From positions 1 to 61,943 of the forward strand of contig CAZGXJ010000004.1 of the NCBI GenBank assembly GCA_964529905.1: 61,943 nucleotides of DNA, in the 5' to 3' direction. The position numbers and the translations under genes are program-made. The notes beneath the pieces were generated by a model. The model was given only the letters and a program-made list of their open reading frames with translations. It was not told the DNA's origin and ran no database searches. Below, piece by piece: positions 1 through 61,943 of the stretch (position 1 is the stretch's first letter; the number at the start of each line of letters is the position of its first letter). Source of the DNA: an uncultured Nitrososphaeria archaeon. GTDB lineage: Archaea > Thermoproteota > Nitrososphaeria > Geothermarchaeales > JDFR-13.

Positions 1-317
1 TAACTGTTCTCCATACATTCGTGGTGCATCTCCATCATATGTTGATACATCTCTTGCTGCATCTCACCATGCATCGGGCACTCTCCATACATACCGTGAT
101 TCATCATACCATTCATCATTCCATGTCCCATACCACTACTATGCATCATACCATTATGTCCATATCCCATCATCCCATTCCCATACATAGGCATATTCCA
201 TGTCGGAGCCATCATAGGCCATCCCATCATGTAGGGATATGAAGATGCAAGACCCCATCCAAGTAGTAATGCTAGTATTCCTACACCCACTATCAAGGCT
301 AGATATTTACCCTCCAT
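1..317 (-). CDS. Membrane-anchored Met/Gly/His-rich protein (partial, runs off left edge); putative metal-binding
   Basis: Manual minus-strand translation from ATG at 317 (GGTGA SD-like motif upstream): MEGKYLALIVGVGILALLLGWGLASSYPYMMGWPMM...GMMHSSGMGHGMMNGMMNHGMYGECPMHGEMQQEMYQHMMEMHHECMENS..., open to the window edge; absent from the ORF track. Confidence 0.8.
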   Translation of the reverse strand, partial: MEGKYLALIVGVGILALLLGWGLASSYPYMMGWPMMAPTWNMPMYGNGMMGYGHNGMMHSSGMGHGMMNGMMNHGMYGECPMHGEMQQEMYQHMMEMHHECMENS

Positions 318-406
318 CACATCTCACCAATTAGCCATATATAGTGAAACATTAGATAGGGTTTACCTGAAACAGTTGAAACACATATGTTTCAAAGAGT
401 TCAAAG

Positions 407-946
407 CTATTTAATCTTGTCCATTAGCCAATCTGAAAGCCTTACTTCATTAGTATTACCTACTGGTCTTCTAACAACTATATTCCTCTCCTCAAGCCTC
501 TCCAAAACACGGTGTACCTGTAACCTTGACATGTTTAGCTCCCACCGAATATCCTTCTGGAGTATCTTACCACCCTTATTTATTAAAAGCTCTACAACCC
601 TCCTCTCATCATCCCTGAGAACCTTTAAAATATCTTCTATGCTACCCTCCTCCCTCTCATATTTCTCACTAGACATTTCTTCACGATATATAGATGGGGA
701 ACTCTGTTGGCCTACGACATATACCAATCCAATTAAAGCTATTATAAATCCTAGTAGGAATACCCAGAAAGGTATAAACATTGCGAACATGTGGATACCC
801 ATGTTTGACATCATACCCATACCCATATGGAAACCATTCTGCTGGGAAAAGACCAACATATATAGAATTGGGACAAATGTAAATAGGAGGATTAAAACCA
901 ATAATATAATCAATATGTTTCTAAAGTCGGATTTACTCATATACAA
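407..946 (-). CDS. Membrane-anchored helix-turn-helix protein (two TM segments plus C-terminal winged HTH)
   Basis: Two hydrophobic segments flanking a MGMGMMSNMG linker; C-terminal LRDDERRVVELL...ILQKDIRWELNMSRLQVHRVLERLEERNIV resembles a wHTH. Confidence 0.7.
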   Translation of the reverse strand: MYMSKSDFRNILIILLVLILLFTFVPILYMLVFSQQNGFHMGMGMMSNMGIHMFAMFIPFWVFLLGFIIALIGLVYVVGQQSSPSIYREEMSSEKYEREEGSIEDILKVLRDDERRVVELLINKGGKILQKDIRWELNMSRLQVHRVLERLEERNIVVRRPVGNTNEVRLSDWLMDKIK

Positions 947-1051
947 TCCTTAGATACAATATCCACCTCACTATTTAAATATATCGATATATCTCTCCAA
1001 AAGAGCACAATTTTTAGCTATATACACCTGATTATAATATGTGTATCGAAG

Positions 1052-1651
1052 ATGATTATCAGACCCATCGACACGATATATATTGGGTTGTTATCATTAG
1101 AAATATTTATAACCCTTTTGATAGGGTCTTACGCCTATAGAGGATATAGAGACTTGAGAGATTCAAGATTACTTAACCTACATCTCGGATTTACAGTTAT
1201 TGGAGGTGGATTACTTGTAGAGCTCACAATATTTATCGTTACCCATATTACAAGACCCTTTATATATATGTTGATCGCAAACTATGTATCAGCTATAGCC
1301 CAGGTCCTTGGTTATCTAATCATAGTTATAGGCTACTATAGGGTACCGAAGGATCAGATGCTACTCTCTACATTAGGAGTATCCACCATATTTCCCTTGA
1401 TGACCATATATCTCGGGAGCTCAATACTAATAATATTTATTCTATATAGGGTTCTCGTAAACTACGTAATAAGTAGGGATAGAATGCTGATCTATTCAAT
1501 ATCCGCCTTTACACTGCTCTCCCTCTCATACATATTACTTAGTATAGGTGTAGCTAGGCCGGAAAGCTATCTACGATTCATAGGGAATTTTATCAGGCTA
1601 CTCGGCTTCACACTCCTAACATATTCAATCTATAGATCCTCAAGAGGATAG
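1052..1651 (+). CDS. Multi-pass membrane protein of unknown function
   Basis: About 6-7 hydrophobic segments; 4 nt upstream of a wHTH gene. Confidence 0.7.
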   Translation: MIIRPIDTIYIGLLSLEIFITLLIGSYAYRGYRDLRDSRLLNLHLGFTVIGGGLLVELTIFIVTHITRPFIYMLIANYVSAIAQVLGYLIIVIGYYRVPKDQMLLSTLGVSTIFPLMTIYLGSSILIIFILYRVLVNYVISRDRMLIYSISAFTLLSLSYILLSIGVARPESYLRFIGNFIRLLGFTLLTYSIYRSSRG

Positions 1652-1655
1652 GATC

Positions 1656-1934
1656 ATGGTTAGGGGATATAGATCTAGAGTAAGGATATTATATGACATT
1701 CTAAAACAGGTGGATATATTAGAGAATATCGATGGAGTTGCGCGTCCGACCAAGATTATGTACAAGGCAAACCTATCATATGAAAGATTGAAAACATATA
1801 TCGATGAATTAGAGAGGAGAGGTTTAATATCTAGGGAGGGTGAGGGATATAGATTAACAGAGAATGGAGCTAGATTCCTAATTGAGTTAGAGAGGATAAT
1901 CAACATGTTAAGAGCCTTTGGATTCGAGCCATAG
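1656..1934 (+). CDS. Winged helix-turn-helix transcriptional regulator (archaeal HTH_45-like)
   Basis: RSRVRILYDIL...PTKIMYKANLSYERLKTYIDELERRGLI...YRLTENGARFL is typical of this small archaeal wHTH family. Confidence 0.85.
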   Translation: MVRGYRSRVRILYDILKQVDILENIDGVARPTKIMYKANLSYERLKTYIDELERRGLISREGEGYRLTENGARFLIELERIINMLRAFGFEP

Positions 1935-2002
1935 AAGATTCTTCTATATCAATCATTCATAACCCTTTTAAAGGTTAACATCTGTTGGATACATGATGGG
2001 TT

Positions 2003-2728
2003 ATGAATAGTAGACGATTTTCTTATATAGCTATATGGATGGCTATATTCATAATACTAAGTGGGATATATGGGTTTAGCTATGCCGGATATAACGGATA
2101 CATCGATGGGAGAAAGATACAGTTAATTGAAGGATATATAGTTCATGTAAGTGATTCTGGCATTACTATATACACTAGGGAATTCAATAGAAGCGTATCT
2201 GCAGAGGGGAATTGGATCTACATTGGAGAAGGGGTGGGCAGGGCAAATTGGACAACAATAAAAGATTTTATTCCTAGGGGGAGAGCCAAGATATTAGTAT
2301 TAAATACATTTGGAGAGGAGACTTCAGACGCTATTCTACTAGCATTAAAGACAGAGCACTTAATCTTGGTGAGAATTGGATTAATGAGAAGGGCTGTTAA
2401 GGTTCATAGATATAGTTTCGATTATCAATCCCTCTATGGTAAGATAGTAAAAGTAGGGGAGAACTACATCATTTTAAAAAGAGGGGAGATAAAGATATTA
2501 GTGGTTATACCTGAGGATAGTATATGGTTCAGAGCAGGAAGTGGCAAAGATAGATGGATAAACTATAGGGAAGTATTTAGTGAAGGAGATATATTAAGGA
2601 TTTTCTTCCATGATAGAGTTGTATTCAAAGATAGATTCGCAAAGTTTACAGGTCTAAAGGTTGTAATATGGGGATATAGTGGTGCAATAATAGATCTGAC
2701 CAATGGAGAAACATTGGTTAGAGTGTGA
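2003..2728 (+). CDS. Secreted/anchored hypothetical protein with internal duplication
   Basis: N-terminal hydrophobic signal/TM segment; two related beta-rich repeats. Confidence 0.65.
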   Translation: MNSRRFSYIAIWMAIFIILSGIYGFSYAGYNGYIDGRKIQLIEGYIVHVSDSGITIYTREFNRSVSAEGNWIYIGEGVGRANWTTIKDFIPRGRAKILVLNTFGEETSDAILLALKTEHLILVRIGLMRRAVKVHRYSFDYQSLYGKIVKVGENYIILKRGEIKILVVIPEDSIWFRAGSGKDRWINYREVFSEGDILRIFFHDRVVFKDRFAKFTGLKVVIWGYSGAIIDLTNGETLVRV

Positions 2729-2873
2729 AGATGATGAGAATACCCTTTTTAACTATACTCCATTTTTATATTTTGGTTTTTGGGTTTTGTGATATATACC
2801 ATTATTTATAAATCTTTTGTGAAATATTTTGTTAAGAATTTATTGGACAATGAGGTTGAGAGTTTGCTTATAA

Positions 2874-3284
2874 TTGGGAGAGATGAGGAGAGAGAGGGGA
2901 ATCCATATATTGTTAGATATGGAGGGCGTAGACCCTCAAATCTTAGACGATTCTATATTTCTGATGAATCTCATAGATAAAACTGTTAGAGACTCAGGGC
3001 TTAAATCCTTTGGGACACTATATCATAAATTTTATCCACAGGGTTTTACATCTGTGACTCTTTTATCGGCTAGCCATATATCAATACATACCTGGCCTGA
3101 ATATGGATATATCGCTGCCGATATATTTGCCTGTGATGATATAGAGAAGGCGTTGAAGGCTGCAGAGATCCTTATAAAGGAGCTTAAACCTAAACGGGTT
3201 AAGAGGGTTATAAAGAGGAGAGGATTTATCTTTAAGGGTTATCTGGTGGAGAATGAAGATGGAGTATCACATAGAGAGGGTTAG
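2874..3284 (+). CDS. speD: S-adenosylmethionine decarboxylase proenzyme (class 1B); likely start ATG 2883
   Basis: G.HILLD, KFYPQGFTSVTLLSASHISIHTWPEYGYIAADIFAC motifs; overlaps the aminopropyltransferase gene. Confidence 0.88.
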   Translation: MGEMRRERGIHILLDMEGVDPQILDDSIFLMNLIDKTVRDSGLKSFGTLYHKFYPQGFTSVTLLSASHISIHTWPEYGYIAADIFACDDIEKALKAAEILIKELKPKRVKRVIKRRGFIFKGYLVENEDGVSHREG

Positions 3285-4074
3285 GATTGGAGATGGATAT
3301 ATAGAGATTAGATATCCATTGAGAAAGGTTTTATATAGAGGGAGGAGTGAATATCAGGAGATAGTTATAGCGGAATCCGATCTAGGTAAGATGCTTATAC
3401 TTGACGGCGTCCTCCAATTCACAACATATGATGAGGAGATATACCATGAAACACTTACGTTGACTACATTCAAGGAGGGCTTTAGAAGGGTATTGATATT
3501 GGGAGGTGGAGATGGGGGTGCGGCCAAGGCATTGAAAAATAAATATCCAATGATCTCAATAGATATTGTCGATATCGACCCAGAAGTCACTTATAAGGTC
3601 TTGAAATATATTCCAGAAGTTCCTGGAAAAGTGTTTGAGATGGAGGGTGTGAAACTAATAAATATGGATGCCCATCAATACGTGAGGAGGTGCAAAGTGA
3701 AATATGACTATATAATAGGAGATCTAACTGATATCAGATTTGAAGGTGAAGCTGGGAGTCAGGTAAATAGGTTATACACCTCGGAATACATCTCAGAGTT
3801 AAAGGAAATTCTAACAAATCATGGAGTTATAACCTATCATATTGGTGGGTATAATATCGATAAGAAATTCATACTCGATGTCTACAATATCTTCAAGGAA
3901 GTTTTTAAATATGTCAAGGTGTATGCCGTCTATATACCCAGCTTCATAGACCTATGGACATTCATAAGTGGATCAGATGGAGAATTCATGCTTAGAAGCT
4001 TAAGACATAAAATATATGACTTCACCGATGACATAAAGGATTATGAAACAGGCTCTATATACCATGTAGGATGA
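3253..4074 (+). CDS. speE: Polyamine aminopropyltransferase (spermidine synthase family)
   Basis: GKMLILDGVLQ, DEEIYHE, VLILGGGDG, VDID, DYIIGDLTD motifs. Confidence 0.92.
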   Translation: MKMEYHIERVRIGDGYIEIRYPLRKVLYRGRSEYQEIVIAESDLGKMLILDGVLQFTTYDEEIYHETLTLTTFKEGFRRVLILGGGDGGAAKALKNKYPMISIDIVDIDPEVTYKVLKYIPEVPGKVFEMEGVKLINMDAHQYVRRCKVKYDYIIGDLTDIRFEGEAGSQVNRLYTSEYISELKEILTNHGVITYHIGGYNIDKKFILDVYNIFKEVFKYVKVYAVYIPSFIDLWTFISGSDGEFMLRSLRHKIYDFTDDIKDYETGSIYHVG

Positions 4075-5159
4075 ATCTCACTATAGGAACCATGGTCAGT
4101 ATCAACTACCCATACACCTATAATCCTTATCCTCTCCCCTTTACTAGGTATATATACACTCTCTTGGTCTTCTGGAACTATCTCCACGTGAATATTACCC
4201 TTCCTAATAACCCATGAACCTATTGAAAGCATATATTCATATTGGGGGTCAAGTCTAACATCAAAGAATATATCGCCATCATCCCCCTTCACGATCTCAC
4301 TTACTACTACTCCATATACCTCTACACATTTATCTAATATCCTTAGCCTTTCAGGGTCATAGGTATATCTAAATACATTTCCCTCCCTACAGAAGTCTCC
4401 AGTCTTATCTTGGATCCACTGGATACCAGATAAGGTAGAGGGTTTATAGGGGTATAGAACTACATCTAGGTTATAGTAAATATAAGGCATAGAGAGATAT
4501 CCAAATAAGATTGAGCCGATAATAACTATGGACATTAAAATCTTAATCCTATAAATAGATCTAAATTTATATAGGATTATTAGCATTACAAGACTAAACA
4601 TATTCAATGCGAATCCATAGAAAAACGCAGAAGAGAAGTAATAAGTTAGCATTAGTATAAACGGAGCTAAACTATATATCCTATATCCCTCTCTATACAT
4701 CTTATGCATTAAGTAGATAAAGGGTATATACGATATCGAAAATATGTCAAGCCCAACCTCAATAGCGTCCTTTCCATAATACAGCAATGCTAGGGAATAG
4801 GCTAGAAAAGTATCTAGTGAAACTATTATAAGTAAGAGACTAGGAAGATCCTTTAGATATCCTTTCTCAATCAATATAGCTAGTATAAATAGTACCAACG
4901 ATCTAACAAGTAGGGATAGGAATATTACAAGTGTGAAGGCTGAATGGGTATAAAGGAGAATTAATGAACCTAATATATGTCCGATTAGAAATGTCAATGC
5001 CCCATAGAGAGGTCTTATAAATATCAATGAAAGCATCATGGCGGGGATTACCAATCCATAGCCGATTAAAAGGTTTGGAGCGTTAATCATTGTAGATACG
5101 GCGAATATATTATAAAGGATTAGAAGGAATGGTTTAAAGCCATTTGAAAATCTAAACAT
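4041..5159 (-). CDS. Multi-pass membrane protein fused to a C-terminal soluble (probably external, OB-fold-like) domain
   Basis: About 7-8 TM segments in the first ~225 aa, then a hydrophilic domain with DGD..FDVRLDP, HVEIVP and EIHP motifs. Confidence 0.65.
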   Translation of the reverse strand: MFRFSNGFKPFLLILYNIFAVSTMINAPNLLIGYGLVIPAMMLSLIFIRPLYGALTFLIGHILGSLILLYTHSAFTLVIFLSLLVRSLVLFILAILIEKGYLKDLPSLLLIIVSLDTFLAYSLALLYYGKDAIEVGLDIFSISYIPFIYLMHKMYREGYRIYSLAPFILMLTYYFSSAFFYGFALNMFSLVMLIILYKFRSIYRIKILMSIVIIGSILFGYLSMPYIYYNLDVVLYPYKPSTLSGIQWIQDKTGDFCREGNVFRYTYDPERLRILDKCVEVYGVVVSEIVKGDDGDIFFDVRLDPQYEYMLSIGSWVIRKGNIHVEIVPEDQESVYIPSKGERIRIIGVWVVDTDHGSYSEIHPTWYIEPVS

Positions 5160-5206
5160 AATAAAATAATTACTAAACCAAGTATTTTATACTCATCGAC
5201 ACATAA

Positions 5207-5863
5207 CTATATTTTCCATTTCTCCATGTTATACGCCATATCCCAAAACAGATATTCATATTTACTTCCCAAAAGAAAGATTTTCCTATATTTTTCATAG
5301 TAAGTCCCGTCCCATAGATCGTCAACAGTCTCTCTAAGTCTCTGTACTATATCCCTATATTCTTCTTTTAGATATACCTCTGCCCACTCTCTATAGAGCC
5401 TCACCTTGTTTTGAAGGAGTAGGGATTTATTATTCTCAGCTATCTCGAGATAGCTCCAGAAGCATGGGAGAATCGCTACTAAACCCTCCAATAATGTACC
5501 AGTGGCACATGTCGAGAGTAGGAAGTCCATATATGCCCTATTCGTTGGAGCTGGTTCTCTCCCGATGACATCCTCAATATTTAGGTTTAGAGACTCCAAA
5601 AGCTTTTTATAGTTATCCATCTCTATCGATGCATCTATATAGGCCATCTCCAGAATAAATCTAGCTATATCAGGCTCCGCCTTTGAGGCTAGAAGGCTTA
5701 GGCATTTATACATAGTGACTAGATAGTTATAGTCTTGAACCGCATAAAACTTAAATTTTTCTAGGGGGAGAGACCCGGAGTATAGCTCTAAGACGAATGG
5801 ATGGCTAAAAATCTTATCCCATATATCCGATGCATCCATCCTAAGTCTTTGGGATAGAGTCAC
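5207..5863 (-). CDS. tenA: Thiaminase II / TenA
   Basis: HPFV.EL..GSLP.EKF.FY..QD..YL and LPCFWSY (catalytic Cys), KYEYLFWDMAY. Confidence 0.93.
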   Translation of the reverse strand: MTLSQRLRMDASDIWDKIFSHPFVLELYSGSLPLEKFKFYAVQDYNYLVTMYKCLSLLASKAEPDIARFILEMAYIDASIEMDNYKKLLESLNLNIEDVIGREPAPTNRAYMDFLLSTCATGTLLEGLVAILPCFWSYLEIAENNKSLLLQNKVRLYREWAEVYLKEEYRDIVQRLRETVDDLWDGTYYEKYRKIFLLGSKYEYLFWDMAYNMEKWKI

Positions 5864-5870
5864 TTGATAT

Positions 5871-6443
5871 CTACCTCCTCACATATTCAGCAACTATAGA
5901 TGCTAAACCTCCATATATCGCTCCACTTATCATAGCTGCTAAAAGCCATAGAGCCATAACCTCTACAGTAGCTATATCCTCAAACAGGATAGCGTCTAAG
6001 ACGATTGCTCCCGGTGCAGCCGCTAGACCTGCTAAAGCACCTGTTATATAGTCAAATCTCCTATATCCGAAGACCAGATATATTAATTCAGAGAGGAGGC
6101 CTTGGATAACACCATACATTAGATTAGTTAGTCCACCTACTGTAGGTATTATCGTCTCGATTAATGCCCCTAATGTCTCACCTAGGAAGGCTGAAAAGGG
6201 CTTCTTAATAAGGGTAGCCCCTAGAGGAGCGCCTATAAACCATAAACCATATGAGATTAGCCTAGCAAATATCGGTCCTCCTATAGCTTTTCCAAAGTAA
6301 TATACATACCATGTTCCATAGAATACTACTCCCATTACAACAGCTACTACTCCTAGATATGCATAGTCGATGGTTGTGTATCTAAACCCGCCTCCCCTCA
6401 TAACCCCATAACGAGATATAAATATATTATCTTGAAAACTCAA
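5871..6443 (-). CDS. ECF transporter S component (YkoE-like, thiamine/HMP precursor)
   Basis: Six-TM protein with GLWF, KKPFSAFLGE, QGLLSEL motifs; sits between EcfT and tenA. Confidence 0.85.
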   Translation of the reverse strand: MSFQDNIFISRYGVMRGGGFRYTTIDYAYLGVVAVVMGVVFYGTWYVYYFGKAIGGPIFARLISYGLWFIGAPLGATLIKKPFSAFLGETLGALIETIIPTVGGLTNLMYGVIQGLLSELIYLVFGYRRFDYITGALAGLAAAPGAIVLDAILFEDIATVEVMALWLLAAMISGAIYGGLASIVAEYVRR

Positions 6444-6473
6444 TACATATACTTCTGAGAATCGATATTTACA

Positions 6474-7202
6474 TTATATAGAAATCCTGGGTAGTATACC
6501 GATGGATATGGCGATAGGTATCATTACCTGAATAATCATTATTAGAATCACTATATAATCATAACGTGATAGTTTAATGGGTTCATGGAGCCTCCTCCTA
6601 ATGTTGAAGCCCCTCAACTCAACCGCAATACCTGTCCAGTAAGCCTTATCCAATAAATTAGATAGTAGAGGTAGAAGGAAGGTCGAGAAATCTCTCGGTG
6701 TAATTATATATCCCCTATATCCCCTCTCCCTCCTAATAAACCTAAGATCCCTATATATCCTATCCACCAGTGGGAGAAGTCTTAATGCATAATATATGGA
6801 GAAGGTAGGTCCTTTGGGAAGCCTCAAATCGTTTTCAAGTGTCCTAACAGTCTCTAGAGGATCTGATAGGGATAGAAATATAAGTGTTCCACCAGTAATC
6901 AATCCAAGCCTAAAGAATATGGAGTTAGCTGCCTTCAAGGCCCCCTCCCTAACCACTAAAAACAAGAATTTGAAGACTACAGCACCTTGATTAGCCACCA
7001 GGAGAGAGTTGATGAATAGACCAATGTATCCTAGGATAAAGAGAAAGATAATAATTTTATATCGCCTCCACCCAAGTATAATTCCGATAGCTAGATTTGG
7101 GATTGCGATTATAAATATGGAGGAGGACTCCCTAAATATAAATGCTAGAAGAGTGATAACCAATCCATATATAAAGAGGATTGACGGCCTAATCCTAGGC
7201 AT
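6474..7202 (-). CDS. ECF transporter transmembrane T component (EcfT/CbiQ family)
   Basis: TM N-terminus, ALRLLP, and late ELRGF (X-R-X) motif. Confidence 0.85.
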   Translation of the reverse strand: MPRIRPSILFIYGLVITLLAFIFRESSSIFIIAIPNLAIGIILGWRRYKIIIFLFILGYIGLFINSLLVANQGAVVFKFLFLVVREGALKAANSIFFRLGLITGGTLIFLSLSDPLETVRTLENDLRLPKGPTFSIYYALRLLPLVDRIYRDLRFIRRERGYRGYIITPRDFSTFLLPLLSNLLDKAYWTGIAVELRGFNIRRRLHEPIKLSRYDYIVILIMIIQVMIPIAISIGILPRISI

Positions 7203-8571
7203 TTCTCCATACCTCTAGGTATGACAAGGCATATTCAATATCAACCTCTTTGAAACCCTTATCGAATAGATATACCCTATCACATACATCCAGTAAAATC
7301 CTTGGGTCATGGGTCGCTATCAGAATCCCCCTCCCATCTCTGGCCAACCTATCTATCTGGCTAACTATCCATCTATACATGTTTAGATCGAGCCCTGTAG
7401 TGGGCTCATCCAATAGCAATATATCACTTCCATATATACCCCCGATAAGATTAGCCAACCATCTTCTCTGCCCATGGCTAAGTCTAAATGGGTTATATCC
7501 AAGTGATATCCCGAATTCCTTAAGATATTCTAAATATTTCCCAATATCCCCTCCAACCTTCCTAATCGATTCTACAACCTCCTTCTCAACACTCTTAAAC
7601 ATAAACATCAGGTCTGGCTCCTGGGGAACATAGAATATGGATCCATTAACCTTTAAAGAACCGTCAATTGGTTTGATATATCCAGATAAAGTCTTTAATA
7701 GTGTAGACTTCCCAGATCCATTCCTACCCACTATACATACAACTTCGCCTCTAGCTAGTCTAAAAGATATGTTTTCAATTATTGGTACGCTATAACCGAT
7801 AGATAATCCTTCGACCTCTAAGAGATCTTCACCAACAGCTCTACCACCAAAAAGGAATCTCTTTCTCAGTTCAGTCTCTAAGTCTACCATATCAAAGAAA
7901 TCCTTTGAGGGGGGAGATTCATATATCTTACCATTAAATAAGAAATATGTCTTATCCACTAAATCTATAAAATATCTGGCCTTATGTTCAACCAATATAA
8001 CCGTCTTCCTCCCCTTAAGGCTACCTATAAAATCCCTTACAGTCTTTATACCCCAGGGATCCATAGAGGCGGATGGTTCATCAAGTATAATTATATCTGG
8101 GTCATGTATAATTGCCGAAGCTATTGTAAGTCTCCTCCTCTCACCTATAGATAGATTCTCAACATATTCAAAATACTTCCCCTTTAAACCTATCCAATCA
8201 ATAACCTCCATAGCTCTATCCACATCCCTAACACCATATATATTCTCCAATGTGAATAGAACCTCATCTAATACCCTAGGCATAGCGATCTGCTTCTCAG
8301 GATCTTGTAGAACTATACCAATCTCCTTAGGTATGTTTATATAGTCCACTTGATCCAGGGGATTTAGCCCATTAATATCTATCGATCCATCCACATATCC
8401 ACCGACTAGATTTGGGATCACACCTAATATTGATAATAATAAAGTAGTCTTACCAGACCCAGATGGACCAGTTATTAAGATCGATTCCCCAGCATCTATA
8501 TCTATTGATATATCCATTAAGACAGACCTACCTATTTGATAACCAGCATCCTTAATATCGATATCTATCAT
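7195..8571 (-). CDS. ECF transporter double ABC ATPase (YkoD-like)
   Basis: Two Walker A (GPSGSGKT, GRNGSGKS), signatures LSIGE and LSHGQ, two Walker B (ILDEP, LLDEP). Confidence 0.92.
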   Translation of the reverse strand: MIDIDIKDAGYQIGRSVLMDISIDIDAGESILITGPSGSGKTTLLLSILGVIPNLVGGYVDGSIDINGLNPLDQVDYINIPKEIGIVLQDPEKQIAMPRVLDEVLFTLENIYGVRDVDRAMEVIDWIGLKGKYFEYVENLSIGERRRLTIASAIIHDPDIIILDEPSASMDPWGIKTVRDFIGSLKGRKTVILVEHKARYFIDLVDKTYFLFNGKIYESPPSKDFFDMVDLETELRKRFLFGGRAVGEDLLEVEGLSIGYSVPIIENISFRLARGEVVCIVGRNGSGKSTLLKTLSGYIKPIDGSLKVNGSIFYVPQEPDLMFMFKSVEKEVVESIRKVGGDIGKYLEYLKEFGISLGYNPFRLSHGQRRWLANLIGGIYGSDILLLDEPTTGLDLNMYRWIVSQIDRLARDGRGILIATHDPRILLDVCDRVYLFDKGFKEVDIEYALSYLEVWRNA

Positions 8572-8572
8572 C

Positions 8573-9574
8573 TCAGTTTTTCCCTAATCTATATCCATCC
8601 ATTTCGTATATATACCTAGATGCAAACTCCTCAATAGAAGATATGTAGGGTATTAATTCTTCATATCGATCCCTCCTAACATAAAGCTCGAATGTCTCCC
8701 ATCTAATCTCTAGAAATTTAAACCCATTAACCTTAGCTTCATAATATGTCCCTATCATCACATCAGATAGACCATCTTTTATAGATCTTAGGGCCTCCAC
8801 ATGGCTATAGTATTCCATTCCATATCCATTTATCCTCCCCCTAAGATCATCTAGGTCTAGGCCTGATGTCTCAGCATATCTAATCAACTCTTCCTCCAGA
8901 TATATCCGAGAGCCTGAACCCCAAACCCTATTAGCCAATCTATATCCCCTCTTTATTAAATCCTCTACACCGTTGAAATCTATATCGCCTCTATATATCC
9001 AGCCAATCAATCTGTCATACCTAAATACATCCATCAATAGATTTTTAACTCCAAATAACTCTATTACCTCATTAGCCCCTGATAAATGTATAGATGCTAT
9101 ATCTCCATCGCCGATCAACACCTTAAATAGACCTATTAGACTACCTATAGCCCTATATTCCACATTTATTTTCAACTCACCACCCATGTACCTCGAGACC
9201 TTTCTAAGGAGTGGGTCATCGCTTCCAACAATTCTAAATGTAGGAGGAGATATATTTATGGAATCCAGATCTATATGTGGTTTGAGTGCTCTAATCAACT
9301 CAGATAGAATCCTTCTCCCATCATCCGTTAATGATATACCTCCTCTTCCCCTAACAAATCTAAATAGCTTGACCTGGAGCATCTCCTCAAGCCTCCTTAT
9401 ATATTCCCATGCCCTTGAATAGGGTATCCCCGTTATCTTAGAGGAGGTATATAGGCTATACCCCTCCAACATCCTTGAAATTAGGTATATCCCCCTAATA
9501 TCCAGGGCTCTCCTATCCCCAATATATATGACTGGCTCTAAACGTATATTTACACCATATTTACCTAGGTTCAT
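8573..9574 (-). CDS. ModE-type HTH fused to PBP-like oxyanion-binding domain (molybdate/tungstate-responsive regulator)
   Basis: N-terminal SLYTSSKITGIPYSRAWEYIRRLEE...RGRGG.SLT ModE/LysR HTH; C-terminal GSD.LL, GSL.GL, NR..GSGSR PBP motifs; divergent from tupA. Confidence 0.82.
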   Translation of the reverse strand: MNLGKYGVNIRLEPVIYIGDRRALDIRGIYLISRMLEGYSLYTSSKITGIPYSRAWEYIRRLEEMLQVKLFRFVRGRGGISLTDDGRRILSELIRALKPHIDLDSINISPPTFRIVGSDDPLLRKVSRYMGGELKINVEYRAIGSLIGLFKVLIGDGDIASIHLSGANEVIELFGVKNLLMDVFRYDRLIGWIYRGDIDFNGVEDLIKRGYRLANRVWGSGSRIYLEEELIRYAETSGLDLDDLRGRINGYGMEYYSHVEALRSIKDGLSDVMIGTYYEAKVNGFKFLEIRWETFELYVRRDRYEELIPYISSIEEFASRYIYEMDGYRLGKN

Positions 9575-9577
9575 ATA

Positions 9578-9611
9578 AAGATTAATTATCCGAATTCGGA
9601 TAATTAATCTT
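9578..9611. promoter_or_regulatory. Perfect 34-bp palindrome, candidate operator/bidirectional promoter
   Basis: AAGATTAATTATCCGAA-TTCGGATAATTAATCTT is its own reverse complement; each end lies 3 nt from a divergent start codon. Confidence 0.75.
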
Positions 9612-9614
9612 ATA

Positions 9615-10511
9615 ATGAATAGGTATGCTGGACTCGGGATATATAAATTAATTGTTTTAGCCGTAACGGTAGTGATCTTACTTGGGATATTCTACTACAT
9701 AGGTTATGGGAGGAGAGAGGTTAGGATAGCCACGACCACCTCTCTATATAATACTGGGCTTCTAGACTTTATAGTCGATAGTTTTAGGGAGAGGTATCCA
9801 GAGATAGATGTGAAGATCCTACCCCTAGGAAGTGGAGCCGCTTTGGAGACTGGTAGTAGGGGGGATGCAGACTTGGTTCTTGTACATGCACCTAAGCTTG
9901 AGAAGAGCTATATAGATATGGGTATATTGACGGCTCATAGGATAATAGCATATAATTACTTCATATTAGTAGGTCCTAAGGATGACCCTGCAAACGTAAG
10001 TAATCAAGAGTCTATAATTGACGCTTTTAAAGTGATTTATACGGCTGGGTCAATGGGTAAGGCCTACTTCATAAGTAGAGGAGATAGAAGTGGGACACAT
10101 ATCAAGGAACTCTCTATATGGTCTAAAATAGGGATAAAGCCGTCGGGAGAATGGTATATAGAAAGTGGGAGTGGAATGGCACAGACATTGATCATAGCCA
10201 ATGAGAAGGGGGGCTATACCTTATCAGATATTGGGACATACATAGCTTTAAAGGAGAATGGGAGGATAGATAATCTCGTAATACTATATAGTGGAGATGA
10301 TGAATTAATAAACATATATAGTATCTATCTCGTAAATCCAGAGAAAGTTGCTGGAGTAAATTATGGAGATGCATATATCCTATATAAATTCATAATCGAT
10401 AACATTAGGTATTTTATAGAGGAGTATAATTCTAAATACTCGGTTAAACTGTTCTACCCAGCCGATAATGAAGATATCCTTATGGATAAATGGTGGATGC
10501 TGGCGGGATGA
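9615..10511 (+). CDS. tupA: Tungstate ABC transporter substrate-binding protein
   Basis: N-terminal TM anchor; ATTTSLYNTGLL (TTTS TupA motif), LVHAP, FISRGD.SGTH, YTLSD.GTY. Confidence 0.92.
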   Translation: MNRYAGLGIYKLIVLAVTVVILLGIFYYIGYGRREVRIATTTSLYNTGLLDFIVDSFRERYPEIDVKILPLGSGAALETGSRGDADLVLVHAPKLEKSYIDMGILTAHRIIAYNYFILVGPKDDPANVSNQESIIDAFKVIYTAGSMGKAYFISRGDRSGTHIKELSIWSKIGIKPSGEWYIESGSGMAQTLIIANEKGGYTLSDIGTYIALKENGRIDNLVILYSGDDELINIYSIYLVNPEKVAGVNYGDAYILYKFIIDNIRYFIEEYNSKYSVKLFYPADNEDILMDKWWMLAG

Positions 10512-11154
10512 TACCATGCCATATGAAATATGGGATATAGCTATTAGAAGCATCTTCATCTCAGGATCAGCATCGATATTGGCCACTACATGGTCAATCC
10601 CCCTTGGCATATATCTAGGGATAACCAACAATAATCTATCTAGGATTGTGATATCCATTATAAATATCCTTATAGGTATACCCACGGTATTAATTGGTCT
10701 AATACTATACCTAATATTATCTAGAACCGGTCCACTCGGTTTCCTAAACCTATTATATACTCCATATGCCATGATCATCGGCCAGAGCATACTGGTAACA
10801 CCCCTTGTAATTTCCTTTGTATATGAGGTAGTAGCGGGGAAGTCGATCGACCTGATAGAGATGTTGAGGACATTTAACGCATCTAGAGGAGAGATGATTA
10901 AGATATTATATGAGGAATACGAGGATAGGATGTGGGGATCCGCCGTCATAGGATTCGAGAGAGCGTTAGGTGAGTTGGGTATAGCCCTCATGCTAGGGGG
11001 AAATATTAGAGGAGTGACGCGCGTATTTACAACGACAATAGCGTTAGAGGTTCAAAAAGGTATGTATGAATTAGCTATAGAATTAGGTGTAATACTACTA
11101 ATCCTCGACCTACTATTAGTATCTATAATACGTATACTAGGCTGGAGAAGATGA
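10468..11154 (+). CDS. tupB: Tungstate ABC transporter permease; likely start ATG 10516
   Basis: SRTGPLG.LNLLYTP.AMIIGQ, GF.RA..E.G.A.MLGGNIRG.TRV.TT.IALE motifs. Confidence 0.92.
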   Translation: MKISLWINGGCWRDDTMPYEIWDIAIRSIFISGSASILATTWSIPLGIYLGITNNNLSRIVISIINILIGIPTVLIGLILYLILSRTGPLGFLNLLYTPYAMIIGQSILVTPLVISFVYEVVAGKSIDLIEMLRTFNASRGEMIKILYEEYEDRMWGSAVIGFERALGELGIALMLGGNIRGVTRVFTTTIALEVQKGMYELAIELGVILLILDLLLVSIIRILGWRR

Positions 11155-11765
11155 TAGAGCTTATAAATGTTTCATTTAAATATACGGATAAGCTGGTTAT
11201 AAAAGATGTATCTGTAAAATGGGGCAGTGGATTACACCTGATTAAGGGTCCCAACGGTTCAGGTAAAACGACTATTTGTAAAATAATATCAGGTTTATTA
11301 CCTCCCGACAGGGGGTATGTATATATAGATGGGGTCGATGTATATAGTGGTGAATCGTCTAAAATATTGAAGGATGTAGTATATGTACATGACAAACCCG
11401 TAATTCTCAATAGGTCCGTATATGACAACCTTATCCTTGGTGCTAGACTACTAAAGAGGAATGTAAATAGGCTTAAAAATCTAGTAGAGTTTTTTGGACT
11501 ATATGATATACTAGATATAAATGCTTCTGAGTTATCAGCCGGATATAAACAGTTGATAAGTCTCTCAAGAGCATTTATAGTGAGACCGAGATATCTAATC
11601 CTAGATGAGCCATTCACAAATCTAGATACGAAGTTTAGGGATAAGGTTATTGAATATATTGTCAAGGAGTATAGGGAGAATACGGTTATAGTCGCTACAC
11701 ACACTACATATCTAGATAGATATGCAGATACAATTAGAAAAATTCATAAGGGTAAACTTGTCTAA
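11151..11765 (+). CDS. tupC: Tungstate ABC transporter ATPase
   Basis: GPNGSGKT, LSAG, LILDEP, ATH; operonic with tupAB. Confidence 0.85.
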   Translation: MIELINVSFKYTDKLVIKDVSVKWGSGLHLIKGPNGSGKTTICKIISGLLPPDRGYVYIDGVDVYSGESSKILKDVVYVHDKPVILNRSVYDNLILGARLLKRNVNRLKNLVEFFGLYDILDINASELSAGYKQLISLSRAFIVRPRYLILDEPFTNLDTKFRDKVIEYIVKEYRENTVIVATHTTYLDRYADTIRKIHKGKLV

Positions 11766-11790
11766 ACACCTGTATACCCAGTATTATTTA

Positions 11791-12201
11791 TTAGGATGAT
11801 ATAAATGATAGGAGCCTCCCATCAGGGTCTCTAACCTCTAATTCATAGAGATTTGGAGCGATCTCTCTAGGCCCAATATATTCTACTCCCTTATCATCTA
11901 GAAACCCCTTAAATTCATTTATATCATCAACCCTGAAGACTATCTTGAAGCCAGATGGACTACTAATCTCCTCACTTATATGTAGACCCAATCTTAATCC
12001 ATATCCCTCTATAACCACGAAATCAGCCCTTGAAGCATCAAATATCGTCTTATGAGATTTAAGCTGGAAGCCAAGTAGATTGACATAATATTCCAATGTC
12101 CTACCGATATCACCTGTAAAGAGAATAACCATTTCAAACTCCATATAACACACCATAGAGAAATAGTTACTCCATTGACTTAAAGATATGTATGGACTCA
12201 A
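11791..12201 (-). CDS. VOC/glyoxalase family protein; likely start ATG 12144
   Basis: YY..LLGF, FRVDDI, RDPDG..L motifs. Confidence 0.85.
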   Translation of the reverse strand: MSPYISLSQWSNYFSMVCYMEFEMVILFTGDIGRTLEYYVNLLGFQLKSHKTIFDASRADFVVIEGYGLRLGLHISEEISSPSGFKIVFRVDDINEFKGFLDDKGVEYIGPREIAPNLYELEVRDPDGRLLSFISS

Positions 12202-12203
12202 TC

Positions 12204-12956
12204 CTATTCCCTAATCTTACGCAAATATAATGTTGATGATACGACTAGGAAGACCAGGGAGAATATACTTAGATAAATAACCTTATCTATCGATATATAT
12301 CCACCCTGTAAAATCTCCCTCATTAGATCTGCCCCATGGCTTATGGGATTATATAACGCTATATAATAGATGACCCATGGAAGCCTCTTAAAAACATCTA
12401 TAGGGTAGAAAACGGTACTGTTAAACATTAATAGGAAATATAGGAGACCTCTAACAGTTACATATGCGTCAAAATTCTTTATAACGGTGGCTAGAAATAT
12501 AGCTAATGCACTTACACCTATGGATAATATGAACATGATGGGTGGGATAGCTAATAGTAGATATGGATTTGGATTCGGGCTTAGAATTATTGCCAGTAAT
12601 AGGAGTGGAGTAGAATATATGAGGCCTCTAATACTTCCAGATATAGATCTACCTATGATTAATTCCCAATCCTTAAAGGGAAGGCTTAGATAATAATGGT
12701 GAATTTTACGTCTAACTTCCGCTGAAACCTCCCTACCAATTGTAAAAGCGGATGCAAATAATGCTAGGACTACAATACCGGGTAGAAGGAAGTTAAAATA
12801 TCTAAATCTAATTACTAGATTGTTGAATATCAACGCCAAGATAAATATATCGGCTAGATTCATACTGATTAGTCCAGCCATCCACCATCTATACCTAAAG
12901 AACCTCCTTATATCCTTCTCAATAATGTATATAATCATCGGCATTCTTCCATACAT
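12204..12956 (-). CDS. ABC-2 type transporter permease
   Basis: F..PGI, YLSLP, IIGR.ISG, STVFYP, YNPISH..DL.R pattern. Confidence 0.88.
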   Translation of the reverse strand: MYGRMPMIIYIIEKDIRRFFRYRWWMAGLISMNLADIFILALIFNNLVIRFRYFNFLLPGIVVLALFASAFTIGREVSAEVRRKIHHYYLSLPFKDWELIIGRSISGSIRGLIYSTPLLLLAIILSPNPNPYLLLAIPPIMFILSIGVSALAIFLATVIKNFDAYVTVRGLLYFLLMFNSTVFYPIDVFKRLPWVIYYIALYNPISHGADLMREILQGGYISIDKVIYLSIFSLVFLVVSSTLYLRKIRE

Positions 12957-13073
12957 ATACCATTCAAATATCTCTAAAGCGATATATAACCTTTACATTT
13001 AGACTTTTAAGGGACGGAGACATTATCTTCATATATTCAATGATATATCACTCTAAAATGGGTTCCCCTATAG

Positions 13074-13604
13074 GTGGTAAAATTGGAAATACCAGTGGGG
13101 AAATGGCTACTATTAATAGATCTAGACGGAACATTATGGGATCATCTAGATATATCATCACTCAAGCCCCCCTTCAAAAAAATAGGTGAAGGGAAAATAA
13201 GGGATATAGATGGTGTGGAAGTAACTCTAAATAGGGATATTGTGGATCTGGTTAAATGGGCTAGGAGAAATGGAGCTATAACATCCACCCTATCCTGGAA
13301 CATACCCTGGAAGGCATATAAGGCGATAGAGACTTTCAGCATTATGAGTATTTTCGACTATATCACCGTGATGAATAGTGATAGAAAGGATGAGATGATT
13401 AAAGACCTATTGAATAAACTTAGGGAAATGGGGATATTGATAGACATATGTAGAATAGTCTATATAGATGATAGAGATATCCATATAAAGGAGATCTATA
13501 AGAATATAGGTAAAATATTCTTTCTACAATATGGAAGAGATTTTAGCGGATTCGAAGATGGTAGAGAGAGGATCTTAAAACATTTATCCACATGTAAAAA
13601 ATAG
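13074..13604 (+). CDS. Magnesium-dependent phosphatase-1 family (HAD IIIC)
   Basis: DLDGTLWDH motif I, SWN, YIDDR motif. Confidence 0.88.
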   Translation: MVKLEIPVGKWLLLIDLDGTLWDHLDISSLKPPFKKIGEGKIRDIDGVEVTLNRDIVDLVKWARRNGAITSTLSWNIPWKAYKAIETFSIMSIFDYITVMNSDRKDEMIKDLLNKLREMGILIDICRIVYIDDRDIHIKEIYKNIGKIFFLQYGRDFSGFEDGRERILKHLSTCKK

Positions 13605-13689
13605 GATTTGAACATATGTAGAAATATGGAAGTCAGTTGAATATCAATATACATGATTTATCCATGGAATAGCGAAAAATTATATTTAT

Positions 13690-15108
13690 ATGAAGATTCC
13701 TGAGGATGGACTAGACCGCGATAAAATCTTTGAAGATTTGAAGAAGATGGCTTCAAGAGATTTAGATCCTAAATCAGGTATGTTATTCTCACATATATAT
13801 GAAACTGGTGATGATAAGCTTTATGAGGTGGCAGTTGAAGCATATAAAATGTTTATGGATAAGACCATGTTAAACTTCACAGTATATCCCAGCATCCTAG
13901 ATATGGAGAATAGGATAATATCTATGGTCTCTAAACTCTTCCATGGTGAAAACCCTTCTGGAAATTTTACATATGGAGGTACTGAAAGCATTTTTATAGC
14001 TATGAAAGCCGCTAGAGACTACTATAGGCATATATATGGATATGATGAAAGGGTTAAGATTGTCATCCCCTATACAGGACACCCAGCCTTCATCAAGGCA
14101 GCTAAGTTTCTAGGCATTGAGATATCATATGCGAAAGTGGATGAATCATATGAAGTGGATATCGAGGATGTAAAGGGGTTACTCGACGGAAAAGCTATTA
14201 TATTAGTAGGTTCAGCACCATCCTATCCATATGGAGTAATTGACGATATAAAGGCGTTAAGTGAGATAGCGATGGAGAAAAACTACTGGTTACATGTAGA
14301 TGCGTGTATAGGTGGATTTATACTTCCCTTCTTCAAGATGTTGGGAGAAGATATTGATGATTTCGACTTTATATTAGAGGGAGTAAAATCCCTCTCAGCA
14401 GATCTCCACAAATATGGATATACACCTAAAGGTGCATCTGTCATACTATATAGGGATAGGGAATATAGAAAATACGGATTATATATAAATGCATCATGGC
14501 CTGGATATCCACTGGTAAACACCACTATATTGTCTACCAGGTCAGCTGGTCCCTTGGCCGCATCATATGCAGTATTAAACTATCTAGGTATAAAGGGATA
14601 TTTAAGGTATGCAAAGTCCATTCTAAATGCTAAGAATAAAATAATCAATGGATTGTCAAAAATGGGATTCCAAATAATTGGTAGACCTAAATCAAGTATT
14701 GTAGCATTTACATCTAGGGAGATCGACATATTCAAATTAGCTGATATATTACGTAGGTTGGGTTGGTATGTACAGCTACAACCCGGCTCAAAAAGTTTGG
14801 GTTTCCCTCCGTCAATCCATCTAACTATTTCACCGATACATGAGAGATTAATAGATGGATTCATAGAGGATGTTAAGAAGGGTATAGAGTTGATTGAGGA
14901 GGAGGGCTCCATAGATATTGGGAACATACTTTCTCTATTCGATCTTGAGATAAGCAAAATGTCAGATGCCTCAACATTAATGGATTTACTAGGGTTGAGG
15001 GAGATGGATTTCTCTAATATGGAGGTGATAAATAAATTGATCCATTACCTACCACCAGAGACCGTAGAAAATACGTTTTTAGAGATTATAAATCACCTAT
15101 ATACCTAA
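13690..15108 (+). CDS. Group II PLP-dependent decarboxylase / sphingosine-1-phosphate-lyase-like enzyme
   Basis: TYGGTESI, HPAF.KAA, SAPSYPYGVIDDI, LHVDACIGG, SADLHKYGY (PLP Lys), T..STRS. Confidence 0.88.
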   Translation: MKIPEDGLDRDKIFEDLKKMASRDLDPKSGMLFSHIYETGDDKLYEVAVEAYKMFMDKTMLNFTVYPSILDMENRIISMVSKLFHGENPSGNFTYGGTESIFIAMKAARDYYRHIYGYDERVKIVIPYTGHPAFIKAAKFLGIEISYAKVDESYEVDIEDVKGLLDGKAIILVGSAPSYPYGVIDDIKALSEIAMEKNYWLHVDACIGGFILPFFKMLGEDIDDFDFILEGVKSLSADLHKYGYTPKGASVILYRDREYRKYGLYINASWPGYPLVNTTILSTRSAGPLAASYAVLNYLGIKGYLRYAKSILNAKNKIINGLSKMGFQIIGRPKSSIVAFTSREIDIFKLADILRRLGWYVQLQPGSKSLGFPPSIHLTISPIHERLIDGFIEDVKKGIELIEEEGSIDIGNILSLFDLEISKMSDASTLMDLLGLREMDFSNMEVINKLIHYLPPETVENTFLEIINHLYT

Positions 15109-16637
15109 CCATTTAGACATCTATAGATATCCTTCAACCTATCATACATCCCATTAAATATAGTTTGGAGTTTTTGATATCTCCCCCTCTCACTCCTTTT
15201 AGGTTTGAAGGTCTTATCCATGGGTATATACCTAGCAGCATCCTGGAAACTTTTGTATATATTTAGTCCTACAGATGCTATTATGGCCGAGCCTCGAACT
15301 CCTGCGTTCTCAGGCTCAATGGGCCTCACCAACCTATTATTAAGAATATCTGAAATGATTTGGACCCAAATATCGGATTTTGCTCCTCCACCAACAATAT
15401 ATACTGGGCCGTTCCAAGGGATCTTCCTCTTAAAATATTGGTAGGCCCACCCTATGTTTAGGGCCACCCCCTCTAAAACAGCTCGTAATATATCTTCAAC
15501 TCCATATTCAAACCTCAAATTTAAGAGGCCACCGCCTAGATAGGGATCATCTATAGGAGCCCTCTCACCATACATCCATGGAAGGAATATAAGGTTTGAA
15601 TCCTTTACATCCATATCTTCAAGCATTTTATCGACATTCCTATAATCATCTATATTAAATAAATCCATGAAGTAGTCTAGGGCGGCTCCAGCTACTTCCT
15701 GCTCAGCTATAAATAGATATTTATCTGGTATAGCGCTATATAGAGTCCCCATGTAATGGGATATATCAAGAAGTCTCTTAGGCGTATGTGCAGCTATCCA
15801 GCTGCTCGTCCCAACATATATATGTGGAACACCATCCTCCACTGCTCCTGAGCCCAAAGCGGCGGTAGTTAGATCACCAGCACCTATGAATACTGGCAGG
15901 CCATCCCTAAGCCTAAGAATATCGAGAAGCTCACCATCTACATATCCAGCTATATCAATTGACCTACCTATTAGAGGTAGTTTAGATTCGTCGATTCCAT
16001 ATCTATCTAATAACTTTCTTGACCATTTAACTCTAGACCTAGTATCTGCAAGCCATGTAAGATGGGCTTCATCAGGACTTGTATAGATCCCCCCTGTAGC
16101 CCTATATATTAGGTAACCCTTTACATCTAGGAATTTATAGGTCGACCTATATATATCCGGCTCATTCTCCTTAATCCATAAGATCTTAGATAGAGGGTCC
16201 TTACCAGTCTTACTAGGCGCTCCACCAGTTATCCTTAGGAATTCAATCAACCTAAAGATATTATATCCAGATATTTTTATAACACCGCTAAACAATTCCC
16301 TTGGCAACCCCTTCCCCCTCTCATCAAGCCAGATAATCCCATTTCTAAGGGGATGGCCTTCAACATCTATAGGTATTACCCCAGCCATATGTGCAGTAAA
16401 TACCATCGACCTCAAATCCTTTATTACCTCCCTATCCGCAATACTATATAACTCACTAGCTAAGTATGTTATTTGACCCCATAGCCTATCTACATCTATC
16501 TCAGCATACCCAATTTTTGGATAGACTACCTCAGCCTTAACACTCTTGGTGTATATTGCCCTAAAATCCTTCATAGATACTATAGCCCCTTTAACGTTGG
16601 TGGTGCCCACATCAAAACAGAGAGTATATCCTGTCAT
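15105..16637 (-). CDS. FGGY-family carbohydrate kinase (xylulokinase-like)
   Basis: DVGTTNVKG, IIWLDER, GAGD, GTSSW, GERAP, LEGVA, GGGAKS. Confidence 0.9.
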   Translation of the reverse strand: MTGYTLCFDVGTTNVKGAIVSMKDFRAIYTKSVKAEVVYPKIGYAEIDVDRLWGQITYLASELYSIADREVIKDLRSMVFTAHMAGVIPIDVEGHPLRNGIIWLDERGKGLPRELFSGVIKISGYNIFRLIEFLRITGGAPSKTGKDPLSKILWIKENEPDIYRSTYKFLDVKGYLIYRATGGIYTSPDEAHLTWLADTRSRVKWSRKLLDRYGIDESKLPLIGRSIDIAGYVDGELLDILRLRDGLPVFIGAGDLTTAALGSGAVEDGVPHIYVGTSSWIAAHTPKRLLDISHYMGTLYSAIPDKYLFIAEQEVAGAALDYFMDLFNIDDYRNVDKMLEDMDVKDSNLIFLPWMYGERAPIDDPYLGGGLLNLRFEYGVEDILRAVLEGVALNIGWAYQYFKRKIPWNGPVYIVGGGAKSDIWVQIISDILNNRLVRPIEPENAGVRGSAIIASVGLNIYKSFQDAARYIPMDKTFKPKRSERGRYQKLQTIFNGMYDRLKDIYRCLNG

Positions 16638-16678
16638 ACCACTATAGAGAAAATTGGGGATTCCCTATATAACAGGTC

Positions 16679-18025
16679 TCAATCAAGGGGTTTACCCTTA
16701 GTCTCCGGTAGAAATATGGGTATGGTTACCATTAATATGAAACCTATAAATCCAAATATAAACATTGACCCGGCTAGAGAGAATATGTTGGAAGTAGCCC
16801 CCACTATAAAACCACCTAATGAAAGACCTCTTGCAATACTGAATGTCAAGGATACCGCTGTAGCCCTAACCCTCGTAGGGAATAACTCAGATGCCCATAT
16901 ACCATATAGGGAGTGGGCTGTAAAACCAAAGGGTATGATAAATATAAGGTAGAATGAGGACTCTACATCACCCATAATAAAGAGAATAGCACCAAATATT
17001 ATGGAGCCTAATAGGCCTATAGAGGATGAATATATAAATGCTTTCTTCCTACCAATATAATCACTTATAAAACCTACAATAGGTAGTGATAGACCTACAA
17101 ATAGCGATATTATTAGGATTATGCCACTAGCAATACTTACGTCGTATCCATACAACTCTGAGAGGAGAGTTGGCGCCCAGTCAACCCATGCATGGTAGGC
17201 GAATTCACTTCCCCAGAAGAGGATACTCGCAAGGACGGTTAATCTAAGGATCTTAGGAGATGATAACTCTTTAAAGATATCTCTACTTATCCCCTCTTCA
17301 TCGGACAATTCCAACTCTTGATACTTCCTCCATAGCTTAGATTCAGGTAATAAAATGGATAATATAGCTATAATAGGTATAGGATATAGAGCAATTAAAT
17401 ATGGCACTCTCCACCCATAAATTGGATAAAGTAGATAAACTATTCCTGCGCTGATGGCATATCCAATAATAAATGTGGAGTGTATCAACCCACCAAATAA
17501 ACCCCTATGTTTAGGTGAATAGGCTTCACTCAACAATGCATATCCAATACCCCATGAAACACCCATACCTGATAAGATCCTGAGTAGTGCCAATACAAAG
17601 AAGTTCGGTGAGAAATATGTAATAGCAGTAAGTATTGAATCCCATAGAACGGAATATATCAACGCTTTTTTCCTACCAAATCTATCTGCTAAATATCCAA
17701 ATAATAGGGCTCCAGGGACAGTTGCAATAAACTGTGCAGAAAATACGAAACCCATTAAGAATTTATCGACATTAAATTCCTCCATAATAGGTTCTGCCAA
17801 GAAATTCGTTAGAGTTAGTCCAACTGCATCATGGCTCCAGCCGATCATAGCTGCAACGAATATAAGGATCTTATCTTGTAGTGAATACTCATCTTTAGAT
17901 TCCATAATAGAATAATATTGTATTACAGATAGTAAATGAATCGAGGAAAACCAGGTTGCCTTATATACACCATATACCCTGCAACATATAATCAAGATGT
18001 GATATCCAGATACTGTGAATACCAA
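16679..18025 (-). CDS. Major facilitator superfamily transporter; likely start ATG 17905
   Basis: GYLADRFGRKK and SDYIGRKK motif A copies, SE.YSPKHRG, PES, SELFPTRVRA, PETKG. Confidence 0.9.
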   Translation of the reverse strand: MVFTVSGYHILIICCRVYGVYKATWFSSIHLLSVIQYYSIMESKDEYSLQDKILIFVAAMIGWSHDAVGLTLTNFLAEPIMEEFNVDKFLMGFVFSAQFIATVPGALLFGYLADRFGRKKALIYSVLWDSILTAITYFSPNFFVLALLRILSGMGVSWGIGYALLSEAYSPKHRGLFGGLIHSTFIIGYAISAGIVYLLYPIYGWRVPYLIALYPIPIIAILSILLPESKLWRKYQELELSDEEGISRDIFKELSSPKILRLTVLASILFWGSEFAYHAWVDWAPTLLSELYGYDVSIASGIILIISLFVGLSLPIVGFISDYIGRKKAFIYSSSIGLLGSIIFGAILFIMGDVESSFYLIFIIPFGFTAHSLYGIWASELFPTRVRATAVSLTFSIARGLSLGGFIVGATSNIFSLAGSMFIFGFIGFILMVTIPIFLPETKGKPLD

Positions 18026-18309
18026 ATTATATCCTACTAAATATCGACAATATTTGGATGGATATCCAGAGAAAAGGGGGTATATTCATAGCATATATAG
18101 AAACATTACATTATGCAGATAGTCCCTTTGATTGTAATATATAGTTCTCTTTAACATCACCTATTTAAATTGAAGCATCTTATTCACATAAAATACCAGT
18201 TATCCCAATGATATGTTTGGAATCCCATCCTCATCATATATCATAATATAAAATTATGTAATACTACCCACATTAGACAACTTCACAGTCATAGTTAATT
18301 TTTGGACTC

Positions 18310-18903
18310 TTACTCCGACAAAAATGATTCTATATGTCCGAATACCGCGTTGTATCCAGTAAATATAGCTAATATACCACCGACAAGTAGAAGTATTATG
18401 AATATATATGCCGAAAACTTCTTAGTAGTTTCAAATGCCAATAAGGGCGATAATAAAGCGGTAAAACCTATCGCCAAAAACATTAGACCTGAAAATACTG
18501 GTGACCTCGTTAATCCATATCTGAGTATAGAGACTCCATAGAAAACTATTGGAAGGCCTAAAGCAGATACTCCATAGAGAATACCTCTAAGATTTAAATT
18601 GAATATGTTTTGTAGGCCTAGTAATATAAATGCTAATCCAAATAACGGCCAAGGATCAGATAATATTATATTATATGGACCTGGAAGGGGCCAGGTGAAA
18701 CTAGCCCATAGACCCGTTATAAAGCTATATATTCCAATAGCTAGATAGTAGTAGCCCAAACCCCTATTCAACTCAAACAGCCTATCACCATACTTATCGG
18801 GCCTGATAAAATTAATCACAAGCCAATAAATAGTTATAAATAGTGATGCTCCCATCAACGTAAGCCAGAGATCGAGAAGATTTACAAAAGCCATTACCCC
18901 CAC
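18310..18903 (-). CDS. DUF981-like membrane protein
   Basis: Five to six TM segments with TWPLPGPYNI..SDPW and H near the C-terminus, as in DUF981. Confidence 0.75.
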   Translation of the reverse strand: MGVMAFVNLLDLWLTLMGASLFITIYWLVINFIRPDKYGDRLFELNRGLGYYYLAIGIYSFITGLWASFTWPLPGPYNIILSDPWPLFGLAFILLGLQNIFNLNLRGILYGVSALGLPIVFYGVSILRYGLTRSPVFSGLMFLAIGFTALLSPLLAFETTKKFSAYIFIILLLVGGILAIFTGYNAVFGHIESFLSE

Positions 18904-18990
18904 CTATGTTATATATATCTGAGAATATAAAATACCCTAAATAATATTTAAATGAAAATAAAATTTGTCATTAGGAATTTTAATACATAA

Positions 18991-19743
18991 CTATGTCCAG
19001 CCACCTCCCTCCATCCTCTTCTCATATAGGTATATCCCAAATGTGGTCATGGATACCATGAAGGCTATTAATATCACCATTGAATAGATGGGATCACCTT
19101 CGACCCCTATTCCCAATCCATATCTAAAGAGTTCAGATGCATGGGTTAGTGGATTTATAGCTGCAGCTCCAGAGTAGTATGGAGGCATAAATGCCCTGGG
19201 ATAGAAGACTGTACTTAGCCTAATCATAAAGGCGTCTAAAGCACCTAATAGTATATCGGTCTTATCACCAGATTTGAGGAGAGATACTATCGTTATACCC
19301 AATCCAGCTACTCCAAATGATAGGAGTAGGAGACCTAACAACGCCTCGATAAATACTATGGGATCAGTAACTCCTATAAGTATGAGGGTAAATATGAGCG
19401 GAGGGACGGTAGCCAAAATGCTTCTAAGACCTCCACCTATAGCCCTTCCAATGATTAACAGCCTCCTATTTATAGGGAGGCTCAATAGGTAATCCACAAC
19501 TCCATGTTCAGCTTCTTCAGCTATATCGAAGGCTACGAACATTGCGGTGGAATATAGTGTAGCTACATATATGCCGGCTGCATAATAGAAGTAATAGTTC
19601 TCCACAACCACGAGACTTGAGATCGCCAATCCAAATATTAATACTTGTAGGAAGTACCATAGCCATCTCAATATTAGGAACAATTTATATTGGATGATCA
19701 TCCTCAAATCTCTCTCTATAACGAGGAATAACCCCTCTAGCAT
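18991..19743 (-). CDS. ABC-2 type transporter permease
   Basis: YLLSLP, IIGRAIGG, STVFYP, INPLTH..ELFR pattern; directly after the ATPase. Confidence 0.9.
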   Translation of the reverse strand: MLEGLFLVIERDLRMIIQYKLFLILRWLWYFLQVLIFGLAISSLVVVENYYFYYAAGIYVATLYSTAMFVAFDIAEEAEHGVVDYLLSLPINRRLLIIGRAIGGGLRSILATVPPLIFTLILIGVTDPIVFIEALLGLLLLSFGVAGLGITIVSLLKSGDKTDILLGALDAFMIRLSTVFYPRAFMPPYYSGAAAINPLTHASELFRYGLGIGVEGDPIYSMVILIAFMVSMTTFGIYLYEKRMEGGGWT

Positions 19744-19747
19744 CTCA

Positions 19748-20728
19748 TCACTCCTCCTTTAGACGGGCACCTGTATAGTGCATAAAAACATCGTCAAGTG
19801 TAGGTTCCCTCATATGTACAGATCTAACCCTCACACCCCCTTCGATGAGTAACTCCAATATCTTTGGGAGTAACTCCTCCACTTTATTTAGATATATTTT
19901 AATAGTTGAATCGATGATGTTTACCTTACTTACCTGTTCAAACTCATTTATCCTGTTTAAGATACCATCCTTAAGTCTACCCTCAATAGATATCTCCAAA
20001 ATATCTCCACCTGGAATAGTGTCCTTAAGTTCCTTGGGAGTCCCTACGGCCACGATTCTACCCTTATATATTATCCCAATCCTATCTGAGAGTATATCAG
20101 CTTCATATAATTCGTTGGTGGCTAAAATAATTGTTGAACCTTCATCTCTCAACTCTCTGATCATATCCCAGATCATATGCTTACCAGTTACATCGATTTG
20201 AGCTGTAGGCTCATCAAATATCGCTACTCTAGGCTTCTGGATGAAGACTTTAGATATCTCAACTCTCTTCCTCATACCACCCGAGAGCTCGAAAGCTCTC
20301 TTATTCCTAGCCTCCCACATATTAAACCTTGTTAAGACATCTTTGACAACTTCTCTAGCCTTCTGCCCCCTATAACCACATACCTTAGCATGCCAAATTA
20401 ATATTTCATAGGGGGTATTAATCCAAAAAAGTTTTGGGTCTTGGAAAGCCATACCTATCAATTCCCTAACCCTATCCGGCTCCCTCCTAATGTCATATCC
20501 ATAGACATATGCAGTCCCATCACTGGGCTTTAAAACTGTAGTCAACATCAACAAAGTCGTAGACTTACCAGCACCGTTAGGCCCCAACAAACCGAAGATC
20601 TCCCTATCATAGATATCCAACGTAATATGGTCAACAGCCAAATATTTACCATAATACTTAGTTAAACCATCTATCTTAACAGCTATATCACCAGCCATAA
20701 TTTTTATACACACCTCCAAATCAATCAA
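19748..20728 (-). CDS. DrrA-like ABC exporter ATPase
   Basis: GPNGAGKST, LSGGMRKR, FDEPT, C-terminal REPTLDDVF..YTG. Confidence 0.93.
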   Translation of the reverse strand: MIDLEVCIKIMAGDIAVKIDGLTKYYGKYLAVDHITLDIYDREIFGLLGPNGAGKSTTLLMLTTVLKPSDGTAYVYGYDIRREPDRVRELIGMAFQDPKLFWINTPYEILIWHAKVCGYRGQKAREVVKDVLTRFNMWEARNKRAFELSGGMRKRVEISKVFIQKPRVAIFDEPTAQIDVTGKHMIWDMIRELRDEGSTIILATNELYEADILSDRIGIIYKGRIVAVGTPKELKDTIPGGDILEISIEGRLKDGILNRINEFEQVSKVNIIDSTIKIYLNKVEELLPKILELLIEGGVRVRSVHMREPTLDDVFMHYTGARLKEE

Positions 20729-20801
20729 CTAGGGGCAATAGAATTAAAAACAGTATTCAATATATAACTTTTAATCTAATCCAGAAAACTAAAACAGCGA
20801 T

Positions 20802-21077
20802 TTATATCGATATATTTTGACTAAGTAGGACCGTGACTAATATAATAACTAATATAACTATAGTTGAGACACCTACATAGTCCCTATTCTTATATAGGCT
20901 ATATAGGGAGACAGATATAATCGTCATCGGAGGGAGGTAGATTAGATACATGAGATATATAACTCCCTCCCAAAGCCCTTGAAGGATTGAGATCGATATA
21001 GATGAAAATAGTGCTATTAACAGTGATGATGTAATTATGACCTTTACATGTTTCCTGGATACGCTACCCACATTCAA
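20802..21077 (-). CDS. Small membrane protein (DUF1634-like partner of TauE/SafE)
   Basis: Three hydrophobic segments; 4-nt overlap with the TauE/SafE gene. Confidence 0.55.
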   Translation of the reverse strand: MNVGSVSRKHVKVIITSSLLIALFSSISISILQGLWEGVIYLMYLIYLPPMTIISVSLYSLYKNRDYVGVSTIVILVIILVTVLLSQNISI

Positions 21078-21844
21078 ATAGATACACCTCTGACCAACAT
21101 CATAAACGCAAATATAATAATGACACCTACAAATACCTTCCGGAGGATATCTGCTCCAGCCCTGATACCAGCCCTACTCCCTAGTTGAGCCCCGAATATG
21201 GAGGATATGTATGCTATACCCAATAACCTCAAATCTATTTTCCCTGACATCAAGTATATATAACTACCAGTAAAGGATGTTATAGATATCATATATTCAC
21301 TGGTCCCAATAGCAATCTTCATAGGTAGACCTAGATATAACGTCATTATAGGGACCTTCAATATACCCCCGCCAACACCAAGTAAACCAGATAAAAGCCC
21401 GGCGATAAAGGAGATGGCGGCCCCACTTAAAAGTCTTTTAGGTGATACTTCCCTATAGGTGAATCTCTCTACTACCCCACCACCTTTAAACATCATATAA
21501 CCCACATATAATAAGACGATGCCAAAGAGAATGTAGAGGTATTTCTGATCAGTTATCAAAGCTAAATGAGCACCAAAATATACCCCTAATACAGTGGCTA
21601 ATTCAAGGATAGACCCGATCTTAAAATCTACATCCCCATTTAAAATGTAGTTAAGTGATGCTGATGACGATACACCTACAATTGATATTAAGCTAAGACC
21701 GATAGCCTCATGTATAGGGAGGCCCACCACAATACTTAGAAGGGGGACCATTAAGAATCCACCACCTAGACCTATCAAGGACCCTATGAAGGCGGAGATG
21801 AATATGGTAAACCCAACCATGATAAACTGTACTAGTGACAACAT
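21074..21844 (-). CDS. Sulfite exporter TauE/SafE family protein
   Basis: Duplicated GLGGG...VP and GVGGG...VP motifs, AIGTS. Confidence 0.92.
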   Translation of the reverse strand: MLSLVQFIMVGFTIFISAFIGSLIGLGGGFLMVPLLSIVVGLPIHEAIGLSLISIVGVSSSASLNYILNGDVDFKIGSILELATVLGVYFGAHLALITDQKYLYILFGIVLLYVGYMMFKGGGVVERFTYREVSPKRLLSGAAISFIAGLLSGLLGVGGGILKVPIMTLYLGLPMKIAIGTSEYMISITSFTGSYIYLMSGKIDLRLLGIAYISSIFGAQLGSRAGIRAGADILRKVFVGVIIIFAFMMLVRGVSI

Positions 21845-21921
21845 ATGAAATATATGATATCTACATATAGGTTAAATAAAGGATTTAAAATATTTCCCTT
21901 AGGAGTTATATCGATTTTAAT

Positions 21922-22368
21922 ATGAAGATATTTCTAATGCAACATGGAAAATCACTTCCAGAGGAGGTAGATCCAGAGAAGAGCCTAAGTAGTGAAGGGA
22001 GAATTGAGACTGAGAAGATTGCAGATATTCTTAGGAATATAGGCGTCAAACCTGATAAGATATTGACTAGTGGAAAGAAGAGGGCTATAGAAACCGCTGA
22101 GATAGTCTCTAGATATTTAGATGTTGGATATGAGAGAGTTGAAGGACTAAATCCTTTAGATGATCCAAGCATAATTTATTCTAAGCTTATGGATATGGAG
22201 AGGGATATATTCATAGTGGGTCATCTACCACATCTATCAAGACTATTATCAAAGATACTAGGTGTAGATAGAGAAGTAGTTAAATTCAGATATTCAGGAG
22301 TTGTATGTCTTGAGAAGGAGGAGGTATGGAGGATCCTATGGTATATAAGACCCGATATAATTAGGTAG
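21922..22368 (+). CDS. sixA: Phosphohistidine phosphatase SixA
   Basis: QHG..., SGKKRA.ETA, VGHLPHL motifs of the histidine-phosphatase fold. Confidence 0.88.
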   Translation: MKIFLMQHGKSLPEEVDPEKSLSSEGRIETEKIADILRNIGVKPDKILTSGKKRAIETAEIVSRYLDVGYERVEGLNPLDDPSIIYSKLMDMERDIFIVGHLPHLSRLLSKILGVDREVVKFRYSGVVCLEKEEVWRILWYIRPDIIR

Positions 22369-22406
22369 TATCAAAGGATTAATTATAGTATCAAAAACTA
22401 ATTGAT

Positions 22407-23165
22407 GTGTATATGAAGGAGATATTTAGGAAGGGGAGGACTATAATAGGATTCTCCATATATGATGCCTTCGGTGCATACATCTTAAAAGAAGTTGGGG
22501 ATATAGACTTTATAGTTATAGGTGATAGTGCATCGATGGTTTTAAAGGGATATGAAGATGTTAAACACGTCACAATAATGGAAATGATCGAATATTTTAA
22601 GACTGTGAAGAGGATTATAGATGATAAACCCGTATTCATAGATCTCCCCTATGGAACATATGGAGATATGGTAGACCATAGAGATACATTACATATTTTA
22701 AGGGATTTGGGGGTTGACGGGATCTTAGTAGAAGGGGTATATCCAAAGGTAATTAGAGATTCTCTGGATTTAGGCCTAGAATGTATAGTCCATCTAGGAT
22801 ATATGCCAAAATTCGATGAATATCCTAGGGTAATAGGTGAAGACGACTTTGACGACCTATTGAGACAAGTTAGATATGCCGAGGATCTTGGATGTATAGC
22901 AGTTAAGCTTGAATTAGTTAAGATGGATGTAGCTAGGAGAATAAGGGAGAGTATCTCTATACCAGTATTGGGTACAGGCTCGGGACCCTACGTAGATGGA
23001 CACATACTTGTTCTATATGACTTCCTAGGGATGACCCCAAAATTCAAACCTAGATTCGTTAGGATCTATATAGATATATTTAGGATGGGTGTGGAGGCGA
23101 CAAGGAGACTTGTTAGGGATATATTGGAGGGGAGATACCCAGATATAGATGAGTCATATGTTTAA
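22407..23165 (+). CDS. panB: 3-methyl-2-oxobutanoate hydroxymethyltransferase
   Basis: YD...A, VIGDS..MV..G, DLPYG, HLG..P, GTGSGP..DG..LV.YD.LG. Confidence 0.9.
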   Translation: MYMKEIFRKGRTIIGFSIYDAFGAYILKEVGDIDFIVIGDSASMVLKGYEDVKHVTIMEMIEYFKTVKRIIDDKPVFIDLPYGTYGDMVDHRDTLHILRDLGVDGILVEGVYPKVIRDSLDLGLECIVHLGYMPKFDEYPRVIGEDDFDDLLRQVRYAEDLGCIAVKLELVKMDVARRIRESISIPVLGTGSGPYVDGHILVLYDFLGMTPKFKPRFVRIYIDIFRMGVEATRRLVRDILEGRYPDIDESYV

Positions 23166-23184
23166 AAAAGAGAGGGAAGATTAT

Positions 23185-23409
23185 CTAACAGCAGCAACAG
23201 CCCCCGTCGCCATGGTGCTCATGTTCATGCCCATGATGATGCTCCCCAGGCATCCCTTTAGGGCCGTGTAATAGATAGTGCTCTGGATCCTTCTCAAACT
23301 CGGATTTACACATAGGGCTACAGAAATAATATATCTTACCTTTATAAACCGTCTTAGCCGCCGCTTTACTCGGATCCACCTCCATACCACATACAGGATC
23401 TAACGCCAT
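23185..23409 (-). CDS. YHS/TRASH domain metal-binding protein with His/Cys-rich tail
   Basis: DPVCGM...YYFCS..C..F..DPE.Y; tail HHHGHEHEHHGDGGCCCC; downstream of copA. Confidence 0.9.
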   Translation of the reverse strand: MALDPVCGMEVDPSKAAAKTVYKGKIYYFCSPMCKSEFEKDPEHYLLHGPKGMPGEHHHGHEHEHHGDGGCCCC

Positions 23410-23497
23410 ATGTTGATCACCTCATATAAATAATACACCCAAAATATTTAAACTATTATAGTTTTTTTCGTAGCGGTTAAAAAAATATTGTAGTCTT

Positions 23498-25954
23498 TCA
23501 ATCGACCTCAGGGTTCCACCTCTTTAGGAGGAGTGCATTTCCAGTGACTGAGATCGAGCTCATCGCCATCGCGGCACCTGCATATTCAGGCCTTAAAATA
23601 ATTCCATATATTGATAGTATGCCTGCTGCAACTGGTATTAATATCACGTTATATATGAATGCCCAGAATAGGTTGAATTTTATCTTATCCTTTATCTTCC
23701 TACTTATCTTAATGGATATGGGTATACTGCTTAATCGGCTACCAACTATTATTATATCTCCAGCCTCCTTAGCTATATCCGTGCCTCCACCCATGGCGAA
23801 CCCTATATCTGCCTGGGTTAGACTGGGGGCATCATTTATACCATCCCCAACCATTGCAACAACCTCACCTCTCCTCTGAAGCTCCTTAATCTTCTCAGCC
23901 TTATCTTCAGGCGACACCTCTGCATAAACCTCATCTATACCTAATTTAGATGCTATTGCCTCAGCGGTAACCTTATGATCTCCAGTCAACATCACGATCC
24001 GATATCCCTGCTTCTTAAGAGAGTTAACTGTTTTATAGGCATCCTCTTTAAGCGGGTCTGATATAGCTATTAACCCAGCTAAAGCACCGTCTATAGCGAC
24101 ATAGATAATTGTTTTACCCTCACCTCTAAGTCTTTTAACTATATCGGATACATCATCTATAGATATTTCGAAGCCGCCCATAAGCTTGTCATTCCCCAAT
24201 ACAACTGTTCTCCCCTTAACAACGGCGTAGATCCCCTGGCCAGGGATATATTCAAACTCATCCGGTTCACCCAATCCATCCTCGATAGTTTCGCTTGCTT
24301 TCTCAACGATGGCCAATCCAATTGGATGTTCACTCCCCTTCTCCGCTATACCTGCATATTCTATGATATCCTCACTCGTATATTCATTTGAAGTAGGGAT
24401 TATATCGGTTACAACGGGTTTACCTTCTGTCAACGTCCCTGTCTTATCAAATACAATAGTCGTTAAATCATCTATCTTCTCCAACACCTCGATATTTCTA
24501 ATAATTATACCTTTCTCAGCCGCCTTACCCACACCAACAATTATGGCTGTAGGCGTCGCTAAACCCAATGCACAGGGACATGCAACTAGAAGGACAGATG
24601 CGGTAAAGGTCAATGCTAGATGTAGTGGAGCGTTAAATATGGTGCTCCATATTATAAATGTAGATATCGCTATAGCTATAACTATCCATGTAAAATATCC
24701 TGATATCCTATCCACAAGCCTCTGTATAGGCGGTTTAGCTGACTGTGAATATTTCACAAGTTTAATTATCTGTGACAATACGGTTTCCTTACCGACCCTA
24801 GTAGCTATAACCTTTAAATATCCATTCTTTAATATAGTTCCAGCTACTACGGGGTCCCTCTCCTTCTTATATACAGGTATAGGTTCACCTGTCAACATCG
24901 ACTCATCTATATATCCATCACCCTCAACTATTATACCGTCGACAGGAATCTTCTCACCAGACTTTATAACTACTATATCCTTAACCTTGACATCCTCAAT
25001 ATTCACCTCAACCTCTTCACCATCTCTCAAAACTCTGGCTTTCTTAGATTGTAGCTCCATCATCTTCCTAACAGCCTCACCAGTCTTAAACTTCATCCTC
25101 GCCTCTAGATACCTACCTATCAAGATGAAGGTTATTACAATAGCTGATGCGTCAAAGAAGGACTCACCAGATACTACACCGAATAATGTGGATAAACTAT
25201 ATATATAGGCTGAACCAGTCCCAAGGGCCACCAAGGTATCCATATTCGCCGTACCATTCTTCAACGCTCTATATGCACCTATATAGAAACGTCTACCAGG
25301 AATAAACAATACTGGTGTACTCAATATGAAACCTAGTATATCCTTATATTCAATAAATGGTAGTCCAAGCCCTAAGATGGGTAATGTATAGTAGATCATA
25401 ATAGGGATAGTAAAAACTATACTTATTAACACGTGAGACTTAAGAGTTGATAACTCCTTCTCAGCCACCTTCCTCTCAATATCTTCAAACTCAGCCTTAG
25501 ACTCTATCCTAGATACTTTATACCCAGCTTTATCCAATATTTCTCCTACCTCCTGGAAAGTAATTGTTACTGGATTTATGGTTACATAGAGCGTTTTGGA
25601 GACGTGAGATGCCTTTACATCTACAATACCAGGCCTCTTCAACAACATATTCTCTACAATTGACTCATCATCTACAGTTGCCAGGTTCTCCACTATGAAG
25701 ACTCCCTCCTCTTTATATACGTCATATCCAACCTTTCTAATCTGGTTGACTACCTCCTTTAGAGACAGTTTTAATGGATCATACTCAATTAGAGCCTCTT
25801 CATTGGCAAGACTGACTGAAACGTTTCTGACGCCGTTTAACTTCTTAGAAGCCTTTTCAATAGTTACTGCACATGTTGCACAGTGCATACCGACTATCTT
25901 TAACCTCTCCTTAGCCAATTCCATTCTTTCCTCCTTAGACATGTCCATCACCAT
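23498..25954 (-). CDS. copA: Cu(I)-translocating P1B-1 ATPase
   Basis: GMHCATC HMA, TGE, CPCALGLATP, DKTGT, EHP, TGD, GDGIND, YN and MAMSS. Confidence 0.96.
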   Translation of the reverse strand: MVMDMSKEERMELAKERLKIVGMHCATCAVTIEKASKKLNGVRNVSVSLANEEALIEYDPLKLSLKEVVNQIRKVGYDVYKEEGVFIVENLATVDDESIVENMLLKRPGIVDVKASHVSKTLYVTINPVTITFQEVGEILDKAGYKVSRIESKAEFEDIERKVAEKELSTLKSHVLISIVFTIPIMIYYTLPILGLGLPFIEYKDILGFILSTPVLFIPGRRFYIGAYRALKNGTANMDTLVALGTGSAYIYSLSTLFGVVSGESFFDASAIVITFILIGRYLEARMKFKTGEAVRKMMELQSKKARVLRDGEEVEVNIEDVKVKDIVVIKSGEKIPVDGIIVEGDGYIDESMLTGEPIPVYKKERDPVVAGTILKNGYLKVIATRVGKETVLSQIIKLVKYSQSAKPPIQRLVDRISGYFTWIVIAIAISTFIIWSTIFNAPLHLALTFTASVLLVACPCALGLATPTAIIVGVGKAAEKGIIIRNIEVLEKIDDLTTIVFDKTGTLTEGKPVVTDIIPTSNEYTSEDIIEYAGIAEKGSEHPIGLAIVEKASETIEDGLGEPDEFEYIPGQGIYAVVKGRTVVLGNDKLMGGFEISIDDVSDIVKRLRGEGKTIIYVAIDGALAGLIAISDPLKEDAYKTVNSLKKQGYRIVMLTGDHKVTAEAIASKLGIDEVYAEVSPEDKAEKIKELQRRGEVVAMVGDGINDAPSLTQADIGFAMGGGTDIAKEAGDIIIVGSRLSSIPISIKISRKIKDKIKFNLFWAFIYNVILIPVAAGILSIYGIILRPEYAGAAMAMSSISVTGNALLLKRWNPEVD

Positions 25955-25962
25955 ATTTTTTG

Positions 25963-26014
25963 TACCACTACAATTATATTTATAATGGTATATAAATTCT
26001 TATAGTGGTATATT
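25963..26014. promoter_or_regulatory. Candidate operator array between copA and the ArsR-family gene
   Basis: TACCACTA (25963-25970) is inverted to TAGTGGTA (26003-26010); direct repeats TATAATGGTATAT (25981) and TATAGTGGTATAT (26001) are 20 bp apart. Confidence 0.55.
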
Positions 26015-26023
26015 TATTTTTAG

Positions 26024-26575
26024 GTGGTTATATTGAGTATTCCCCATGTATTCCGGATAGATGAGGTTAAGGCCCTATCAGATGAGATTAGGATAACGAT
26101 TTTGGATATGCTCTCTAAAAAACCGATGAGTGTCCAGGAAATAGTTGAAGAGTTGAAGAAGAGGGGGATAAATAAAAGTATAAATGCAGTTAGATATCAT
26201 GTTAAGGTCTTGAAGGAGAGTGGATTAATAGACCTGGTTAAAGTAGTGGAGGTAAAGGGAGGTGTATTAAAATACTATTCGACATCTAAAGATGTATATC
26301 TATATGAGGAGCCTAAGAACATAGATGAGTTAATAAATCCATTCATCCAATATGTAGAGAAAAGTGTTAAAGGAAGCATTATAAGATTATTGACTAGATA
26401 TGAGGATGAGATAATGGAGGTTGCCAAGAAGCTTAAGCCATGTCCATACTGCTATACCCAGCATTTCGTAGAACATATACTACTTGAGACTTTTAAGGGG
26501 GCTGTTGGAAAGGCTTTAAAGGACGAAGAGGTAAGGAATATTCTATCTAGATTTAGAGAGGAATTTGAGAAATAA
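26024..26575 (+). CDS. ArsR-family transcriptional regulator with C-terminal CPYC/His motif
   Basis: KALSDEIR..ILD.L, YHVKVLKESGLI; C-terminal PCPYC..QHF.EH; divergent from copA. Confidence 0.82.
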   Translation: MVILSIPHVFRIDEVKALSDEIRITILDMLSKKPMSVQEIVEELKKRGINKSINAVRYHVKVLKESGLIDLVKVVEVKGGVLKYYSTSKDVYLYEEPKNIDELINPFIQYVEKSVKGSIIRLLTRYEDEIMEVAKKLKPCPYCYTQHFVEHILLETFKGAVGKALKDEEVRNILSRFREEFEK

Positions 26576-26576
26576 T

Positions 26577-27638
26577 TTAAAATACTATTATCTGCCTCTT
26601 TAAAGCCCTACCTTCTTCAAGTCTCTTAAAAGCCTCATTTATCTCCTCCAACTTTATATGTTCAGTCAGCTTCCAATACTCTATAACTCCTTTTATACCC
26701 AACTGTCCTAGTTCATATAGCTCCATTAAAGAACCATATAACACGGTCTGTATGGATATCTCGTTTATCACCATACGGTGTATAGGTATAGGTGGGCCAT
26801 ACTCATTTCCAAGACCGACTAACACATATACCCCTCCTGGTGCCACCAAGTCTAGATATGTTGATATGGTCTTCTCCAGACCAACGAAATCTATAACGGC
26901 TTTTGGTGACTCACCTCCAAGTATATTAAGCAACTCCCTCTTAGGATCCACTTTAGATGCATCTATCAAGAAATCCATCCCATCTCTAAGATCTATCAAC
27001 TCATTAGCTAACCTGAGCTTATCCGGATTTATATCAACTGCGACAACTGGATTCGGCAAAAGCTTCCTAACGGTTTCCAATCCAAACATACCTGTCCCGC
27101 CCAAACCAATTATAAGTATGTATTCATCGGAAGATAGAAATCTAGATGCCTTTTTAACCGCTCTATACGCTGTTAAACCCGCATCACTTAAGATGGCTGC
27201 CGAAGCAAGATCTCTAATACCATCCACCTTAATTAAATATCTATAATGAGGGACAAGCATATACTCGGCATATCCACCATTATACATTATAATGCCTCCG
27301 GGTGTCCTAAGCCCACATATCTGATGGAGACCTGTCAAAGCATATCTATCATCCTCCATACAGTAAAAACTATATACTAGCACCTCAGTACCTTCGGAGA
27401 TATAGCTTGAGGCTGAGTCACCCACCTCCTCTACAATACCGGATACTTCATGTCCTAGTATAAATGGGAATGTAACAGGCAACTCATCCGAGAACTCTCC
27501 CTTTATTAGATGTAGATCACTATGACATACACCGGATCCCTTAACCCTAACCAAAACCTCATTTCCCACTGGCCTAGGCTTCTCAACATCCTCAATTTTG
27601 AATTCCTGGTTATATCCATATAATACCGCGGCCTTCAA
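26577..27638 (-). CDS. adh: Zn-dependent medium-chain alcohol dehydrogenase
   Basis: GVCHSDLH, LGHE, GGYAEY, DAG.TAY.A, GLGG.G, VD. Confidence 0.92.
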   Translation of the reverse strand: MKAAVLYGYNQEFKIEDVEKPRPVGNEVLVRVKGSGVCHSDLHLIKGEFSDELPVTFPFILGHEVSGIVEEVGDSASSYISEGTEVLVYSFYCMEDDRYALTGLHQICGLRTPGGIIMYNGGYAEYMLVPHYRYLIKVDGIRDLASAAILSDAGLTAYRAVKKASRFLSSDEYILIIGLGGTGMFGLETVRKLLPNPVVAVDINPDKLRLANELIDLRDGMDFLIDASKVDPKRELLNILGGESPKAVIDFVGLEKTISTYLDLVAPGGVYVLVGLGNEYGPPIPIHRMVINEISIQTVLYGSLMELYELGQLGIKGVIEYWKLTEHIKLEEINEAFKRLEEGRALKRQIIVF

Positions 27639-28061
27639 TTAGATCCCCACCTTCTTGGCGATATTCACCAACTCAATAGCTGCTTTTGGATATCTTAAGA
27701 TTGTGGAGAAATTACCCTTAACAAGCCTAATCTTCCTCCTAACTAGGGCATTAACCGGGTTCATACCCTTCTCAATCAACTCCCGCCAATCATCATATTT
27801 ACCAGAAATTATGAAAGGAGCTTCATTACCTGTATATTCACTGAGAAATTTAGCCTCAAGACATCTACCATTCTCAAGTTTAACTAGTATAGCTGGTCTA
27901 TCCCCATACTTAGCCTTTAGGTCTGGTGGGAGATCCTCGACTGTGAAGAGGATTGGCCAGACCCAACCCTGTGCACTCCTCCTATATTCCTCAGATTCAT
28001 TTATATATTTACAGAATATATCCGCCCATTCTTGGGAAGGGAAGTCAGGCATCATATACAC
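27639..28061 (-). CDS. SCP2 sterol/lipid-binding domain protein
   Basis: FPSQEW...F...IN....Y...A..W; ISG.Y..W..L......P..AL....I.L.KG; coupled to adh. Confidence 0.85.
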   Translation of the reverse strand: MYMMPDFPSQEWADIFCKYINESEEYRRSAQGWVWPILFTVEDLPPDLKAKYGDRPAILVKLENGRCLEAKFLSEYTGNEAPFIISGKYDDWRELIEKGMNPVNALVRRKIRLVKGNFSTILRYPKAAIELVNIAKKVGI

Positions 28062-28213
28062 CCCATAGCATCCTATAGATATTATAGCAGTATATTGATA
28101 AAAACGGTTTTACAAATATTATACCTCAGCTATTATTATAGGTATTCATATTATTAATCTATGGAATATATAGATATCCATTTATATAACTCGTAGTTCT
28201 AGATGTTTTTTAG

Positions 28214-28537
<324 letters not shown>

Positions 28538-28574
28538 TTAAGTCCATAAAATATTCACTATACCTCTCACATCC

Positions 28575-29540
28575 TTATTTTTTACCTCCCAACTTTTCCA
28601 TTAGTCTCTCTACAACGGTATTATCAACTGAATCTCTAGATCCCTCTACCCATTTATCTATGAGTTCTTGGGGTGGCTCAGCATCTGCTAATATCCATAC
28701 CATAACTATATTACCTATATCACCCCTTCTACCATCTACGGGTGTCTCCAGAATTAATGGCTTCCTCCTAATGTCTTCATGGGATAATAAGTATTGGAAA
28801 CCCTTCTCCCCAATATATCCTAATCCTATATGTTCGTGATGATCCCTACCACTCCCAACCTCATGTTTAGAGTCGTTTAAATGTATCACATATACGTTAT
28901 CCCATCCTATGAGACTATGGAACTCGTCATATGTCTCCTCAACACCCCTCCTAGTTTTTAGGTCATATCCAGCTGAGAAGGCATGGGCGGTATCGAAGCA
29001 TATCCCTATCCTATCATGGTATCCAGATAAAGAGTCATATAGCCTCTTCAAATCCTCAAATCTACTACCCATATTATTTTTCTGTCCAGCCATATTTTCT
29101 AGTAGGATCCTCACATTGTTATCAACCGTATCTAATGCTTTAGATATGGCTGATGTCAGACGCTTCAAACCATTTTCAAAGCCAGAACCCATGTGACTAC
29201 CTAGATGTATAACTAGATAGGGTATCTCCAATTCTCCACATCTCCTCAACTCATTAATTAATGTCTCTAGACTCTTCTCATATATATCGTCCTTTGGAGA
29301 TGATAGGTTTGGTAGATATGGCATATGGGCCACATTATATCCCTTAAACCCGTATCTCTCCACCTTAACTTTATACATTAATTTCTCCTCGTCCTTCAAA
29401 GGTGGATACTTCCATCCCCTTGGATTCCTAGTAAATATTTGGAAGGCTGTACATCCCATCTCATAAGCCCTATCAACACTCTTATCTATCCCACCAGATA
29501 TCGATGTATGTAGACCTACATGTAGAGACATATGGCCCAC
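28575..29540 (-). CDS. nfo: Endonuclease IV (AP endonuclease)
   Basis: H.SI.GG, H.PYL.NL.S, H.GS, LENMAG, CFDT.H.F, HLNDSK, DHHEHIG, ETP. Confidence 0.94.
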   Translation of the reverse strand: MGHMSLHVGLHTSISGGIDKSVDRAYEMGCTAFQIFTRNPRGWKYPPLKDEEKLMYKVKVERYGFKGYNVAHMPYLPNLSSPKDDIYEKSLETLINELRRCGELEIPYLVIHLGSHMGSGFENGLKRLTSAISKALDTVDNNVRILLENMAGQKNNMGSRFEDLKRLYDSLSGYHDRIGICFDTAHAFSAGYDLKTRRGVEETYDEFHSLIGWDNVYVIHLNDSKHEVGSGRDHHEHIGLGYIGEKGFQYLLSHEDIRRKPLILETPVDGRRGDIGNIVMVWILADAEPPQELIDKWVEGSRDSVDNTVVERLMEKLGGKK

Positions 29541-30299
29541 CTATGAAATATATCCGAATCCCTTCTCCCTTTTCTTAGTCGCCTCAGATAGGCTTTTCAT
29601 ATATTCCTTATGGAATATATTCGCTCTCTCCTCCAACTCAGATAGATCAATATCTATCTTCAATATCTTAGACATAAGTCTAGCCAAGACTAGTGGGGCT
29701 ACATAGTCATGCCCAGTCTTTAGATATGTCTCCGCTAATAGAGATGCTCCTTTAATCCCATATAGCTTTGCATATCCAATTATCAATCCATTCATACCTG
29801 AGATCATACCTTCACCCATCATCGGTTCTACTCCATAGGCCATCAACTCATTCAAAAATTCTCTAGATGTAGCCACTCCATATACCTTCACATCCGTCTT
29901 ATAATACTCAATTGGGGTTGCTCCAAGGGTAAATATAGCCTCAATATCATAATCCTTTAAGGCCTCCACAGTAAGTTTACTCATTATATGCTGCCACTCC
30001 CCACTTAGTGGCTGGACAGCTCCAGTGAATAGAACTATGTTTCTACCATTTATATTCCCATAGTAAAATGTGAATATCTCCCTAACAATCTCATCCGCCA
30101 CACCATTAACACTTGATATCACTGGTGGATTCAGAAACTCAGATTTAATTGAGCTTATCTTCTCCACATCTAAAACCTTTATGAGATAGTCTACAGCCTG
30201 CTTCCCACTTAGACCCATTCCAGGTAACCCTGCTATAACATAAATATCTTTAACATTGGGGTCTAGATCTAGTTTTATATCTAGCCACATAACCACCAC
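29541..30299 (-). CDS. PAC2 family proteasome assembly chaperone
   Basis: GLPGMGLSGK..VDYL, TLG, G.I.G..GLI...A...GI.G..LL.ET. Confidence 0.9.
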   Translation of the reverse strand: MVVMWLDIKLDLDPNVKDIYVIAGLPGMGLSGKQAVDYLIKVLDVEKISSIKSEFLNPPVISSVNGVADEIVREIFTFYYGNINGRNIVLFTGAVQPLSGEWQHIMSKLTVEALKDYDIEAIFTLGATPIEYYKTDVKVYGVATSREFLNELMAYGVEPMMGEGMISGMNGLIIGYAKLYGIKGASLLAETYLKTGHDYVAPLVLARLMSKILKIDIDLSELEERANIFHKEYMKSLSEATKKREKGFGYIS

Positions 30300-30373
30300 T
30301 CCAATATAATTAGTATTGGAGAGATAAATCTACTTTTACACATTTTATATTTCTAAAGACCATCACCAAATAG

Positions 30374-31915
30374 TTAAAATGCTCCACTTAATAGGTTGGA
30401 TAGGTATTTAGCTGCCCTGAATGCTGGCTCATATATTAGGTTTGGAAAGAGGCCGAATGCTATTAAGAAGATTGTAATTATTAGTAGCGCACTGCCTAGG
30501 AAGGGTGGTATATCTACATCCCTCTTAATATCTTCTGATGGCTGTGAGAGGAATAATCTCTGGAAGAGCCATAGATAGTAGAGTATAGCCAATACACTAT
30601 TGAAGACACCTAGAAAAGCTAATAGCCATTCACCCGCATCTACAGCCGACAATATCAATAACCATTTACTCCAGAAGCCTGGTAATGGAGGTAGGCCTCC
30701 CAGGCTAAATAGGGCTAACATTAATACCATGCTTAGACCTGGATATACCCTTCCAAGACCCTCCAACTTCTTAATACTTCTAGTATGTGTAACATATAAT
30801 ATTCCACCTACTGCTAGGAAAGCTGCCCCCTTCCCCAAGGCATGGGTAAGGATATGGGAGAAGGCAGATGCAAGACCGATGTCTACTGAACCCTTCACAG
30901 CAATACTAAATCCAATAAGTATAAAACCTATATTTACTATACTACTGAAGGCGAGAAGCCTCTTAATATCGTCTTGTAGTAAGGCCATCATATTAGCTAT
31001 TAATAGTGTGGATATAGTTATCACTAGATAAATTGGATAATATATGTTTGAAAGTTCTAGGAAGAAGGGTAGAGCGAACTTTGCAAGACCCAATATACCT
31101 GCCTTTATAACTATACCTGATAATAGGGCGCTTATGGGGCTGGGTGCAGCTGGATGTGCGTCTGGTAACCAGGTCCATAGAGGGAAATACGCAGCCTTAA
31201 CTCCAAAGCCTATTAGGAATAGGCTTGATATTAGAAGTATAGGATAGATTACATTCCCGGGATTCACAGTAGCTAAAAAGCTTAATACTTCATCTAGTGT
31301 CAATACTCCGACCAATCCATAAGTATAGCTTATACCTAGGAGTAGGAGTAGGCTCCCAACTCCGCTTATGACGAGGTATTTAACCGCCGCCTCAACAGGC
31401 TCATCTAAATGGTATCTAAACCCTACTAATACATAGCTACTTATAGCCATTGCCTCCCAGAAGACGAAGAAAGTAAACAAGTCATCTGAGAAGGTTAGAC
31501 CTATTAAGCCGAACATCATAGTACCTATTAATGTATAGTAGCTAGTTAGATTACTATCCTCCTCCATATAATCAATAGATTCTAGATAGGCTGGCAATGC
31601 GAGTAGTGCGAATACTATTATAAAGAATTTTGTGAAGGATGTTATGGATAGCCTAGAACTGCCTATGAAGGGGGATAGTGGTATCGATAAATCTATTGAC
31701 CATACATCTGGCTGGAAGAGATAGAATAGTATGGTTACATATCCTATGAAACCTATTAGGCCTAGATATTTCTCATATCGCCTACCTAGAAGTAGGCCCA
31801 ATAGAGCTGTTATGATAGGTATTAACCCGGAGAATATCAGTATATCATATATTGGATTTATGAATATCATCCATCTATACACCTCCAAATAGGTTAAAGT
31901 ATTCAGACAGACCAC
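30374..31915 (-). CDS. nuoN: Complex I-like antiporter subunit N; likely start ATG 31870
   Basis: FWE.M, EAAVKY, G.GVK, WLPDAHPAAPSPISA.LSG, DDIKRLLAFSS; last gene after L and M. Confidence 0.8.
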   Translation of the reverse strand: MVCLNTLTYLEVYRWMIFINPIYDILIFSGLIPIITALLGLLLGRRYEKYLGLIGFIGYVTILFYLFQPDVWSIDLSIPLSPFIGSSRLSITSFTKFFIIVFALLALPAYLESIDYMEEDSNLTSYYTLIGTMMFGLIGLTFSDDLFTFFVFWEAMAISSYVLVGFRYHLDEPVEAAVKYLVISGVGSLLLLLGISYTYGLVGVLTLDEVLSFLATVNPGNVIYPILLISSLFLIGFGVKAAYFPLWTWLPDAHPAAPSPISALLSGIVIKAGILGLAKFALPFFLELSNIYYPIYLVITISTLLIANMMALLQDDIKRLLAFSSIVNIGFILIGFSIAVKGSVDIGLASAFSHILTHALGKGAAFLAVGGILYVTHTRSIKKLEGLGRVYPGLSMVLMLALFSLGGLPPLPGFWSKWLLILSAVDAGEWLLAFLGVFNSVLAILYYLWLFQRLFLSQPSEDIKRDVDIPPFLGSALLIITIFLIAFGLFPNLIYEPAFRAAKYLSNLLSGAF

Positions 31916-33371
31916 TTAATATAGGGTTTAGGATTGGAGTGGGATATATACCTATCAATATTGCAAGGATTGCTAGTGCAACCATAGGTGCTAACATCGA
32001 TGTAGGGACTTCATGTATCTCCCCGATATTTTCAGGGAGCCTACCGAAGAATATCTTCCTGATAAAAATGGTCATATATGCGGCTGATATAGCGGTTCCG
32101 AGGACAGCGATAACTGTAAACAATATCTTATTTGTAAGTGATATGTTATATACACCGCCAAATATTAGGAATTCACTTATAAAAGCTGCTATACCCGGTA
32201 AACCCGCTATACCCATAGCTCCTACAACTGCTGTAACAGCAGTAATAGGCATTCTAGAAGCTAACCCACCTAACTGGTCAAGATTCCTAATACCTATCAC
32301 ATGTATTAATACACCTGCCACCATGAATAGGAGGGCTTTTAATAGTCCATGGCTATATACATGCATTATACTACCCTCTAAGGAGATAACGTTCGCCGCT
32401 GCTAATCCTAGGAACATATATCCCATCTGACTTATACTACTATATGCAAGTAGCCTCTTAACATCCTTCTGAACAAGAGCCATTAATCCACCATAGAAGA
32501 GGGTTATCAATGCTAGGATCAATAGGAGAGTTATCGATCCTTCAGAAGACCATATGCTGTATGTAAATGGTAGGGTATACCTAATTAAACCATATAACCC
32601 TATCTCTATCATAACACCGCTCAATATAACGCTTATAGGTGTAGGGGCCTCTGCATGGGCCTCAGGTAGCCATCCATGGAGGGGTACTATGGCCATCTTA
32701 ACCCCAAAGCCGAAGAGCATCAGAATCAATAGAAGTCTCTGTATATTTAGGGGTAACTCACCTATAAATGTATATAATATGTTTACATCGAAACTTATTG
32801 AACCATATCTATTTAGAGTATATAGACCTAATATTCCTATGGCAACTATAAGTAGGATACTTCCAAGCTGGGTATATAGGAAATATTTAAATGCAACCCT
32901 CCTACGATCTCCATATCCCCACTCAGCTATCATGAAGTAGCTGGGGATTAGCATAGCCTCCCAGAAGAAGAAGAATTGGAGTAGGTTATAGCTTGCAACT
33001 GCACCTATCATAGCCGCTGTATATAACATGTATGCTAGGAAGTATACCTTCACATTCTCAGCATGATCCATATATCCTACACTATATATGGCAGAAAATA
33101 GCGTTACAATGAGTATTATTGATATAAAGGCATAGGCTATTCCATCAATCCTAAATAATAGGTTTAGAGTTATTAGTCCTGGGACATTTGCCCATGTCAA
33201 GCTCTCAATATAGTTTCCACCTGATGCTAAATACATCTGGTTTAACAATATGTATACTATGAATATCGTTCCCGCGGATACATATCCAGCTTTACTCCCA
33301 TATCTTGCTCCGATTACATATGATAGGAAGCCCCCTATTATTAAGGTATATAGGGATAGTAGGATTATCAC
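31875..33371 (-). CDS. nuoM: Complex I-like antiporter subunit M
   Basis: FFFWE..LIP.Y, F.VK....PLHGWLPEAHAEAPTP.S, KRL.AYSSISQMG, F.SEF. Confidence 0.9.
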   Translation of the reverse strand: MIILLSLYTLIIGGFLSYVIGARYGSKAGYVSAGTIFIVYILLNQMYLASGGNYIESLTWANVPGLITLNLLFRIDGIAYAFISIILIVTLFSAIYSVGYMDHAENVKVYFLAYMLYTAAMIGAVASYNLLQFFFFWEAMLIPSYFMIAEWGYGDRRRVAFKYFLYTQLGSILLIVAIGILGLYTLNRYGSISFDVNILYTFIGELPLNIQRLLLILMLFGFGVKMAIVPLHGWLPEAHAEAPTPISVILSGVMIEIGLYGLIRYTLPFTYSIWSSEGSITLLLILALITLFYGGLMALVQKDVKRLLAYSSISQMGYMFLGLAAANVISLEGSIMHVYSHGLLKALLFMVAGVLIHVIGIRNLDQLGGLASRMPITAVTAVVGAMGIAGLPGIAAFISEFLIFGGVYNISLTNKILFTVIAVLGTAISAAYMTIFIRKIFFGRLPENIGEIHEVPTSMLAPMVALAILAILIGIYPTPILNPILSGLSEYFNLFGGV

Positions 33372-33372
33372 T

Positions 33373-35436
33373 TTAGACCACCACCATATAGGTAAGAGTA
33401 AGTATTATGAAGGTTAGTAGTAAGTATGACATGTTAACCCTAAGCAACCCAGTCTGAATCCTCCTCACAATATCGGTTAATTCACTATAGATAAATTTAA
33501 TGGCTTCTCCACCTCCATTAGACTCAATATATGTAAAGATTTTCTCTGATACAGTTCTGACACCGTCTACAAAGACTAGATAATATAGTGAATTTATGTA
33601 CCATCTATTATATAGGAAGTTCCATATAGGCTTTAGATATCCCTTAACAAGCTCCTCTGGTTCATATCTCCCTACTATATAGGTATAATATGAAGGCATT
33701 AATCCCAATACGACTGCTCCAATAGCTACCAAGAATAATGGGCTTGCTAATGTCCCTATTAGGAATTTGGATATATTTAATAGAGATATCTCCTCCAATA
33801 TATTAACCTCTATATTGAGGCTGTGGAATAGGGGTTTAAAGAATCCACCTAGATATGGTAGTAAGAAGCCTGAAACAATAGAGCCAATAGCCAGTATAAA
33901 TAATGGTGCCTTCATTAGGATGCCTGGGTCATGAGGTGGATGCCCATGTTCGACTAGATGCCTAACGTTTTCACTCTCCTCTCCATAGAATGCTAAGCCG
34001 ATCATTCTAAATGTATAGAATGTAGTCAGGACAGCTGATATCAGCAAGACTATATATGCTATATAATGCCCCTCTACATATGCAGCATGGAGGATAGCAT
34101 CCTTACTCCAGAACCCATTAAACGGTGGAACACCAGCCAAGGATAAGCCTCCAATAGTCATGAGGGTGAATGTCGTGGGCATGTATCTTCTTAAACCGCC
34201 CATATCCCTAAATAGATAGCTATCCACCGCATGCCCTATTGCACCTGCACTTAGGAATAGTAATGCCTTGAAGATCGCATGGCTACTTAGGTGGAATATA
34301 CCTGTTAGATATGAATCTATAAAGGCCTCAGGATGTTCAATCATCAACCCTGCAAGTCCAAAGGCTGCAAACATGTATCCCAACTGACTTACAGTTGAGT
34401 ATGCCAAAACCTTTTTAATCTGGTCTGAGACCATACCTTGTGAAGCAGCTAAAAATGCTGTAAATATACCTATAGATAATACGGCTAAATAGAATGTTTC
34501 TAGGTCACCCCAGATATTTATGCCTAGCTCCTCTAAGGACCAATATACGTTGTAGAGTATGGTTGTAAACCTACCTAGGAAATATACTCCAGCCTTAACC
34601 ATCGTAGCTGCATGTATCAATGCACTAACAGTTGTAGGCCCGGCCATAGCCTCTGGAAGCCATTCATGTAGTGGAAACTGGGCGGATTTACCTATGGGAC
34701 CTAGTAAGGCTAGGAGAAGTGTTATAGATAGGAAACCCATCCTAGATAACTGGTAAGCCCAATCTGGGTTACTCGATAGATCCATGAAATTAGTGGTTCC
34801 AGCTGTTAGAAGTATTATAATGGTTGCGGTTAGAAGCCCTACATCACCTATCCTCGTAGTTATAAAGGCTTTCATACCCGCATGTGTAGGTGGATATGGA
34901 CCTATCCAATACTTCTCCTCATCCTTATAATAATATCCAATCAATGCATAGCTGGCGAATCCTACACCCTCCCATCCGAAAAACATGGTAACCAAACTAT
35001 CTCCAAGTACAAGGAGTTGCATAGAGCCAATAAATATATTCATAAGGACCCAATATCTAACTATCGATTCATCACCATGCATATACTCAATCGAATATAT
35101 CAGTATTAGACTGCCTATAAGGGAGACTACGTTAGCCATAAATATGCTTAGAGGGTCTAGGAGAAGACCAAATGTAACGTTTAAACCATCTACTGGAAAC
35201 CACCTAGTCAATATTAGATCATAGGGGATATCTTTCTCGACCCCACCTATACTTAGTATACCGTCCATAGCATCTAGACCTATTGTTAATGAAGCTCCAG
35301 CAGATATTAGACCTCCTAAAACAGCTATAAAATCCCTAAATCTATGGCTAATTCTATCAGCTAAGGGTATAATGAAAATGATTATAAATGGGGATAGCCA
35401 GATCAGATTAGCCAGGATATTTAACATATTTACCAC
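33373..35436 (-). CDS. nuoL: Complex I-like antiporter subunit L
   Basis: WEGVG..SY.LI, GKSAQFPLH.WLP.AMAGPT.VSALIHAATMV.AG, FWSKD.I. Confidence 0.93.
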   Translation of the reverse strand: MVNMLNILANLIWLSPFIIIFIIPLADRISHRFRDFIAVLGGLISAGASLTIGLDAMDGILSIGGVEKDIPYDLILTRWFPVDGLNVTFGLLLDPLSIFMANVVSLIGSLILIYSIEYMHGDESIVRYWVLMNIFIGSMQLLVLGDSLVTMFFGWEGVGFASYALIGYYYKDEEKYWIGPYPPTHAGMKAFITTRIGDVGLLTATIIILLTAGTTNFMDLSSNPDWAYQLSRMGFLSITLLLALLGPIGKSAQFPLHEWLPEAMAGPTTVSALIHAATMVKAGVYFLGRFTTILYNVYWSLEELGINIWGDLETFYLAVLSIGIFTAFLAASQGMVSDQIKKVLAYSTVSQLGYMFAAFGLAGLMIEHPEAFIDSYLTGIFHLSSHAIFKALLFLSAGAIGHAVDSYLFRDMGGLRRYMPTTFTLMTIGGLSLAGVPPFNGFWSKDAILHAAYVEGHYIAYIVLLISAVLTTFYTFRMIGLAFYGEESENVRHLVEHGHPPHDPGILMKAPLFILAIGSIVSGFLLPYLGGFFKPLFHSLNIEVNILEEISLLNISKFLIGTLASPLFLVAIGAVVLGLMPSYYTYIVGRYEPEELVKGYLKPIWNFLYNRWYINSLYYLVFVDGVRTVSEKIFTYIESNGGGEAIKFIYSELTDIVRRIQTGLLRVNMSYLLLTFIILTLTYMVVV

Positions 35437-35741
35437 CTTAACCTACGGAGCTCATCGACATTTAAGGTATTATACTTCCTAAAAACTATAAGGGTTAGGG
35501 CTAGTCCCACCCCAACCAATACGCCATCTAAGACGATGGATGTTATAACTATTGCATTTGTCAATGCATCCGTCAACCCCCCAGTCTTTATATAGGATAG
35601 ACCTATAAAGTTTAGATTAACACCAGTAGCCAATATCTCAATACCTATAAAGATCTTCATCAAGTTCTTCTTAGTGGATGCCATATATATACCTATACCT
35701 ACTAGAAGTAGGGATGTTGCCATTAAGGAATATTCGATCAC
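35430..35741 (-). CDS. nuoK: Complex I-like subunit K
   Basis: Three TM; GIE, VGL, LRW C-terminus. Confidence 0.88.
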   Translation of the reverse strand: MIEYSLMATSLLLVGIGIYMASTKKNLMKIFIGIEILATGVNLNFIGLSYIKTGGLTDALTNAIVITSIVLDGVLVGVGLALTLIVFRKYNTLNVDELRRLRW

Positions 35742-36004
35742 TCCCTCTCACCTCTCAACACATATATTAAGACACCCAATAAACCAGCTAACACGACTAT
35801 ACCCTGTACAACGGTATCTATCACTCTAGATCTCCAGAGGAAATACGAGGTAAGATTTAAACCCTGGTCGGGTGTATTAACGTTACCCAAAAAAGTCTTA
35901 AATATTTCAGGGGAGATCTCGACTAGCCATACAATCAGGAGGATGACGGCTATTAAACCTATAATCCTATATATAGTTTCAGTAAGTGGCATCCCTTGGA
36001 ACAC
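35738..36004 (-). CDS. Complex I-like subunit J, C-terminal half (split gene)
   Basis: FLW..R..D..V..IV.LAG..G resembles the NuoJ C-terminal helix; position between J and K. Confidence 0.7.
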   Translation of the reverse strand: MFQGMPLTETIYRIIGLIAVILLIVWLVEISPEIFKTFLGNVNTPDQGLNLTSYFLWRSRVIDTVVQGIVVLAGLLGVLIYVLRGERE

Positions 36005-36242
36005 CTCCCCTAGTCATTATGAATACGAATATGAACATTATTATAACAGCTCCAGAGAATACCGCTATCTGGACTATTCCAGGGAAGACCGCTCCCAACA
36101 TGAAGAATATCAAAGCTGCTAATACGCTTATGATCAACAAGCTTAGGATCGCGTAAGCCAAATTTCTAGTCTCCGATGCATATATAGATAATAAAACCAT
36201 TAAGATCTGGATAGATAATATCGTTATCTCGAAGGGGGTCAT
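35979..36242 (-). CDS. nuoJ: Complex I-like subunit J, N-terminal half
   Basis: Three TM with LGA.F.GIVQI.V..GA. Confidence 0.8.
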   Translation of the reverse strand: MTPFEITILSIQILMVLLSIYASETRNLAYAILSLLIISVLAALIFFMLGAVFPGIVQIAVFSGAVIIMFIFVFIMTRGGVPRDATY

Positions 36243-36715
36243 TCCAACCTCCTCTTAATATACTTCATACCTTCCTTAGTAGTAACTGGCTTCAATACAT
36301 ATTTAAGCTGTGGCAACAACTCCTTAATATTTTCTGGTTTAGTCATCCTCTCAGGATAATATGTCAAATCTCTATATTCACTACTACTCAACTCAACTAC
36401 ATCTTGCATATATAGGGCATCCCTAGGACATATCTCAACACACAGACCACAGAAGCTACATTTAAGGAAATCTATAGCTGGGTAGGTAAGCTTCTTCCCT
36501 TCCACAGGCTTCATCATAATAGCTTCATCTGGACATATATATCCACATGCCCCACAGCCGATACATTCCTCCATCCTCAGGACTATCCTACCCCTAGTCC
36601 TCTCATATCCTTCCAACCGTTCGTAGGGATACTTATGTGTAACAGGTTTATAAGCTACATGTTTCAATACAGTCGCGAACGGGACAATAATTCTACTTAT
36701 AAAGTTTCTCTTCAC
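36239..36715 (-). CDS. nuoI: Complex I-like subunit I (2x[4Fe-4S])
   Basis: T..YP.E, RGR, CIGCGACGYICP, CSFCGLCVEICP. Confidence 0.93.
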   Translation of the reverse strand: MKRNFISRIIVPFATVLKHVAYKPVTHKYPYERLEGYERTRGRIVLRMEECIGCGACGYICPDEAIMMKPVEGKKLTYPAIDFLKCSFCGLCVEICPRDALYMQDVVELSSSEYRDLTYYPERMTKPENIKELLPQLKYVLKPVTTKEGMKYIKRRLE

Positions 36716-36718
36716 CCT

Positions 36719-37738
36719 CTACACCCCCAACACATATTTAATTATTAATGTTATGATGATGTTTAATATGGAGAGCGGGATTAAATAATACCATCCAAGC
36801 CTAATGGCTTGGTCTATCCTAAGTCTAGCATATGAGATTACAACTGTAAAAGTTATAGTTAATACAATTAATAATTTTAATAGCATCCAGAAGGCCCCAT
36901 TTAAGACAGGGTCCTGGAAAATTGTTGGGCCATTATATCCACCAAGATATAGAGTAATCATTAGGAGTGCCCATGCCAAGACGTTTATGTAGTCACCCAG
37001 CATAGTATCCAGGAATAGTGCACCTGTATATTCCGTCCTATAGCCGAATACAAGCTCCGTCTCAGCTTCTGGTATATCCATTGGGGCCTTCTCGATCATG
37101 GCGAAATAACTTATGAAGAAGACTATAAATCCTATAAATTGGGGAATTATATTCCACATCATGGCCTGCTTCTCCACTATAGTCTGGAGATCATATGATT
37201 CGGCCCATATAATAACTCCTAAAACCGATAGGAACATCGGTATCTCTCCAGCTACATCTAAATAAATCGTCCTAAAGGCACCAACAAGAGTAAATTTATT
37301 GTTTGATGCCCAACCCATCAAGATAATGAATATTGGATATAGACTCATAATACCTATAAATAGTATCGCTGAATAGCCCCTAACATCGAATATCGCATAT
37401 CCAGGGGCGAAAGGTATAAGAGCTATCGCTGCAGCGGGGATGACTGGTAGGGTAATCGCTGATAATAGGAATAGCTTCTTATAGGCATATTTAGGAAGTA
37501 TAATTTCCTTAGTTAGTAGTTTAAAGGCATCGGCTATTAACTGTAGCCAACCTAAAACCCTTCCAGCATGTACAGGCCCCATCCTCATCATGAGCCTAGC
37601 TAGATACTTCCTCTGATACCATACAGCGAATATGGTGAATAGAAATAGGAAGGTTAGACCTGGGAAGAAGGTTATCTTAAATAGGGTTGGGAAATTCTCA
37701 TTTATAAATTGGAATATCTGATCCAACATGGCAATCAC
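36719..37738 (-). CDS. nuoH: Complex I-like subunit H
   Basis: R.GP...G...G.LQ.IADA.KLL.KE, P.D.PEAE.ELV.G...EY.G. Confidence 0.94.
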   Translation of the reverse strand: MIAMLDQIFQFINENFPTLFKITFFPGLTFLFLFTIFAVWYQRKYLARLMMRMGPVHAGRVLGWLQLIADAFKLLTKEIILPKYAYKKLFLLSAITLPVIPAAAIALIPFAPGYAIFDVRGYSAILFIGIMSLYPIFIILMGWASNNKFTLVGAFRTIYLDVAGEIPMFLSVLGVIIWAESYDLQTIVEKQAMMWNIIPQFIGFIVFFISYFAMIEKAPMDIPEAETELVFGYRTEYTGALFLDTMLGDYINVLAWALLMITLYLGGYNGPTIFQDPVLNGAFWMLLKLLIVLTITFTVVISYARLRIDQAIRLGWYYLIPLSILNIIITLIIKYVLGV

Positions 37739-38883
37739 CTATCCGCATCTAGAAACCATGGATCGAAGCTATATATAAGGGGTGGAACATCCGCCAATCT
37801 GATCTCCTGAATCTTGGGCAGCTGCTCAATTACGTAAAAGTTCCTAAAGCTTGCTGGACTTATCTTCACCCTATATGGCTTATCCCTACCCTCAGTATAG
37901 ATGTAGAAGTTTATCTCACCCCTACCAGTCTCAGCCCTGGCTAATGTCTCCTGTTTAACGGGCCTAGGTGGGAGAGCCTTCTTAACAGGCCCATCTGGGA
38001 TATTCTCTATAGCTTGTCTAATGATATCCACGCTAACCTTCATCTCCTCAAACCTTACCCAACCCCTAGCATATGAGTCTCCTGCCGTATGGGTGACGAT
38101 CTTAAAATCTAATTCAGGATAGGCTGAATAAGGCTCATTTTTACGGGTATCATATGGGACGCCAGAGGCTCTAAGGCTGGGGCCCGCTGCTCCCCACTCA
38201 ATAGCCTTATCCCTAGGAAGTACACCTACACCCTCTGTCCTCATCCTAAAAGTCTCATTATATATCCATGCATCTTCATATACCTGGAACCTCTTCTCGA
38301 GATAATCCATTGTATTTAGGATCCTCTCCTTAATCCCATTAGGTAGATCAGCCCTAACACCACCAGGTATAAAGAAGGAGTGGCTCCACCTAGCCCCCGT
38401 AATCATCTCTAATAGGTCAAGTATAGGCTCACGATCAGCTGTAGTCCATATAAATACAGCAGGGTTCCACCCTGCAGACTCGGCGAAAAGACCTAATGCA
38501 TATAGATGGCTCGATATCCTATTCAACTCATTAATAATAGTCCTAATATATTTAGCCCTTGGAGGGGGTTCAACACCATATAGATCCTCTACAGCCCTAA
38601 CAAACCCCATCAAGATATTTGAGGTGTCTAACATAACCATTCTCTCCAATGGGACTACGGCCTGTATATAGTTTTTAAACTCCAATATCTTCTCTATACC
38701 TCTATGGCTATATCCAATATCAACCTCGATATCATATACAATCTCTCCATCCGTTAATATTAGGAACCTGCCTTGACCACTTATTGGATGTTGGGGACCA
38801 ATATTTAATCTAAATAATCCCTCCCTAACAACCTCTATATCTTGGAATGGATCAGATAAATATCTATGCATGTCATAACTCAC
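37735..38883 (-). CDS. nuoD: Complex I-like subunit D (no NiFe-binding CxxC motifs)
   Basis: NIGPQHP, GY.HRG.EK, EL.RI.SHL, TG.R, GG V..D, E..RGE, C-terminal DP...D.DR. Confidence 0.9.
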   Translation of the reverse strand: MSYDMHRYLSDPFQDIEVVREGLFRLNIGPQHPISGQGRFLILTDGEIVYDIEVDIGYSHRGIEKILEFKNYIQAVVPLERMVMLDTSNILMGFVRAVEDLYGVEPPPRAKYIRTIINELNRISSHLYALGLFAESAGWNPAVFIWTTADREPILDLLEMITGARWSHSFFIPGGVRADLPNGIKERILNTMDYLEKRFQVYEDAWIYNETFRMRTEGVGVLPRDKAIEWGAAGPSLRASGVPYDTRKNEPYSAYPELDFKIVTHTAGDSYARGWVRFEEMKVSVDIIRQAIENIPDGPVKKALPPRPVKQETLARAETGRGEINFYIYTEGRDKPYRVKISPASFRNFYVIEQLPKIQEIRLADVPPLIYSFDPWFLDADR

Positions 38884-39362
38884 TTCTCATCACCCCATGG
38901 AACCTTATATCTAGCTGGGTTGAAGTCCTTCCTAAGGGGGTAACCCTCCTTCTCAAAATCCCAGTCATCTGGTAGTAGTAGGAGTTTAAGCCTAGGATGT
39001 CCCTCGATCTTAACTCCTAGTAGCTCCCACGTCTCCCTCTCATAGTTATGTACCGATGGCCATATATCTATAAAGGTCTTGAAGCTAGGATCCTCCCTAG
39101 ATATATCAAATTTCATAAATGCAACGAAATCATGTTTAGACGACCACACACCATAAAATATCTCTATTACATTCTTCTTAGGGAAATCTGTTCCACCCAT
39201 AGTAATAGCCATATCGAAGCCAAGATCCTTTAAAAATTTAGCTACTTCATGGGCTACATCATATTTAACCTTGAAGTATAGCCTCTTATCTTCAGGCTTG
39301 GCCGATATGATGTTTTCGCCGAATCTCTCCTTAAGCCTATTTAGAAGCTCCGTTGGATTCAT
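38880..39362 (-). CDS. nuoC: Complex I-like subunit C
   Basis: ERE.WELLGV...GHP.LK.LLLP.DW....YPLRKDF. Confidence 0.92.
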   Translation of the reverse strand: MNPTELLNRLKERFGENIISAKPEDKRLYFKVKYDVAHEVAKFLKDLGFDMAITMGGTDFPKKNVIEIFYGVWSSKHDFVAFMKFDISREDPSFKTFIDIWPSVHNYERETWELLGVKIEGHPRLKLLLLPDDWDFEKEGYPLRKDFNPARYKVPWGDEK

Positions 39363-39834
39363 CTCCTCCTACCTCACGTAAAACCTTCTCCCTAAGCTTC
39401 AGTATTCCATAGTGTATCGACTCTGGCTTAGGTGGACACCCAGCTGAGAACATATCAACCTTCATATAGTCCTTAACCCTAACTAAGCTATAACTCTCGG
39501 GGAAAGGCCCCTTACTAGATGCACATGCACCAACAACATATACCCATTTAGGTTCAGGCATCTGTTCATATAGCCTTAAAGCCCTAATCATCATCTTCCT
39601 AGCCACATTGCCTACAAATATCATCACGTCGCTCTGCCTAGTAGAAGCCATTGGGAGGACACCCCACCTCTCTAAATCGTATCTAGGCCCGAATAACTGC
39701 ATATACTCTGGGCTACAGCATCCAGTGACTAGGTGTACAGGCCATAGACTGAAGGATCTTCCCCAGTTAAATATCTTTTTAATCGTCTTAGGGAACCTTT
39801 CGAGTAGACCCCTCTTATACTCAACCTCACTCAT
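39337..39834 (-). CDS. nuoB: Complex I-like subunit B (N2 cluster)
   Basis: TGCC..E, RYD.ER.G, RQ.D, QMPEPK.V...GACA, GCPP.PE. Confidence 0.93.
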   Translation of the reverse strand: MSEVEYKRGLLERFPKTIKKIFNWGRSFSLWPVHLVTGCCSPEYMQLFGPRYDLERWGVLPMASTRQSDVMIFVGNVARKMMIRALRLYEQMPEPKWVYVVGACASSKGPFPESYSLVRVKDYMKVDMFSAGCPPKPESIHYGILKLREKVLREVGGDESNGASK

Positions 39835-40202
39835 CCCTTAAACACCTCCAATATCTTAGATAGGTAAAACCATAGGGCGGTCAAGATTGTAACTAAATAA
39901 ATAAGTAGATATATAATTCCAATACCTCCAATAACACTTAATGCAAATGAACTACTTATAAGAATCCAGACGAAAGCGTCTAAAACGAAGAAGGCCATTG
40001 CATATGCAAAATATCTTATAGATCCGAATAGGCCTACCTCATTGGGGATTACATCCATCTTCTGTCCAGCCTCGAAAACATCATATTTATATGGCTCCCT
40101 CTTCCTACTAGCCAGTATCCATGCAATAACTATTGTAGCTGCAGATGATACGAAGAATAAGATAATGTATATCCAGAAAGCTTCATATGGTGATAGAGGC
40201 AT
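39831..40202 (-). CDS. nuoA: Complex I-like subunit A
   Basis: Three TM; K...FEAG, Y...A..F.V.D. Confidence 0.85.
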   Translation of the reverse strand: MPLSPYEAFWIYIILFFVSSAATIVIAWILASRKREPYKYDVFEAGQKMDVIPNEVGLFGSIRYFAYAMAFFVLDAFVWILISSSFALSVIGGIGIIYLLIYLVTILTALWFYLSKILEVFKG

Positions 40203-40204
40203 CT

Positions 40205-41329
40205 CTATCCACCTCCATATAACTTGTTTAACATATTTATAATTTCATCCTCACCATATTCCAGCTTCTCCAATAAACCCTCGCTTAACATCCTATTCAC
40301 GATCTCCTCAGCCTTTTCACTCCTAATAATTAGTATAACTCCATCTATTCCGTCAACCAGCCCAGCTGAAATATCTGAATACTCCCCAGTCACGTCGTTT
40401 ACCTCCTCAATAGCAGGGTTCACCGCGTCTTTAACATCTTCAAATTTAAATTCGATCCATTTACCATTTGCTTTAAGCCTAATAGATTCGGGGGTATACT
40501 CTACATCCTCTATACTACCCCAATTCACACCATTTTTAACTAGATACTGTGTAAATTTAGATGGTAGGAAGAATTTCCTATGGAAGTATGAGGCCAGAAA
40601 GACAACGGTCCTAAGCAGTTTTGTATGTCCAGCCCATGAAAACCTCCCCCTCCAGATACTCCTAATATGTTCAGGAGGCCCAAGAATAGCTACCTTAGGG
40701 ACCTCAACCCCCTGGAAGAATCCACCCTTCAACTCATCAATTACTCCTCTTAAACCTAGTATGGTGGGTGGCTGGCTAAATACCTTCAACTTCATGTTAT
40801 CAACTTCCTCAGGCTTCAATGCATAGGAAGGTCTAGATTTCCAGCCGATAACCTGGTAGCTTAACAACCCCTCGGTAACGGGTTCATCCCTACCCGCATA
40901 GGCTACAGCACCCCAATACCCATTTTCAAGCCCATACCTAAGTATCTTCTTTAAGACAGCCTCATCTGGAAACGCGTTAACATCGTCCACCTTCTTAACA
41001 GCTATAACCTTTCTATATACACCAAATGGATATCTCCTCTCTACACCAAAGACAAGCTTATCTATCTTAATTTTATCTCCAAACCCATCGAAATCTTCTT
41101 CTGTAGTTCCTGGACATGCATAGTAACAATATCCACATTTTATGCATACCCCCAGAAGTCTTGGGACATCATCCAACATCTGTATAGCATATGTAGGGCA
41201 TACAGAGGCACATGCACTACAATATACACATTTACCCGTCCTAATTATATCCTTCAATAGATTAGCAAATATCTTCCTCTGTGTGATTGGCCCATATGGA
41301 GTTGGCCATAGTTTCAACTCTCCACTCAT
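40205..41329 (-). CDS. FrhB/FpoF(FqoF)-like protein: N-terminal 2x[4Fe-4S] ferredoxin plus degenerate F420-dehydrogenase beta domain
   Basis: CVYCSACASVCP and CIKCGYCYYACP; C-terminal D..GE.SDISAG and IIRSEK.EE pattern of FrhB; first gene of the nuo operon. Confidence 0.78.
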   Translation of the reverse strand: MSGELKLWPTPYGPITQRKIFANLLKDIIRTGKCVYCSACASVCPTYAIQMLDDVPRLLGVCIKCGYCYYACPGTTEEDFDGFGDKIKIDKLVFGVERRYPFGVYRKVIAVKKVDDVNAFPDEAVLKKILRYGLENGYWGAVAYAGRDEPVTEGLLSYQVIGWKSRPSYALKPEEVDNMKLKVFSQPPTILGLRGVIDELKGGFFQGVEVPKVAILGPPEHIRSIWRGRFSWAGHTKLLRTVVFLASYFHRKFFLPSKFTQYLVKNGVNWGSIEDVEYTPESIRLKANGKWIEFKFEDVKDAVNPAIEEVNDVTGEYSDISAGLVDGIDGVILIIRSEKAEEIVNRMLSEGLLEKLEYGEDEIINMLNKLYGGG

Positions 41330-41443
41330 CTTATTCTATACCTCCGCCAATACATCTAATGAGTCTAAAGTCTTTATAGATGTAGTATAGCATAATATAT
41401 ATGTGTATTAGATTTTTAACCTAACGTAAATACATTAAAAGAT

Positions 41444-42040
41444 ATGGATTTTAAAATAGCTATAGAACATCTCGAACCAGTATATAGTCTATGGCTTATC
41501 TATGAATATATCAATGCAAGCAGGTTTCAAAGAGGTGGGATAGCCTATACCAATATAGGTAATCCAAGGGTTAGGAGGATATTAAGTAGGTATGGTTATG
41601 TATATAAGGAGAGAATTGGGGATATCGTAGATAAGGAGCGACTTATAATCCTGGATCCCAATGCGGAGAAAGATATTGAATATAATGAGATAGGTGATAA
41701 GATACTTGTTATTGGTGGAATACTTGGAGATAACCCTCCAAGGGGGAGGACTGAGAAGCTTCTATGGAGTAGATATAGGGGAGCTATAAGGAGAAGGATG
41801 GGGATAGGACAGATGAGTATAGATTCATCCGTATATGTAGCGTCAAAGATCTTAGAAGGTTATAGCCTTAATGATATAGATTTTATTGAGGGATTAACTA
41901 TTGAGACGGATCTAGATGTTATAATACTCCCCTATAGATACCCCCTTGAAAATGGAGAACCTATTATATCACCAGTAATAAGGAAGATAATCCAATTTAT
42001 AGGTCTTTTCCATGAATACTGGCTTAGGACAATTGAATAG
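41444..42040 (+). CDS. SPOUT-family SAM-dependent methyltransferase (Sfm1/DUF431-like)
   Basis: IEHLE, LIILDP.A, VIGGILGD.PPRGRT, QMSID, LPYRYP. Confidence 0.85.
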   Translation: MDFKIAIEHLEPVYSLWLIYEYINASRFQRGGIAYTNIGNPRVRRILSRYGYVYKERIGDIVDKERLIILDPNAEKDIEYNEIGDKILVIGGILGDNPPRGRTEKLLWSRYRGAIRRRMGIGQMSIDSSVYVASKILEGYSLNDIDFIEGLTIETDLDVIILPYRYPLENGEPIISPVIRKIIQFIGLFHEYWLRTIE

Positions 42041-42123
42041 GGAATATAGATATTATTTAAACTGTAAAGACTATTATATATTTAAATTACCTGGGTGAGG
42101 CTTTATTTATTGAGGGGAGTATA

Positions 42124-42312
42124 ATGATAGAAGATCTCGTCTTGATTTTGGGTAATCAGGAATTAATCATACTAGTTATAATATTTGTGATACTCCTTAT
42201 ATGGGGTCCGAGCCAATTACCTAAACTCGCTAGAGCCTTAGGACAGGCAAAGAAGGAGTTTGAAGCAGCCCAGAAGGAGAGTGAAGAGAAGGAGAAAAAA
42301 TCTGAGGAGTAA
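42124..42312 (+). CDS. tatA: Twin-arginine translocase subunit TatA
   Basis: G..EL.I......L.WGP..LP.LARALG.A..EF. Confidence 0.92.
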   Translation: MIEDLVLILGNQELIILVIIFVILLIWGPSQLPKLARALGQAKKEFEAAQKESEEKEKKSEE

Positions 42313-42356
42313 AAAAAATATTAACAGGAATTTAGAGTTGTTTATAAAGAGGGTAT

Positions 42357-44012
42357 TTAATCCTCTCCGCCGAACTCCTCCGTCCCTGAAGGTCCTTTAC
42401 CCTTCTCCTCTTCCTTGAGTCTGCTAGCGGCTATTACGTCGTCTATCCTTAGTATCATTGATGCTACCTCAGTGGCAGCCTTAATCATCTGCTCTTTAAC
42501 TAGTGCTGGCTCGATAACCTCCTTCTCCATCATATCAGCTATCTTACCTGAGGACACGTCTACACCATGCCATGTCTTACCCCTACTATGGGCACTCTTA
42601 AGCTTAACCTCAATATCAATTGTATCCAAGCCAGAGTTCTCCGCTAGAGTCAATGGGATTACTTCAAGGGCATCTGCGAAGGCCTCAGCGGCTAACTGCT
42701 CCCTACCATGTAGCTTCTGAGCCCATTTCCTAACCTCTAGAGCTAATTCAGCCTCTGTTGCACCTCCTCCTGCGACGATCTCAGGCCTTAAAATTATATC
42801 TCTAACCACGTTTAATGCATCTACAAGGCTTCTCTCAGCTTCATCCACTACCCTCTCACTACCACCTCTAACCAGTATGGTGACAGCCCTAGGATTCTTA
42901 CATCCCTCTATAAAGACGAATTTGTCATCCTCGATCTTCCTCTCCTCTACAACATCTGCATATCCAAGGTCATCAGGAGTTAGATCATCTATATTATTTA
43001 CAATCCTAGCACCTGTAGCTTTTGCAAGCTTCTCCATATCACTTTGCTTAACCCTCCTAACAGCCAGTACTCCAGCCTTAGCTAAGTAGTGCTGGGCAAC
43101 ATCGTCTATACCCTTCTGACATATAACTACATTTGCACCCGTAGATGTAATCTTATCAACCATCTCCTTAAGCATCCTCCTCTCTTCCTCTAGGAACATT
43201 CTAATCTGATCAGGAGATGTGATGTTTATCCTTGCGTCGAACTCCGTCTTCTCAATCTCCAATGGAGCATTTATCAATGCAATCTTAGCTTTCTCTATCC
43301 TTCTAGGCATACCACTATGGACAACCTCTTTATCTAATACTACACCATTTACGAAGACCGTATCCTTGATACTCCCACCCGGCTTCTTCTCAATCTTTAC
43401 ATCGTCAAGATCAATCTTTACACCGCTGTCAGTCTTCTGGATAATATGTCTAACAGCCTTGACAGCGATCTCTGCTAGGTAATCCTTATAACCAGCGACA
43501 AGTTTACTGTTCATAGCCGTCTTAGCAGCCTTCTTAAGCGTCTCATCATCATTGGGATCTACCTTGACCGCGATCTTCCTTAAAACCTCTACAGCCTTAT
43601 CAGCAGCCCTCTTATATCCATCGATAATCACTGTTGGATGTACCTCCCTCTCAATCAACTTCTCAGCGTTAGATAGTAACTCCCCAGCTAAGACGACGAC
43701 GGAGGTTGTCCCATCACCCACCTCAGCATCCTGTGCCTTAGCAACTTCTACCATCATCTTGGCTGCAGGATGCTCTATCTCCATCTCCTTAAGCATTGTC
43801 GCACCATCATTTGTTATTACCACATCACCTAGGCTATCTACAAGCATCTTATCCATTCCCTTAGGCCCTAGGCTCGATTTAACTATCTCAGCTACAGTCT
43901 TAGCAGCTAGGATATTCTTCTTCATAGCTTCACGTCCCTTACTCCTAGAAGTACCCTCCTTCAAGATTATTATCGGCTGACCAGCCGCCACCGGATATGC
44001 AGGAGCACTCAT
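42357..44012 (-). CDS. ths: Thermosome (group II chaperonin) subunit
   Basis: [27 protein letters not shown] motifs. Confidence 0.98.
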
Positions 44013-44152
44013 GTTCTCAACCCCTAAATCATATTTTTCACCATATAAAAAGTTGGAAATCCTTTATAAATCTTTCCTTTCAGATGATGAAAAGTATGAA
44101 AAGAAGGAATATTCTTAAATATCTATTAATCGGTTATACTTAGTGATAGTTT

Positions 44153-44395
44153 ATGCTAAACATGATAAAATATCTCCAGTCATTGATAGGTAGAGAGATA
44201 TATGTTAAAACAAAATTCGGTCTGGTGAAGGGAATATTGAGGGAGGTAGGCCACAACGGGGCACTACTCCTAGAGAATTATGAGACTATAGAGGGGAAGA
44301 TAGAGAGTGACTTCCAGGGAAAAACGATATTGATTCGGGGAGATAATATCGTTGCAGTTATGTTGGATATGGAGGAGATTAAGGAGGGTGATTGA
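44153..44395 (+). CDS. Sm-like (LSm) protein
   Basis: L..L.G..I.V......V.G.L.....G.L.LE, IL IRGDNI Sm2 motif. Confidence 0.8.
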   Translation: MLNMIKYLQSLIGREIYVKTKFGLVKGILREVGHNGALLLENYETIEGKIESDFQGKTILIRGDNIVAVMLDMEEIKEGD

Positions 44396-45596
44396 GACAT
44401 TTATACATATAATCTTCCTACTAACCATTCTATCCTCGATATATTACGCATTTAGAGGGGCTAAGGATAGTGGGGAAGAGCCTGAGATAATAGAGACCCC
44501 CCATGTAGCTATAATACTCCCAGTAAAAGACCCTCCTAACCTTGATCCATTAATAGAGGGGATAGATAAAGAAGAACTTGATATAGACCTTCACATAGTA
44601 TATCAGGGGGATAGGCCCCAGATAGGATATCGGGCTGGGAATATCAACGTATATATACATGAGGGGGGTGAAGAGCCCGGATATATAGGAAAAATCGGAA
44701 ATCTGATAAAGCTATTGACTAAATTGGATCTTGAGGGATATGACTATATAGTATTCATAGATGATGATATTATACCCCATAGGGGATGGCTTAGAGAGTT
44801 AATAGGTTTGGCTGAGAAGTATTGTATAGCATCTGGGTATAGGCTATATCTCCCAAAACCACTAAATATAGGTAACATATTTTTATCGGTATGGAATCTA
44901 TACAGCCTAGAGACGATGTATGGAGGAGATAGGATCGTCTGGGGAGGCTCAGCAGCATTTAAAAAATCGGTGTTTAGGAGGGATATATTGAGGAGGCTAT
45001 GGAGAAAAGCGGTATCCGATGACGTTGCATATACACATATAGCAAGATGTAATGGCATAAAGATAGGGTTCAATGAGAAAGTCTTATTGATAAGTAGGCC
45101 ATTTAAGAATCTATGGGAGGCACTTAACTTTATAATTAGGCAACAGAGGATCGTCTATACATATAGCTATAGGCTATGGCTAAAAGGATTGTTGATACAT
45201 CTATATCTAAACCTTTTAACAATAATCCTTCTTCTAAACATCTACCTAACCGTCTTCTTAGGAATAATCAACCCATTCACCATATTAGAAATTATATCGA
45301 TCATCATGCTATACCTATCATATATCCTAAAGGGACATCTAAGAATAGATAGGTTCTCAAAGCTCTTCGGAGAAGAACATATGCGAGAGTTTAGGATATT
45401 TAAATTGGTAAATCTGCTATTTATGCCGATACTTCTGAATATCCAGTCAATACTACTACTAATTTCAAGGGGGGAGACGATATATTGGAGGGGGAGATAC
45501 TATATATTACCTAGACCTGAAGATCTAGGATATAATGAATGTAGATATAGCGTCATAGAGGAACATCCCTGCAAAAAAGAGGAGTATAAAGCCTAG
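44352..45596 (+). CDS. Membrane GT-A glycosyltransferase (GT2/GT21, ceramide-glucosyltransferase/HpnI-like); likely start GTG 44388
   Basis: ILPVK, KI.NL, FIDDD, WGGS, SDD, RQQR motif; N- and C-terminal TM segments. Confidence 0.78.
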   Translation: MQLCWIWRRLRRVIETFIHIIFLLTILSSIYYAFRGAKDSGEEPEIIETPHVAIILPVKDPPNLDPLIEGIDKEELDIDLHIVYQGDRPQIGYRAGNINVYIHEGGEEPGYIGKIGNLIKLLTKLDLEGYDYIVFIDDDIIPHRGWLRELIGLAEKYCIASGYRLYLPKPLNIGNIFLSVWNLYSLETMYGGDRIVWGGSAAFKKSVFRRDILRRLWRKAVSDDVAYTHIARCNGIKIGFNEKVLLISRPFKNLWEALNFIIRQQRIVYTYSYRLWLKGLLIHLYLNLLTIILLLNIYLTVFLGIINPFTILEIISIIMLYLSYILKGHLRIDRFSKLFGEEHMREFRIFKLVNLLFMPILLNIQSILLLISRGETIYWRGRYYILPRPEDLGYNECRYSVIEEHPCKKEEYKA

Positions 45597-46163
45597 AACG
45601 ATGTTTACGATCCTGACTATCCTCCCACCAAATCTTTTAACCCCATATCCAGCCAATATAGATAGAAATGTAAGCCAGAAATAATCCATCCATACATGAG
45701 TTAAGTATATCAGAGGGAGGAAGCCGAATCCTAGAAGCTTCAAAGTATCATATATAAATATCGACCCGATCATCACCCACCATAATATAAAATATGGATT
45801 GAATAGACTGAAGATAAAGCCTATAAGTAGGGGATGCCGAGAATCTCCTCTAGCCTCGAACCATTCAACATCTATCCTAATATGTTGGATAGCTAGATAT
45901 ATCAGGAATAGACCTCCAACTATTAGGAGGAGCCACCTGACCTCCAATACCGACTCTACTGTTAAAAGACCCAAAGCGATTAGATAGAATATCGGTAGCT
46001 CAGCAATCAAATGTCCAGTGGCTGAAAATATACCGGCCTTCCACCCCTCCTTCAGCCCTGCTCCAAAAGTAGCCATAGAAAGTGGACCAGGGGCAAGGGC
46101 TCCTGAGACCGTAAATATCTGTATCTCAAGTATTAATAGCAATACCTCATTTAATGACGCCAT
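45525..46163 (-). CDS. LysE family translocator
   Basis: SGALAPGP, G...G..GH, FNPY..LWW. Confidence 0.9.
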   Translation of the reverse strand: MASLNEVLLLILEIQIFTVSGALAPGPLSMATFGAGLKEGWKAGIFSATGHLIAELPIFYLIALGLLTVESVLEVRWLLLIVGGLFLIYLAIQHIRIDVEWFEARGDSRHPLLIGFIFSLFNPYFILWWVMIGSIFIYDTLKLLGFGFLPLIYLTHVWMDYFWLTFLSILAGYGVKRFGGRIVRIVNIVLGFILLFFAGMFLYDAISTFIIS

Positions 46164-46172
46164 TATATATAT

Positions 46173-46658
46173 TTAAAAATAGTAGCTCATTATATATGCA
46201 TCTTCACCATCCCTATAGTATCCAACAACCCTCTTAGTAATCTTAAAGCCTAATTTCTCGTAAAACTTGATAGCCGGAATATTTGATACCCTCACCTCTA
46301 AATATACATATTCTACGTTGTAGACATCTCGGAGGCTCTTCATAGCACTATTCATCAAAGCTGTACCTATACCCATCCTCCTATAGTTAGGCTTAACAGC
46401 TATAGATACTATATGTCCAACCCTCCTAATTCTAAGGGGGATATCCAATTTAAACTCTTTCTCCACTCTACACATTATATATCCAACTATCTCCTCCCCA
46501 ACCTTAGCAACATAGAATGCATCTCCATAGTCCCTAAATAATGACTCATAGAAATACATTGGATAGTTCTCAGGTAATATAGACTCATTAATAGATTTAA
46601 CTATACCTAACTCCTCATACCTAACCTTCTCTATCCTATACTCTACGATACGGCTCAT
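46173..46658 (-). CDS. GNAT N-terminal protein acetyltransferase (Ard1/RimI-like)
   Basis: LPENYP, GHIVSIAV...YRR.GIG, LEVRVSN..AI.FY, YYRDGEDAY.M. Confidence 0.93.
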   Translation of the reverse strand: MSRIVEYRIEKVRYEELGIVKSINESILPENYPMYFYESLFRDYGDAFYVAKVGEEIVGYIMCRVEKEFKLDIPLRIRRVGHIVSIAVKPNYRRMGIGTALMNSAMKSLRDVYNVEYVYLEVRVSNIPAIKFYEKLGFKITKRVVGYYRDGEDAYIMSYYF

Positions 46659-46760
46659 CCCACAATATTATGTATATCAAAACTTATCTATATTCAAGGA
46701 GCTAATTCATTTTAATATAACCAAGTCATTTCATTTAAGTATTGAAGGGGATAGCTTGAT

Positions 46761-47864
46761 ATGGAGGAGGAGAGATTTTACGATATAGCCCTTTTAGATA
46801 AGATAACAAGTAAATATTTTATCCTGGTAGACAGCTATCTTGAGAATAGGTTATATAGATACATAGTAGAGTATACAGATGACTTTAAAGACAAGTTCTT
46901 CAGATATAATGAGGAGTTAAAGGAGAATGGATATATAGCATTATCGGATAAAGATCCCTATGGAAGGATAAAACTTACTATAACTAGGTACCCCTTCGTA
47001 GCATCCAAACCAAGTAGGAAGCCATTAATACTCTTCATATTAACAATGATATTCATATCTATAGATGCATATTATAGAAGTTTTAACACCATTTTAATAG
47101 ATATCATCCCAGGGTATAACCCAATATTGACCGCTGTATTGTATGGATTAGGCTTGATATCTATAATAGGTATTCATGAGCTAGGCCATCTCCTAATGAT
47201 TAGGAAATACGGTGTGGATGCATCCCTACCATACTTCATACCAGGGATACCAGTATTCGGACTACCTACATTTGGAGCAGTTATATCGCAGAGGGAGCCT
47301 CCAAATAATAGAGACGCCCTATTTGACATAGGTTTGGCTGGACCATTAGCAGGTCTTATACCTACATTCCTAATAATGTTCTATTCCATACCATCTACAC
47401 CAGTTCTCTCAAGAGCTGAGCTAACACAGCTTATAAATAAGTATCAAGTTTCATTAACCCCTATGCCGACTCCATGGCTATATCTAAAGATATTAAGCCT
47501 ATTCAAGACCATAGGTCCAAACGACACCGTATTACTTCCCCCATTAGCCTTCGTAGCACTACTGGGATTCCTAATAACGGGCCTAAACTTGATCCCTGCA
47601 TGGCAATTGGATGGTGGACACTTAGCTAGGGCAATATTTGGTGAGGAAAACCATAGAATAATTACTTTGATAGCTATAGGTCTACTATTCTTCATAGGTT
47701 TTATCCCATTCGCCCTATTAATCCTCTTCTTCTACTTCCTAACTGGTGGAAGGAGTGTAAGGCCTTTAAACGATATTACACCATTATCTACGGGGAGGAA
47801 GATATTGTATGTAATATCCCTTATACTTGGCATACTCATGCTTCCCCTTCCACTTCCTCTCTAA
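46761..47864 (+). CDS. Site-2 protease (M50 family zinc metalloprotease)
   Basis: HELGH, GTFGA.I, IG.AGP, NLIPAWQLDGGH. Confidence 0.94.
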   Translation: MEEERFYDIALLDKITSKYFILVDSYLENRLYRYIVEYTDDFKDKFFRYNEELKENGYIALSDKDPYGRIKLTITRYPFVASKPSRKPLILFILTMIFISIDAYYRSFNTILIDIIPGYNPILTAVLYGLGLISIIGIHELGHLLMIRKYGVDASLPYFIPGIPVFGLPTFGAVISQREPPNNRDALFDIGLAGPLAGLIPTFLIMFYSIPSTPVLSRAELTQLINKYQVSLTPMPTPWLYLKILSLFKTIGPNDTVLLPPLAFVALLGFLITGLNLIPAWQLDGGHLARAIFGEENHRIITLIAIGLLFFIGFIPFALLILFFYFLTGGRSVRPLNDITPLSTGRKILYVISLILGILMLPLPLPL

Positions 47865-48804
47865 CACATATACTTGGATATAGCAGATACAGATCCTCTA
47901 TCACCAATATATCCCTCTTTTTAGACATAGGGATCCTGGCAAGAAACCTCTCAGGATTATTCGTCTTGGAAAAACCAATTAGAGACAATATCGTTTTAGG
48001 TATTGATCCATAATGTATAATATTTATGTTTCTCAATGACTCTATAGAATATGCTAGATATAGCTGATCAACATTTTCGGCTTTATCAATGGATAGATCC
48101 TTCAAAATAGTTGGGTCTAAATTATGGAGGTTAACACCAGCGACAGTTAATACACCTACCTCTGGATCCGCTATGATTGGTATCTTACTAAGTGAAGCTA
48201 GATATAATATGAGGCTTCTATCCCATGGGAATCCACCCATACTGGCTATAATCAATGGTGACGGCTCACTTCTTAAACACCATCCACTAGAATACACATT
48301 TAATATATCCTTATAATGGCTTCCATCCCTGGATGCATATATGTCATATATCCTGGCTCCTCCGTCCAATAGCAAATCTATATATAGCTTATCACCCGTA
48401 ATCCTATTGGGGATCTTCTCCTCTTTGACCATATAACCTTTAAGCTTTCCGAGTGGATCATCATGGAGTTCATCAACCCAAATAGAGGATCTAAATCCAA
48501 TTAATGGGTCGAACCTAAAAATATCTATTGCTATATCAGCCTTACCGGGTTCATCCACCTCTATATATCTTATCCCACGCCTAGTCAAAACACCCCTAAT
48601 AAAATCCCTCTCAACGTTGTCCGCATAGATGGGAATATATATTTTAGGTTCTTTAAATCTTGAGAGTATTAGATCTAGCTTCTCCAATGCATACTTCTCA
48701 ATCCTTGATGGATAAATAGTCTTAGGCATTATCTTAAGGTTTATTGGGTCTGGAAGCATTATAGGTATCTCGGTATCTCTATATGGTAGCCAAACCTCAA
48801 CCAT
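47836..48804 (-). CDS. Highly divergent lactate racemase (LarA/DUF2088)-like protein
   Basis: N-terminal V.LPY..TE, central DP..GF.SS and S.GG.P.D..L resemble LarA segments. Confidence 0.45.
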   Translation of the reverse strand: MVEVWLPYRDTEIPIMLPDPINLKIMPKTIYPSRIEKYALEKLDLILSRFKEPKIYIPIYADNVERDFIRGVLTRRGIRYIEVDEPGKADIAIDIFRFDPLIGFRSSIWVDELHDDPLGKLKGYMVKEEKIPNRITGDKLYIDLLLDGGARIYDIYASRDGSHYKDILNVYSSGWCLRSEPSPLIIASMGGFPWDRSLILYLASLSKIPIIADPEVGVLTVAGVNLHNLDPTILKDLSIDKAENVDQLYLAYSIESLRNINIIHYGSIPKTILSLIGFSKTNNPERFLARIPMSKKRDILVIEDLYLLYPSICVREEVEGEA

Positions 48805-48843
48805 ATAAACACCTTAACAAATACCTCAACATATTTATTTTAT

Positions 48844-49410
48844 GTGGTCAAGATTATAAAGAAGGGTTCAAGGATATTCTCAGTTACTGAGAGCTTTAAG
48901 AGGGGAAGGAGATACTCTGTATTATCAGGTATAGTATATAGGATAGACGGATTGATAGATGGCGTCTATCTAATCTATAATACTATAGGAGGTATGGATT
49001 CAACGGATAACATACTTAAAATGATTAATGGAAGTGGTAGGGAGGATATAAATTACATCTTAATATCTGGAGCAGTTATTAGCTGGTTCAACATAGTTGA
49101 TCTTGAGAGGATATATATTGAGACCGGAATACCAGTTATATCCATAACATATGAGGAGAGTGAGGGGATCTTTCCATATCTACAGAAATACTTTAATGAC
49201 TGGGAAGATAGACTCCTAATGTATATAAGGTTGGGGGATAGATATCCATATAGATTGAAGACGGGCTATACAATATATCTAAGGACCTTTGGGATAGATG
49301 TAGATATAGCAGGTAAAATACTTGACGAGATAACAGTTGAGGGTAGATACCCCGAACCCGTTAGGATAGGCCGTATGGTTGCATCTGCTGTAAACAAGTT
49401 ATGTCTCTAG
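48844..49410 (+). CDS. DUF99 family protein (endonuclease dU/EndoV-like fold)
   Basis: R....ESF, GG.D.T, WFNIVD...I...T..PVI, PEP.R.....A. Confidence 0.85.
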   Translation: MVKIIKKGSRIFSVTESFKRGRRYSVLSGIVYRIDGLIDGVYLIYNTIGGMDSTDNILKMINGSGREDINYILISGAVISWFNIVDLERIYIETGIPVISITYEESEGIFPYLQKYFNDWEDRLLMYIRLGDRYPYRLKTGYTIYLRTFGIDVDIAGKILDEITVEGRYPEPVRIGRMVASAVNKLCL

Positions 49411-49485
49411 ATCAACGTTAGATTTATATAGTTATGAATACCCGAATCTATATGGAGACAACTGTTCTTTTGAGGGCTATGTATT

Positions 49486-49782
49486 ATGAGGGGTAGAATG
49501 ATAGAGCCGGGCGAAGTTGAATTCTGTACACCCTTCTGTAGATTCTTTAGGTGCACTAATAGATCTCTTTTAATACTTAGGGATAAGAGGATATGTAAAC
49601 TTGTGAATGACGACTGCGATCCCCTACCATGTAAATTCCCAGCATGTTCAATAAATAAGCTTCTCCCAGATGGGAGATGTGGACTATATGTCGAGAGGAG
49701 GATGAGAAGTAGGAAGAGGATAAGCAGCTTAGAGAGAATACAGATAAGTGATATAGAGGACTATGATAAATATATCCGTTAG
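49486..49782 (+). CDS. Small Cys-rich hypothetical protein
   Basis: Eight Cys in C.P.C.FF.C...C....D.C....C.F..C...LLPDG.C pattern. Confidence 0.7.
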   Translation: MRGRMIEPGEVEFCTPFCRFFRCTNRSLLILRDKRICKLVNDDCDPLPCKFPACSINKLLPDGRCGLYVERRMRSRKRISSLERIQISDIEDYDKYIR

Positions 49783-49784
49783 TT

Positions 49785-51530
49785 CTATGCCTCAACCCTC
49801 TCCAATGCTAGAGATGAAGCTACTTCTTGGAAAGGCATACCTTGGATGAGCCTCTCAACGAAGTCAACCACCGACTCTATTTTTATTCTATACTGTATCC
49901 AAGTATCCCTATCCCTAACGGTTACAGTATCATCTTTTAGAGACCTGATATCCACGGTAAATGCCACTGGAATACCGATCTCATCACCCCTTGCATATAG
50001 CCGCCCAATACTATCACCATAATCATAGAAGACCCTAAAACCTGCGGATTCTAAATCCCTAACTATGGATTCAGCTATGGCCTTTAAATCATCCCTATCT
50101 AATAGGGGGTATACAGCAGCCTCTATAGGCGCTATGTATGGTGGTAGTGAGAGTATTATTCTATCACCCCTCTCCACATATGCATATTCCAAAACGGCAT
50201 ATGATATTCTATCCAAGCCGAATGAAGGTTCCACAACATGTGGGATGAACTTCTCTACCTGTACCACCTTCTTCTCTACAGATAAATCGAAATATTCCTT
50301 ACCAAGTCTAACACCCCCTACTTCTATGTATCCATCCCTCGATAACCTATTATATATCTCAACAGGGTCTATACTAGATAATTCCTTCATTATAGAACCT
50401 ATCTGGTCAGGATAATCCTCTTTAATCCTCCTAGGCTTAGGCCTAGCATATCTACTTTCAATCTCCTTAGGTTGTGGAAGCCTCCTCTCAACATAGATCT
50501 CTTCACCACTAAATTCCCTATGCCTAGAAAGGTCATAGTTAGTCCTATCTGCATGTCCGGATACCTCGACCCACCCCCATCTATCCAGGAGTACCTCCTG
50601 ATCAAAAACCTTCCTTGCATAATGTGCCCTCTCCCCCTCCAGCTTCTCCCTAAATCTCTGCCTATTCCTAGGGATACCTAATGCCTCTAAAAATCTCTGG
50701 GCTAAGATCATGAAGTATAGCATAGACTTATGCTCCACTATACCCTTCTCAAGGATCTCCCTAACTGTTAAAGTCTCATATTCCCCTCCACCTTCCCTTA
50801 TCAACTCTTCATGTAATATGTTTAGGGTCTCATCCATATACTCATCTAAGTTAAATTCATCATCTTTCTCTGGATCAAAGAAATATTCTATCTCCATCAT
50901 GTCAAATTCTCTAAGCCTTATAACACCCTGTCTAGGGGAGATCTCATTCCTATATCCCCTACCTATCTGCGCAATGCCAACTGGGAAACGCTTCCTGAAG
51001 ATCTCATATATACGTTTAAATTCTACAAACATTCCCTGAGCAGTTTCAGGCCTCAAGAAGCCGGTTGCATCACTATATGGACCTATCGTAGTCTTAAACA
51101 TCGTTATGAAATATCCAGGTTCCCCTAACTCACCTCCACAGGAAGGACATCTAACCCCATTCCTCTGGACAAGGTCCATATATTCCTCCGGCTTTAGGCC
51201 TTCAGGAGCTTCTATACCCCTCTCCTGTAGTAGATTATCTACTCTAAACTTCTTTCCACATTTTAAGCATGTAACCATTACATCTTTAAAACCTTCAACA
51301 TGTCCGGAGGCCTTGAAGACTATATATGGGGCTATGGTGGGGGAATCGATCTCATAGAACCCATGGCTATATACAAACATCTCTCTCCATAGATCCATAA
51401 TCTTCTTCTTCAATAGAACCCCATATGGACCCCATGTATAGAAGCCAGCTACACCACCATATATCTCATATGCAGGCCAGAAGAATCCTCTTCTCTTCGC
51501 TAGGCTAAATACCTTCTCCACCTTAGACAT
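49785..51530 (-). CDS. glyS: Glycine--tRNA ligase (archaeal/eukaryotic alpha2 type)
   Basis: KRRGF, EIYGG, LRPETAQG, RNEISPRQG..R.REF, R.HYA, EPSFG.DR, Y.R.DEIG.P. Confidence 0.97.
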   Translation of the reverse strand: MSKVEKVFSLAKRRGFFWPAYEIYGGVAGFYTWGPYGVLLKKKIMDLWREMFVYSHGFYEIDSPTIAPYIVFKASGHVEGFKDVMVTCLKCGKKFRVDNLLQERGIEAPEGLKPEEYMDLVQRNGVRCPSCGGELGEPGYFITMFKTTIGPYSDATGFLRPETAQGMFVEFKRIYEIFRKRFPVGIAQIGRGYRNEISPRQGVIRLREFDMMEIEYFFDPEKDDEFNLDEYMDETLNILHEELIREGGGEYETLTVREILEKGIVEHKSMLYFMILAQRFLEALGIPRNRQRFREKLEGERAHYARKVFDQEVLLDRWGWVEVSGHADRTNYDLSRHREFSGEEIYVERRLPQPKEIESRYARPKPRRIKEDYPDQIGSIMKELSSIDPVEIYNRLSRDGYIEVGGVRLGKEYFDLSVEKKVVQVEKFIPHVVEPSFGLDRISYAVLEYAYVERGDRIILSLPPYIAPIEAAVYPLLDRDDLKAIAESIVRDLESAGFRVFYDYGDSIGRLYARGDEIGIPVAFTVDIRSLKDDTVTVRDRDTWIQYRIKIESVVDFVERLIQGMPFQEVASSLALERVEA

Positions 51531-51563
51531 GTCTTTACACCGGCCCCTTATCTATATTCAATA

Positions 51564-51962
51564 CTATTCCAATATAATATATTCTACCTCAATAACCTTA
51601 TCCCGATATATCCATACCCTATATTCACCACTTCTTGAATCCATTATTACCCATGGGATATTCCATATAGCCATATTCCTCAAATCAATTGGACTAGGCC
51701 TTGGAGAGGCTGGATGGCTATGAATAGTGCCTATAACGTCTAAACCATATTTATCTGCATAGCTATAGGCAGATAGAATCGTGTATGGATCCATTTTAAA
51801 ACTGATTGGGCTGTTATCAAGATTCTTAGCTATAAAAAGGGCCTTAACATAATATTTATCATCTTTAATTCTGCCTACAAGTAATCCACATTCCTCAACA
51901 ACGCTATTCAAAGCCTTAACCCTAAAAAAATCGATGGTAGATTTCGGAATGACAAGCTTCAT
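51564..51962 (-). CDS. JAMM/MPN+ metalloprotease (desampylase-like)
   Basis: EECGLL.G and HSHP...PS..D JAMM motif. Confidence 0.92.
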   Translation of the reverse strand: MKLVIPKSTIDFFRVKALNSVVEECGLLVGRIKDDKYYVKALFIAKNLDNSPISFKMDPYTILSAYSYADKYGLDVIGTIHSHPASPRPSPIDLRNMAIWNIPWVIMDSRSGEYRVWIYRDKVIEVEYIILE

Positions 51963-52028
51963 AGATATGGATCCCTATAACATTTTTAAACCATATAATT
52001 GGATATAAAACTGTGATTCTATATTACT

Positions 52029-52391
52029 TTGAAAAATAATTTAAATTATGTTAAGATGGTGAATAGGAGATATCGTAAGGGATATAGATTTGAACATAGG
52101 GTCAAGAAGTATCTAGAGAGATTTGGATATAAGGTTTTTAGGTTAGCCGGTTCAAAGCCCATAGATCTAATAGCGATTAAGGTTGGAGGCGAAGCAATAT
52201 ATTATATAGAATGTAAATCTACAAACTACGTTAAAAGGGCTGGTAAGAAGCTATTAAGGGTAACCAGCGGACTACCTGGGAGAGCTATCGTGGCCTATAG
52301 GGATATCAGAAATAGGATAAGATTCTATGATCCAGTAATGGAGAGGGAGGTCTCAATACCTCCATCCAAGGAATTAGATAAATATCAATGA
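52029..52391 (+). CDS. hjc: Holliday junction resolvase Hjc-like nuclease; likely start ATG 52056
   Basis: KG.RFE..V...L...G..V.R.AGS.P.DLIA......IECK PD-(D/E)xK motif. Confidence 0.82.
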   Translation: MKNNLNYVKMVNRRYRKGYRFEHRVKKYLERFGYKVFRLAGSKPIDLIAIKVGGEAIYYIECKSTNYVKRAGKKLLRVTSGLPGRAIVAYRDIRNRIRFYDPVMEREVSIPPSKELDKYQ

Positions 52392-52424
52392 AGATGTATA
52401 TTTACAATTGAAATATTGTTTAAT

Positions 52425-52496
52425 GCCCCGGTAGCTCAGCGGTAGAGCGGCGGCCTCGTAAGCCGCAGGTCGGGGGTTCAAATCCCCCCCGGGGCT
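52425..52496 (+). tRNA. tRNA-Thr(CGT), intron-less, CCA not encoded
   Basis: Acceptor GCCCCGG/CCGGGGC, D arm GCTC/GAGC, anticodon arm GCGGC-CTCGTAA-GCCGC, T arm GGGGG-TTCAAAT-CCCCC, discriminator T. Confidence 0.97.
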
Positions 52497-52612
52497 TTAA
52501 AACAGTAAAGAAATATCTATTCCCTCTTGTATATCTTAGATACTTCATAAATTACCTTCCTAATAGAGACGCTCCTAATCTAAATTGCATATAATCCTCC
52601 TTGAATTTTTAT

Positions 52613-53848
52613 TTATAGGACTACCATCTTCACCGTCGATTCATCAGACCCCTTGGTGGATATAGTGTATAGAATAATATAGGTTCTTCCATACAGCTTT
52701 ATCGGTTGTAATGCCTTATAGTTCCCCTTTAGACTTACATAATCTACCAAGTTCTTTCCATTGGGATCATAGAATATGATATAGCTTTTATTATAATAGT
52801 ATGCAAGGATAACCAGATAATTATCTACCTTACTTGAATATATAATGGTCGGATTAATACCTTCAACCGATAGATCCAGGATATCATAGCTTAGTGTCCC
52901 GTCCTCAAACTTAATCATAATAGTCTTACTAGACCCATTCCTAAGTATGATTGTTAAGATTAGCCTATTATCATGGCTACCTGTATAGACAACATTAACA
53001 ACATCTCTATATGGTAGTACTATATATCCTATCTCCTCCCCACTATTAGGATTAATAAATGTGATATTTAGGCCAGTATCACCTTTGTATCCTATATATA
53101 TACCTGACTCACTCAAATCGGCAATAACTATGTTCGAGGGGTCTATCTCCTCAAAGATTAACTTCTTTCCAGAATCATCTAATCTATAAATATAGAGATT
53201 CGTAAGAGTCTTTACAAAAGATATATATCCATCTCCAAATCTGAGTATCTTAATTCCTCCATGTGGGAAGCTGAAGGACTTCTTTATAGCCAACTTGCCA
53301 TCAGTATTCACTCCGATGATATATGCCTCGTTATCAACAGCAACTAAGAAATCTTTTACCCCTTTAACCATATAGGCCCATGTTCCCCTACTAATCTCTA
53401 TGTAGTTGAGTAGTTTACCCTCTAAATCATATATATTTACTCTCAGCATCGCCTCCAGGGTATCCGTCTCACTACCCACTAGTAAGACCATATACCTCTC
53501 TATTAGTAGAGGCTTATCCACTGGATATCCATTAGATACATTTATAGTGAACTCCCGCTTAACCTCATCACCCTCCAAGTCAAGGATCTTTGGCAATATC
53601 TTTCCATCATTTACTTTAGCTAATCCAGTTATATATATTAGTCCATTATACTCTAGGTGATCCGTTAAGAGTATATATCCAGTTGAAAGATTCACCAAAC
53701 TGAAACTTAGTGTATCATTATTATATGGTGCTTTATTTATACCAGGAAATGGAAAATTTCCTATATAGACCAACTGAAATACTAATAGTAGGATCATTAA
53801 ACCTACAATCATTATTAAGTATTTAAATCTAAAACTAATTTCAGTCAA
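52613..53848 (-). CDS. Secreted/membrane-anchored hypothetical protein, beta-rich (possible beta-propeller)
   Basis: Single N-terminal TM, then repeated short beta-strand-like segments (YD..GK, D..G). Confidence 0.6.
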   Translation of the reverse strand: MTEISFRFKYLIMIVGLMILLLVFQLVYIGNFPFPGINKAPYNNDTLSFSLVNLSTGYILLTDHLEYNGLIYITGLAKVNDGKILPKILDLEGDEVKREFTINVSNGYPVDKPLLIERYMVLLVGSETDTLEAMLRVNIYDLEGKLLNYIEISRGTWAYMVKGVKDFLVAVDNEAYIIGVNTDGKLAIKKSFSFPHGGIKILRFGDGYISFVKTLTNLYIYRLDDSGKKLIFEEIDPSNIVIADLSESGIYIGYKGDTGLNITFINPNSGEEIGYIVLPYRDVVNVVYTGSHDNRLILTIILRNGSSKTIMIKFEDGTLSYDILDLSVEGINPTIIYSSKVDNYLVILAYYYNKSYIIFYDPNGKNLVDYVSLKGNYKALQPIKLYGRTYIILYTISTKGSDESTVKMVVL

Positions 53849-54077
53849 ATAATAACATCCCCTCTGATTTAGTGTATACTTAATCCAACCTCACTTAATA
53901 TAATATGATTAGGTGAATTAAAAATTGTATTTATATATCATTCAACTTAATAAGATATATGCTATTTAATCCGTATTGAATATTCCTTAAATAATATCAT
54001 ACAAAGATATCTCAAATATAAAATAGTAATAAGTCGTTTGGACACATCTAGTACACTTTCTCATTCTTTACTTTGAT

Positions 54078-54184
54078 ATGAAAGTAATCGTCATGTCTGA
54101 TACTCATATCATTAATAATTTTTTGGATAGGTAGGGTAGATAGCCCCAAATAAGGTTGATGTAGCTATCCTTACTGGAGATATA
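54078..54184 (+). pseudogene. Metallophosphoesterase pseudogene fragment
   Basis: MKVIVMSDTHIINNFLDR* (TAG 54132), then frameshifted VDVAILTGDI (54155-54184); parallels MRVIVISDTH...HAGD of the intact gene at 55133. Confidence 0.65.
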
Positions 54185-55132
54185 TAGCTACCTTTACCTT
54201 AGAGTAGGCTGATAAATTGAGGATATAATGAAGTTTTAATTATGACGATGGAAATGTTAAACCAATCATGACTGCAACCTTTAAGGATAACGATGTTCTC
54301 AATAGTAACAAAACATCAAAAACCTACTTCCCAATATCTTAATATTACTTAAAGTTCCCGTTACCTCAAATGGATTATACCGATAAACATAGTTTATATT
54401 CTAAGCTTTCCACAGCATATATACCTTGTGACCATATGGGGTTGGAGTGATGTAACCCAGTAACGTAAAAACATTAACTATAATATATATTAAAATTTGA
54501 CCTTGGTATAGCCCCTAAACTAAGGAAAGTCGTATATGTTAATCCGTATTTCCCGAAAGATCTGCAGGCAGAAATAAAATTAACAAATTTCTCCATACTA
54601 TAGGTCTCTTAAGCCACTTTTATCTTATATCTTATTTTGATGTGGGGGTTGGCCGTTATGGAATAGACATGAACCAATGCCTCCTATATGGATGCCAAGA
54701 GTGCTTAAGCCAGTATCTGTATGATATAAAAATCCTTTCATAGCTTTAGTGCATATAACCTGAGGCCTGTTGATACATATGGAGATACATTAGTTGGCAT
54801 AAAGATATCATTTATACCTACATTAGTAACTAGAGATATGATCCTATCAGTTATCGATTCTTTAAAATCCAGTGGATTTAATGTAACAGCTCTAAATATT
54901 ATCGAATTAATAGTTTTGGTAGAGTGTTATTCTAGTTGTTATAATGTAATAACAATATATAATTTGGAGAGTTGAATCAAACATGTTATTCGGGATTAAT
55001 ACGGATTTAAATATAAGTTTAAACGATGTCACTAGAATCGAACCCAATAGAGATTCCCCGTAATAACTAATATAGAATGTTTCTTCGAATTGGCTTAGAC
55101 TTAAAAATTTTTTATCCTGGTGTAGGTGAATT

Positions 55133-55639
55133 ATGATATATATGAGAGTTATTGTAATCTCTGATACCCATGATAATAAAGTCTTCTTTGATAGACTTAA
55201 GAAATGGATAGAGTCTAATGAGGTATATACAGCGCTACATGCGGGCGACCATGTAGCACCATTCACTATTGAGTGGGCTGAGGAAGCCGGTATAAAGAAG
55301 ATGTATGGAGTACTTGGGAATAATGATGGTGAATATAGATTGCTACATCATAGATACCAGGAAAGAGATTGGGTGTTAAAAGATTATTTAAATGTCTTTG
55401 AGTTGGAAGGTATAAAGATTGCATTGACCCATGGGACTGATATGGATATGCCATTTATATTAGCTGAATCTGGGAGATATGATATAGTTATATTTGGGCA
55501 TACCCATAGGATATACCAAGACTATATCGGGGAGACCCTACTACTCAATCCCGGTGAGGCATGTGGCTATCTAACTGGAAAGATGTCATTCGCCCTATTA
55601 GATATAGTGAAGAGGGAGGCTGAGATCATCTTCCTATAG
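55133..55639 (+). CDS. YfcE/MJ0936-family metallophosphoesterase; likely start ATG 55142
   Basis: SDTH, HAGD, GNND, THG, GHTH, NPGE. Confidence 0.93.
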   Translation: MIYMRVIVISDTHDNKVFFDRLKKWIESNEVYTALHAGDHVAPFTIEWAEEAGIKKMYGVLGNNDGEYRLLHHRYQERDWVLKDYLNVFELEGIKIALTHGTDMDMPFILAESGRYDIVIFGHTHRIYQDYIGETLLLNPGEACGYLTGKMSFALLDIVKREAEIIFL

Positions 55640-55653
55640 CTAATCCGTTATAT

Positions 55654-56853
55654 TTAGCTCTTCACAATATCTAATGCCATTTTCAATAGATCTATGTTTG
55701 TTGGGGCCTTGGTATATACCAAATCAGTCAACCTATCCCTACCAACCTTCTCCATAAATAGATCTGTATATCTATCATCCCTAGTGATTAGATCTATAAC
55801 AAGTCTCAAACGATATCCATCCTCTAATGCCCTATATAATAGTCTCCTCCAGAGTTTCTCATAATACTCCAAATCCTCAACACCCTCTAAATATTTTGAG
55901 ACCGCCTCCCCAGCAGCTATACCTCCAATAGATGATGTAACTATACCTGCCCCAAGAGATGCTATATTATGGTTAGCCGCATCACCTACCGATATAAATA
56001 TACCCGACACAGTCTTATCGGGGGGAGGTCCTACAGGGACTAATCCACCTACATATGATAATGGCTGGGCCCTAGAAAGCTTTTTACTGGCTACTGGATG
56101 GGCTCTCCAGAACCTCTCCATATAAATGTTTATATCCCTATCCCCGTCTACATATGGATATCTAATACCTAATCCGACATTTGCCAAACCATCACCCTTA
56201 GGTATTATCCAGGCATATGCACCGGGGGAGTACTCCTTACCAGTATACATTTCGACTACCCTAGGATCACTATCTACGCCAGCCATTTGATAATTAATTA
56301 CATGTCCAAGATTCATCTCATCCCTCTCCCTATATAGGCCTACCTGGTCTAGAAGAGTGGAAGAAGTTCCAGCTGCTATAACCACAGTCCTAGCTCTGAA
56401 TATGAGATCCTTTGAACCATATCTAGCCCTAACTATGCCGTCTCTCTCGAGTTTATATACAGATGTATTGATCATCACCTCTGCACCATTGTTTACAGCC
56501 TCTTTAACGATCCATTTATCGAAGGCCTCCCTATCTATTACATGGCCATCGAACTTAACCCTATACTCCCTACCCGAAGGCGTTATAACAGCTACTGAAT
56601 CGGTATTATTGGTAACTATCCTTCTAGGGAATCTCTGGAATATCACTAGATATTCATCTTCTACTTCGGGTAAGATCTTCTTATATTCATGATATTGGGG
56701 GATGAACTCTCCACATTGTATAGGTACACCTATCTCCCTTCTCCTATCAATACCTAGAACTTTGAAGCCTTCCATAGAGAGTTTATATAGTGCTGAGGCC
56801 CCACCTGGACCCAATCCTATTACTATAGCGTCATATTTATCCATGTAATCCAC
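55654..56853 (-). CDS. Geranylgeranyl reductase family flavoprotein (DGGGPL reductase-like)
   Basis: IG.GP.G, P.QCGE, DR..FD, GAYAWIIPKG, VGDAA, G.G. Confidence 0.88.
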   Translation of the reverse strand: MDYMDKYDAIVIGLGPGGASALYKLSMEGFKVLGIDRRREIGVPIQCGEFIPQYHEYKKILPEVEDEYLVIFQRFPRRIVTNNTDSVAVITPSGREYRVKFDGHVIDREAFDKWIVKEAVNNGAEVMINTSVYKLERDGIVRARYGSKDLIFRARTVVIAAGTSSTLLDQVGLYRERDEMNLGHVINYQMAGVDSDPRVVEMYTGKEYSPGAYAWIIPKGDGLANVGLGIRYPYVDGDRDINIYMERFWRAHPVASKKLSRAQPLSYVGGLVPVGPPPDKTVSGIFISVGDAANHNIASLGAGIVTSSIGGIAAGEAVSKYLEGVEDLEYYEKLWRRLLYRALEDGYRLRLVIDLITRDDRYTDLFMEKVGRDRLTDLVYTKAPTNIDLLKMALDIVKS

Positions 56854-56941
56854 CCATTCAAAAAGAATTTTATTTAGTGAGTTCTATAAATCAATGGATA
56901 TTATAGATATGTGAAGATATATTCAAATTATATTTATAGAT

Positions 56942-57760
56942 CTATTGAAGGATCTCCCTAATATTATCATTTAAATATTCAACCATTCTGTTTACCCTTT
57001 CCAAACCCCTATATTCAGAGAGGCTCGACAGGGATATGGGGGTAATACTTATATTATTTCTTTGTAAAACCTCATATCCATCAGTGCCAACAGCGAAACT
57101 CTTAAACTTCTCACCCCATAACCAGTAATATTCCCTACCCCTAGGATCATATCTTATATATACCTTAGTATTCAGTGATAGCCTAGCCAATCTAGTTGCT
57201 ACTATCCTAGTGGAGCCATCAATATATTTAGGGAAGTTTACGTTGAGCATATCCACATTTTCAGGCATACCCTCCTCCAATACATATTTAGTGATCTCAC
57301 CAGCTATCTTAGATGCAGTCCTAAATCCACCTTTAACTACTTCACCACCTATTACATCCGCCCTAGGTATTGACTTGGAGAAGGATATACTTGGTATGTT
57401 ATGTACAGCTGCGAATAAGGCGCCTGCAACTGTTCCACTCATGAAGAATTCAAGTAGACTTACATTCTCACCTATATTTATACCAGATATTACCATATCA
57501 GGTAATTTATTCATTATATGGAATAGGCCCAAGCTTACGCAGTCACCAGTCGTCCCATTAACCAGGTAGCATAACTGCTCCCTATAATATGCCTTCTTAA
57601 CCCTTAGAGGTTTATGTAGGGTAACGCTTAGACCAGCCGCACTCCTCTGCTGCTCAGGACATATAACCGTCAACTCACTAAATCTCCTCAAGACATCTAT
57701 CATACGTCTAATTCCTGGTGATCTAAATCCATCGTCATTGGTTAACAATATCCTATACAT
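56942..57760 (-). CDS. surE: 5'/3'-nucleotidase SurE
   Basis: ILLTNDDG, P...RSA.G, GT..DC, SGIN.G.N, SGTVA.A, LNVNFP. Confidence 0.95.
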   Translation of the reverse strand: MYRILLTNDDGFRSPGIRRMIDVLRRFSELTVICPEQQRSAAGLSVTLHKPLRVKKAYYREQLCYLVNGTTGDCVSLGLFHIMNKLPDMVISGINIGENVSLLEFFMSGTVAGALFAAVHNIPSISFSKSIPRADVIGGEVVKGGFRTASKIAGEITKYVLEEGMPENVDMLNVNFPKYIDGSTRIVATRLARLSLNTKVYIRYDPRGREYYWLWGEKFKSFAVGTDGYEVLQRNNISITPISLSSLSEYRGLERVNRMVEYLNDNIREILQ

Positions 57761-57769
57761 TTCGGTGAT

Positions 57770-58918
57770 TCACCTTGTAATACCCATCTCACTCAACTCC
57801 TCAAGATACCTCCTTCCATAACCCCTATTCAGATATTCTGATATGGGCTTCAAAATCCTCCATAGATATTCTGCGAGGGCATTCTTAAGGTCTAATGGAT
57901 GTAGATTCCCTGAGATATATGCATCAGCAACCTCATCAAAATCTTTAAATATATATTCTTCATCCTTCTTAGGGTTGTATACCTTGAAATATTCTTTCCT
58001 CCTAGTTATATAGGGGAAGACTACGTTCTCAAGCATTGAAATAATGGGGTTCACTTTAACATCTCTAGGTGGGCAGTAGGCCCTCAATATCTTCCTCCTT
58101 ATAGCCTCCTCATCGTCATGGAGAAATATAGCGGTTTCAGGCAGGGATTTAGACATTTTAATGTTAAGGACAGCATCTACAAAGGCATCTTTACTACCAC
58201 TCTCCCTAGCCTCTCGAATCCTCTCTGCATCACCCTCTGTAATACCTATTCCCAATACCAATTCATGGTGAAGTGCTATAGGCTTATATCCAAAACGATC
58301 TCCAAGGTCTATTGCAATTACATGGGCCTTCCTCTGGTCAATACCTCCATGGGCGACATTAACCTCCAAACTGAAGATATCGGCTACCTGCATAGGTACA
58401 TAGACCAACTGGCCAAAGTTTACGCTCTCCCCCTGCTTCCTACCCAATATAGATATGCTTCTCCTAATCCTTGAAAGGGTATTATTCATACTTACCTTAA
58501 GGAAATTCTCGAAATATTTCACACCTAAATCCTCATAGAATTCAGATGCCATCACAAACCTAGTTTTACTATGGTCCCCACCAAGTATATCTATCATCCT
58601 CTCAAAGACATCTCTATAATATCCACCTGCGAACTTCTTTATCTTATCCAAATCTCCCCCCAACTTTTTATTTATCCAACTATGGTAGTCACCAAGGAAG
58701 ATCATAGTCTCTACGCCGGCCCTCTGTAAATCCACTATTTTATGGATAGGGACTAAACCAGTTCCCAGATGCATATATCCAGATATCTCAAACCCAATAT
58801 AGTGCCTAAGCTTTACACCAGTCTCAAGATATTCACGCAGCCTATCAATGGTTAATATCTCGTTGGTAGGCCTTCTCTTAAACAACGCAATTTTTTCATC
58901 AATATCCATTCCATCCAC
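57770..58918 (-). CDS. tyrS: Tyrosine--tRNA ligase (archaeal)
   Basis: YIGFEISG..HLGT, D.H...N, Y..MQVADI, GG.DQRK.H, KMSKS. Confidence 0.96.
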   Translation of the reverse strand: MDGMDIDEKIALFKRRPTNEILTIDRLREYLETGVKLRHYIGFEISGYMHLGTGLVPIHKIVDLQRAGVETMIFLGDYHSWINKKLGGDLDKIKKFAGGYYRDVFERMIDILGGDHSKTRFVMASEFYEDLGVKYFENFLKVSMNNTLSRIRRSISILGRKQGESVNFGQLVYVPMQVADIFSLEVNVAHGGIDQRKAHVIAIDLGDRFGYKPIALHHELVLGIGITEGDAERIREARESGSKDAFVDAVLNIKMSKSLPETAIFLHDDEEAIRRKILRAYCPPRDVKVNPIISMLENVVFPYITRRKEYFKVYNPKKDEEYIFKDFDEVADAYISGNLHPLDLKNALAEYLWRILKPISEYLNRGYGRRYLEELSEMGITR

Positions 58919-58982
58919 CTATACAAATGGCATATATATTTAGTATTGGATATACACATCTAAATATTACATCTATATAAAT

Positions 58983-60146
58983 GTGGTAACTATGAGGATA
59001 GATGTAAAACTATATAAAGAAGTTTCAGACTTAATAAATGAGGCTAGACTCCCTTATAGGTCATTGATAGATAATCTGAATAGATATATTTCAACTAGAT
59101 ATATTGAGTTTACAAAGCTATATCACATCCTATCCCTACTTAGGAGCCTAGATAAAATCAATTATCTAAACATAGCCTCTGAAGCTGTTAAGACCGTTAT
59201 AAACAGTCAGATATCAGAAGGAGACACCGTCATCCATAAAGACGATTTCTATGGAGTTAAGGTTAAGGGAGAAGCATCTACATTTATTGAAGGGGGTTTA
59301 CCAGATCTCCTAGAGAAGGGGGAAAAGATCATTAGAGGCGAGACTCCATCAATCATATCGACATGTGCATCCCTAGAGATATTGATCGAATATTCGATAG
59401 AGACACAATACTGGGACGATGATATAGACAATACACTGAGGAATGGATATAAATATCTCCTTTTAAGGGATTTAAATAGAGATGGATTACTGGAGCAAGA
59501 TCCTAAGGAGGATTGGATATATCTACTTAGGAGGGGAGGGGCAACCTTATCATCCAACTCAATCTTCCTTAAGTTCTTGGAGGATATGTATTATCTATAT
59601 ATAGACAAGGATAGGGAATTCGGTGAGGAGATTAAGAGGAGATATCTAAGGCTATATAGGGATATAGAGGGGTATTTCTGGTTGGATGGCTTCTATGCCG
59701 ACTATATAAGTGAAGCCTTTAATATTTTCTATAGATCTACTATAGACACGTCTCTAATCGGTAGACCGATAATTTCAAGGGAGGGAGATAAGCTATATAA
59801 CCACTTTAGGAATACATTGGATAAGCTTATAGTGAATGGAGTAATCCTCGCTACTGAGGATAGGGTAAGGATATCTCCCGAATATAGACTTAGGGGATAT
59901 ATAGCCTCCACATATCACTCCACCATATATGTCTATGACATTCTCCAGAACGGATTCTTAGATCTAGCATTAAGGGCGTTAAAATACATTATTCCAAATC
60001 ATAGGTATAGCTACATAATATTCCGTGAAGATGGCATGGTTAAACGGTTAAAATCTCGGGATAGTAACCAGGAGCTACTCCTCCTATTAACATATAAGAA
60101 ATTCGAGGATATGGTTAGAGGGGGTGGGGAGCATCAGCTGGCTTGA
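58983..60146 (+). CDS. Divergent (alpha/alpha)6-barrel glycoside hydrolase-like protein (amylo-alpha-1,6-glucosidase-like)
   Basis: D.NRDGLLEQ...EDW...RRG...SN..F and FW..G.YAD pattern; C-terminus overlaps the structured element. Confidence 0.5.
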   Translation: MVTMRIDVKLYKEVSDLINEARLPYRSLIDNLNRYISTRYIEFTKLYHILSLLRSLDKINYLNIASEAVKTVINSQISEGDTVIHKDDFYGVKVKGEASTFIEGGLPDLLEKGEKIIRGETPSIISTCASLEILIEYSIETQYWDDDIDNTLRNGYKYLLLRDLNRDGLLEQDPKEDWIYLLRRGGATLSSNSIFLKFLEDMYYLYIDKDREFGEEIKRRYLRLYRDIEGYFWLDGFYADYISEAFNIFYRSTIDTSLIGRPIISREGDKLYNHFRNTLDKLIVNGVILATEDRVRISPEYRLRGYIASTYHSTIYVYDILQNGFLDLALRALKYIIPNHRYSYIIFREDGMVKRLKSRDSNQELLLLLTYKKFEDMVRGGGEHQLA

Positions 60147-60555
60147 TAGCCAGCTGTATCAGTCTCCATAGCCTCTCGGGCCCGGTGGAGATTTAGATAG
60201 TCGGGGGCTTGCCCGGTGAGATGGTGGCCAGCCATCCCCCGTGCCCCCTTCTATCTAAATCTCCAGAGGCTTATGGAGATGCTCCCTCCTTTTTTAATGG
60301 GCTCCCCCCACCACTTCAGAGGTTTCAGTTGATCTGACAGGTTTATCACCTAACCCTCCTAAGACCCTTGGGGATAGGCCCGTTTAGAGATACCCCTTGG
60401 AGACCGGGGTGTTCCCCCTAGTCTCCTTGGGGTCCATTACCCCCAAGGGTCTTGGGAGTTAGGTGATAAACCTGCCTTGGACCAACTGAAACCTCCTTAT
60501 AGGTGGGTTGGCCCAAGGCGGGAGCTTACAGCTGGCTATCAAGCCAGCTGATGCC
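60127..60555 (-). ncRNA. Unclassified ~430-nt highly structured GC-rich element (candidate large ncRNA; alternatively a non-autonomous mobile element)
   Basis: About 56% GC by hand count; 28-bp perfect terminal inverted repeats and nested perfect helices of 15, 13, 17 and 13 bp; G.U wobbles mostly favour the minus strand; TATA box at the expected distance. Confidence 0.6.
60131..60554. repeat. 28-bp perfect inverted repeats (60131-60158 / 60527-60554), each itself a hairpin
   Basis: GCATCAGCTGGCTTGATAGCCAGCTGTA and TACAGCTGGCTATCAAGCCAGCTGATGC; internal 9-bp stem CAGCTGGCT/AGCCAGCTG with a 4-nt loop. Confidence 0.95.
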
Positions 60556-60577
60556 ACTTATATGGGATTAATTAGAA

Positions 60578-60585
60578 GTTTTATA
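60578..60585 (-). promoter_or_regulatory. Candidate TATA box for the structured element
   Basis: Minus-strand TATAAAAC ending ~23 nt upstream of 60555, the edge of the terminal repeat; no clear BRE. Confidence 0.45.
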
Positions 60586-60616
60586 GATAATGTATATCTC
60601 CATAGCTTTTAGAGAG

Positions 60617-61943
60617 TCACACCCTACCCTTCTTCATAAACTGTTTATTATACATCTCCCTTAGCTCTCTAAGGGTTGCAACCTCTTCAGGTGATTTATC
60701 TTCCCTAATTCTTTTAATCCTAGCCAGTCTAAGGGCATATCCAGATTTATATTTAGGGCTTGCCTGGATCTCGTTAAAATCCACTTCAACAACTATCTGG
60801 GGTTTTACCCATACCCTATACCCCTCATCCCTAACTACGATTGATAGAAGCCTCTTAGTCATATACTGAAACTCCTCATCAGTTAAACCTTTAAAAGTCT
60901 TGCCTACAACTGTATATTCACCGTTCTCCTCGTCATATACTGCTAGGTAGTAGTCGCTTAGCCACCCTCTCCTACGTCCATGTCCCCACTCAGCTCCGAC
61001 AATGACTAGATCTAATGTCTCCTTATCCTTAACCTTTACCCAGAACCTCCCCCTACTCCCAAGTATATATGGTGAGTCGTCCCTCTTCAACATTATACCT
61101 TCATGCCCAGCATCAACAGCCTCCCTGAAGAGCTTCTCCGCCTCACTAGGAGAAGCTGAATATATCGTTTTTGATATATATTCCTTAGGAACCGTCTTCT
61201 CCAGATATTCCCTCCTACTTAAGTAATCCATGTCTATCAAGAGCTTCCCATCGATATATATCACGTCAAAGAGCTTCAAAGTTACCGGAATCCTCTCCAT
61301 ATACATCGAGATATCCTCAATCCTCCTAAACCTCTTCATCAAGTCCTGAAAGGGGAGAGGCCTTCCAGACTCCCTCTCATATGCAATAATCTCACCATCA
61401 TATATACCCTCCCTAACATCAAATTCTTTTGCTATAGATACTATCTCTGGGAAGCTAGATGTGGCCTCCGTTAGGCGGCGGCTAAATATCTTAACATCAC
61501 CATCTTTGATATGGATCTGGGCCCTAAATCCGTCATACTTATATTCCGCTGAAGCCGTGTTTACACCTAATATGTTATACCCCTCGAGGACGGAGGATGC
61601 TGGCTGTCCAAGCATCGGTCTCAAGGGTGTAAAGATCCTAGGTTTAATATCCTCAAATTTCACCCCTTCACTTATCAACTTAACCGTCTCATATAGGCTT
61701 CCTCTCAAGAGATATATTCTTCTAACATTATCCTCAGAAGTCTTCAATGCATACGCTATTGCTGATAATAAATGTCCATCTACAACACCTATTCTCATCT
61801 CCCCCATGATTATGTTCGAAAGCCAGATCCTCTCCTCATTATTTAATCTACCCATTAATGCAGCCAACATGTTAAACTTCTTCTTCTGACTATCCTTCCC
61901 CTTAGCCTCAGCAATCTTTAGAAATGTATGATAGATATCTAGG
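60617..61943 (-). CDS. lig: ATP-dependent DNA ligase (partial, N-terminus beyond right edge)
   Basis: PML, EYKYDGFRAQIH (motif I), YDGEI, FDVIY, EGIMLK, WVKVK, LR.ARI..IREDK; frame stays open to the window edge. Confidence 0.97.
   Translation of the reverse strand, partial: LDIYHTFLKIAEAKGKDSQKKKFNMLAALMGRLNNEERIWLSNIIMGEMRIGVVDGHLLSAIAYALKTSEDNVRRIYLLRGSLYETVKLISEGVKFEDIKPRIFTPLRPMLGQPASSVLEGYNILGVNTASAEYKYDGFRAQIHIKDGDVKIFSRRLTEATSSFPEIVSIAKEFDVREGIYDGEIIAYERESGRPLPFQDLMKRFRRIEDISMYMERIPVTLKLFDVIYIDGKLLIDMDYLSRREYLEKTVPKEYISKTIYSASPSEAEKLFREAVDAGHEGIMLKRDDSPYILGSRGRFWVKVKDKETLDLVIVGAEWGHGRRRGWLSDYYLAVYDEENGEYTVVGKTFKGLTDEEFQYMTKRLLSIVVRDEGYRVWVKPQIVVEVDFNEIQASPKYKSGYALRLARIKRIREDKSPEEVATLRELREMYNKQFMKKGRV

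Follow-up and report, generated by a model that had tools for sequence, protein, structure and literature searches.

The large structured RNAs of bacteria known as OLE, GOLLD, ROOL and raiA have each opened new RNA biology upon their discovery, and to our knowledge no large structured RNA family has been described in archaea besides rRNA, RNase P RNA and SRP RNA. AT-rich hyperthermophiles carry GC-rich ncRNA islands, the Hgc RNAs and similar transcripts. In the kissing loop of the HIV-1 DIS, six self-complementary nucleotides sit in an apical loop of 7–9 nt and vary between lineages yet stay palindromic. The typical REPIN has a spacer much shorter than the 368 nt that separate the repeat arms described here. 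Natural RNA-only homo-oligomers have been reported (bioRxiv 10.1101/2024.12.08.627333; PMC12990946), E. coli SRP RNA passes through a non-native 5' intermediate that is rearranged by toehold strand displacement (bioRxiv 10.1101/379222), and a REPIN is defined as two inverted REP sequences flanking a spacer (PMC3337134).

The locus considered here lies near one end of the window, by which we mean the whole stretch of 61,943 nt that was analysed from an uncultured Nitrososphaeria archaeon. The original prediction saw in it a REPIN- or MITE-like element with a built-in conformational switch. Our analysis points instead, with a probability of roughly 0.9, to a single-copy, vertically inherited, structured ncRNA that is encoded on the minus strand, has a TATA promoter, folds into a three-way junction and carries conserved motifs in one of its arms, arm A. 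The RNA is previously undescribed and is conserved within a single family of archaea from hydrothermal vents, and its role is most likely a structural or scaffolding one, in an RNP or an RNA assembly.

The repeat, the promoter and the neighbouring genes

The inverted repeat, I1, consists of two 28-nt arms (60131–60158 and 60527–60554) that are 100% complementary. As originally proposed, these terminal repeats are themselves hairpins, each arm containing a 9-bp palindrome with a 4-nt loop, CAGCTGGCT-N4-AGCCAGCTG, located at 60135–60156 with the loop TGAT in the left arm and at 60529–60550 with the loop ATCA in the right; the 28-bp duplex is two-fold symmetric, its four central pairs excepted. 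The motif was observed twice against an expectation of 0.01 (100 dinucleotide shuffles, none of which reached two). GGGAGC does precede each end (60127–60132 and 60520–60525), TGCTCCC and GCTCCC are read at 60280–60286 and 60301–60306, and the flanks, ...TGGGGA/GCATC and GATGC/CACTTA, carry no target-site duplication, again in agreement with the prediction.

The region has a GC content of 0.53–0.64 in a genome of about 0.37, and compared with shuffled sequences it folds with z = −15 on the plus strand and z = −19.7 on the minus strand. This GC island, the strand asymmetry, covariation and the presence of one copy per genome define a predicted ncRNA gene of about 427 nt (60131–60557, minus strand), the family members of which range from 336 to 491 nt. 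The RNA sequence is 5'-(A)GUGGCAUC...GAUGC-3', and the predicted fold is a three-way junction of the helix P1, arm B and arm A. The right repeat arm (60527–60554, minus strand) corresponds to the P1 5' strand, self-complementary as CAGCUGGCU-UGAU-AGCCAGCUG, and the left arm (60131–60158, minus strand) to the P1 3' strand; the inner half of the 5' strand nearly repeats the sequence of the 3'-terminal strand. In all probability, the I1 arms are the two strands of P1, the closing helix of a structured RNA, and not transposon ends.

The RNA gene has a promoter at 60579–60593 (minus strand); it reads ACAUUAUCUAUAAAA in the sense of the RNA, and its TATA box ends 22 nt before G60557. A TATA promoter is conserved about 22 nt upstream of AGUGGCAUC, and when 11 upstream sequences, drawn from seven genera, are aligned without gaps, the elements ACA..(T)ATAAA/TTAAAT lie at a fixed distance from UGGCAU. 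Some 60–65 nt upstream of the RNA start is a TGTRAC element (60616–60621, minus strand; invariant columns T14, G15, T16, A18 and C19), which here overlaps the stop codon of a ligase gene and in genomes G006 and G010 is located past that stop codon. A dif/Xer site was considered for TTTTATAGATAATGTATATCTC and rejected, as this sequence aligned with the family-wide TATA/ACA promoter block.

The ligase gene in question, the 3' part of a gene for an ATP-dependent DNA ligase (60617–61942, minus strand; Pfam DNA_ligase_A_N, _M and _C), immediately precedes the RNA gene, in the same orientation. A ligase is found upstream in five of the seven genera and at 11 metagenomic loci, the order in most lineages being PolB, DHH, ligase, the element and an ORF. 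Here that ORF is convergent and encodes 387 aa (58983–60146, plus strand), its last 16 nt overlapping the P1 3' strand; a Pfam search with it returned no family, and in G010 and G008/G012 the RNA is followed by homologues of this ORF. A hint of expression comes from two metatranscriptome contigs, 311 and 222 nt long (about 95% identity), that fall entirely within the G008 homologue, none falling on its flanks, although DNA carry-over could account for them. The window's own copy had no match among the indexed RNA runs, and two hydrothermal metatranscriptomes held no close relative of it.

Covariation, conserved arms and distribution of the RNA

Within the genus, compensatory changes affect 52 of 136 pairs. 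Of 15 homologues, 14 fold more stably as the minus strand, which also has the larger number of G–U pairs; in G003 and G004, what would be A–C mismatches in P1 on the plus strand are G–U pairs on the minus strand. The centre of P1 covaries from arm to arm in every species (TGAT/ATCA, CATCTGAA/TTCAGATG, CGTCGAA/TTCGACG, GAG/CTC), P1 is built exclusively of Watson–Crick pairs in nine lineages, and the GCAUC/GAUGC end of the helix is invariant across the family. Taken together, the covariation, the greater stability of the minus strand and the G–U asymmetry argue for an RNA, not a DNA element, and the locus shows two marks of a structured RNA gene, compensatory covariation and its own promoter with a defined strand.

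Arm A (60160–60280, minus strand) is the most conserved domain and is described by the covariance models R1 and R2, R1 matching it at 60167–60278 with 126 bits. Across 12 family sequences from seven genera, 92.4% of cells are paired and 18 of 27 pairs show double changes, a covariation score that was reached by none of 500 shuffles and that also beat all slid controls. Its apical loop, CUGGCCA (60225–60231, minus strand; predicted unpaired probability 0.96–1.0), contains the 6-nt palindrome UGGCCA, in place of which all other genera have GCCGGC. At the base of the arm a 3'-side bulge, GGGCCC (60178–60183, minus strand), is invariant in the 12-sequence alignment, occurs in every sequence from which arm A was extracted and is mostly unpaired in the predicted ensemble, and the internal-loop motif CCGGGCAAGCC facing GGCAcGG (60205–60215, minus strand) likewise occupies invariant columns. 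As far as can be read from sequence and predicted pairing, the unpaired invariant palindromes of arm A are hints of a possible self-assembly. A search for cis partners showed that words complementary to the arm A loop occur almost only within P1, where they are already paired. Within the genus, the word common to P1 and the arm A loop also changes in concert, from GCCGGC to GCUGGC/GCCAGC.

Arm B (60281–60525, minus strand) is a long, near-perfect hairpin; its apex, GGACCCC...GGGGUAUC...GGGCC, is conserved, and the arm differs in length from genus to genus. Its basal helix GCUCCC/GGGAGC, the minimum-free-energy pairing of 60281–60286 with 60520–60525, covaries, with UU/AA in G003 (GCTCTTGCC/GGCAAGAGC). 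A conserved 5×5 internal loop, UAUAA/GAAGU, was inspected as a K-turn; the consensus of that motif, a 3-nt bulge plus tandem G–A pairs, is not matched.

In the 719-kb genome (41 contigs) the element occurs once. CAGCTGGCT-N3-6-AGCCAGCTG was found only at 60135 and 60529, that is, in the two arms of this one element, allowing three mismatches added just two loose matches, and a BLAST search of the genome with the repeat arm gave no other match longer than 11 nt. Homologues are present in all four congeners. Of the 14 family genomes, 13 each gave a single arm A match with R1, a further 11 of 12 metagenomic relatives had one copy, all 11 copies lying downstream of ligase homologues, and 26 sequences in total define the RNA family. 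Weaker second R1 matches in G011 and G013 lie in arm B and were discounted as a generic resemblance between long hairpins. Outside the family, R1 matched none of 387 other genomes of the class and R2 none of 400 genomes of the phylum, in searches whose strict Infernal filters may miss weak matches. Rfam 15, searched at permissive thresholds with the window and eight relatives, matched no family, HEARO and the group I and II introns included, the best scores being chance-level hits to miRNA or DUF1874 models (E at least 0.026), far under gathering scores. A divergent SRP or RNase P RNA was rejected, as both genes occupy other loci in the genome.

Self-complementarity of P1 and its possible meanings

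The 5' strand of P1 can fold locally into a hairpin of −16.6 kcal/mol (z = −5.7), and z values of −3 to −6 were obtained for this hairpin in the window's genus, L073, G010, G008 and L076. Across nine lineages its pairs 6, 9, 10 and 12 are altered on both sides, and the self-complementarity of the strand is kept by compensatory changes in the window's genus and its nearest relatives. In genera g2, g3, g4 and g6 the hairpin is missing or replaced by other local pairings, which implies that it is dispensable for the core function of the RNA. The two ends do not behave alike: G001 retains a 10-bp 5' hairpin and has lost the hairpin of the 3' arm, and G010 has 12 bp in the 5' hairpin against 7 bp in the 3' arm. 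The palindrome of the 3' strand exists because P1 pairs that strand with a self-complementary 5' strand, and the two are not independent features; the double palindrome thus reduces to a single selected feature, the self-complementary 5' strand of P1.

As to what this feature does, nearest-neighbour models, extrapolated to high temperature, place P1 12–26 kcal/mol below the two-hairpin state between 37 and 95 °C, so the 5' hairpin can only be transient. Our preferred reading, which we advance tentatively, is that it serves as a co-transcriptional placeholder, later displaced by P1. According to this working model, the 5' hairpin would fold first, while the RNA is being transcribed; it would then sequester and protect the 5' strand during synthesis of the next ~370 nt; and the emerging 3' strand would finally swap in by strand exchange, giving the far more stable P1. 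Template-switch mutation can produce concerted changes in short quasi-palindromes without selection, which counts against a selected 5' hairpin.

Neutral palindromy arising by that mutational route, or alternatively a symmetric P1 duplex (or its DNA) that binds a homodimeric protein, would be another account of the symmetry. We consider this doubtful. The symmetry of the duplex outside its four central pairs and the family-invariant GCAUC/GAUGC end are what one might expect of a recognized site, and the co-changing word of P1 and the arm A loop could mean a common reader; however, RNase III and Ro/TROVE, the candidate partners searched for, are absent from the family, deeper genera keep GCAUC/GAUGC without palindromy, and G–U pairs inside the hairpins favour constraint at the level of RNA over DNA. 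Possible, though still unlikely in our judgement, is RNA–RNA self-assembly, in which molecules would pair with one another through the arm A loop, through the bulged GGGCCC and, within this clade, through the palindromes of P1, to yield homodimers or assemblies of higher order of the kind known from ROOL, GOLLD and OLE. An apical loop with just two states family-wide, each of them a 6-nt palindrome, fits this proposal, as do the invariant, predicted unpaired GGGCCC and the long rigid arms, whose length varies and whose tips are conserved; but the loop sequence has been seen to switch only once (effective n = 1), one in eight GC-only hexamers is palindromic by chance, and the palindromic P1 is limited to a sub-clade.

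The conformational switch of the original prediction, an equilibrium in which the two ends would pair either with each other or each with itself and which might act as a thermosensor or respond to a ligand or protein, persists only in a weaker version. The self-folding arm is real, and both pairings are possible and are maintained by compensatory change in this clade; yet P1 is favoured by the same 12–26 kcal/mol at all temperatures tested in silico, which makes the second state likelier a kinetic folding intermediate than one side of an equilibrium, and G001 has lost the 3' hairpin, of which G010 keeps only a weak form. The auxiliary GGGAGC/GCTCCC helices that were to close the alternative fold can indeed form in the window but are not conserved, G003 having GGGTGCA against TGCTCTT. 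An equilibrium switch is accordingly improbable. To mobility, which the refuting tests named in the original prediction rule out, we attach almost no credence. A REPIN- or MITE-like non-autonomous element, with hairpin ends read by an HUH (RAYT or IS200-type TnpA) transposase, would be in keeping with two inverted palindromes around an intergenic spacer and with the different neighbours of the element in two genera (G007 and G009). Against it stand a hairpin motif and element that are single-copy in the genome, one copy per genome family-wide, mostly in the same context, together with the conservation of its promoter and the covariation of its interior, and a G–U asymmetry that indicates selection on RNA. 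The Y1 transposase domain PF01797 gave no matches in the window's own genome, G000 (84% complete), or in three of its four congeners (G002, G003 and G004), and its one match in the fourth, G001, lay on a contig unrelated to the locus; and the DNA runs contained no reads joining the flanks, to add to the missing target-site duplication.

Comparison with known systems

The placeholder reading makes the self-complementary 5' strand a testable case of a hyperthermophile RNA whose folding during transcription is programmed, and the ends, domains and invariant unpaired motifs of the RNA are specified well enough for synthesis, probing and imaging. It is tempting to go further and to speculate that this is the first archaeal large ornate RNA to act as an RNA-only or RNA-dominated assembly, multimerising via the arm A loop and GGGCCC and with P1 installed by hand-over from the 5' hairpin, a combination that we rate as a long shot. 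Were it true, the word that co-changes in P1 and the loop might guide the co-transcriptional hand-over, and the position after a PolB–DHH–ligase replication cluster could mean a role in replication or repair.

REPIN/REP sequences and MITEs resemble the element in their short inverted palindromes around a spacer, their intergenic location and the possibility of an end-to-end fold. However, REPINs number tens to hundreds of copies where the RNA element has one, and the element differs further from REPINs and MITEs in lacking both a RAYT/Y1 gene and a target-site duplication, and in its 370-nt covarying structured spacer, own promoter, vertical inheritance and mostly fixed locus. A textbook-like pair of inverted palindromes that is no mobile element is a clean negative. 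With the Hgc-type RNAs it shares the character of a GC island in a genome of 37% GC, but it is much larger and matches neither HgcC, HgcE, HgcF, HgcG nor any other Rfam model. The resemblance of the arm A loop to the HIV-1 DIS is an analogy only, arm A belonging to a cellular archaeal RNA in which a dimer is putative.

As in SRP RNA, a long helix joins the 5' and 3' ends, and the proposed hand-over recalls the 5' hairpin of E. coli 4.5S RNA, which is replaced by displacement (10.1101/379222); unlike that case, the rearrangement here is deduced from pairing potential, the helix 8 motifs are absent and an Archaea_SRP gene lies elsewhere in the genome (178 bits). OLE, GOLLD, ROOL and raiA are likewise longer than 300 nt, lineage-restricted and strongly covarying, with an ornate multi-helix fold, and the unpaired self-complementary elements found here could mediate homo-oligomerisation as in OLE, GOLLD and ROOL. 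The present RNA differs from all four in being archaeal (Geothermarchaeota-like, from hydrothermal vents), in bearing no similarity to their Rfam models, and in its simpler three-way junction, which is dominated by two long hairpins and for which assembly is putative.

The inverted repeat and the mobile-element reading

The 28-nt inverted repeat at 60131–60158 and 60527–60554 is perfect, its arms lie 368 nt apart, and both contain the hairpin motif CAGCTGGCT-N4-AGCCAGCTG (loops TGAT and ATCA), with two matches against 0.01 expected from shuffled sequences. The original prediction was also accurate in placing the words GGGAGC, TGCTCCC and GCTCCC and in stating that no target-site duplication flanks the element. 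The region is a GC island (GC 0.53–0.64, against 37 % genome-wide) whose fold z-score is −15 for the plus strand and −19.7 for the minus strand.

The interpretation of these ends as a REPIN- or MITE-like element mobilized by an HUH transposase is refuted. In the host genome, a 719-kb, 84 % complete archaeal MAG in which the window is contig C4, no further copy of the element, of the 28-nt arm or of the hairpin motif was found outside this locus. The expected Y1/HUH transposase (PF01797) was found neither in this genome nor in three of four congeners, and the DNA runs holding the locus contain no flank-to-flank joint omitting the element. Each of all four species of the genus carries exactly one homologue (full length, at 75 % identity, in the congener G003); additional copies lie on two metagenome contigs, and the relatives carrying the element are from hydrothermal samples.

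The inverted repeat is P1, the closing helix of an RNA (5' strand 60527–60554, 3' strand 60131–60158), because the non-palindromic arm centres covary between arms in every species (TGAT/ATCA, CATCTGAA/TTCAGATG, CGTCGAA/TTCGACG, GAG/CTC), the strands form Watson–Crick pairs at 13 of 13 tabulated positions in nine lineages, and the self-complementarity of each strand is non-random (local hairpin z of −3 to −6).

A structured RNA gene on the minus strand

The element is a minus-strand RNA gene. Within the genus, the RNAalifold consensus comprises 136 pairs, of which 52 show compensatory changes on both sides. The minus strand is the more stable in 14 of 15 homologues and the richer in G–U pairs (23 vs 6–7 in the congener G004, for example), and the single P1 mismatches in G003 and G004, A–C on the plus strand, are G–U on the minus strand. 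Eleven sequences from seven genera aligned without gaps upstream of the minus-strand 5' end (alignment A6). Common to them are TGTRAC (invariant, about −65), ACA (about −38) and a TATA box that reads (C)TATAAAA or TTAAAT and stops ~22 nt short of the RNA start, which is itself an invariant UGGCAU. The TGTRAC element, which may be a transcription-factor site, reads TGTGAC at 60616–60621 on the minus strand, ~60–65 nt upstream of the start, and it stays with the RNA gene in the family genomes G007 and G009 despite a different neighbouring gene.

The RNA members measure 336–491 nt, begin with (A)GUGGCAU(C/U), end with (G/A)AUGC in all cases, and share a three-way junction of P1 (12–31 bp across members), arm B, a long hairpin of variable length, and arm A, of about 115–125 nt. 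Across 12 family sequences of arm A, 92 % of cells are paired and 18 of 27 pairs show double changes; the covariation score was matched by none of 500 shuffles, and slid controls collapsed. Three invariant features of arm A are predicted to be unpaired or partly paired: GGCAcGG / CCGGGCAAGCC forms an internal loop, GGGCCC lies in a bulge on the 3' side, and the apical loop carries a 6-nt palindrome that reads UGGCCA in all of the window's genus and GCCGGC in the six other genera. Rfam at permissive thresholds gave no match for the window or eight relatives, and identity with SRP RNA or RNase P RNA is excluded, both genes lying on other contigs of the genome. Of the RNase P RNA, the assembly shows just a contig-end fragment (C37:3–133; 61.6 bits, below cut-off), which reflects an assembly limit and not loss.

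In two hydrothermal metatranscriptomes, contigs of 311 and 222 nt (~95 % identity) lie wholly inside the homologue of the family genome G008, with none in its flanks; being strandless and compatible with DNA carry-over, these data are only a hint of expression. One such contig, from run X4, omits the 95-nt apex of arm B at a 4-nt microhomology (L064:1079–1175, the G008 homologue). Skipping by reverse transcriptase at a stable hairpin would look like this, but the strain may also carry a deletion or the assembly may be at fault. Run X2 (2025, of unrecorded library type) gave only two 151-nt records on a 1.3-kb stretch; both (60108–60402) are within the RNA gene, with zero in the flanks, too few to interpret.

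Distribution and genomic context

The arm A covariance model R1 matched arm A once in each of 13 family genomes out of 14, in all seven genera, the sole exception being 74 % complete; G011 and G013 have a second, weaker hit, in arm B. The order's other two families and 387 further genomes from the class gave no R1 match, nor did a 400-genome sample of the phylum when searched with the family-level model R2. The element is a new, large structured archaeal RNA restricted to one family. Arm B of genus g2 matches the arm A model weakly (35–41 bits; L060:823–938 and L061:1033–1147), probably through generic long-hairpin resemblance and not as a duplicated domain.

Eleven further metagenomic loci (L068–L078), located via ligase homologues at 54–83 % identity, have the order PolB, DHH protein, DNA ligase, 450–560-nt gene-free gap and convergent ORF, and R2 matched within the ligase–ORF gap in all 11. 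The upstream cluster is known from these loci, the window ending at 61943; its DHH-family protein is RecJ/GAN-like. With these genes directly before it, the RNA usually closes a replication/repair gene cluster. In G007 and G009 the RNA and its promoter adjoin a MoaE-like gene instead, a normal amount of rearrangement at family depth. A twelfth locus, from a more distant relative (L079, ligase 51 % identical), has no gap and no RNA after the ligase, which is followed at 42 nt (3085–3126) by a geranylgeranyl-reductase-like gene; either the RNA's distribution stops here or its copy has been relocated. In the window, the convergent 387-aa ORF (58983–60146, plus strand) has no Pfam match, and its stop codon lies 16 nt within the P1 3' strand, so that the gene ends overlap on opposite strands.

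The self-complementary 5' strand of P1

Self-complementary P1 strands are limited to the window's genus, locus L073 and G010/L074, are weaker in G008/L076, and are absent in the deeper genera g2, g3, g4 and g6; the lineages possessing them are those with ligases closest to the window's. That clade has seen repeated turnover of the hairpin stem (CAGCUGGCU, GGCCAGCCC, AGCCAGCC, AGCCGGU, CAUCAGCCGGUU), with double changes at positions 6, 9, 10 and 12, and the arm hairpins include G–U pairs on the RNA strand. Because a self-complementary 5' strand necessarily makes the 3' strand self-complementary, there is only one extra feature to explain. The 5' hairpin is the better kept: in the congener G001 and locus L071 it is perfect over 10 bp (CAUCAGCUGG/CCAGCUGAUG), whereas the truncated 3' arm is unable to self-fold, and in G010 it has 12 bp vs 7 bp in the 3' arm. 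In several lineages the 5' arm's inner half repeats the 3'-terminal ...GCUGAUG.

Nearly all 6–7-nt words that are complementary to the apical loop of arm A are in P1: of the 14 that reach at least 6 nt, 13 fall there, though P1 makes up ~13 % of the RNA. In the window this word, complementary or identical, lies at 60131–60158 / 60527–60554 and at 60223–60233. The window's genus has GCUGGC/GCCAGC where six genera have GCCGGC, P1 and loop having co-changed once, in a single evolutionary switch. A folding-guide contact, a shared protein reader or self-assembly would each fit this pattern. On rival readings to the one favoured below, the self-complementarity of P1 might serve RNA–RNA self-assembly or mark the site of a dimeric protein, or it might stem from neutral quasi-palindrome mutation.

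The conformational switch put forward in the original prediction is unlikely at equilibrium, since the two-hairpin state, forced in silico, is 12–26 kcal/mol worse than P1 at 37–95 °C in five lineages and the proposed GGGAGC/GCTCCC closing helices are not conserved; the helix actually used, 60281–60286 with 60520–60525, covaries. The idea survives only in kinetic form, as a candidate 5' placeholder. We favour a co-transcriptional placeholder hairpin, later replaced by P1: the newly transcribed 5' strand would immediately self-fold, and branch migration would pass it to the 3' strand when the latter emerges. Such a rearrangement takes place in E. coli SRP RNA via toehold strand displacement (10.1101/379222), and the 5'-strand hand-over that we infer here would be alike.
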